Shown here: positions 1 to 64,000 of the stretch, piece after piece
Position numbering within the stretch: position 1 is the first letter of the stretch
Layout of the letters: each line of letters starts with the position of its first letter
Assembly: GCF_002105155.1 (NCBI RefSeq)
Contig: NW_019029009.1
Coordinates: 124,001 to 188,000 of the forward strand
Reading direction: 5' to 3'
DNA: 64,000 bases
Source of the DNA: Lobosporangium transversale
Taxonomy: Eukaryota
Position numbers and translations under genes: made by a program
The notes under the pieces: model-generated
Told to the model about the DNA's origin: nothing
The model's database searches: none
The model's input: only the letters and a program-made list of their open reading frames with translations

Positions 1-11
1 CAGAGTCATAC

Positions 12-2104
12 CGGCATGGCAGGACTGGATGGGTGAACTTGCAAGCCTTGTTGGTGCAATTGGGCCAGAATCGACAGCGAGACTTCATCTTGACTCGATC
101 ATTTGGTTGGGTCTGCGATTGCAATTGAAGCTGCATAGCAGGATCCATTGCCCAAATATGGCTTTGGTCTGAGGGACAGAATTATAAGGGGAGTATGAAT
201 TAGGATCAGCTAATGAATTGGGATCAAGGGTGTTTAACACCAGACAGTTGGGCAGCCACGAGAAATTACCGTTCATGATCGGAGCGTTACTTCGCGAATT
301 AACATCAGAGGCCGTTGCAAAGGAGGCATCGGTAGGGCGGGGTAGCCATGAAGGCGTAAAGATCGCAGCATTGGTATTTAACGTATGGTTTGTACCTGAG
401 TATGACAAAATGAAACAAGACAAAACAAAAATTGAACATCAATTGAGAACAGAGCAGTTCCATTGAGTGACTGTATGGACCGTAACCAAAAATAGTTCCT
501 TACGAGCAGTAAATGATTCATTAGTTTGGTTGCTCATTCCCGAAGCAATAGAAACCTCGTTCATTTGTTCCGATGCAGTCAACGCACTTCCTGACGATGC
601 TGGGGTGAAAGATGTTAGCGATGATGGTTGCGACAAGGAAGAAGTGGTAAATGAATCGAGTCCTTTGTAAGGCGAGGCAGCCTCCGCGATCGTCAATGCC
701 TTTTCAATTCTCTCCACAGCTTCGATTCGCACTGGGAATTCTTCATTAAGGATCTTTGAAGTCTCGGATGGCAAAGGCATGTCTAGGACAGAAGTATGGC
801 GCTCAACCTCTTCAGGATGATTGTCATTCTGTTGTACTTTCAGGAAACTTTCTGTGATCGTCACTACTTCTTGCTGCTGATGCTGCTCCTCCGTCTCTAC
901 CTCGCTCTGTCCCTCCTCTTTCTCTACCATTACCGGCTCGTCTTCGTCCTCTTCCTCCTCTACCACCACCGCCTCTTCCTCTGCCATCTCCTCCTCCACT
1001 TTTTCCTCCGCTTTCTCCTCCACTGACTGATCCTCTTCCACTTGTTGATCATGATCTTCCTCTACCTTCTCCTCTACCTTCTCTACTTCCTCCTCTACCT
1101 TCTCTTCGTCTATCTTCTCTTTAACTTGCTGATCCTTATTGGTATCTTCTTCCTGGGACTCAACGATCTCCTGGCCCAAGACTTCCTTTGTTGCAACGAC
1201 CTCATCCTTCTCCTTCTCTTCCTCCAGATGTGTTTCCTCTATAACTATGCTCTCCTGAACTAAAGCAATGCTCTAAATCCGAGTAGGTACGAGAATAAAA
1301 CCTCAATTTTAAATGCTATATTTATATATATATTCAATAGACAGAATGGTGTTTTACCTGCTGAACAATATCCTCTCCAGTCTTAATGATGCCATCCACG
1401 ACCACTTCTATCATGAGTAAAATTACAAAAAAAAAAAAAAAAAAAAAAAGGTGGTGTTAGAAACAGTAAGAATCGTACACATTTTCCTTAAAGCTGTTTT
1501 GCCATATTATGGCGAATAAAAACTTTCAATCGTGTGAAAATGGGAAAGTTTGAATGAAGGATTTCAATCTCATTGATTCCTGGTTGTTTACTTCCGACAA
1601 GAAGAGGCCAGTATTTCTTTGTGAGCATTTTTTTTTTTTTTTTTTTTTACCTTTCACAAATAGTGAAGTTTCCTTTTCCACATATTCCGAATTCTCCTGA
1701 ATCCCCTTGCTAGTAACAACAGGCTTGGATTGTTCGATCTCCTCATGTACGATCACATGAGCGTACTGAGTATCGGCAGATTGTTTTTGTTCCTGCCTCT
1801 GTTCCTGTCCCTGTTCTTGTTCCTGTCCCTGCTCCTGTTGCTTAAACTCTTCGTCTTTCTTCTTAATTCCGCTACTATCTTTGCGATTGTCGATTTGGTC
1901 GCCAGTACTATCGGATTGACTCTTTTTAACAGTTTTACTCTTGGTGGAGACAGTAGTAGTGCTTGACGTTGATGTTGAAGTCGTAGGCGGACGAGGAGGC
2001 GAAGACGATGTTGCTGACCAGATCAAATAAACGGCAAGGCCGCCAATGAGGGCAGCTGCGCCAAGTCGTACCGCGTTATTGTTGGCTAAAGAGTTGTTTG
2101 CCAT
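12..2104 (-). CDS. Multi-exon protein, 3' end runs off the window: N-terminal hydrophobic anchor, long acidic low-complexity region, PAM2-like motif, Nab2-type CCCH zinc finger
   Basis: Manually spliced exons 2104-1651, 1407-1358, 1259-504, 395-270, 168-12 with GT..AG borders; frame checked across the last junctions. Contains LGAAALIGGLAVYLIW, TLNTNAAIFTPSW and CRFWPNCTNKACKFTHP. Confidence 0.75.
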
Positions 2105-3903
2105 TTTCAGACGTGTTTTTTTATATCTTTAGTCTTGATCTTTAACAGATAAAGAAACAATTGATTGTCGCCTTTTTTTTTCTTATTTGACTGGTTCCTT
2201 TGCTGTGTTCGTTACTGAGCAATCCTCTCCGAATTGTAAATAGCAATGTGAGAAGAGGCTAGAGGCAGCGATTTACTTCAAAAGAAATAAATAAAAAAGG
2301 ATAATGTGAATGAGATTCGAAGAAAGAAGGAAGAAAAAAAAAAAAAAAAGGGGAAATCAGATCTCTCTCTCACTTTTTGTCAAAGGTAAGGGAACGGAGT
2401 GTTTTGTTTTTTGTTTTTTGTCGCATGTCCTGCGGCAACTAGCCGGATGCGAAAATTTAAAATTGGTTTGTTTGATCGTCAAACCAACATAGAATAAGAC
2501 TGTCTAATGTTGCAATAAAACTTTGTGGAGACAAGAGATGCGTCTTTCTTTTATGAACGAAGGAAAGTAAGCAAAGGCGTTTGCTTTTTACTTTATTTTA
2601 TTTTTTTATTCATTACTGATAGAATAAAGGAAGAGACTAGATGATCAGCCTACATAGTTCGTTCAACAAGGCTTGTCATGGTGGTATATGTCCAAACCAT
2701 GTCATTTGCTCCAATATCCTTCCGCTGTCCTCTTCCTCTCCTTGCATCTATTCTTGTCTTTTAGCATGCGTTTATCGCAATCGTACCATCAGTACACAAG
2801 AAGCCAAAACATAGTGAATAGCCTTTAGGGCTGAGGGAAATCATCCACGATCTCAAGGATGGACACCGCCTCACAGCAGATCATCACCACCACGAATACT
2901 ATTCTACTACCAACAGAATATCAAATGTATGAAAATGCTAGACAAACTACGACAGCCGCGTCTATATTTAATCTTTGATTATTTAAAGACATCTATTGAT
3001 GTGGGGCAATGGTGACAGCAGTTTCTGCCAGTGAGACCAAGATTAACAAAGACGACAAAAAGCCGACCTGTAGTCACACCATTTTCGTAGCACGAGTAAG
3101 CACCAGTGACTCTACCAACAGCGATACTCCATTTAGCACTTTATCGGTCTCACTCGCATCCTAGAACCCTGTCATGTCACTGACACCAAAATACCTAACA
3201 GAAGCAGGCTTTCCCCTAGTTTCAGCCTTCTATCTCAGTCAGAAGTAAATGATATCAGGGCCGTTTCTTATAGTGTTATTGCGATCCAATATAGAAGTTT
3301 GTCCAGAGATCGTTCTTGGGATCATCGATGGCAGAATGGTGGATTCAACAGTCGATCGTTTTCTGAATCATGGGATGGACAAGGGCTCATCACATATTAT
3401 CAACAGCTGATCAGAAGCAAGAGTTACAGTAAGATCTGGCCAAAATCAAAGGATTTGGTGAAATTAACAGCAAGAAGCACCGCTATCAACATACATATCC
3501 TGCTGAGAGCTAAACAGAGCTTTTTTTTTTTTTTTTTTTTTTTTTGAAAAAGACTACAGTACTGGCTCACTCCGGCAAAAAAAGGGAATGACAATGACGA
3601 TGACGATGACGGCAAGTATAGAGCTAAACTGCTCTAGAATTCAGGTGAACGTCCTGCAACGACTCATGAAGTATCTCTTCCCGTCATTGGCGCATTTTGT
3701 CTGCGTTATGGCTGTATTGCAGTGCTTAACTCTTTGAAGTTTTCACATACCACGGATGATCTCAAGAGTGAATGAAATAATGTAACCTACTTAAATCAGT
3801 AGCAATAATGACAATAAACAAAACAATAGAAATTTTTCATCTAGTATCTTTCTTTGTTTTTTTTTTTTCCTAAAATGTTTTATAAGCACATCCATCTTAT
3901 ATA

Positions 3904-4840
3904 TTAATTTCTTTTTTTCTTATTCTCGCCGTATCCTTGAAACGGATCCATGCGCTTTCTCGTTGATGATGATGACGACGTTGTTGTCGCTGTCGTCCCT
4001 GCTGTTGATGATGATGAACTTGAGTCTGTTGTCTTTACATTTGAGCCTTGAATCACGTTTTTCTTCTGATCATCATCATTTTCTATTTCCTTTCCTTGTT
4101 CATCAAACTTTGAGTGTTTTCCTTCTCCTTTTGCTATCGAGGGTGCTGTTGAGTCTGGCATTGCATTCGATGCCAAAGCGCCCTTGATAAACCGCTCCGC
4201 TGCATCCTTGTCAACACTCATGCTGGGTTTGTTGCCATATGTTGCATGTCGAAGTTTCTCTGTATAGGCTTGAATTCGTTTCTGTTCAATTTTTGTTAGA
4301 TATCCAAAAAAAAAAAAAAAAAAAAAAATAAGTATAGCATTTCAAATCATACATTTTGTACAATAGATACTCCAAGGATTTGATCTGCCAATATGATTAA
4401 CATACTAGTTCACTCATAACCGGATGAGAATTAGATGGGATACCATTGGACTTTAAGTTGACTATTTTATCATTTGATGCAAAAAAAAATGTTATTATTA
4501 TTTTTTGCTTGTTTGATAAAGATAACCGTAATTCGTTTTTTTTTTTTTTTTTTTTTTTTTTTTATTGCCGCGAGTGAGCTGCTACGATCTGCAAGCAGAT
4601 AGCGGACATACTGAATGCTAGTGTATTAAGGGCATAAGCTAAAAGCAATTCGAGTTGACAGCGTTTCTCGTTATCTAGCTTAGTCAGTGTCTCTGATAAT
4701 GAGTTCGGAGCAGCAGTCAGAGGTGATATCAGTACTTCGATCTCTGCGAGTGATGATAACAACACATTAGTAGCATTCTTGTGGTTATCGGGAAGTGTTT
4801 GGCCCACTGTGCTCTCTGAAAGGTTTTTAGTCGGTGGCAT
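3904..4840 (-). CDS. RRP47: C1D/Rrp47 (Sas10/Utp3/C1D family) nuclear exosome cofactor
   Basis: Exons 4840-4612, 4461-4406, 4281-3904 give LELLLAYALNTLAFINLKSNGIPSNSHPVMSELKRIQAYTEKL...VDKDAAERFIKGAL, the C1D pattern. Confidence 0.85.
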
Positions 4841-5077
4841 TATTTATCTGTATAATAGCAATGTGTCTGCTTCTTTTTTGTAATGGTATTATAAATGCTT
4901 GATGTAAATGGTTAAAAAAATGTGGATTCTAGTCACATCAAAGGATGTAAATGGCAAAGTGATGCGATATTATGATGTCAACTAAGTTGTAAAAAAAAAA
5001 AAAAGCTCGTTTTGTTTGTTCTTGAATTAATGAAAGTCACATCAATGGTAAAAAATTATTTTTTTAAAAAATAAAAT

Positions 5078-7834
5078 CTAAGATACATCGTCTTCTAGCG
5101 TCTGTCTCTGCTGACTCTGACTATCGATTACAATCAATGAAGGCGAAGCCTCTGCTTCGTTTTCAGACAGCTCGTCTAACGGAAAAGATGGCATCGTAGG
5201 GAGAGTCGGGAGTGGTGAAGGCAAAGTCGTGATTGACTGATCTTCCGAAGGTGTTGAGCGTTTCTGACCAGATTGAACCTTTGACCAGCTGTTGTCATAA
5301 CTCTGTATAGATTGTATTTGGTTCTCATCTCCACTTGAGCGTGGTTGGCTCAGTGACCCTTCTTCGGGCTGGCTTTGGAAAGTTTCCATGCTTGGCATCG
5401 TTGGCATGGTGGGGAGTGATGTGAACGAAACTTGTGATGGTGGGGATGGGAATGAATGCGCTCTTATCTCTCGCAAGGAGTCATGAGTATCCTGACTTCT
5501 ACTTTGTTGTGTGGCCCAATTACCTTGTCCCAATTGACTCTGATCTTGACCTTGCCTTGATTGCCTTGTCCTTTCAGGCAGTGCATAAGCATATTCCGGC
5601 GCTTCAAGCACACTGTATGAAGAGGGCTCTATGGGCGAAGCCGTTGACGCGAACGACACCGGCACCGAGGCAATACTCTGAGGGAAGGCATCTTCTTGAG
5701 CTAAAATAATATCCTCTTCGTGGCTTGAACTATTCTCGTCTTCATGTGCCGGGCTTCGTTCTCTTCCAACTTGACGTTTTCCTTGGTTTCCAGGACCTTC
5801 CTCACTGTGCCTGCGTTTCCGAAGCCCTAATTCTTGCAGACATGATGACGTTAGAGCAGATGGCAATGATGGCTCCAAACTTGGCTCTCGAACATTAGCA
5901 TAATATTCTTCCTCTTTTTCGATTTCCTCTTCGTCAATTTCTTCGTTTTTATCTTTAGCATAAACGAAAGAAGGTAAGGAGGAAGCTTCCATGATCGAGC
6001 CCTGCGTTGGCTGTTGTCCTACGACGGTTGATATATCGTCATCGTTATAAGGATCTAGGTTAGTAGTTACTTTTGATGATGTTGCTGAAGCTAGTGCCAG
6101 TTCAGTCTTGGAATCGCCCATATTAGAGGCTTCATGAAACAGTGGCACTGGCGGTACAGAAGGAAATGAGCCTTCAACCAGGACGCGCTTCTCTTTGTTG
6201 GTACTCCTCTCCGGAACAGCGTCTACATCCAAGAAGGAGTCCTCCTCTCCCAACGAGGAAATTACAGTGTCTTGGGGGGCACTTGCAGGATCGGGCAATT
6301 GTGGTGGTTTTGAATTAGTTGTAGCTCCTTGATGTCTAGGGATTGCTGGGGGAGGCCGGCTAAAGACTGGCTTACGTATTTCTCGTGGCTTTGGTTCCAT
6401 AACTGCCGGTTCCTCTTGTTTTTTTGTCGAAACTGTACGGGGTTCGGTTATACGAGGAGTCAAAGCAGTTTGTTGAAGAGGCTTTGTAGCATCGTCAGTA
6501 TCATGCCTCAAAGCTTCTTTGACCTCGCCCATCCAGTCTGTGATCCTGTCTACGTGTACTGAAGGGGTGACACTAGCAAAGGTATCAGACTGCGCGCTGT
6601 TGATAGAAATAATCGAGGGTATTTTTGCTGGTGTTGCCGTCGCCCTGTGGCTACTGCGGGCTTTCTGAGAAGTAATTAAGCCTGTATTATGATCTTCATC
6701 GTGACTAGGGGCTCTTGATACGTCTTCCTTCGGTTGCACTAATCCTATATCCACTTCTTCTGGTGACGTGGCACTAACATCATTATTTTCTGTCTCCTCC
6801 CAGGAGAAGACATTCCCTATGTGCGAGGGCGAGGATGGTATCGATGAAGACAGTATGATGACTTGCTCAGGCTGATCTTTAATCCTTGATCTAGTTGACC
6901 TCGCTGGTGAGGTGAATTTCTCGGATGTGGCAACAGACGCGGAGCCGGTAGAATCACGTTGATCAGGCGCCTTTTGTGGCGGCAGAGGTTTAGCACGACT
7001 ACCCTTTGGGATAAGAGAAGCGATACTGGTAATTGGAGAGTTGGACGCTTTTTTGGTCTTATTTTTTTGTGTGGGAGTGGCTGGATTTGTACTTTTGCCA
7101 ATAATGTTATTCGTGGACTTATTTGTAACTTCAGCAGGACTTTTGAGCTTTGAACTCGTTTGTGGGTCTTTGGTCGCTCTTGCCGCCGCTACAGCAGCAG
7201 CCTTAGATGACCCGGTTGCTGGTTTGGAAGTCTCTGGTAATGTCTTTTCGTTGGTTCTGGCCTTGGAAACGGATACAGACGTTGCTGGAGGAGTGTTTTT
7301 ATTAAGCATCCGTGGTAGGAGAGAGTCGATTTTTGGCTGGAATTTGGACACCTTCTGCTGGATGGCAGCTAAAGGTTCTGGGTTGTTATTGGTCTCATTA
7401 TTGCTCGCTTTACTACTACCTCGAGTCATCCTCTTCGAGGCGACTTTCGTAGTGGCATCTCGGTTACTCAAACTATCCCCTCCGCTGCTGTCGCCTTTAT
7501 CTTTGGCCATGCTATTTGTGAGAAGAGATTGTTTGAGGTAGCGGGTATTGGAAGAAAGGGTACCAGTAGAGGTAGCAGATGCAGACGTAGACGAAAAATG
7601 TCGCTGAACGACTTGTAAGGAGCCTTTATGACTAGAAAGGTTGTAAATATTAATGGGGTCGCAGTTTTCCTGGTCGTGTGAATCAAGAAATGGGATGAGT
7701 CGTGTCTGAATAGTCTTTGCCTTTGCAGATTTTCGTTCAGATTGAATCCAATTTAAGGTCGAAAGTGGCAATATTCTCTTTCCTTCTGTCATCAGTATCA
7801 ATGATAAAAATAAAAGACATGAACGAAATACCAT
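5078..7834 (-). CDS. Hypothetical intronless, largely disordered S/T/P-rich protein with a C-terminal SQ/TQ-rich region
   Basis: Uninterrupted ORF of more than 900 codons. Start uncertain (ATG 7834, or a later one such as 7510). No recognisable domain. Confidence 0.7.
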   Translation of the reverse strand: MVFRSCLLFLSLILMTEGKRILPLSTLNWIQSERKSAKAKTIQTRLIPFLDSHDQENCDPINIYNLSSHKGSLQVVQRHFSSTSASATSTGTLSSNTRYLKQSLLTNSMAKDKGDSSGGDSLSNRDATTKVASKRMTRGSSKASNNETNNNPEPLAAIQQKVSKFQPKIDSLLPRMLNKNTPPATSVSVSKARTNEKTLPETSKPATGSSKAAAVAAARATKDPQTSSKLKSPAEVTNKSTNNIIGKSTNPATPTQKNKTKKASNSPITSIASLIPKGSRAKPLPPQKAPDQRDSTGSASVATSEKFTSPARSTRSRIKDQPEQVIILSSSIPSSPSHIGNVFSWEETENNDVSATSPEEVDIGLVQPKEDVSRAPSHDEDHNTGLITSQKARSSHRATATPAKIPSIISINSAQSDTFASVTPSVHVDRITDWMGEVKEALRHDTDDATKPLQQTALTPRITEPRTVSTKKQEEPAVMEPKPREIRKPVFSRPPPAIPRHQGATTNSKPPQLPDPASAPQDTVISSLGEEDSFLDVDAVPERSTNKEKRVLVEGSFPSVPPVPLFHEASNMGDSKTELALASATSSKVTTNLDPYNDDDISTVVGQQPTQGSIMEASSLPSFVYAKDKNEEIDEEEIEKEEEYYANVREPSLEPSLPSALTSSCLQELGLRKRRHSEEGPGNQGKRQVGRERSPAHEDENSSSHEEDIILAQEDAFPQSIASVPVSFASTASPIEPSSYSVLEAPEYAYALPERTRQSRQGQDQSQLGQGNWATQQSRSQDTHDSLREIRAHSFPSPPSQVSFTSLPTMPTMPSMETFQSQPEEGSLSQPRSSGDENQIQSIQSYDNSWSKVQSGQKRSTPSEDQSITTLPSPLPTLPTMPSFPLDELSENEAEASPSLIVIDSQSQQRQTLEDDVS

Positions 7835-7917
7835 TGTTTTACTGTAGAAAAAGCACTGTTGAATTTTGTGGTGGCAAAATGACAGGAAACAGTGGTTAAA
7901 AAGAAGAGCAAAAGACA

Positions 7918-7990
7918 AGACCGTGCCGAGGGTCGAACTCGGGTTACAGGATTCAAAGTCCTGGGTACTGGACCACTATACTACACAGTC
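7918..7990 (-). tRNA. tRNA-Gln (anticodon TTG)
   Basis: Reverse complement GACTGTGTAGTATAGTGGTCCAGTACCCAGGACTTTGAATCCTGTAACCCGAGTTCGACCCTCGGCACGGTCT: 7-bp acceptor stem, CAGGA/TCCTG anticodon stem with CTTTGAA loop, CCGAG-TTCGACC-CTCGG T arm, downstream TTTT, TATA-rich tract about 30-45 bp upstream. Confidence 0.95.
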
Positions 7991-8142
7991 CTTTTCCTCG
8001 CATGAATTCTAGAATTTAAACCTATATATAAATAGATATTACAGCTGTCAAACAGACTACTTAAGGGGAAAGACATATGGCAATCACGTGAAACTAGGCA
8101 GCAGTTTACATACTTGTCAACGACAGACCAGGTTCAGTTGAG

Positions 8143-8162
8143 GTAAGTGGGTCCGTGGCCAT
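8143..8162 (+). repeat. 20-bp target-site duplication, copy 1 (GTAAGTGGGTCCGTGGCCAT)
   Basis: Identical to 8198-8217 and 10538-10557. Confidence 0.9.
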
Positions 8163-8197
8163 CGTGGGTCCTTGTTATCAAAAAAAAAAAAAAAAAA
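8163..8197 (+). mobile_element. Extremely 5'-truncated non-LTR retrotransposon copy (last 17 nt plus A18)
   Basis: CGTGGGTCCTTGTTATC is identical to the 3' tip of the long copy (10497-10513), is followed by poly(A) and sits between two TSD copies. Confidence 0.85.
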
Positions 8198-8217
8198 GTA
8201 AGTGGGTCCGTGGCCAT
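8198..8217 (+). repeat. 20-bp target-site duplication, copy 2
   Basis: Directly follows the poly(A) of the mini copy; identical to copies 1 and 3. Confidence 0.9.
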
Positions 8218-10537
8218 GGAAAGAGGGAAGAGGGAAGAGGGAGCAATGGTTGCTAAGAAAAATAGAGCAAGAGAGGAAAAAAGAAGAGGCGGAGAGAAGG
8301 AGAGTGTGGCGACGTGAACAGTGGGTGCAAGCCAAGCAAGAAGCCGCACACTCGAAGGCTATCGAAAGAGCTCGCCGTCAAGAACGCCTACGGTTACAGG
8401 CTAGGTTTCAAAGGCTCGATGAACAAGGAAGAAGAGAACAGCGACGACGAGCGACTTTCAACCGAGCAAGACGTAGAGCACAAGAGCGAAACAAGATACG
8501 TGGACGACATGAACTCGATGAACAAGCTCTCGATAGGAGGCTCAGGACGAAAGCGCAAGAAGAGATGGACTCCTCAAGAACAAGGAATAATAAAATCCCA
8601 GAGGGTCGTCATCGGTGGTTTGGCTCCTCTGAGTGCCTAGGTGTAGAGATCCCACAGGTTGACATGGACAATATACTGCGTCAAAGAGAGAAACTATCAA
8701 CGATGAGTCAGCTAACACTTTACTCCGATGGGTCCCTTGAAGAGGCAGGAAGAAGGGCGGCGCGGATGGCTTTCGGGGTGGAGGCTCAGATAGGCCCAGA
8801 AAGCTTCTCAAATGTAGTTTCAGGTAGAGTCGATGGGTATGCTTCATCCACCAAGGCAGAGCTAGTAGGACTGTACGCAGCCATTCTAGTCAGTCCCCGT
8901 AACGTTCCAACGACTGTCTACATAGACAACATGGCGGTAGTGGTTCAGTTCAAGGACCTTGCTCAAAAGCGAGAAGCAAGCACTGAACGGCAGCGATTGC
9001 GATCCAAGTACGCAGTGTGGTGGGCAGCCATTTCGAGAGCGCTCTTTAAGCAGGGCGGGAAGGTAACTGTGAAATGGGTCAAGGGCCATGCTGGGAATAG
9101 AGGCAATATAAGGGCAGACCAAGCCGCCAAAGATGCTCATTTTAGCGAAATGTGGACAATCAAAGTACTGGAACACAACGATCTGCGCTGCCACGCTATT
9201 TTCGAGAACGAGGTGGTGGAGGATGATCTTAGACACCTGCTAAAACTCCAATCAGCAGTGAGAACACATTACTTGTGGGCGTCTCAGAACAGAGTCAGGA
9301 ATTATATTGCAGACTGGCGAGAAGTAGAATGGAAAGCAAGCCTGCATATTCTTCACGATGGCAACACGCCTAGAGGCCTCTTCACCAGCCCAGCAGATTG
9401 TCACAAGAGAGCGCACAGAATAAAGAAGGTCCATGGTATGCTTCCTACACTCACTTATATGAGGCAGTGGCGACCGGACCTGTATGAGACTGACATCTGC
9501 AGGATGTGTGAACAGGAGCAGGAGGACATAGAACACCTCTGGCGATGTCCCATGACACTGGACGAGCAATTGAAAGGTTGGAAGCAGTCCATAGAACTCA
9601 TCACGAAGGATGGCAAAAGAGCATTAGTGAAGGAGAAGAAGCTCTGGGAAGACAAACAAGGGAAAACACAGGAGCCAAACCTGAATAAAGGAGGCCCCTC
9701 GTTTACACCTGTAGCCGACAACGTGATTTGGGGCTCTTTGGAAGCGATGTTCAAGGGCGTCAGAGAGATTCGACATGCGAGCACTCTGTTTGGTGAGGAA
9801 GATGTGGATATGGGACGGAGGAACGAGGGTGAGCATGCCCACTGGACTGTCCAAGACTTGTACCACGGTTTGGTGCCGAAGGAACTGATACAAAAATGGA
9901 AGACGATCTTCAGAACCACAGCATCGATCTCAAGATACATTGTTTGCCGCTTTGTCAAGTCAATCGAGGAACTCGGCAGGACTGAAATCTGGAACAGACG
10001 CTGCAAAGTCACCGTCAACTGGGAAAGAGAAAATGGTATCACCTCTGTGAGCAAACGCGCCAGGGGACGCAACTGTGTTGGGAGGCACAGACGTAGCAGA
10101 GGTGAATTCTTTGGCTCTCACCAGGGACAACGACGAACAGCAGATGTGAAGGCGATCAGGACTGAGGCAGACCGGCGAGTGGCGGCAAGCTACCGGCAGC
10201 AGGTGGAATTGGCGATTATGGAGCGCCTGGAAAGCTGTAAATTTTTGATGATTGAGGACAGCGGCTAAAGGATGACCTTCGCGCACAACAGGCCAAGTAG
10301 GGAGTAGAGCCGTGCCACAGGCCCTCTGGGACCAAGGAAGTCTACTCAATGCTGACGTGGTTTATGAACAGGATGTAGTACTGTGGCAGTATGACGATGC
10401 GGCTTCGGTCGATTATTGGATACCGCTTTATTTGCGACCCCAGTAATGGGGCAACCCATTTATAGAGCTAACATCTAAATAAATCCTACATGACCTCGTG
10501 GGTCCTTGTTATCAAAAAAAAAAAAAAAAAAAAAAAA
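8218..10537 (+). mobile_element. 5'-truncated non-LTR (LINE) retrotransposon with RNase H and C-terminal CCHC knuckle, 3' UTR and A24 tail
   Basis: Flanked by perfect 20-bp direct repeats, poly(A) at 10514-10537, open ORF to 10268. RT and endonuclease domains are absent, consistent with 5' truncation. Confidence 0.9.
8220..10268 (+). pseudogene. Truncated retrotransposon polyprotein C-terminus: charged helical segment, RNase H, CCHC zinc knuckle
   Basis: RNase H motifs LYSDGS, SSTKAEL, VYIDN, KWVKGHAGNRGNIRAD; CRMCEQEQEDIEHLWRC; EIWNRRC. No stops, and no native start at the 5' junction. Confidence 0.85.
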
Positions 10538-10557
10538 GTAAGTGGGTCCGTGGCCAT
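10538..10557 (+). repeat. 20-bp target-site duplication, copy 3
   Basis: Directly follows the A24 tail of the long copy. Confidence 0.9.
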
Positions 10558-10571
10558 AGTAACGATGGCAA

Positions 10572-10917
10572 GATCAGGATTGAGGCAGACCGGCGGGTGC
10601 CGGCAAGCTACCGACAGCAGGTGGAATTGGCGGCTATGGAGCGCTTGGAAAGTTGCAAATTTTTGATTGAGGACTGCGGGTAAAGGATGACCTTCGCACA
10701 CAACAGGCCAAGTAGGAAGTAGAGCCGTGCCGCAGACCCGCAGGGAACCGAGGGATACTTAATACTGACGTGGTTTATGAACAGGATATCGTATTGTAGC
10801 AGTGCAACGATATGGCTACAGGATACCGATTCCAGTATGGGGGCAACCCATTTATAGAGCTAATATCTAAATAAATCCTACATGACCTCATGAGTCCTCG
10901 TTATCAAAAAAAAAAAA
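10572..10917 (+). mobile_element. Older or diverged 5'-truncated copy of the same retrotransposon (ORF end, 3' UTR, A12)
   Basis: Aligns with 10154-10513 with scattered substitutions and indels; ends ...CCTCGTTATC plus poly(A). No clear TSD. Confidence 0.9.
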
Positions 10918-11501
10918 TCGTCGGGGAGCGCAACTAGACTTATGCCGTCTATACTACGGCCCATTTTTGTGTATCGGATATCAAGTATGTTCCAGATTAA
11001 ACAGTTTTATAACTGTTGTCCGAAATAAAAAAGAGATAAAGAGAAAAGCGTAGCAGAGTCAAGACCAGGATCACTCAAGAACTTTTATGAACATGAACTC
11101 GAAGCTACAAGTCTTTCAAGTTTCATGCGAATGTCCGTTAGTAATAAAGGTCTTTTTTTTTTTTTTTTTTTTTTTTTGAAATCGCTTCATATCGTTATTA
11201 ATGCTAAGTTTAAGACTTTAGTTCTGATAGCACTCAAGAAAAAAAAGAGAAACTGCACTTCATCAACCACGCTATTGTAGCACAATAAGAAAGATACGAT
11301 GTATATGTATTTCTTTAATAATATATTATATGTGTAATAATAATAAAAATGCTAGAGGGTGCTAGTGAGACTAAAAGTGGAATCTCTTTTTTCTAGAAGT
11401 AGTTTTATTTTCTTATTGCTTTAATCGTAACAGTAAAAAAGAATGATGCAAAATGCTTTTTTTTTTTTTTTTTTTTTTTTTTGTTTTTTGTTTTTTTTGT
11501 A

Positions 11502-13395
11502 TTAAATCGAAATGGTCTTAAAGATATTGAACCCTGATGCTGCTGTCGAGATAACACATCCAGAGATTTGCTTGTGCCAATGCAGCTCCTTAATATCCTG
11601 CTGCCCCTGATGCACAAACATCAATTGAGGTGGGACCTCAATTCCGGCCTCATTGGCAATCGCCTTTTGACTTGTTCCATTAAGCGTCTCTTCAGCATCG
11701 TGTTCTACAGAGAAGTCCCACAATGTGATCTGATCGTCTGCACCTGCAACGCCAAGAACCGATTCATCACTAGGGTGCCATTCGATTGAGGTAATAGGAG
11801 CCTGGTGCCACTTGAATGTAGCAATAGGTGTGGGGTTCACAGCACCCTGTGACCACTGACGGAGATCCCAAACACTGAATACACCCTCATCCGATCCAGA
11901 AGCCAACATATAAGGTAATTTCCTATTTAAAGAGGGAATAAGCGATATAGATTTTATAATTCAGTTAGTGTCACGAAACATTCAAATACTATGACCAAGA
12001 TTTTTCTTGTTTTGAATTGTAAAACAGCAGGGTATGTAACACACCTGTTCCAGCTGATGACATTGACGTCCGAATTGTGGACCTTGGCCGTAATTCCTGC
12101 ACGCTTCTTGGAGCGGATATCCCAAATCCTGACAGTATGATCTGCAGAGCATGATGCAAAGACACCCTTCTCGGAAGGGGACCATTGTAAATCCTCAACT
12201 GAACTTTGATGGCCAACAAAGGGCACGCGATCGGGTGTTACAGCACCTGTAGAAGCATTCAAAGTTGTCATATAGATCTTTCCATTCAAGTCGCCTGTCA
12301 ATAAACGTCCAGGAACAGTCTCCGACCAATCCATAGCAAAACCTTCACATCGCCCGTGGGACTCAATGGTATAAATAGGCTTTTTAGCCGACTCGGGAAT
12401 CACGCTTCCTGGCTGGTCTAAAGAGCGGATATGGGGTGCCAAGTCCCAGAGGTGAACCTTGCCTGTATCAGCCCAAGTAGAGGCAATTTGTTTATCTCGC
12501 TGAGGCATGGCCTATAAAAAGAGAGGAAAAAAAAGGAAAGACATCTTGAGTCAGCATCTACTTTGGAAACTCTCTACATTGAGAAAAGACCAACATTACA
12601 TATTGAGGCATTAAAAAAAAAAAAAAAAAAAAAAAAAAAGTTCCTCTTACTCTAATACGGTTGACACCACCCATGTGCTTCATGCTCTTGTATTCCAAGA
12701 CAGGATCTTCATCCACATCATCATCGTCGCTGTCATCCTCACTGAGATTTCCATCATCATTCTTGGTCTTCGCCAGTTGTGACATCTTCATGACCAGGAC
12801 TTCATTGTTATGAGCCATATCCGCTTGCGTGCCTGTCACTACATAGGCTGTAGCAGGGAAAGTGCAGCGCTCATCACCCAATTGGTCCCAAAGAATGTCG
12901 AAGCTCAGGCAGGGCCATTTTACGTTCATACTGTGCAACATCTCATATGCAGATTGGTCAGCCTCTAACACTTCATCCTTCTCAAGAGTTTGGCCAGGCA
13001 AATAGACACGAACTTCCTTATCATCCTCTTCTTTATCCTGTTCCATTGCCTGGTCTACATCCATACCTACAGGAAAGAAAAAACGATATTCAAATGTTAG
13101 GCACCAAGCGATTTTGTAATTGATAGATAGTCAGTCAGCTCAATTGGACTTTTTCAGTATGATCAAAAAAAGATAAAGACGATTTTTTTTCTATATGTAG
13201 AGTTCTGGTTATTATACCTTCGTCATCGTCATCATCATTCTCAACAATGACCTCCTGGTCACTTTCGACCTCGTCTTCCCAAGGATCTTCAAATTCACCC
13301 ATGCCCTCGTCTTCGACCGTTGTGCGATCTCCAACATTAACAGAGGACTTTGCCTCACGCATGTCCTCATCATGGTCCTGAGCTCTCTTCGACAT
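11502..13395 (-). CDS. RRB1: Ribosome assembly protein Rrb1/GRWD1 (acidic N-terminus, CAF1C_H4-bd-like region, WD40 repeats)
   Basis: Four ORF segments with SAYEMLHSMNVKWPCLSFD, GHQSSVEDLQWSPSE and EVPPQLMFVHQGQQDIKELHWH. Confidence 0.93.
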
Positions 13396-13644
13396 TATAT
13401 ATGGCAGTTATAACAAAAATACAACAAGGCTAAAAAAAAAGGTATAATGTTGACAGAATTGTCGATTCGAGAGAGAGAGGGAGGGGAGGTCAAAAAGCTC
13501 AACAGGCTACAAAAAAAAAAAAAAAAATTGTTTATTCAAGGCAATTTTTGTGACTGCGATCTTTTCCTTATCACTTCTCTTCCTTTGTTGGCCAGATCTG
13601 CTCAACTCTTGCATCGTTTTTTTTTTTTACCATTGTTTAAAGCT

Positions 13645-17499
<3,855 letters not shown>

Positions 17500-17563
17500 G
17501 CTAGCTATATCCACAAAATCTTGCTACATGTAAAACAATACATGCACGAGAACATTTTTCTTC

Positions 17564-18927
17564 TTAGTCCAAAGGGGTCATTCTAAGGAGTGGAAATCCA
17601 TTAAAGAATACAGGGCTATCGGCTTGGTGTCTACTCGTGTTCTTTTGGGCCTCACTCATGAAAAACTCTCCAATTTCAAACTCACTAGGATTGGGACTTT
17701 GTGCCAAAAGTAGAAACCTGTCGTCTTGCTCATACTCGTCACCATCACTGCTATCGTCGTCACCATCCTCATCATGCTCCATTTCTGCCTTTACTGTTTC
17801 TTTGTCTTTGACCACGCCGCCTATTAATGTCTCTGTCTTTGGTATGACACCACCACCTTGTGCACTAGCCCCACCATCATCATCATCACTTGATAAGGAT
17901 CGTGATGTATCCGAGCATTGTGAGGTACAATATTTAGGCTTGGGAAACATGATGTGGCCGTTAGAATGACGAGCCAAAATATCATGGAGCACATGTGTTT
18001 GTGGAGAGGTTACATTAAAAATCGAGAAACCGCCTTTCGATCCTGTTGGGGAGGGAGCTGTAGAGTAAGAGCAGGAAGAGGAAGAGGAGGAATAAGAAGA
18101 AGAGGAGGAGTTTTGAATGAAGTAATAAGGGGAGGTTTGTGATCCCGAGACTGAGGTATATGTACTTAATGTGTCTTTTGTTTTTGTATTATTGTTATTA
18201 TCCTTATCGCCGTTATCGCTATCATGGTTATTACCGCCATCGTCACCATTTAATGAATGAGTCGTATCTGTACGGGTAACTGCTGTAGTAGCCTCGGTAG
18301 TATCAGGTGTATCGACAGTACTAGAGTGACATTTTTTAGAAGGCTTGTGCCCTTTTTTGTACTGAACATCAATGGTGGTGCCTTTTGAGCCAGTTGATGG
18401 TGGATAAGGTGTTAAGGGAGTAGTGCTGGGTGCTTGATGAGGCCTATCATGCTCACAAAGCCGAGGACTGTCGCTGCCCTCCTTTCGATTGCTCATACAC
18501 TTAATTCTCTCGTCATTGCCCGAAAGATAAACCTGTTGATTCGTATCCAGATTATTAGGTGGAGGGATAGGGATAATGTGAGAGATGGACTGAGACCCAA
18601 CTCCATGGTGCTCACCCAGCTGGTGACAGTTGGAGCTCTCATCAGTTTTATGCATATCTTCCAGATTCCATTGAGCTAGCTTGATGTCTAGCGCTGGAGG
18701 CCAAATCCGGTCAACGGAGCGGTGATGGTGACGGTCAGTCGGGATACGCGAAGCTGACTCTTCAAGCTATGTTGTAGTGTTACGAAGATCCGATATTCCG
18801 ATATTGAAGTCGGATGAAAACATGAGAAAATTGACCGTTTACGAATCGAATCTTATACCCATATTCTTAATTTGATTACCTTGTGATTTTGTAGTGGCTG
18901 TTGACTAGCATGAGTTGGGAGAGGCAT
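17564..18927 (-). CDS. Hypothetical low-complexity protein, two exons
   Basis: The 363-aa ORF extends upstream in frame to a TAG acceptor near 18767; a phase-0 first exon 18927-18880 (MPLPTHASQQPLQNHK|gtaatc) fits. Confidence 0.6.
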
Positions 18928-19294
18928 GGTATCTAGGGTCTGGACGGAGAATCATAAAATGTGACGTGACTGAGTGAAAAATTGATCGAGGGAAAGAGAG
19001 AAGGGAGAAAAGGAGAAAGAGAAGGGAGAAAGAGAAGGAGAAGGAAAAAGTTTTTTATTGTGTGACCCCAGTTGTTTTAGACCCTCTCATTTATTCCATT
19101 TATGCATTACTTCAACAAAAGCTCATGTACAAACACGTACATGTACATGATGTACATAAATTGTTTCTACTTTTTACAAGTTAAACATTGAAGTAAAAAA
19201 TGGGGTCTGTAGATCTGTTTTGACCAGCTCCTTCTCTCTTCTGTTTCTATGCTTTTCTTGCTCAGAAGCAAACTTAAGAGGAGCCATTGCTTTA

Positions 19295-21113
19295 TTAATC
19301 TAGAATGACGACATCAAATGTTTCACCATCCACTACAATAGTTTCATCCAAATCTACAGCTTGGGCTTGTGAAGTACCATCACCAACGCCATCTGTTGAG
19401 GGGTGAGCAGTTGCTTCCAGGGACAACTTCTTCAACGGTGCATCCGAGACATTAATAGAGCCTACAATCTCATCGTATTTCCTCTTCTTATTGTCATCTG
19501 TCATTAGCACATCAGGGTCTTGCTGATGCTCATGTGCTGCTGCTGCTGCTTCCGAAGCCTCCAATTCTTTTCGCTGTTGCCTGATGAGACTTTGCTGCTT
19601 TAGTGCTTCCTCAACATCTCCTTCAATCTCATAGCTCTTCTCACCCAGATCCGTTGCATCCCTATGGTTATTTAAGAAAGACACGTTGTTGGTCAAAATT
19701 ACATCCTATGAAAAGTTCTTAGTTTTATGACATGAAAATTGATATTTTAACTTACATATGCTTCAGATAAACAATAATTTTGCGGTCTTCTTCATCCACG
19801 ATATCCACAAACTTGCCATCCGTAATTTGCAAGCTCTCTAGTGTCTTTGCCACATTGTCATCAAAATCAGGATCGTAGATAACCCTGTATTTGTTTTGAT
19901 AACATATATTGTATTAGAACGAAAGAAATTCATCCTCAGTGTCCATTGCTGATAGTCAACATAGCAAGAAACCTCTGTTATTACTCACCGTCCATTCTCT
20001 TGGATCTCAAGTTCTACCAAAGAGTTTGATTCGAGGAGATCAATTAAATCCTGAACTGTACTCTTACTAGTATCGATCTTGAGTACAATATAAGAATTTC
20101 TACAAATGTAGCATTTAGGATTGGGCTTCGCTAAAGGTTCAGACACAATCAACTGTGGCCGATGGCGCCCATATACCAAGTAGCTCTATAAAGAAGTAGA
20201 AAATCAATAGAAAACTCTACTATCAGTACCCAGTTGTCTTGTATGCTATTATGGTTCCGTCATAAAAGGTGGCAGGTCCTTACTGTTTTGCAATCAGCCA
20301 GTCGCTTGTTAAGGATCTTGAAGGCTAACATTACCATCATGCCTGCAATGATCGCGTTCGTAGTAGCAATAGCCGGGATGATGTTTCCGGCCATAGCTTT
20401 AATAATATAATGAAGATAATCGGGTATGAGAAAACTCATTCCAAAAGATCATTGTTTTTCAACAGATTTAGATGCGGATAGGGTATATATTATTACCTTT
20501 GACTTGAAACCGACTCTTCTCTTCAATTCCATAGACATGCGCGCGAAGGTTAGATGTCGCCGTAACAAAGTCTAGGGCCTCTGGATCATCCTTATCAAAG
20601 TGCACGCTTGCCTCCGGATCTGTCGCCCTCATTTCCTTTAATCTAGCAGTCAGTTTATTCAAGCTATGGGGCCAAATAATGTGCCACATGTTGAAAGGCA
20701 TCAGTATTCAGATGAATATATGCAACATGGCTATCAGCATAGAGTGCTATTTCCTGTTGGAGAAAAAATGATTTGGGTATTACCTATCACTGAAGACTTG
20801 AGCTGTTTCCGCAAGAGTCCATACACGTTGGTCCTTCAATGTGGTTGTCTCTGTTTCTATGTCCATGGGAGTCGGCTGGTTATCGGATTGACTTACAACA
20901 TCATCGTACTTTAAAGGGATTGGTGGCTTCCTGTTCTTCCACATGTCTTCCATACCCCTGAGGCGTTGGATATCAGTATAAAAAACTTTATCAAACACAC
21001 GTTGGGCGAACCCTTCTGTACCAGCAGACTCTAGAATAGCTTTGAGCGCCTGCGACTCTGCGGCCAATGCTGCAAGCTCCTTTGCTAGATGGTTAAGTGG
21101 CAAAGTATGGGTC

Positions 21114-21160
<47 letters not shown>

Positions 21161-22183
21161 GAATTCCACGATTTCATGCAAATCTTAAATATACTCACCT
21201 GTTTCATCATCATTGCTATCTTCTTTTGAAAGCACTTCATCATCATCATCCTCAGCATTTCCAAAGAGCAAGTTGAAGAGATAGCTCTTTGCCCAGACAA
21301 TACAATGAATAGGCGTACTTGGTGTGCTTCTGATCGTACATACAGGGAATGTTTTTGGAGTCTCTTTTGGCTGGCAATCAAAGCATTCTGTCTCATCCTT
21401 CTGAATAACAGTGACCTGACCAAGATATCCTGCTGTTCCTGACTCGACTAGTGGTACATTGGCCGCCAAGCACATTTTATTGACATGTCTCCGTGCATCT
21501 ATTTTTTTTTTTTTTTTTTTTTTTTTTTACATATGAGTTTCTAGTATTTCAATCATGGTCTTACTGTAAAGGAACAAAATCCCGTCATTCCATATTACCC
21601 AGATTGTCCAGTGCGTTCATAACCAAGTCAAAGCTCTTGAACCAGTCCACAGAAAACTCCTGGTCTTTAATGTTTTGATGACGCGAGACAATATTAACGT
21701 TTGGGTTGAATGTTAAGGCTGATGCTCTTGCGATCTAGTATTAAAAAAAGTTTTGTTTTCTGCGATCAATGTCCCAAGCTATCGTTTGAGGTAAGTGCTT
21801 AATACACTTTTCCTTTTTGAATCCTAACTTACATGTGCCTTTGACTTCTTGATATGCTGTTTTTGAAAGAGAAACTGTCTGTTCAAATTTGAGAGATCGA
21901 TAGTATCCAAGTCAACCTAAAAAGAAAAAGGCATGGAAATATATATCCTACCGTCATTAACATCCGATTTTCCGAAAGATGACATTATTATTTTCCGTCC
22001 GCCCTGTTGGTGAAAGTTGTATTGTGTTGTTACCACTTCAATCTCCTTAAATCCACTCATAACGAGGTTTTTTAATAATTCGCATCCAATACCTCCAGCG
22101 CCAACCATCAGCACTTTAGCTTTTGAAATGGTGCTGGCAAGGGGCCTTCCAATGGTTGCCTCCAGATGAGTTTCGCGCGGCAT
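19295..22183 (-). CDS. UBA2: SUMO-activating enzyme E1 catalytic subunit
   Basis: [47 protein letters not shown] (catalytic Cys), [13 protein letters not shown] across several exons. Confidence 0.95.
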
Positions 22184-23032
22184 GGTGCTTCTCCTGATGT
22201 GCTGATTGTTGGTGTTTGAAAATAGATTTCGCTTCGCCCTCCATTCCCCCTTGGTCGCACACGCATGAGGTGGCTTACAGCGTCATGTGATGTAAGACAA
22301 GCATATACGCCACCAACTGTGCGTCGGGTTGATCTGTCTGGAACTGTTATCAAAACTGGTGAGGAGGGAAGGTGCCCTTATTAGACATAGAAAAAGATAT
22401 CGCGTAAGGGAAGAGCAACAGCATGTTACATCCCAAGATAATGAAGTGCCTATCAGGATTAATCGACAGTTCATCATGACTTTTTTTTTGCAGTCCAAAT
22501 TGTCTAGTGTTTGACACCGCCTTTGGTGCTGCGGAGCATTTGTAGAATAGCAACCGGTTTGTAGGCTCTACGACCTTGGATTTACGAGGCTAACGTATTC
22601 AATGCCAAGGCCAATCAATGTCCGTGCTAACAGTAGGAGGCTCAAAAAAAAGTCTCTTAAGGTGACAATACTTTTAGCCCAATGTTTTGACACAATTCGC
22701 GTTCATACTCTGCTCGGGCCGAGACAGCAGTGCAAAGCTTGAACATATCGCACCAGATGGCCTCTCTAAATGAAAGATACAATCTGCTATCATGTGAACG
22801 GTGCCCAAGCCATCATCTCTTTCAATTCAAGTCCTTCTTTAGCTTGCTGATCCAAAGGTCTTTTCTCTCAAAAGGAGATGCGTAAAAAGAGTAGAAATAA
22901 GGTTTTGATCGAACCGAAGTTCAATTGGTTTATAACTTGTTTTTTACTTCTTTCCTTTCACTTTCTACTCCTTGTCCCTTTCACATTCCATTCTACCACC
23001 CACCCTTTTTCACCTGAATTTTTTTCTGTCAA

Positions 23033-23657
23033 ATGGCCCCACATCACATTGAACATCTTAATGACTGGATGTCTCAAATGAATGCGATTTCAAATCGCAC
23101 AGACGAGGATGGTCCTTACTTCTTGCAGGAGTGTTTTAGTCGTAGTAAAGTCGTTGATGCTGACGAGGATTCAGCTGTATTCGAATACACTGTTCAGAAA
23201 TCTGATTGCAACATATCCAACAACTTTCATGGTGGAGCGATCGCCGCCCTGGTCGATAATCTGACCAGTGCTGTCATGTTTACTAGAGAGCGTAAGATCA
23301 ACTATCCAGCTTTTTTCTTTTTTATTTCTTTAGTGACTGATAGCATACAGAAACATATTTCTTATCAAATGGCTATTGTACATTCCATAAAAACAATAAA
23401 ATAAAATAATAAAATATCTCATAACAGGCAAGTATTTCCAACTTGCAGGCGTCTCAACCGATCTACATGTCACCTACGTCTCGGCCGCACCACTCGGTAC
23501 TACTGTCTTGGTCGAATGTAAAGTCAACAAGGTCGGCTCTGCCTTGGCCAATACAACCGCTGTTTTGAGGGAAAAGGATTCAGGCAGAATCATAGCCACT
23601 GCTACACACACCAAGTTCAACACTGACTCTAGAATTGGAGGAGGATCAAAGCTTTAG
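23033..23657 (+). CDS. Hotdog-fold acyl-CoA thioesterase (PaaI/ACOT13-like)
   Basis: NNFHGGAIAALVD in exon 1; exon 2 (from about 23428) gives GVSTDLHVTYVSAAPLG...IIATATHTKF. Confidence 0.9.
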
Positions 23658-24039
23658 ATTCTACACTACAGAATAAATCTCTACAAGGGCTATTCTAGAC
23701 TCTGAAAAAGGGACATTCCCTTGTCATTTTAGTAATCAGTTAATCCTTAATTCAGTTTATGGAATTCCCATATCCTGGAGAAATGATCAACTAAAATTGA
23801 ATGTTAATTTTGATCAACTTGACTCGTTCTCGGAGAGAGCACGGGTTGGGTTTACCCATTTTTCTAATGTGAGAGGGATTTTTTTAAATTAAAAGATTGT
23901 TTATTTACTTTACAAGTGCTTTAAACCCCCACTCTCCACCCTTGCTATTCTTTTTCCTTCTTTGATGCTCTCTCTCTATAAGTGAGGGGATGTATCCTAT
24001 GTATGTCGATCCAGCTTTGCAAGGGTATATATAATTCGA

Positions 24040-24071
<32 letters not shown>

Positions 24072-24141
24072 CTATCCTCTGCTTGGAACGTCCTGCATTC
24101 CTGATGTCGGCTTTTTTTCTTCCTCTCTTCTTTCCTCTCTT

Positions 24142-25327
24142 TTAAGCCTTGACATTGTAGGTCCAGTTGACCTGACCATCGTGGGCAACACCCCAGCGCT
24201 GGTACAAGTTCTTGGCACGAACATAGGGAGTCAAGCGAGTGTACTGTTCCCTCAACTGGCGAGCAATCTCGTCACGCTCAGGAGAGTTCTGGCCATTGAT
24301 GTTGCTGACCCAGGCACGTGTAACGGCCTCGAATCTGGCCTCCAAGTCATGACGCTCCTTGAGCAACTCAGCCTTCTTGACCTCATCCTTCATTGGGGCG
24401 TTCTCGCCAGGGGCGGCAGGGACGTATTGGTAAGTCCAGTCATCGAGACCGTCGTAGTGAGTGATGGGAAGACGCTCACGAGGAATGACCTTGTGCAACT
24501 CTGCATTGTTACGGGTGAAGACGAACTTGGAGGCGACAACGGGGTCGAGCAAGGGCTGGATCAACTTCCAGAGACCCCAGAAGACGAAAGGAGCGCGGTG
24601 GACAACGCAGACTCCCAAGGTCTCGGGATAGTAAGATTCGAAGCACTGAACAAACAGGCGGACGAAACCCCAGTCCATGTTGTCAAGACCAAAGTTGGAG
24701 AGATCGAAAATGACAATGACAGTCTCTGCACTGGGTCCAAGGAGCAGACGACCGCACTCCATGGTCTATTTTTAAGAGCAAGTAATACAAAGAGCTGTTT
24801 AGAACTTATTCTTCGGATGTAAAGAAAAAAATAAAAAGAGTCAATTTCGTAAACTTACGTAGAGAGTGAAGCGATGGATGGTCTCTGCGGGCTGATCGTT
24901 CTTGTGGTGGAGACGAGTGTTAACGACAGACATGGGGCGGTTGAGGGGATCAGCACCACGGAGGTAGCCCTTTCCGAGACGCATCTGCTCAATGAACTTG
25001 GGGTACTTCTGGTCCAACTCCTCGTCAGAGAGCTCGATCAACTCATCGATGCGCTCAGCAATGCGCCACTTCAAAGCATTCAACATCATCTTCAAGGCAT
25101 CATCCAAGTTCCACTTGCGAGCGCGAATGAACTATTGAAACGTGAAATTGAAGTCGGAGGCGCAATGTCCAATTGTTGTTGAAGACGTTTGTGTAATAAA
25201 TAAAGTCGCCGAAATTATTTATGCACAGGAGGAAAAAAAAATGAAATATGTAAAAAAAATGACAAAGGAGAGTTTACGTTTAACAAAAGGCTCTCATAAA
25301 CTTTAAAATGATAATCTGCATAAACTG

Positions 25328-25358
<31 letters not shown>

Positions 25359-25708
25359 TTCAAGATGAGCAAGTCAGGGTGGTCCATCATGACTACCTTC
25401 CAGAGGGCCGTCCTGATGTCTTCACCAGTGAAGCGAGGAGCGGGAGCCTCCTTGGCGGCCTCAGCAGCGGGAGCAGCACTCTTGCCGCGGCCGAACCAGC
25501 CAGACTTCTTCTCAGGGGCAGGGGCGGCAGCATCCTCATCGCGAGCCTGACCCTTGAAGGAGGAAGGGGCAGTTTGATCGAATTGGACCTTGCCATCAAT
25601 GATGTCAAAGATACGAACCCAGAATTGCTGGAGCTTCTCAGTCTGCTCAGGGGTCAGGTGGCCGAGACGGCCTTCAGTAGGGGCAACGGGCTGAACGTAG
25701 GTGGACAT
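24142..25708 (-). CDS. CRAL-TRIO/Sec14-family phosphatidylinositol transfer protein (Csr1-like)
   Basis: GHLTPEQ, DHPDLLILKFIRARKW, IFDLSNFGLDNMDW, CFESYYPETLG, PLLDPVVASKFVF. Strong codon bias. Confidence 0.9.
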
Positions 25709-27644
25709 GATAGTATGGATAAAAGATTAAAGCAAAAGGAGGATGACGAGTCGTTTTTAAAGGAAGTATAGCGTGGCTGAGGCTGTAATTACTCAAGGAG
25801 AGGATGTAAGAAAGGATGTGAAAGCGAAGATGGAGGCAAAATGCTGAAGAGAAAAAAAAAAAAAAAAAAAAAGAAAAGGAGAGGATGGTAGGCTTTTATA
25901 TGAATTGGGATGAAGAGGTCGAACAAAGCGAACAGATAGCAGATCCATAATCTATGCCAAAGGAGTCAAACACACGGGCATTCATTTCATTTCAATAGAA
26001 TAAAATTAAACAAAGAAGCTTCGAAGGCGCATCTGGATGGTTGCAACCTTGTTATTATTATAAAAAAGAAAAGCATTCACTTGCATTCAATTCACACAAG
26101 GGCTTTTTTTTTTTTTTTTTTTTTTTACTTTACACACTAACCACTATACACTTTTTCCTCTCCTCCTCATTGTTCATGTTTCCTTAATGTATGCTACCCT
26201 TTTGACAAGTATCAAAGAGGTTTTGTAAGGAAGTCTGAAAAATCTAAAGGCAGAAATGAATGCGATAGTTTTGTGTTTTGCAATGGTTTGCATTCTCTTG
26301 CATCGTTGGTTGCAGGTAATTGTTTGGTCTGTCTCCAGGTGGCACGCCCACAGTTGCAGCTGAATGTTTATTATCAGTCAGCGGTTTGTATACTTTCTCC
26401 AAAGTGAACACGGACATCCATACACAAAGGTGAATGTGATCTCACCTATCATCTCATTTCCGATCCCTCAAGTCTTTCATTCTCGTAATCACATATCCAT
26501 ACTTGTTATCGAGTCATTCATCCCCCACATTTCTCAATCTCTAGGAGAGCAACTGTCACTTCTACATTCTATATCATCAGAGATATTTAGTCTTGTACAG
26601 TTCTTGGGAATGGACAATTACTACTTTGTGTAGATGTCTATTCCTCTGAATCAAATGGCCGATTCTTTTTTGTTCAGTGGGCTCCAGACACAAGTGTCGC
26701 TTGCTTTTTCTCGTGCCTTCTTGGATCACATCCGTGTGCAACCCGCAATGCGCACACATGCAAGGTCTCTCAGATGGTGTATGCTGCAAGGTCGTTGTTT
26801 GGGAAAAAGAGAGACATTCATTCAAAAACCATCGCTCTTTTTGCCCAAATTCCTATCATCATGTATTGTGCTTTTTGGCAAAGGCAAAAGTGACAAGAGA
26901 GAGACAATGCAGTGATTTTCAAAGAGCGATGCTTTACCTCCCCACATATTCCTTTATGGTTACAATGGAGAAAAAATAGAAGGGAGAGAAGTTGAAAAGT
27001 AGCTCAGAATAATTTGTTCACTCCACATTGAACCCACATGCAAGTGTCTAATGGTCTAATGTTGAAATGCTCGTTTTTATTTTATTTTTCTTTATTTATG
27101 GTTCTCTTTGCCCACTCAATGCTCTCATGTTTAAACTAATGGAAGTATTTATGTGTCATACAAACATAGATAAATATTTATTAATATTCATACATAGCAT
27201 TAACTTTCACTTTCCTAGTATCATAACATTGCAACACACTATCATTCTGTAGTTCTGTACCATTGTAGGAAAAAAAAAATCTAATAAAAATTGAGCATCT
27301 TTTGGGTAGAGTGACACTCATGCTCAAACATTATTGTTGATTAGTCGATCAAAGCAAGAATGTACAAGTACGCGTGCAAAAGAAGACCTTGTAGTCTGCT
27401 TAACAAAAAATGGGAGAGACAAACACCCACTGCATTACACTCTGATATGCCAATCCATGATCCCCCTTTTTTTAACATTGTCATTCGTCCTGTACAAATG
27501 GGACTACATATGATTATCCCCTTCTCCTTCTATCTTTCCTCATCTATTGACAATGAAGCGTTGGCTGCATAAAAAAGACCATCTGGATGTAAATAATATT
27601 AGCAAAAACAGTACTATGATCTAAGCAAGTGTATGCAATGCTGT

Positions 27645-27676
<32 letters not shown>

Positions 27677-29980
27677 GTTCGTTCGAGGCACAATTATGAA
27701 GAATCAAATGTATGTTCGCGTACTTTCTCTGTTGTTACTGTTGCTATTGTCACAGAAGATCCGAGAAAGGAGAAGTTGGAAGATGATTGTTACGAAGCAT
27801 GAGCTTCTTTTCCCTCTCTGTTCTCTCTCTCTTCTTGTTCATCATCATATTGCTGCGCTAAACAATTCTCTGTGCAACAACTAACTTGTCTATAGACAGA
27901 GATAAGAAAAGAACCACTTTCACCTGTAAAAAGCATGCTGTGATGCTATGTGAACAGTATATTTGTTTAAAGTATTAAAATATTATATGAATACATGTAT
28001 GTCGTGATGCATATTTTTACTGTACCATGGATATTATGCATTTATGAACCTTCACTATCCTGGCTCCTCTTTTTCCTCTCAGACTTTTAGCCTTTGTTGG
28101 GCACATTATCATGCATGTACTGAGTATTGCGTACTTTGAAACACATTCACTTTGGCTGTGCGTCAAAGTCCCTGATAAACAAAACTAACATGGAATTTCT
28201 CTGCTCACATTTTTTTTTTTTTTTCTTTCGCACAAAAAGCCTTTTCATATGACTGCCACATTCGGTTCAGTCCACGAATCTCTCTCGGTTCGGGGCTCTT
28301 TTTTTTTTATCTTCTACTATGTCCTGTGCTTTTCCTCCAGTGGAGGAAAGGCTCTCTTTGCTCGTGCTTAAAAAAAAAAAACCTTTGTAGACATATCGTA
28401 TAGGTTGGATCTAATGGGGACCGACTGGCGCCATAATAATTATTAAATGTATTATAGTTTTTTTTTTTTTTTTTTTTTTTTTATATTTTTTTTTATAAAA
28501 TAGAAAGCTGCGCGCTTACACAATAGTTTATGGATATTTGTACTGGAGTCTTTGACCATTAGTTGCCATCATCATTCATCCTAACGTTTCTCAGATTTGC
28601 ATATGTCAAGTATAGTAGACATATGAACAGCATTAATATCAAGGATGGTTGTATAGTGTAGCATAACCTGTAGTTTTTCATTCCTTTTACATTAATCTTG
28701 CTTGTTGAAGCACAGACTTTGATCTTTCGCTCTTGTTTGAGAGCAAGGATATTCTTTTTTTTTTTTTTTTTTTTTTTTTTCCTGCAGAGAATTTTGTTGG
28801 GATTTATGGATGGACGATACGCGTTCCTAGGAATTCATCAACAAGCAAGGGAACGTAAACATCTTGTTGAAACAATTCCGGAAAGCAAGCATCATGTGAG
28901 ATGATACGTTTTATTACATGCCTGATGTCTATTAGTAAAAGAGATCGACTTTTACGAAAAAAAGGTAAATGTAATAATATAGATGTGTATATAACCATAA
29001 GATGCACATTTGTCTCTTTGTTTTCCATCCCATTAAACGCTCGTGCGCTTTTACATTAGCAAAATATTGAATGAGGCAAATACATGGGAAATTTAGGCTT
29101 CGCCTCAAGTTGAAAATACAGGAATATTTTTATTAATTAATTAATACTGCTATGCAAACCCATGGTTAAAATGTTTTTGTTTGGACACATGTCAAAACGA
29201 CAATAGCGCATTGCCACCGAGGCTTTTTTTTTTTTTTTTTTTTTTTTTTTTGGAGTCGATAAAAAGTATTTCAGCACTTGCGACTTTTAATGTAGGATCA
29301 CTATGATCTTTAAATGCATTAATACAGTAGACATAATTATTAATCATAATCATAGTCATAATACATATAATAATACTAGTATATAGTATATATAATACAT
29401 AATAGTAATCAGCATCCTCATCCTCGTCAAAGGTCTAGCCATCTGTCTCATTCACTTTTGTCACTTTGAAGAAAATGTGCGAGTGATCAAAGTTAATTTG
29501 TTCATGTACATGTACACTTACACAATTAGGGTGAGTGCTGCAGCTTAGTTTTATTTGTGCTCTGAATGTTTTAAGGCTCTTTTTTTTTTTTTTTTTTTTT
29601 TTTCTTTTGCCTGCACGTCCCTGTCTCTCCCCACAAGCTTTTTAAAAAAACAAAGTGGAGAAGGCTGCCACTTTGAGAACACATTAAAATAAAAGAAATC
29701 GATAATTATTCCCACTAACGAATATAGCTGTCTAGTCTAAACGTCATTTTACTCAAATTTGATGTTTATTTATAAAGTTGATTTCAATTATATAACACAA
29801 TTGAAAATACGGTTGTATATAGATATAATATATATTTGTTATAAATATACTTGAATAAATATTAACACACTTCATCTGATCAGCATTCTTATTTTATTTT
29901 ATTTTATTTTATTTTATTTTAATTTATTCCGACTTCCAGAAGGAATCGCTCGCTCTATCATTTCCTCTTCGCCAATTTGC

Positions 29981-30703
29981 CTATTCATACATGTCAACAT
30001 CTTCTCCAAAGTTGTCACCAGTCGATCCCCCTTGCCCAGCTGACGCAGCCGCCGCCGTCTTCCTTTGCCTTGCACTTTCCAATTCTGCTTTAGCTCTTAT
30101 TCTGCCTTCTTCCACTAGCCCTTCAAGTTTTCCTTCCTGAGCTAGTCCCTTCAAGAGTTCATATACTAACGGTACAAAATTATGTCTCCGTAACTTATTC
30201 TCTCTCTGTTGTTTCATCCGCTTCTCTTCTTCCTTAACAATGTCTTGTTTCAAGTTCTCAATCTCGCCCTTCAACCATCCACCTGCTTCAGGACCTTCTC
30301 TTTGTTGTAACGCCGCAAGTTGTGCCTCATACGATGCCTTCTTTTCCTCATAGACCTTGATCCGATCATCCACCACTGCCATCAAATTGAATCGGATCTC
30401 CCCTCCTGCATATTGTGCCATTCGTGCTTGAATAATAGGTCCTACTTTTTCAAGCCATGAATCGCCAGGGCACGGACCATGATTCCGAGGCCCTTCCTGT
30501 AACCCGTCCAGTTCATATAGTTGACCATTGATGGGAGTATAGGCGATAAAGTGAAAGAGGTCTTCTTTCTCCTTAGAACCAGGATCATTCATTTCATTGA
30601 TAAATGGATCTGAACGCGCAAATGAGTTGTGAACTGTGCGGATCAAATCCGAATTGGTGATCGCGACACCTTTCAACTAGATAAATGGTTGGTAGTAACA
30701 TCC

Positions 30704-30737
<34 letters not shown>

Positions 30738-31603
30738 GGAGAAAATGTTAGATGCTTTAAATGAATAGATAATAACAGGTATAATAAAAGAGATACAGTA
30801 CCTCTGCTGGAAAATCGGATACAAATGATTTGAAATTGGTGAGTTCTTCTCCTAGATCAATTGATGGTGAATTAAGAAGGACCGATAAAATCGCCTGCGT
30901 AGCACAGGCATTGGTAATGACCTAAAAAAAAGTAAAAAAAAAAAAGAAAGCGAGGTAAAAGCGCCTTTTTTTAAATATGATACTCAAAAAGAAAAGAAAC
31001 GAGAAGAAAATGAAAAAATAAAATAAAATAAAATAAAAATGACAGTTTTAATTATTAGGTAAACTTACTTGTTGTGCAAAAAAGACCTTGTCATTATCAT
31101 ATTCAATTGGTGCCTGTGATCCGGGTGTGGATGCTGGATTACGACCTTCCCACTTGAATAAGAAGATTAGGCCATGTACAGGTCTAGAAAAATTCAATTT
31201 TCTTTCTCTTAGCGCTTGTCCAATCCAATAAGATAAAAAAAAAAAAAAAAAAAAACCACTGAGGAAAAGCAAAACAGAAAAAGGATCCGTATATATTATA
31301 TATACCTCAAATCCTCCAATGTTTCCTTATCGATAGAATAAATCTCCTCAACTTGAACTCCATTAACACCGATTCCTTTAATGAGTCCGGTAAATACACC
31401 TATAATTGTACATATTTATCAATGAATTAATAAATAGTTTGTTCAATATCATATCATAAAAAAAATGTGGACCGCAAGCTGGTCTCACACACAATCTTTT
31501 TTTTTTTTTTTTTTTTTTTGTTTCCTCATTGTTCAATGAGCCTTCGCTATAAATTACCAGGATCGCTTTCAATTAGGCACCAATTTCCTGTGTCATCTCC
31601 CAT
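29981..31603 (-). CDS. UCHL5: Ubiquitin C-terminal hydrolase UCH37/UCHL5
   Basis: MGDDTGNWCLIESDPG, PVHGLIFLFKW, FFAQQVITNACATQAI, FHFIAY, LYELDGL, EIRFNLMAV, ENKLRRHNF. Confidence 0.93.
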
Positions 31604-32252
31604 GGTGTAAGAATGGTATTCTGAACTTGAAAATGAAGGTTGGAGCTGTGAGGTTCGCGCTCCAGAGATATCGCTAAAATCACGTCACGCCCTGATCTCA
31701 CCACGTGAACTTGTTGCCTTGATGCGTGTCCCACCACAAACTCCATCCCTGCTTCGTTTTTACTAGAGCTTGTTTGCAAGTCTGAAGTACTTCGCTTACG
31801 CCCCTTTTGAGGGTCATTACTGTCAGAGCTGTTAAAGCCTTTTATATCTGTACGATCATGCTTTGATTTCATCCAAGGATATGCCTCCTTTTAACAAGTT
31901 GGTAATACTTTTTTAATGGCACAGAAAACTGCAATGACTTGCATACCGCGTGGTAAAGTCCTCAAAGCTCGACTTGCCCAACAAACTCATTACACGTGAC
32001 GTACTTAATGGAAATCGAAAGCGCTCATTTATACTTTTCCTGAGAATCGTGCTATGAAAACTAAAAAGTAGATCTAGTTAAGAGCCATTGTTGTCCTTCA
32101 TTGATGCTGCCTATCACTGGCGGGCACACTCGATATATTTTTTGATGGTGGCCTTCATGCATACCTGTAGAGGGCTAGACAGTAGAATAAGTGCGTCCAA
32201 AGGCTAAGTCATATAACTGATAGCGAGACGAGAGCGATATTATATCAACTTA

Positions 32253-32409
32253 CTCAAACTTGGAGTAGATGAGCAACTCCCTGGCAGCGCATCGCCCTGA
32301 TAGTCAGTATGTTATGCTGACGCACACGTAAGAGGGATTTACCCTTCTGGGTGAAACTGGGTCGTAGGCGCTGCCAGGTAGCCAAGCAGGGGGCTGTTTG
32401 AGATATACA
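32253..32409 (+). ncRNA. Candidate structured non-coding RNA (multibranch hairpin)
   Basis: Perfect 11-bp stem 32280-32290/32368-32378, two inner hairpins, outer CTCAAAC/GTTTGAG pairing, ACA at 32407-32409. No family recognised. Confidence 0.35.
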
Positions 32410-32982
32410 ATCATTTTCAATCCCCATCTGACAAAAAGGATTTCCAATAACTGAAGTAGAAGGTATATTTACTAGGGAAAAAAAATAATAATAGCATATT
32501 TACCTAATCTCTCCGCCCCGCGTACGAGTTCAATGTTCATTTTTGAAGCAGCCGAGTAGATATAGCGTGATAAACGAAAGGCTTACTTACACGGATCAGT
32601 TTTAAAAAAAAAACAAAACATTAACAAAATAAAAAGAGGGCTACTGAATCTGCAAGTTTTCTCTGTCCTCGCTCATAGAATTTTTTTTTTGTATTTTTAT
32701 CTTCTTTCTTAATCAACTTGGCCAAAGGTACTTCATAATCTCTTTCGTGCTGGTAACTTCATTACAAAAACGCACACAATGCCATTAGGCCTCTGTTTGA
32801 TCTTGTCTTTTTTCTTTTGAATTTGAATTTGGGTATTTTTATTAAAGCTTTGCAGGACTGAATAGCAAGTGGTATTCTATTATAGATGTTGGTCATGAAA
32901 TGAGATATTAAAAAAGTATTGAGTAAAATACAAGGCATGTAGTTGGTCTAACAAATGTGTGTGTGTGTGTGTGTGTTTTTTT

Positions 32983-35413
32983 TTAAGCTCTCACGGAATA
33001 GTAATTAGCACCACCAAGTGGGCAGTGGTCAAAGTTGCCATCCTCAGGATTGCCCCACCAATGAGGCATTGTAACTTTCCAGGACTGAATAGAGAAGAAT
33101 ATGACCAGACCGCAGATCGCGACCCCGCTATCCATAGCAGCCGACGTCAAGTAATTGTAACGAGCCCACCAGTTATAACGGTAACGTCTGAGTAAGAATG
33201 CAAATATGAAGCCCAGGAAGAGACCGTTGGTATAGAAGTAAGGAAGGGCCGGAGGCATGTTGGACGTGGCTGCCAACAACACGGGCCAGTGCACATACTT
33301 CAACCAGGTCACATTAGGGAACTTACGAGCCAAGAGCCAGAAGGGGATGGGTAAGATTGCGCCAATCAGAAAGCCCCATTGCACAGGGGAGTAAATAGCA
33401 CCATCAACGTTACCAAAGACACGGGCAGGGCCGATAGCGCCCCAGATGACAGAAGCAGAGTAGAATGTGTTAGTGGAACGGCATGTGAAGGGATATCCGT
33501 CCTTAGTGCAGATAGTGGGATGAGCGTTAAGCAACCAGGTGACGGTACCCAGGTTGATGGTGCCACTGATGAGGGTCGAGACAATCTGAGCCATGAACAT
33601 GACGCGGGGAGGGATCTTCATGTAGTGACCGAGCTTCAAATCTGCGGTGAAGGTCAAAGCCTGAACGTTGACAATGTAGCCATAGGTTTTGAACGTAACG
33701 TTGGCAATGGCATGCCCAGGGAGCATGTAACCGATCACATACTCTGTAATGATGTTCAAACCAGGCTGCTGGTTAGTCACGGCCTGGACAACGCCGACCG
33801 GGAGGACAAAAAAGATAGCAATAGCCATGGCCAAGAGGACGGCCCACCAAGGCATGAACTCCCACACGACACAGGTAACTAAACTCAAACCCAGAGAAAT
33901 GACAAAGAGTGAGATGTACCACCAGTCAGGGACTTCAGGATAGACACGCATAAGTCGCGAATGAATATCCTCGTTTTCCAGACGAGCGGACTTCCAACGG
34001 GCAATCAGCTCCTGACCATTATAGAGAATGACATGAACAATAGTGGCTGTGAGGCCAGCGAAGCCGACTCCGTAGGTTAAAGCAAAGAAGGAGTCCATGC
34101 GGAGGGGGCCGTAAGCCCTGTACTTTTCCTCATCCAGAACATTGTTGACCAGGATCATAGATTTGTTGTAAATAGCTCCATCTTCACGAAACAGATCTGC
34201 AGACAAAATAGGGTAGCTCTTGGACTTCCAAAGATCGGTGTAGTAGGCCCAGGGAACCATGACCCAGGCAATGAAAATGAAGCCAATAAGGATATTCACC
34301 TGTGCGAACCAAGGTGTGACTAAAGGTTGGACATAGTATGAGGCAGACCAGTCAAGGGCAATGGTTCCTATGCCGAGACCATTGGAGCCGGTCAGCTGAG
34401 AGAGAACAATGTTGTCAGGGTTGATCCAGCAGATCCAGGAGAGTACGCCGATGGTGGGAAAGATGAATCCGGGGAACCAGTAATAAAGAAATGAGCCAAG
34501 AGTGACTAACAAGAAATATCTCATCCTAGTCATACGGCCATCCTCCCCAGGGAGGTTACTGGAAGCATGAAGTGAACGAAACAGAGAGGCTGTCACCAAG
34601 GTCGAGGGCCAGATCATGTGTGCAGGGCGGACCAGGAACTTGCGGAGAGCGCCAGCTAGAGAAAACCCAGTGACCTGAGTTGTGAAGACTAAGAGAAGCC
34701 CTGCAATAAATGGTTTTTCAGACCCATAAAACAGCTTCTGTAGGATAATGATATCAACGGCATACGCTGTACTGGTGTTGACAGCAGTCATAGTCCCAAT
34801 CAAAATGTGTTCCTTGACGGAGAAAGGGCCAGGGTTGAGAGTGAAGTTCCAGCCAAAAAGACTGACCTCGCCCATTGGAAGGACTTTGGCCATGAGGTGG
34901 CCTAAGGGGAGCGAGACCAAGGCAACAACGGAGTATCCGATCGAGATCTGAGTTTGCCTGAGGTAGAAGAATTGATTGATGAAGGAGATGACAGCGGTGA
35001 AGAACAGGCCAAGGAACCACATGCGAAAAGTATTACAGGGCATAAAGGGATCATCCGTATCTGTAGGAATTGTAGATTAAAGAATACATTGTATGTGTTA
35101 ATTCCAATATTAGAATGGCAGGTGTGAACAATGGAGGGAAAATACGTTAAACGGGGCCTAGGGGATGATGGCTCACAGACAAAAAAAGACAAATGATCGA
35201 CGTTGGTTCCCCAGATCGATATTTTTGTTTATGGCTGGTGCAAACAACAATAATGAGGGTTGTAGCAGGCAAAAAGAGCATGGACATACTAGGGATAGTG
35301 ACGCGGACTTCCTCAATAGGGGAGTCATCCTCTTCCTCGAGGTCATAATCAGGGACAATGTCCTCGACCTTCCAGTTGTTGATCCTCTCAGCAAAGTATT
35401 CCTCTTTGCTCAT
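32983..35413 (-). CDS. OPT-family oligopeptide transporter
   Basis: DSPIEEVRVTIP (SPYxEVR-like), NPGPFSVKEH, YPEVPDWWY, DLKLGHYMKIPPR; two exons. Confidence 0.95.
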
Positions 35414-37254
35414 TGTTTGTGAAGGTTGTAAGGATATGGCTTAGAGCCAGCTAGTGGATGTGAAGGCGTATTCGCTTTGATATGACAAGAGGAAAGGAGC
35501 AATGCGCAAAGGAGTAAAAGAAGAAAGGAAAAAAAGAACAAAAGGGGAAGAAGGAAAGTAGGAGAGGAGGTGTTAGCTATTGAAAAAAGTTTGACAAGGA
35601 AGGTTGTAGAGTGGTCAAGGTAATGAGGGCCAAGAGGAAACAGAGAGCTCCTTATATATCTCGTATGGCATACATGTAATAGTGGCACCGGCAGTGGTGG
35701 TATCAAGACATGGGGTCTGAACGAATGGAAGGGTATTGTGGACAATGAGCAAAAATAGCCAGGAATACAAAACAATTAACTGATAAAAACAAACAAAAGG
35801 GACAGATAGTACAAATAAGCATTAGCAAACGGTAAATGGGGATGGGTGGCCTTGCTGAGAGTAGCTCTGGTATGCTCTTGTTGGCCCGATTAAAAGCTAT
35901 GATACACTCAGGGCCTAATGTCTCCTGGATGCCATGGCGACAAGGACCGCAGTATAACTATTCCCTTTTATTATTTGCATCCAAATGTGACAGATGATTA
36001 TGAAGTTCGTTTCATGTCTCATTTCGCTTATCGCGTCCACTTGTAGCACTCATTTCCCTTTGTTGGTGCCAAGCTACCTTGATCCATTTTTACACAGTCA
36101 ACCACAATAAGGACAGACTGCTCTTTATACCCAAAAAAAGATTGAGTGAATATGGAGGATGAAGAAGGAGCTGATGCATTATCCATTAGGCTTTTGAGAG
36201 TTCCCACCGTCTGTCATAGCTTGATATAGCAATGAGTCTGCCATGGCGGATCGACCTGAAGGCATTTAGATATATTTATCTTTCTTTCAAATGCTATCGC
36301 ATAATTGTAATAATGGCCATTGCACCAACCTGCGCTATACATACCATCTTAGACCCTGTCTTTTTGTTATATTATTAATAAATATATATTAAAGCGACGT
36401 CTCGTGGCTCTCCTTCTGGAAGGCTTAGGGATATTTCGATTTAGAAACCCAACCCAAAGACGGTGTGTTGGGAAACAATGCGCAAAGGAGATTAGACAAA
36501 AAAAAGAAAGCATTCTTGTTTTTAAAGACACATTACTTTTGTATGTTAATGCACGGATCTAGAAAAAAAAATACGCGGCTAGCTCTTCTGGTCACTCTTT
36601 ACCATTGGAAATGGATCGTCTGAAGGTGTTCTTGCAAGTGCTATGCTGCTATTATGCGTATATCAGCGCGCTATTTGTCCAGTTCCTCTCCTCCACAAGC
36701 TTCTTATTCTTCTCTCTCATCTTGCGTTTTGCGCGCGCAATCGGCAATAAATTCGTTTCAGTCTTTTCGTGCGACCAGCAGTGTTTATGAGTGAAAAAAG
36801 CTACACCAGTACACCGAAGCCAAGTTTTTTTTTTTTTTTTTTTTTTTTTTTGACCAGTGAGATTAGCTGGTGCGATGTATAGCTGGTATTCTAGTGAAAG
36901 AATGGTGTATCCTGATAAGAGAGCAGTGTTGGATAGGTCAATGTACCAGAAGACACCGAAAGAGGCGGGAGTAGTGGCAAACTTTGGAACAGAAATAAAG
37001 CGGCCCATGACGCCAATGAGGTTTCAAACGAACGACATCGCGCCAGATTAACAGCATGTCTGACATGTCTGATTAATTTATTTCTCTAGCATGTGGGACT
37101 TACCAAGATCCGACAACCCGTTCACATATTGGGATCTGCTGGATCCTGGTATCTGTCGAATCCATTCATTAAATACATATTTACATAAATGTTTTTTTTG
37201 AAAATTGAATGGTTTCTTCACAACTTCTTGTGCTGTTAAAAGTATCTATCTAGC

Positions 37255-38699
37255 TTATAGAATCTTGGGTTTTGAACGCTCAAACTCCTCGCGAATAGAC
37301 TTGGCAAACTCTGCATCCAACAAAACATCCAGAGCAGTCAATGAAAGGCCCTTCGCTGCACGGATGGTGGCCTTATGAGCCACCTCAGTTCCTGCGCGCT
37401 CTGCAAACAAGGCAGAATGAGTGGTCAGACCCGGTTCACGTTCACCGTCCAGGCTAGCGATGTTGAAGACTGGGTGAATACCTGGCAAGGCGACCGTGAC
37501 GTTGCCCATATCGGTTGAGCCTGCAGGAGTGGTCTCGTCTACTTCACGCGAGTTGTAACGAACCCCAAATGACTTCATGTATTCTCCAAAACGATCTGCT
37601 AATGGTGGGTTATTGTTGAGTGGCGAATACTGCATTGGTTCCTTAATATTGAGAGTACAACCTGAAGCTTCGGCAGAGGACTTTGCAATTTCTGCAATCT
37701 GATCGTGCAGCTTGAGAAGGTCTTCATTTTTGTTGGCACGATACAACGTTGTCATTGATGCCAGTTCTGGGATGACTACAAAAAAAAAAAAAAAAAAAAA
37801 AAAAAAAGAAATGATATAAGACATCTGTAAAAACTGTTGTATCCATCCAATATCATGATGATTAATGGCGGAGAGTACTTACTATTAGCGGCTTGACCAC
37901 CATTGGTGACAATTGAGTGGATTCTGTTAGTTGGTAAAGTCTGTTGGCGGAATAGGCCAATGGCGTTATATGTCATACAGACCGCGTCAAGAGCATTGAT
38001 CCCTAACATTAAAGTCAATGGATGAATGCATTCAGTCTCAAACGTTGATTCAGCATTCCTCGCCATCTACTTTCAGCATTTTCATAAAAAAAATTACTCA
38101 CCTTCCCATGGGCTTGCTGAAGCATGAGATGCCTTTCCATGGAACTCAAAGTCAAAGCGTCCAACGCCCAAGGGCTGCCTGTAAAGAACATCAAATTGAG
38201 CAGGATGAACCATCATACAGGCATCCAACCCATTGAACGCGCCACGTTCCAACATTGGGCGCTTCCCACCCAGTGTTTCCTCAGCGGGAGTACCCAACAG
38301 ACGAACTTTACCACGGATATTATTTTTCTCCATTGCAGCCTTGACACCGAGGGCAGCAGCGACACCTGAGATTGCAATTAAATTGTGTCCGCAACCATGG
38401 CCGATGGAGGGCAAAGCGTCGTATTCAGAGCAGAATCCAACAGACCGAATTGGTTCATCGACTGCAGAACCAGAACCTTGATTCTCATATTCTGCAATAA
38501 AGGCTGTAGAGATATCGCAGGCTTGTCGGGTTACTTGGAATCCTTGTTGCTCCAGATAGTCTGTGAGTGTCTTGTGAGCAAAATGTTCCTCGTATCCCAA
38601 TTCAGGATGATCATGGATCTGGATGGAAAGCTGACGGAGACTGGCGTCTGCGTTGTCAATGGCCTCCAGAGCGTCGTCTTTTCCTGGTCCTTGTTGCAT
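37255..38699 (-). CDS. M20 family amidohydrolase (PM20D2/ACY1L2-like)
   Basis: IHDHPELGYEE, SEYDALPSIGHGCGHNLI, GTPAEE, GKASHASASPWEGINALDA, GSTDMGNV. Confidence 0.92.
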
Positions 38700-39265
38700 G
38701 GTCTGAATTTTATTTCTGAAAGACAGAGGGGGAACAAGCGAAGAGGTAGGTTGAACGTGTGAGCGAAGTGAAGAGTGAAGTGAGGAAGAATAAAAGTCGG
38801 GGATGCGTGAGAAAAGAGGGAAACAGCGTACTTGCCTTTTGAGGAAAGAAATGCAACCATTTTTTGATGGTGCTGATGATCCTAAAAGATTCCCAGGACA
38901 GTCTAGCACTGTCGTGACCATGTAACACGCAATTAGAGCATACTTTTCAATAACGCGTTCAGCTACATTTTCTTATTATCCACATGTAATAACATGTATA
39001 TTCTTCCATCATTAATTGATAACTGGAACAGAAACATAGTGTCCAATGTATGGATAAGCTACCCCTAGAATGCAAAAGAAGACAACGTTTAGCACTGTCG
39101 AGACATTTTTTAGTCACCCATCTAATGCCCCTGAAATACTGAAAACGTGATCTATAATAAACGTCACGCTCGCACTCCATACCCTCTTTTGCATCAGTAC
39201 AGTGTTTCCTCTCCTCATTCATTCTCTTCGCCTTTCTAGACTTTTAAGAAACTCGACAAAGAACA

Positions 39266-39840
39266 ATGGAGGCACTCTTCTTCAACGCTGACGATGGATA
39301 CCTTGAGGGCATTGTGCGCGGATACCGTAGCAGCATCCTCACTAACACCGCTTACATTAATTTAACCCAGTGTGAGACTCTTGAAGGTAACAAGGAAGAA
39401 TTATATCTTCTACATATGGCATTCTCTTCCGCCTCACTCTTTCATTCTTATCGTAGTGAAAAAGAAAAACCAATACTCATTATTATCGTCTATTTTTTTT
39501 CCTCACTCATTATCATAACAACTACAACTACAACCACAACTACAATTACAACTACAAATGCAACAAAAACAACAAAAAAAAAAGATGTAAAACTTCAACT
39601 CACTGCTTCCGACTATGGTTCACTTCTACAGAACGAGGCCAAAATTTCGACGTCGTTGTTGTCCGAGAAATGCAGGGACAAGCTTATTCAGGAGTTTGAG
39701 TACATTCGCGCTCACGCTGTTGCACCTCTTTCACAGTTCTTGGACTTTATGACGTGAGTTCATTATCCCCTTTTTTTCTAGATTATGGACTCTTTTTATA
39801 TCCAGTTGCGAGTTAAAAAAAAAGGGAACTAACCGACTTT

Positions 39841-39873
<33 letters not shown>

Positions 39874-40296
39874 GGTACGCCTATATGATTGATAATGTCA
39901 TTTTGCTGATCACAGGCACATTGCATGAGCGTGACACGCACGAGCTCCTGAATAAATGCCACCCTTTGGGTAATTTTGACAGTATGCCTGCGCTTTGTGT
40001 AGCAACAAATGTGGCCGAGTTATATAATTCTGTCTTGGTCGAGACACCATTGGCACCTTATTTCAAGGATTGTCTGTCAGCAGAGGATCTGGATGAAATG
40101 AATATTGAAATCATCAGGAACACACTCTATAAGGCTTACTTGGAGGACTTTTATCATTTCACTCAGAGTTTCGGAGGTCCCACAGCAGAAATTATGGGAG
40201 AACTATTGCAGGTAAAAAAAAAAAAAAAAAAAAAAAAAAGCACCAATAATAGCTGCAACAGCCGTCAATAAGTAAACTCATGCATGACTTTCTCTG

Positions 40297-40327
<31 letters not shown>

Positions 40328-40885
40328 GTTCGAAGCGGATCGCAGGTCGGTGAATATCACCATCAACTCATTTGGCACAGAGCTGACCAAGGACGATCGC
40401 GCGAAGCTGTTTCCTAATATTGGACGCTTATACCCTGAGGGCAACCTCAAACTTGCAAGGTCAGACGATGCCGAGCAAGTGAAGGCTATCTGCGATGTTT
40501 TCTTGGTAATGCTATTACCGAAATGAATGAACTACAATATCATTGCCTGTCTCTTATCCCAGCTTCTTCTGATGTATTCTATCTAACTGACACTTTTTTT
40601 TATTTTTGTGGAAAAAAAAAAAAAAAAAAATAATTGTACCTACAGGAATATCGTCAATTCTTTGATAACAGTTCTGCCACAGGATCATCTAAGGCGCTTG
40701 AAGACCGCTTTTTTGAATATGAAGTTCATCTTAACAAGAAGTCGTTCCAGCAGCAATTCCACTATGGACTCTTTTACTCCTTTTTGAAACTCAAGGAACA
40801 AGAGATTCGTAATATTGTTTGGATTGCAGAATGTATCACTATGGGTCAGAAGGAACGTATTAACAACTACATTCCTATCTTTTAA
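39266..40885 (+). CDS. VMA6: V-type ATPase V0 subunit d
   Basis: [56 protein letters not shown]; five exons. Confidence 0.97.
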
Positions 40886-41112
40886 GGCTGTGCTCTTTTA
40901 AGGCTGTGTTCTTTTTTGTTTTTTTTTTTATTTGAGATGTAGCACAATTGAAACCAATGGGAAAGTGACACAATAAAATAAACGTATCAAGGCGAACAAC
41001 ATCATGAGCATAGGATGTTTGGGAGCCAATTTCTTAACTTTATTGATATTATACAAAAGAAAGTACCATTTAAAGGAATAGAACAAAAAAAAAAAAAAAA
41101 AAAAAAGAGATC

Positions 41113-41510
41113 TTATTGGATGTCGCGCCTGAACCCTTCCAGGACTGCGCGAGCCCTGCCACTTTCAACACTTTGTCTTGCAAGGATAACAGCATCCTCA
41201 AAATTGTCAGTCTTGCCTGCAACTACCAAAAGAGCAGCAGCGTTCAGCAGGACAAAGTCCAAAATTGGATGTCCGGGAGACTTGAACTTGTTGTTGAGTA
41301 GATCATCCAAAATGGCTGCATTCTCTACGGGACCACCTCCGCGAACAGATGACAATGGGTGTGAAGGAAGTCCAAATTGTGCGGGCGTGATATCCTCCTC
41401 AATGACTTTACCATCTACCAGCTTCCAGACCTTTTTATCCAAAAAAAAAAAAAAAAAAAAAAATTAGAAAGTTAGAAGGAAACGGGCTTGGTGGTGAGAC
41501 ATGCACATGC

Positions 41511-41544
<34 letters not shown>

Positions 41545-41968
41545 GGCTTTGCTTACATGTGTCTCTGATTCAGGGCTGATCTCATCCAATCCATTGGCGC
41601 CACAAACGACCATTCCTGAGATGAGACCCATGAGTTTTAGGCTTTCGATCATAAGAGCACCCAGACTTCTAGAGTGAACGCCGACGACGACTCGTTTAGG
41701 TTTTACCGGATTACTCAAGGGTCCCATCAAGTTGAAGATGGAGGGAACACCTAATTCTTTCCTAGGAAGACTCGTGTTCTTCATAGCCGGGTGATAAGTT
41801 TGGGCGAAGAGAAAACAGAATCCATGATCATCAAGCAATGGAGCTACATCGTCCGGTTGGACATTATCGATCCTGCATCCAATCTTTTCTAAAATATCAG
41901 CAGATCCACATGCGGATGAAGCAGCTCTGTTCCCATGCTAAGATGAATATATAAATATATATATTGTA

Positions 41969-42001
<33 letters not shown>

Positions 42002-42550
42002 TAGTAAAAGATAGTAAAAAGATAAATGAGTCAGTGGGCGGGCTGAGTAATTTAGTGTGAAGAAAAGAATCATGCTCTTTTTATGGGTGGTACGAACTTT
42101 GTCTGCATTGATTGCATGAATCTAATGAGTATTGTATTTATTACTTTTTTTTTTTTTTACCTTGGCAACTTTGCATCCTGCGCCTGCAGCGACAATTGCA
42201 GCAGTTGTGCTGACATTGAAGGTATCATGACCATCGCCGCCGGTGCCGACGATATCGACAAGTTGTTCCTGAAGAGTTGGGTGTTGTTCAAAGGAGATGG
42301 GAAGGCCATGGTTACTCATTTCAACAGCACAGGCAGCTACGATGGCCGGGTCTGAATCGAGTTTTGTGAGTTTGAGACCAACAAGGTAGGCACCAATCTG
42401 AGCTTGAGTGGCACGACCCTCCATAATCTCTTTTGTTGCAATGGTAGCATCTTGAGTGGTGAATGTGTCGGGTTTGTGGACCAACTTTTGAAGAATGGGG
42501 TGCATAGCAGTCTTGAGAGCAGGAACTTTTTGAGGAGGTTCTAAAGTCAT
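41113..42550 (-). CDS. TRP4: Anthranilate phosphoribosyltransferase
   Basis: DIVGTGGDGHDTFNVST, KHGNRAASSACGSAD, FLFAQTYHPAMK, FNLMGPLSNP, GLDEISP. Confidence 0.96.
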
Positions 42551-43171
42551 GACGAACTAAAAAAAAAAAAAATAAAAAAATAAAAAATAAAAAAAAATAA
42601 AAAAAAATTGAATGTAGAGGAATGAAGAAAGTGTTTATAAGGGTTAAGGAGACAAAATAAAGAAAGCAAAGTGAAGAGAGAATGAATGTGAATGAAGAGA
42701 AAGAAAGAGCCAAGTTTAAAAGAAGAAAGAGTGGGACCTTTATTGCCGGACCTGATTCTGTTATCAAGATCGATGGTGCCATCTGCATAGCCAAAGAATA
42801 TAAATGAATTAAAATATTGACTGTCAAAGAATATAAATATATATTATATATATATATATATGTATATATATGCTGTATACAAGGCGACTAACATTGAATG
42901 TTTACATTTGGAAAATTCCTCGGCAACCCGCGCCTAAGTGCCCAGTGCCCAGTGCCCAGTACCTAGTGCCCAGCGCTGATACCAGAAGACTCATCACGCT
43001 TATTATATATACATTTGCACGATAACAATGCAAAGCGCCAGCTCAGCTTTGATCCAATAACAAATGATCCAAAGAAAACGTGACTTACAACGCGCGCCTA
43101 AATTCATTCGCAGTAAGGGAAGGTGGCTACATGACTGCGGCTCCGCCCATTGTCTGCCATCATTCTTCACA

Positions 43172-45009
43172 ATGCCAACTACACCTAGACGGCCGAGACA
43201 GACTAACAATAATCCTGTAGGAACAAGTGAGCACCAGGGACAAGGACAAAGGCAAGGACAAGGACAAAGAGGAAGAACGACCCCACAGGGTCTTCAAACA
43301 CCAGTCAATAATCGCAATAGCAACAACAACAACAACAACAACAATAATGTCAATAATAGTAATAACAATGTACAGACACCACGTTTGCGGTCTTCAACAA
43401 GATCTGCTACTGCGATAGCCTCGCCGTCAGGCAATACGCCTATTACCGGTATAGGAGATAGCGGCGGTCACAACAACAGTAATAATGCATCAGAAACCTG
43501 GGGCGCAACCACGTCCCCAAACAATAGTTTTACAACCCCAACTAGGCCTTCGCGTCGACTCTCTAGCGTCCCTAGTGGCGGAGGTGGCGTCGGAAGTGGG
43601 GAATGGAATTCTTTAGTAATGGGAGGAGGAGGGGTCGGTATTTCCGGAGGAGGTGGTAGTGGGCCTGGATCAGGATCAGCATCCTCGACCACTCCAGTCA
43701 CACCTACTACAAACCCAACATCTCGTCGCCTTCGCGGACCACCATTACCAAACCCACATGTTTTATTGAAGCGTTCAACAGCATCTTCTGGAAGTATGAC
43801 GGGTTCAGTGAATAATAGCTTTAGCAACACATTAGCGTCTCTTACTGAACTCTCGCCTAGTGGCGGTGCAGGTGCAGTAGGAGCCGGATCAAGGACCCCA
43901 AGCAACTCTGCACGGAGATCACAAATGTCTACATCTAGTCAAAATATGCGAGTACTTCCATCACCATTTGCGAATTATCCAGCGAGTTTATTGGAGAACA
44001 CCAATTTGTCATCACCAATCAAGAACTTCGTTATCCCTACTGGATCGACACCATCGCCTTTCCCGCTGGTTAGTGGCGGTATTGGCAGCAGTGGTGCTTT
44101 GATGTCAGGAGGCTCAGGATTGCAACAAGGATCAGCCTCTATATTCGAGATCGATTCGATCCCTAATTCTCTTGATAGTAGGCTACTCACAAGAGGAGAT
44201 AGTCAAGGGGATATGATTGGTGGATACGACGGCAGTTATTCTTCTGCAATAGATTTTTTTACACCAGCAGAAACACAGCGCGATAAGGGGACTGTGGATG
44301 GTATGCGAGCATGGCGTACGGATGCGATGCATCAACACATGTATCGGACAGCTGCGTTTTGGGGCGATAAAGTCCTCAGCATCACTGGTAAACCATTCTC
44401 TCTTTTTTTTTTTTGTTTTTTTGTTTTTTTTTTTTTTTTTTGTAAATATATTCTAAACCTATGCCTATTTACGTCAAATACAAAGTTTTGTTCCGCTAAT
44501 TCGTTATTGTTATTGCTATTACTATAATTGTTAATAGATGATTCGAATGACGTCTTTTGGCTTTCACAAGTATATTATCTAATGGGGGAATATGGGCGAG
44601 CCATCAATTTACTGCAAAAGAAAGATTTGTTAGAGTCTTCAGTGGCATGTCGATTTTTGGCAATCCAGTGTATGGTAAGTAGTTTCAAAAATAGATAAAG
44701 TCATGGCTTTTTTTATTTCGTCCGAATCGCTAATCAAGTCAATCTCTTTATTTTCTTTTCATTGGGTTCCAATGCATTGATAGATACGGACAGAGAGGTG
44801 GTCAGAGGCATTGGAGTATTTAGGGGAGGAAAACCAGTATGCGCACGATAGTTTATCCGAAAGCAGTATGAACCCCGCTGATGGGGGGATCAAGGTAATG
44901 AGAAACAAAGATGTTTTTTGGTGACCCAATGGGTCTATATTGTCATAATATTGAAGCAACCACTCAATGTAAAAGTATCGTTTACTCATTTACTCATTCA
45001 CCCGTTGGG

Positions 45010-45042
<33 letters not shown>

Positions 45043-45772
45043 CTCATTAAAGCTCGAGGCATCAATGTGCTATCTTCGAGGGGTTGTGTTCAAGAGCATG
45101 CATAATATTGACAAAGCCAAGGAATGTTTTAAGGAAGCGCTTCAGATTGATGTCAAGTGCTACGATGCATTGGATAGTCTCATTTCTAATAACATGTTGA
45201 CAAGCAAAGAAGGTGTGTTAATACAATACTACATCCCATCCTACATAATGGGTTTGATCTTTAAACCAAAAAAAGTCTTTGTCTTTTATTTTATTTTTAT
45301 TTTATTTTATTTATTTTTTAATTTTTCATGGTAAATAGAACGTGAACTGATCGAAAGCCTTGATTTTGACAATCAGTTACATGGCCCAGACTCGGAATTC
45401 GTCAAGATGCTCTATCAATCCAAGCTGAAAAAGGTAAGCAACATGAACAGGAGAGAAGCCAAGATTCAAAAAAGAAAGAAATTAGGCAATAGAATACAGC
45501 TATGAAAAAGAGGAGACTGACAATTGTAAATTTATGCATTCATATCTAGTATGACCACCTTGACGAACAGGACGAGATTTACCAGTCCCTCAGCGCGAAG
45601 TTCAAAACCGAAAACACAGATCTGTTGTACTCCAAGGCAGAGATGTATTTTACACAATGCTCGTTCGACAAGTGCCTTGAATGCACTAAAAAGTATGAAG
45701 CGCCTCATATTGTTTATTTACATTTGTTTATATACATACATCCTAACAAACTTATCTTTTATATTTTACTGG

Positions 45773-45811
<39 letters not shown>

Positions 45812-47381
45812 AATTTTAACTCACAGAGTCTTGGAAATGGACAAGTTCAACTTGGCCTGTATTCCGATGCATCTGGTCTCGCTTTATGAACTCAACCATA
45901 AAAACGAGCTATTCTATTTAGCACACGAACTGGTTGATCAGCATCCAAAGCATTCAGTCTCATGGTTCGCTGTGGGTGTATATTACTACTTGATCGGAAA
46001 CATGGCCGAGGCTCGGCGATATTTTGGGAAAGCGTCGACTATTGATGGACATTATGGACCTGCCTGGATTGGATTTGGGCACTCATTTGCGTTGGAGGGT
46101 GAGCATGATCAAGCAATTTCTGCATATGCAACAAGCGCTAAACTGTTTCAAGGGTAATAATGAATTAGAAGGATTAAGGAAAAAAAAAAAAAAAAAAAAA
46201 AAAAAAAGATACCATCGTCATGATCTGATACCTCTATTTTCTATCCCTTTGTTTATTTATCTGTTTATTTTATTTTATTTTTTTATTACACTTGAACGTC
46301 AAGATCACATCTAGGGCCTATGTACATTGGGATGCAACACCTTCAACAGAACAATGTTCTTTTAGCGCAAAAATACTTGACATTTTGCTTGACGATCTGT
46401 GATTCGGATCCGTTGTTACTAAGCGAGATTGGCGTGGTTCAGTACAACTTGGGACAGTATGACGCTGCTGTTGAATCATTCCTTAAAGTGATTGAGAAGT
46501 TGAAGGGGTCTCAACGGAAAAACGTCATTTGGGAGACAACGTGGCTCAACCTGGCACACTCGTATCGGAAGCTTGGGTACGTTTCTGATCTTGATTGATA
46601 TATACGGGCAATGGTGCTACAGAATGAAGGAGTTAAAGGTTTGATAATTAACCTATTATTTATTTATTTTTTATTTTTTTATTTTTTTATTTTTTTATTT
46701 TTTTATTTTTTATTCTTCTCCTTATCCGTTTGTGGTGATAGGAACTACACGGATGCGGAGACATATTTCTTGAAAGTAGACGCGATTTCGATGACGGGTC
46801 CGGCCAAAGCATCTGCACAAACAGGACTCGGGTTTATCTACCAGATTATGAATCGATCATCTGAGGCTATTGAATGTTATCACAAGGTGCTGGCGATCCG
46901 ACCAGGAGATCAAATTGTTTCTGAAATGCTCAGGAAGGTGTTAGAGGACAAGGTTTACTTGTCACAAATGGAATGGATGAATGAGACTTTGCCCTTACAG
47001 CTTCGAGGGGTCCCATTGGCAGAAAAGATCGAGCAAGAGAATAAAATTTTGGATAGGCTAAGGGAGCAAGGTCAAAATGGTCGTCGGAGAGGAACATCAC
47101 CAGCACCACCGACAACGGCAGCACCAGCATCAACAACACCAGGAACAGCAGCAGGATTATCAAGAATGATGACAGGAATAGAGAGAGTAAAACGAAAGGG
47201 ATCCCTAATAGATTTATCAGAACCATCGACAGCAATAACACGAAGAAGGACGCGGAGAGGATTTAAAGAGATACGGAGTGAAGCTGAAGAAGAACTAGAA
47301 GAAGAAGAAGAAGAAGAAGAAGAAGAAGAACAACTAGAACAATTAGAAGAACGTTCTGACGATGACATGGATATCCAATAA
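43172..47381 (+). CDS. CDC16: Anaphase-promoting complex TPR subunit Cdc16/APC6/Cut9 with long disordered N-terminus
   Basis: [72 protein letters not shown]. Confidence 0.93.
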
Positions 47382-47638
47382 ATATATTCCTATGATCTTT
47401 ACCTTTTTTTTTTTTTTCGTAATGGGGTTTATTTTTTTTATTCCATGATTTGATGTAACGACAAGCTTTTTTGATCTTTTGAAAGAACAAAATAAAAAAA
47501 ATAAAAAAAAAAAAAAAAAAAAAAAAAGAATCAGTCCTATGTTAAAAACAAAGACTTCTTAGAAAAACTGATAGAGAACTAGATAGAAATAGATAAGAAA
47601 GAAAAAGCATTTTTATTTCCTTGTTTCTAGATGAGCTT

Positions 47639-47862
47639 CTACATGTCTTCGTCTGAGAAGAGGTCCTCTTCTGGAAAATCTCCGGTTTGGACCTTGTCAG
47701 GTCGGACAAAGGAACCATGGTTGGGAGGGCACGTAAAGTAACGTACACCCTGCACACTGCCATCGTTCTTTCCTAAAGGCTCGTCATAGTGCACACCAAC
47801 CCAGAGTCCGGTCTGGAACTCAGTTGGACCTATTTGACAGTAACAATCAATGAATTTAATAA

Positions 47863-47909
<47 letters not shown>

Positions 47910-50255
47910 AAATATAAGTAATTAAATAAATCTCTAACGAACGAAACGAACGAACATTTTCGTTTCATGTTCTAAACTTACCAATGAACTTGACAGTGCC
48001 TCGACGTTTCATTTCACCACCAATGTTGACTTCACACCGATCACCGAGCTTAATATTCTTGGCAGCTTCTTCATAGGCTCGATTCTGAGCCGAAGCGGAT
48101 GAAGAATCCGAAGCAGCATCATTGAATCGTCCAAGGTTATTCCGCTTCTTGAAAGCTAGAACCGTATCTAATTATTGATGACAGATCAGAAAAATAAAAA
48201 TAAAGAATAAAAAAGAAAGAAGAGAAAAGTGTGTAACAAGAATCAGAAGACCATGTCTATGTACTTTAATGGGAGAGTAAAGAGATTTGGCTCCTCATTC
48301 TTGGTATTGTAAAAAATAAAAAAAACCACACACGTAAACAAAAAGCGCGGGCATTAAATGTAAGAAGCATAGATGGGGGTTCATATTCAATGAAAGGATT
48401 ACAAATGTGAACCAAACACCACCACACCATTATGTAAACAAACAAAAGACAATCGTCAGAACGGCTTAACGAGCTTTATGAGATGACCAATATAATTTTT
48501 TTTGTTGCTGTTGCTGTTGTTGTTGGTAGCAAGACGAGTAAGGTGATTAAGGAAGATGTAACCAAACGGGGTCACATGTGTACATTGATTTGATTGTACA
48601 ACAAAAGTGCGGTTGCATCATAAAGAGAGATCACGCTTCATGACCATTGTCCATCGTGACACCAAAAGGAAAACAAAGTTGATTAAAATACGTTTTTGCG
48701 CACGCACATTCCACCTGCTTTTACACCCACTTTCATCAAATAAAAGATGGGCTTCATGTGATTTTTTTTTTTTTTTTTTTTTTTTTGTTACAACAGTTTT
48801 ATCCAAAGATCCTAGTTAGGTCAGTAATGAAAAAGTGGCGGGATTCGAGTATTTCATTTTTTTTTATTTTTACCTGTTCTCTTTTCATACTCTTCATCGG
48901 GAAGTTCATACTTTTCCACGAGTGATACATCATTGAATCGTCCCTTGACGCGTGAGGGATTAGTATCGATCACCTGTAAAAGTAAAGGAAGTAAAGGAAG
49001 TAAAGGAAGTAAAGGAAGTAAAGGAAGTAAAGGAAGTAAAGGAAGTAAAGAAAGTAAAGAAAGTAAAGAAAGTAAAGAAAGTAAAGAAAGTAAAGAAAGT
49101 AAAGAAAGTAAAGAAAGTAAAAGGGTTTAAAAAAAAAAAAAAAAAAAGTAACGGTGCAACGAGGAGATTCGCGTTTTTTTAACATCATGTTCTAGATCGA
49201 CAAAAATCGGATCGCTGATCACACATTGCATGCTTTTTTTTTTTTTTTTAGAGTTAAAAAAAGATGCAAAAAAAAAAAAAAAAAAAAAAAAGCTTACATT
49301 GATTCTCCAATAGTTCTCAATAGGAAAGGCTCCGAGCATGGTTCCTTCGGGGTGTCCCTCGAGCGATGTGACGAATGTATCATTGTGGTACAGCTGCAAC
49401 TGTTGGAACGAAGGACTGATTCCAGTAATGGGCTCGAGCTTGACCTAGAGATTTTTTTGAAAAAAAAAGAGAAAGAGAGCCATCTTGAATAAGACTTTCA
49501 TAAACATAAACTATCATGAACACACAACGATCATGAGCTCATTCACCCACTTTGTCAACAAAAAAAAAAAAAAAAAGCTTGTAAACTGCAGGGGAGATGG
49601 GATTGAAGAGTTTGTGGTAGAGATGACTTCCCGCGCCCCGCCAATGTCCCGCAATGTGGAGTTGAAAGTAAAAAAAAAAAAAAAAAAAAAAAAGTATCCT
49701 TCTTTCCCAGATAAACAACGATGGTGATACATCATGTGGAGAGGTCAGGAAGCAGAGTTTATTCCGTCGTGTTTTTATGTAAATCTAGTAGATCTTCCCT
49801 TTCAGTTACAAGTTACATTTCATCGTTACCGGCCACCATTCTCCTTTCCCTCCATCCCCCCACTCCCTCGTTTTTTTTTTTTTGATTGTTTCAGTCAATG
49901 CATACGATGCATAGCAAGGGGCAGTGAGTGATGAAAGGATAAAAAGAAGTAAACTTTTTTTTTTTTTTTTTTTTTTTGATCACTTTTCCCAGGGTTCAAT
50001 TGATCCGCTGTGGATCTAATAACTTTTTTAGATATCATGTGCTCTGTTTATTTACCATTATTATAAAATATTATTATTATTATTATTATAATAGTAACAA
50101 TAATAATAGTAATAGTATTTTATAACTGCAATTATATACTATTGTTATTTGTTTTTTGATTTGTTTACCTTGAGGTTATCGATTGTCAATGCTTTGGACA
50201 GTCTAAGTTCTGTTGAGTTGTTTTCACTTGTGACATAGACATTGAGGATGGACAT
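47639..50255 (-). CDS. TBCB: Tubulin-folding cofactor B (Ubl plus CAP-Gly)
   Basis: Exons 50255-50169, 49444-49298, 48973-48874, 48167-47982, 47829-47639; [14 protein letters not shown] and [23 protein letters not shown]. Confidence 0.92.
48981..49121. repeat. 9-bp minisatellite, (AGTAAAGGA)n switching to (AGTAAAGAA)n
   Basis: About 15 units directly visible inside TBCB intron 2. Confidence 0.95.
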
Positions 50256-51766
50256 GATGACAAAGAAAGTTGCTGTGTGTGTATGTTGTATGTTTGTATG
50301 AATGTAAGAGATCGAAAAAAGAAATTGGCTTGTTTTGACTGAGAGAATGGAAAAAAAGAGAAATGAGGAAAAGCAAAAATGGAATGAAAATGAATTACAC
50401 CTTCATATTTAAATAATTTTATGCCGTGCCGTGCTCTTTGGGCAAGCGTTTTTCTTTAAAAGAAAAAAAAAATCCAAAGGAAAGTGCAACGCATTTATTT
50501 TATTTTATTTTATTTTTTCTTTTAAAGCGTGTCAATGAAACTGGCTAGATTTCGTTTTCTTTGGCGATGAATGCTGAAGGGAGAATGCATGTCATGGTGA
50601 TCTGGATCGAGCACATTTCACTCTGTTTTATTAACGATAGTAGTTGCTGTCTTTTACAGAGATAGCCATGTGTTTGTTCCCTATACCTCGTTAGAATAAA
50701 AATACATTTAAACATGGCAGACCTGCGAATGTCTCGGTCGTACATTCTACTCTATTACTCTATTACTTTATTTTCATTACACAGAACACGGAAATGTTAT
50801 TCATTGATTCATTTTTTTTTTTTTTTTTTTTTTATCCCGCTACTTCCAACATTCTTGCTTCTGCTTCTCTCTCTTTTTTTTTTTTTTTTTTTTTTTCTTT
50901 TCTTTTCTCTCTGTCTCTTCATCCTTCCGCTCTCACTCCTTTCAAATCCTCCCTCTCATTCTACCTCATTTCATTTCCTTCTCATTCCTCACTCTCCTCT
51001 CCTCTAGTTTCTGGCATCATTACATCCACCCTGTAATTTTTATTAAAACACAAACCCACCCACTCACGCCGGAACAGAAGAAAACAGAAAAAACAACTGT
51101 AAATGCTTTTTTTTTTTTTCCCTTTCTCTTGAACAGATACATGATATTCGCTTGCTACTCATCAACCTAGGAACCCCCTTTCCAATGACAATTATCCTTT
51201 TTTTTGTTTTTTTTTTTTCTTGACTTAATCCTAGTTTTTATCTTTTCTTTTTCGGACAAATCGCGTTTCTGTTATTTAAAACGAAGGGGAAAAGATAAAT
51301 AAGGATCCTGTTGACATTTAGGAGCTTTATTTCTGGTTTATTTTTAAGCCCAAAAAAAAAAAAAAAAAAAAAAAAAAGTGACGATGTAAGCCAGTCATTC
51401 TCATTGTGTCTATTTTCGAGAGATGTGTGTATCATAAGCATTCATTGCAATCATCTCTTAGACATCTTGGACGATATCCTTCCTCTTTTTTTTTTTTTTC
51501 TTCTTCCTTTCTTTATATGCATATGTGTTTCTAAAATACGAGCGCCATAACAATCCATTACCCATATCATCATTCATATTCTAACCAATCCAATATATCT
51601 TGTTCGCTCTTTTCTCTATTCATGACCAGTTCTTTTTTTATTATTATTAATATTATTATTATTATTATTATCTCCTCTTTTTCTTTGATCCACCTTGCTC
51701 TTATTGAGCAGCCACACCTCGCATTGATACATCATAGCTAAAAGTGAAGTCAGAAGAACAAAAATC

Positions 51767-51992
51767 ATGAATCAATTCCAATCCTTCTCTCAGCCCCAGC
51801 CACTGCCCGTGTCAGAATATGCTTTTCCAGGAGTTCTGCAGTTCCTTCAGTCCGAATGGCGTCGATTCGAGCGTGATAGGAATGAATGGGATATTGAAAA
51901 GGCTGAAATGAAGGTAATGCTGAACTGCAATCACAATTACCAACTTACAAGCTGATCTTTTATAAGCTCAAAGACTAAAAAAAACTGCTTTT

Positions 51993-52032
<40 letters not shown>

Positions 52033-53809
52033 AATTTAAATGCTTCTAAATATAATCATCATCAAGGCACGCATTGCCTTTCTAGAAGGCGAGAAGCGTG
52101 GTGTTGATAACATCAAGATTGATCTTATGAAGCGTGTCAAGATGCTAGAATATGCCCTGAGACAGGAGAGGTAAAAAAAAAAAAAAAAAAAAAACATCTG
52201 ATGAGAGTTGGTTGGTCTGCTGCTTCATTTATTCATATTTCATATTCATATGCTTGATTGTATTATCCACACATGCATTTTCATATGCTATCCTCCTCGA
52301 CCTCCATTCAATCAATTTTATTTTCCACGTTGAAAATCTGCCAAACAAGGGGTGTGTGTATTTTATGAAAGCTTGTTTATACTCGAGCCTTCTGGCTCTA
52401 CCAATAATGTTCCCATCCCTTTCCAGCATCTTAAAAAAAAAAAAAAAAAAAAAAAGATCAGCTGCAGTGAGAGTGAATAACAGGGTTGAGTATTAATATT
52501 GGGATTGAGCTTGTTACTGATACTTTTTATTTGTTTGTTCTCATGATGTAAACGAAATATGATTTAGGAGTAAATACGTCGAAAGCAAGGATAGCAATGC
52601 GGTCAGTGCCCCATCACAATCCCCATCCGGTGGTGTAACTCGTAAGTATTTTAAATGATAACTATAACAAACAAAAAGAAAAGACTCGTGATACTTGTCA
52701 AAACACAGATTATATTATTCTCTCGGCTAGGCGTTGAGATCTTATCTCAGAAACTTCACATTCCCATGTGTACATGGATAGGGCGATGCAAATGATGACC
52801 ACATGGTCATACACACCTGAAAAAAAAAAAAAAAAAAAAAAAGCTAATTGATTACGCTCCGTAATTAATCAAAATTAATATAGCGTCAAGTGCAAACGGT
52901 GTTACTGGACAAGTAAACAACAAGGGCATGAACAGGTTGTCGACTTATAGCAATCCAGGACAGAACATGAGTCAAGTCAGCCCAACTTCCTCAACCCCTG
53001 CATTTGATCCAATAGGACGCGCAAAGAGCAGGGAGTTCCTGAGAATGTAAGCATTGCTCTCTTGCTCTGTGCTCTGTGCTCATCTTCCTATTCTCATGTG
53101 TAGTGTTGGTTCATATGTCTCCTGACACACCAGTTTTTCTCATGAAAACCCTCTAGATGTCTTCAAGAAATCAGCTATTTGACCTCTTCTGTGCCTCAGT
53201 CCATTGCAGTAACCATGCCGCCAGCACCAAGTCGACTTGCTCGAAATGAAGCCGATAGGCGTTCGGCTGCTGTAGGAGCTAGAAATAGAAGGAGCGACTT
53301 TTTCCCTGCCAACCAGTCGGCCGTAGCCCCACCACCTTTGAACAGAGCAAATTCAGTCCCTGTCTCCACTCTACAGTCATTTTCTGCACCAAAGCCCTCT
53401 GCTCTTACCCAGCCTCTGGACCCAGCAGATGTGGGAATCGCTGGCGCCCCAGTTGAGGATAAGATCGAGGACGCCACTCTGCGACAGTTTCCATCCAAGC
53501 CACGCTCAATAGTCGCCGAGGGATTGACAAATACCACAATAGCAGCCAAGACAGCTTCGAAGTCTGCTCCTGCCCCTTTGGTCACTCCCCCTTCAAATGG
53601 CGCAAAACAGGAACAAGAGAAGGCTGCCTCTGATGAATCGGACAATGTCGACGAGGAGCCTATAACCGTCATGCACTCGCCACTTTCCGGAGAACAATGG
53701 CATGCTCAACTTCAAAAGGCAGGCCAGCAATTGTCTCAGCAGTCCAAATCCAAGAAGACAGGTACCAAGGTTGAGGATGAGGTTCAATTGGTAATACTCA
53801 TGCGAGCTA

Positions 53810-53848
<39 letters not shown>

Positions 53849-64000: not shown

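Follow-up and report, generated by a model that had tools for sequence, protein, structure and literature searches.

What leads a LINE to insert repeatedly at a single nucleotide? In a 64-kb stretch of DNA from the fungus Lobosporangium transversale, analysed here as a whole and called the window, copies of one element are lined up behind identical 20-bp TSDs, and the original prediction read them as the work of a LINE that recognizes a fixed sequence. We reach a different answer. With a probability of roughly two in three, the array is due to a Mortierellaceae L1-like LINE (APE-RT-RNase H-CCHC) that is sited by position upstream of tRNA genes and not by DNA sequence.

Results

Structure of the array

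The window sequence bears out the array as originally described: three identical 20-bp TSDs, a stub, a 2.3-kb copy and a diverged copy with A12, all on the forward strand. The first TSD copy (8143..8162) is followed by an extreme 5'-truncated stub (8163..8197), which consists of the element's final 17 nt plus A18 and is identical at 17/17 positions to 10497-10513. A second TSD copy (8198..8217) then precedes a young 5'-truncated LINE copy (8218..10537; 2,296 nt plus A24), and a third (10538..10557) leads through 14 bp of original flank (10558..10571) to an older 5'-truncated copy of 0.35 kb with its A12 tail (10572..10917, the copy proper being 10572-10905), 88% identical to the young one (294/333 aligned bases). 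The 20-mer GTAAGTGGGTCCGTGGCCAT matches the window at exactly these three places; in 100 shuffles of the window it has 0 matches, even when 3 mismatches are allowed. As first described, both young poly(A) tails abut the G of GTAAGT. One T, the final base of the first TSD, is common to the TSD and the 5' junction of each young insert, a 1-nt microhomology. A TSD of the older copy was looked for and none is detectable.

Poly(A)/(T) runs of at least 10 are very frequent within the window, so the tails by themselves are weak proof of retrotransposition. Taken together, poly(A) tail, TSD and 5' truncation with microhomology are the hallmarks of an L1-like product of target-primed reverse transcription (TPRT), the origin first proposed for these insertions. 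By the age order that we infer, the stub is probably the newest of them.

A young L1-like element with RNase H

The young copy carries an open frame on the forward strand (8202..10268; 688 codons stop to stop) whose opening codons are those of the TSD and which corresponds to the C-terminal third of ORF2, without a start, RT or APE. It encodes an RNase H (PF00075, E 2.7e-13, about 8709-9137) with all four acidic motifs (DGS, AEL, IDN, AD..AK), followed downstream by a CCHC at 9498 and an IWNRR at 9987. The PD..(D/E)xK pattern of a restriction-like endonuclease finds no match in this ORF, and RNase H is its only Pfam match above the cutoff; the succession of CCHC and IWxxR without a visible PD..D/ExK nuclease had been read correctly. 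The 3' UTR (10269..10513, forward strand) ends in a family-wide TAAA..GGGTCCT..poly(A) motif, and no consensus RNA structure was found across 9 aligned 3' ends.

A protein 99% identical to the window ORF carries the name Lobosporangium transversale, in agreement with the fungal origin suspected from the DNA. Besides Lobosporangium, 15 of 29 hits are species-named, all from genera that we take to belong to the family Mortierellaceae. Longer relatives (1,887-2,031 aa) combine APE, RT and RNase H, and the trio PF03372, PF00078 and PF00075 is present in 4/4 full-length relatives, which are 46-53% identical over the shared part. Five metagenome loci contain two ORFs. ORF1 measures 523-644 aa and has RRM and/or zinc-knuckle matches, mostly weak, in 4/5 of them; ORF2 measures about 1,900-2,040 aa (that of locus L006 is cut by the contig end), and both ORFs are intact in L002-L005. 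The best PDB match of the relatives is human L1 ORF2p (E 3.5e-49, two domains), ahead of R2 (2e-36). An APE-type, L1-like LINE with RNase H is thus what the full-length relatives show, as had been claimed from the truncated copy.

Read depth, used as a rough guide in three runs that bear the label of a single organism, is 13-15x that of the flank near 8300 and rises toward the 3' end. The window copy differs from the majority contigs at 5-6/623, 2/377, 2/452 and 0/229 bases (about 99% identity), and in runs X1, X3 and X4 contigs with a loose end at about 8228 reveal full-length family members that extend farther upstream. The element family is therefore young and multicopy, with longer members, and this near identity is in keeping with the recent activity first suggested by the open frame. 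No relatives of the element were found in the viral contigs or prokaryote genomes searched; the sole motif match there (L012) is chance bacterial DNA, without LINE or tRNA.

A tRNA gene beside the array

The earlier reading overlooked a tRNA-Gln(TTG) gene on the reverse strand at 7918..7990 (ARAGORN, 7917-7991; Rfam RF00005, 60.2 bits). Its 5' end (7990) faces the element head to head. The first TSD base lies 152 bp away, the young 5' junctions 172 bp and the 5' junction of the older copy, in empty-site coordinates, 186 bp. According to ARAGORN it is the sole tRNA gene in the window; calls at lowered thresholds (102 in the window, 175 in the 11 loci described below) were discarded as noise. 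LINE-protein matches are just as confined, since the two merged intervals obtained from 52 queries both lie inside this stack, which sits between protein genes on both sides. Outward from tRNA-Gln come the stub (17/17), the 2.3-kb copy (about 99%) and the 88% copy, so the age of the copies rises with distance from the tRNA gene. A tRNA gene only 152 bp away points to targeting by position.

tRNA genes next to relatives

The tRNA-proximity hypothesis, taken from the window, was tested on 11 metagenome loci of relatives. A usable 5' flank of at least 200 bp is available in four of them (L002, L003, L006 and L011) and is lacking in L001, L004, L005 and L007-L010. In two of these four, a tRNA gene stands head to head with a full-length element: tRNA-Glu at 149 bp in L003 and tRNA-Cys at 155 bp in L006, both measured to a conserved 5'-terminal motif common to four full-length copies, which places the 5' ends to within possibly about 12 nt. 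Together with the window, three different tRNAs are thus found at 152, 149 and 155 bp in one orientation. By a hand estimate (1 tRNA per 64 kb, a 250-bp zone, one orientation), the chance of a tRNA is about 0.002 per locus, and that of 2/4 loci about 2e-5, or 2e-3 at tenfold tRNA density.

The independent test loci are these two, L003 and L006, both from families other than that of the window; none of the tRNA-adjacent copies outside the window belongs to its own family. Their proteins are only 48% (L003) and 47% (L006) identical to that of the window, and L003 falls on a separate branch in a tree of 24 of the 26 rows (L006 and P0017 left out), so the tRNA habit looks clade-wide. In L003 the intact copy adjoins the tRNA gene and a decayed copy lies behind it.

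The other two usable loci are negative. No tRNA lies within about 1 kb upstream of the decayed fragment in L011, and neither ARAGORN nor Rfam detects one in the 930 bp upstream in L002; inspection by eye suggested a pair of tRNA-like stretches in L002 (1-205), but Rfam does not support them at E up to 10 and they were not counted. A TSD was sought in L002, L003 and L005 and found in 0/3, possibly because metagenome contigs merge copies.

The 20-bp target in other copies

If GTAAGTGGGTCC were the target, other copies should adjoin it. Among the distinct 5'-junction strings of other host copies, 0/11 end in the TSD; these come from 24 of 61 matches, the ones listed, and belong mostly to short, older copies, some of them perhaps diverged 3' UTR rather than flank. 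The host comparison was read at 5' junctions, and 10503-10571 was skipped as a repeat, so poly(A)-side flanks are masked. One further host tail, in run X4, continues into unrelated DNA (19 of 101 matches listed). None of six relatives' tails runs into the 20-mer, the nearest reading CTAAGTG. The shared start that a tabulation of 3' flanks was expected to reveal is accordingly absent from all six and from the one host tail. The target region (8036-8169) is at single-copy depth, has no Rfam family above threshold and does not lie in a small-RNA gene. Strict sequence specificity for GTAAGTGGGTCC is not supported by these comparisons, in which the youngest host copies are only partly covered. What stands of the claim of a target-specific LINE is the targeting; for a fixed 20-bp sequence the flanks compared, which are unrelated, give no support.

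The target lies in an older LINE

Once both young inserts are removed by coordinates, the target proves to lie in the decayed remnant of an RNase H coding region from a sister LINE family (8087..8162, continuing at 10558-10571, forward strand; left edge approximate). Interrupted by one stop and one frameshift, this relic holds the 20-mer and has W-V-R-G-H at its end. It scores 13.8 bits on an unselected family HMM, against a maximum of 7.1 in 60 random segments treated alike, and 20.3 bits on a sister-clade HMM, picked after pairwise scores were seen, against a maximum of 6.4 in 300 random window segments. No continuation was found past the tail of the older copy (4.2 bits). At the DNA level, 7995-8162 aligns weakly with the C-terminal coding region of the element; this match was rejected, the family HMM having placed the stretch on RNase H instead.

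Counting the relic and the three copies, LINEs of two families have inserted at least four times into the flank of tRNA-Gln. This landing pad is old, for the sister-LINE relic and the 88% copy were already in place. The flanks between tRNA and element in L003 and L006 contain no LINE relic, so a relic is unnecessary for targeting.

Discussion

We propose that the element is placed at a set distance from tRNA genes. The RNA polymerase III machinery (TFIIIC/TFIIIB, in the manner of TRE5-A) or a neighbouring nucleosome may hold its ribonucleoprotein in place, and such a tether would fix the distance from the tRNA gene; any contact of element proteins with Pol III factors is putative. APE would then nick the bottom strand at 8142/8143, RT would copy the element RNA starting at the poly(A) end, and a second cut, 20 nt further along, would open the top strand. 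Each insertion would leave the tRNA-side flank and the first TSD unchanged, and because these survive, the next event could reuse both cuts and displace older copies outward. Reuse of the surviving tRNA-side cuts would yield an identical TSD without sequence specificity. One nick primed twice could also give the twin TSD and is compatible with tRNA targeting.

The strongest alternative, which we consider unlikely, holds that a weakly targeted LINE accumulates in tolerated intergenic DNA, older LINE copies and poly(A) tails included. The twin TSD would then reflect compound double priming of an unsealed nick, first by the 2.3-kb copy and then by the stub, or a local hot spot aided by an 8-nt match, GTGGGTCC, which is common to the element's last 17 nt and the TSD and is shared to the same extent by 71/20,000 random window 20-mers. 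Stacking does recur in L002 and L003. In L002 the poly(A) of an older copy runs straight into an intact full-length copy, so that the older one is on the 5' side, and the main tail is followed by a tiny piece of tail plus A8; one host copy (place 10328) is likewise preceded by a poly(A) run, and L011 has no nearby tRNA. What such a pile-up leaves unexplained is that three lineages have a tRNA gene in the same orientation, at 149, 152 and 155 bp; in two of them, L003 and L006, the DNA between tRNA and element contains no LINE relic.

A truly sequence-specific LINE is distinctly improbable. In its boldest form, this reading has the element recognize the conserved DNA for the W-V-R/K-G-H motif in the RNase H of competing LINEs and insert there. 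Both cut positions are common to the two young insertions, to the base, and the TSD covers the K-W-V-R-G-H codons of the sister-LINE relic. Contigs of three runs all start at 9063, a position in the RNase H DNA of the element itself that resembles the target in reading AG/GTAA, and the CTAAGTG after one relative's tail is in the same vein. Against these points stand the 5' junctions of host copies and the host tail followed by unrelated DNA, to the extent that they are listed, as well as the 88% copy, which landed 14 bp off and has a different 3' flank. Known sequence-specific elements, moreover, have multicopy targets, unlike the TSD region with its single-copy depth. Tx1 and R1, for example, are APE-type LINEs with a target preference, each using one multicopy sequence, whereas the flanks of the fungal element vary among copies and its target is a single-copy, decayed LINE relic.

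Slightly less probable again is that the triple repeat is in part an assembly artefact, a repeat copy mis-joined into a real stub insertion: no short-read contig compared spans the whole array (run X4 covers the step from tRNA to first TSD, and X1 and X4 that from the older copy to the 3' flank), and the X1 contig with the third TSD runs through without the break that the second TSD context could cause, but the window contains no N, the tail lengths are unequal (A18, A24), the 2.3-kb copy shows a separate 5' junction, with microhomology, as well as the private differences from majority contigs given above, simplified contigs lose single-copy links into high-depth repeats, the absence of the A18-TSD-2.3 kb junction from the contig pieces listed speaks neither for nor against, and the tRNA geometry is unaffected either way.

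Siting upstream of tRNA genes has precedents among non-LTR elements, which a 2018 review lists from dictyostelids only, its fungal entries all being LTR elements (PMC5911963). As described there, TRE5 elements, whose ORF1 protein contacts TFIIIB, insert in opposite orientation 40-54 bp upstream, TRE3 inserts downstream, and NLTR-A and NLTR-B lie 2-6 bp and 39-64 bp upstream; a second account gives 31-98 bp for all TRE5 families (PMC5006619). The fungal element resembles TRE5-A/B/C as an APE-type non-LTR element with two ORFs, an oligo(A) tail and an opposite orientation upstream of many tRNAs (PMC5911963). Upstream position and opposite orientation are found at the window, L003 and L006, and not at L002 or L011. 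It differs in its host, a fungus rather than an amoeba, in its RNase H, which the APE-RT-ZF ORF2 described for TRE5 lacks, and in its distance of 149-186 bp against the 31-98 bp of TRE5 (PMC5006619); indeed, it exceeds every TRE5 or NLTR window listed in that source (2-98 bp). TRE5 also depends on a B box.

NLTR-A and NLTR-B, APE-RT-RNase H non-LTR elements upstream of tRNA genes that are said to fit no known clade (PMC5006619), share this domain set and upstream siting, but at 2-6 bp and 39-64 bp instead of 149-186 bp (PMC5911963, PMC5006619). By description they have RNase H in place of a zinc finger (PMC5911963), whereas the fungal element has both. The fungal element may best be read as acting like TRE5 or NLTR-B about 100 bp farther out; since it departs from both in distance and in domains, we do not file it as a member of either.

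Other fungal elements share single traits with it. Ty1 of S. cerevisiae also takes sites upstream of Pol III genes, in nucleosomal DNA and at a greater distance, but it is an LTR element that uses an integrase and has a window of about 750-1000 bp as given in these accounts (PMC5911963, PMC5006619), in contrast to the narrow distance of the TPRT element described here. Grem-LINE1 of Mucoromycotina, from the same phylum, is a clustered L1-like LINE with a zinc-knuckle ORF1, APE and RT (bioRxiv 10.1101/706580); its setting is pericentromeric and gene-free and its main text speaks of neither RNase H nor tRNA, whereas the window stack lies among protein genes beside a tRNA. Candida Zorro3 is a fungal L1 of APE type with a target preference, reported to be for poly(A) (PMC7175516), and the young cuts in the window lie outside poly(A).

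A wider reading, to which we give even odds, is that a Mortierellaceae-wide clade of APE-RT-RNase H LINEs, the sister family included, homes to a narrow zone about one nucleosome length upstream of tRNA genes. These would be the first fungal tRNA-targeting non-LTR elements, would land at a new distance and might be related to the unplaced dictyostelid NLTR-A/B; if so related, tRNA targeting in the lineage would be very old and not convergent.

Within the literature searched, tRNA homing by the non-LTR class is reported only in social amoebae. In the full texts covered, no account emerged of a LINE that targets tRNA genes in Mortierellaceae or in fungi of other families, although a prior note is possible in Repbase reports or in most subscription journals; the element is apparently undescribed, as first supposed. 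Its twin insertion illustrates that sequence specificity does not follow from the mere sharing of an identical TSD by repeated insertions. The hosts are close to genetically tractable, industrial Mortierella strains, and the intact two-ORF relatives make the question directly testable. A LINE that enters a safe harbour with base precision is of interest for gene insertion, and fungal LINE homing at about 150 bp, if true, would provide an independent test of how target-primed reverse transcription is guided by the Pol III machinery or by the nucleosome next to it.

Genomic setting and cut site

The stack of LINE insertions at 8143-10917 is intergenic. On one side stands the tRNA-Gln(TTG) gene (7918-7990, minus strand), its 5' end facing the stack and a long low-complexity ORF lying behind it (5078-7975, minus strand); on the other is an intron-containing WD40 gene (11502-13407, minus strand) whose product resembles the ribosome-assembly factor RRB1/GRWD1. 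Across the whole window, poly(A) and poly(T) tracts 10-41 nt long are very numerous and microsatellites are plentiful.

The young cut falls within GAG/GTAAGT (8140-8148), a consensus 5' splice-site sequence that bears no sign of use as such. Between 30 and 50 bp upstream of the 5' end of the tRNA gene is a TATA-rich segment (8022-8040), at the position that TFIIIB would be expected to occupy.

5' junction and interior of the 2.3-kb copy

Compared with the full-length contigs assembled from short reads, the 2.3-kb copy appears to have 7 nt of a purine repeat duplicated immediately past its 5' junction (8218-8234). Further in, contigs from three short-read runs (X1, X3 and X4) share a start at window 9063 (9063-9092), and the contig comparison shows read depth increasing at that position. 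The element's own DNA reads AG/GTAA there, resembling the target; this shared contig start could be a self-insertion or a common 5' truncation.

Loci of metagenomic relatives

In L002, a metagenome locus holding a relative of the window LINE, the main tail is followed at 8727-8823 by a 9-nt tail repeat with A8 and then a copy of internal positions 6748-6818, a tandem arrangement without a TSD. By-eye inspection of the same locus finds two tRNA-like stretches, inverted to each other, at 25-205, the first having A- and B-box-like motifs spaced 45 nt apart. ARAGORN and Rfam recognise neither stretch; the pair could represent pseudogenes of tRNAs, or else a SINE.

At a second such locus, L008, a LINE fragment is split at about 640-1000 by DNA that contains many GGTTAACC palindromes and an inverted repeat (839-902), perhaps another mobile element.

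Element 3' end and target

The TSD and the element's last 17 nt have GTGGGTCC in common (at 8147-8154 and 10498-10505, respectively), a type of sharing also found in 71 of 20,000 random 20-mers from the window. The GGG(T/A)CCT motif at the element's 3' end is family-wide, and therefore did not evolve for the window's target.
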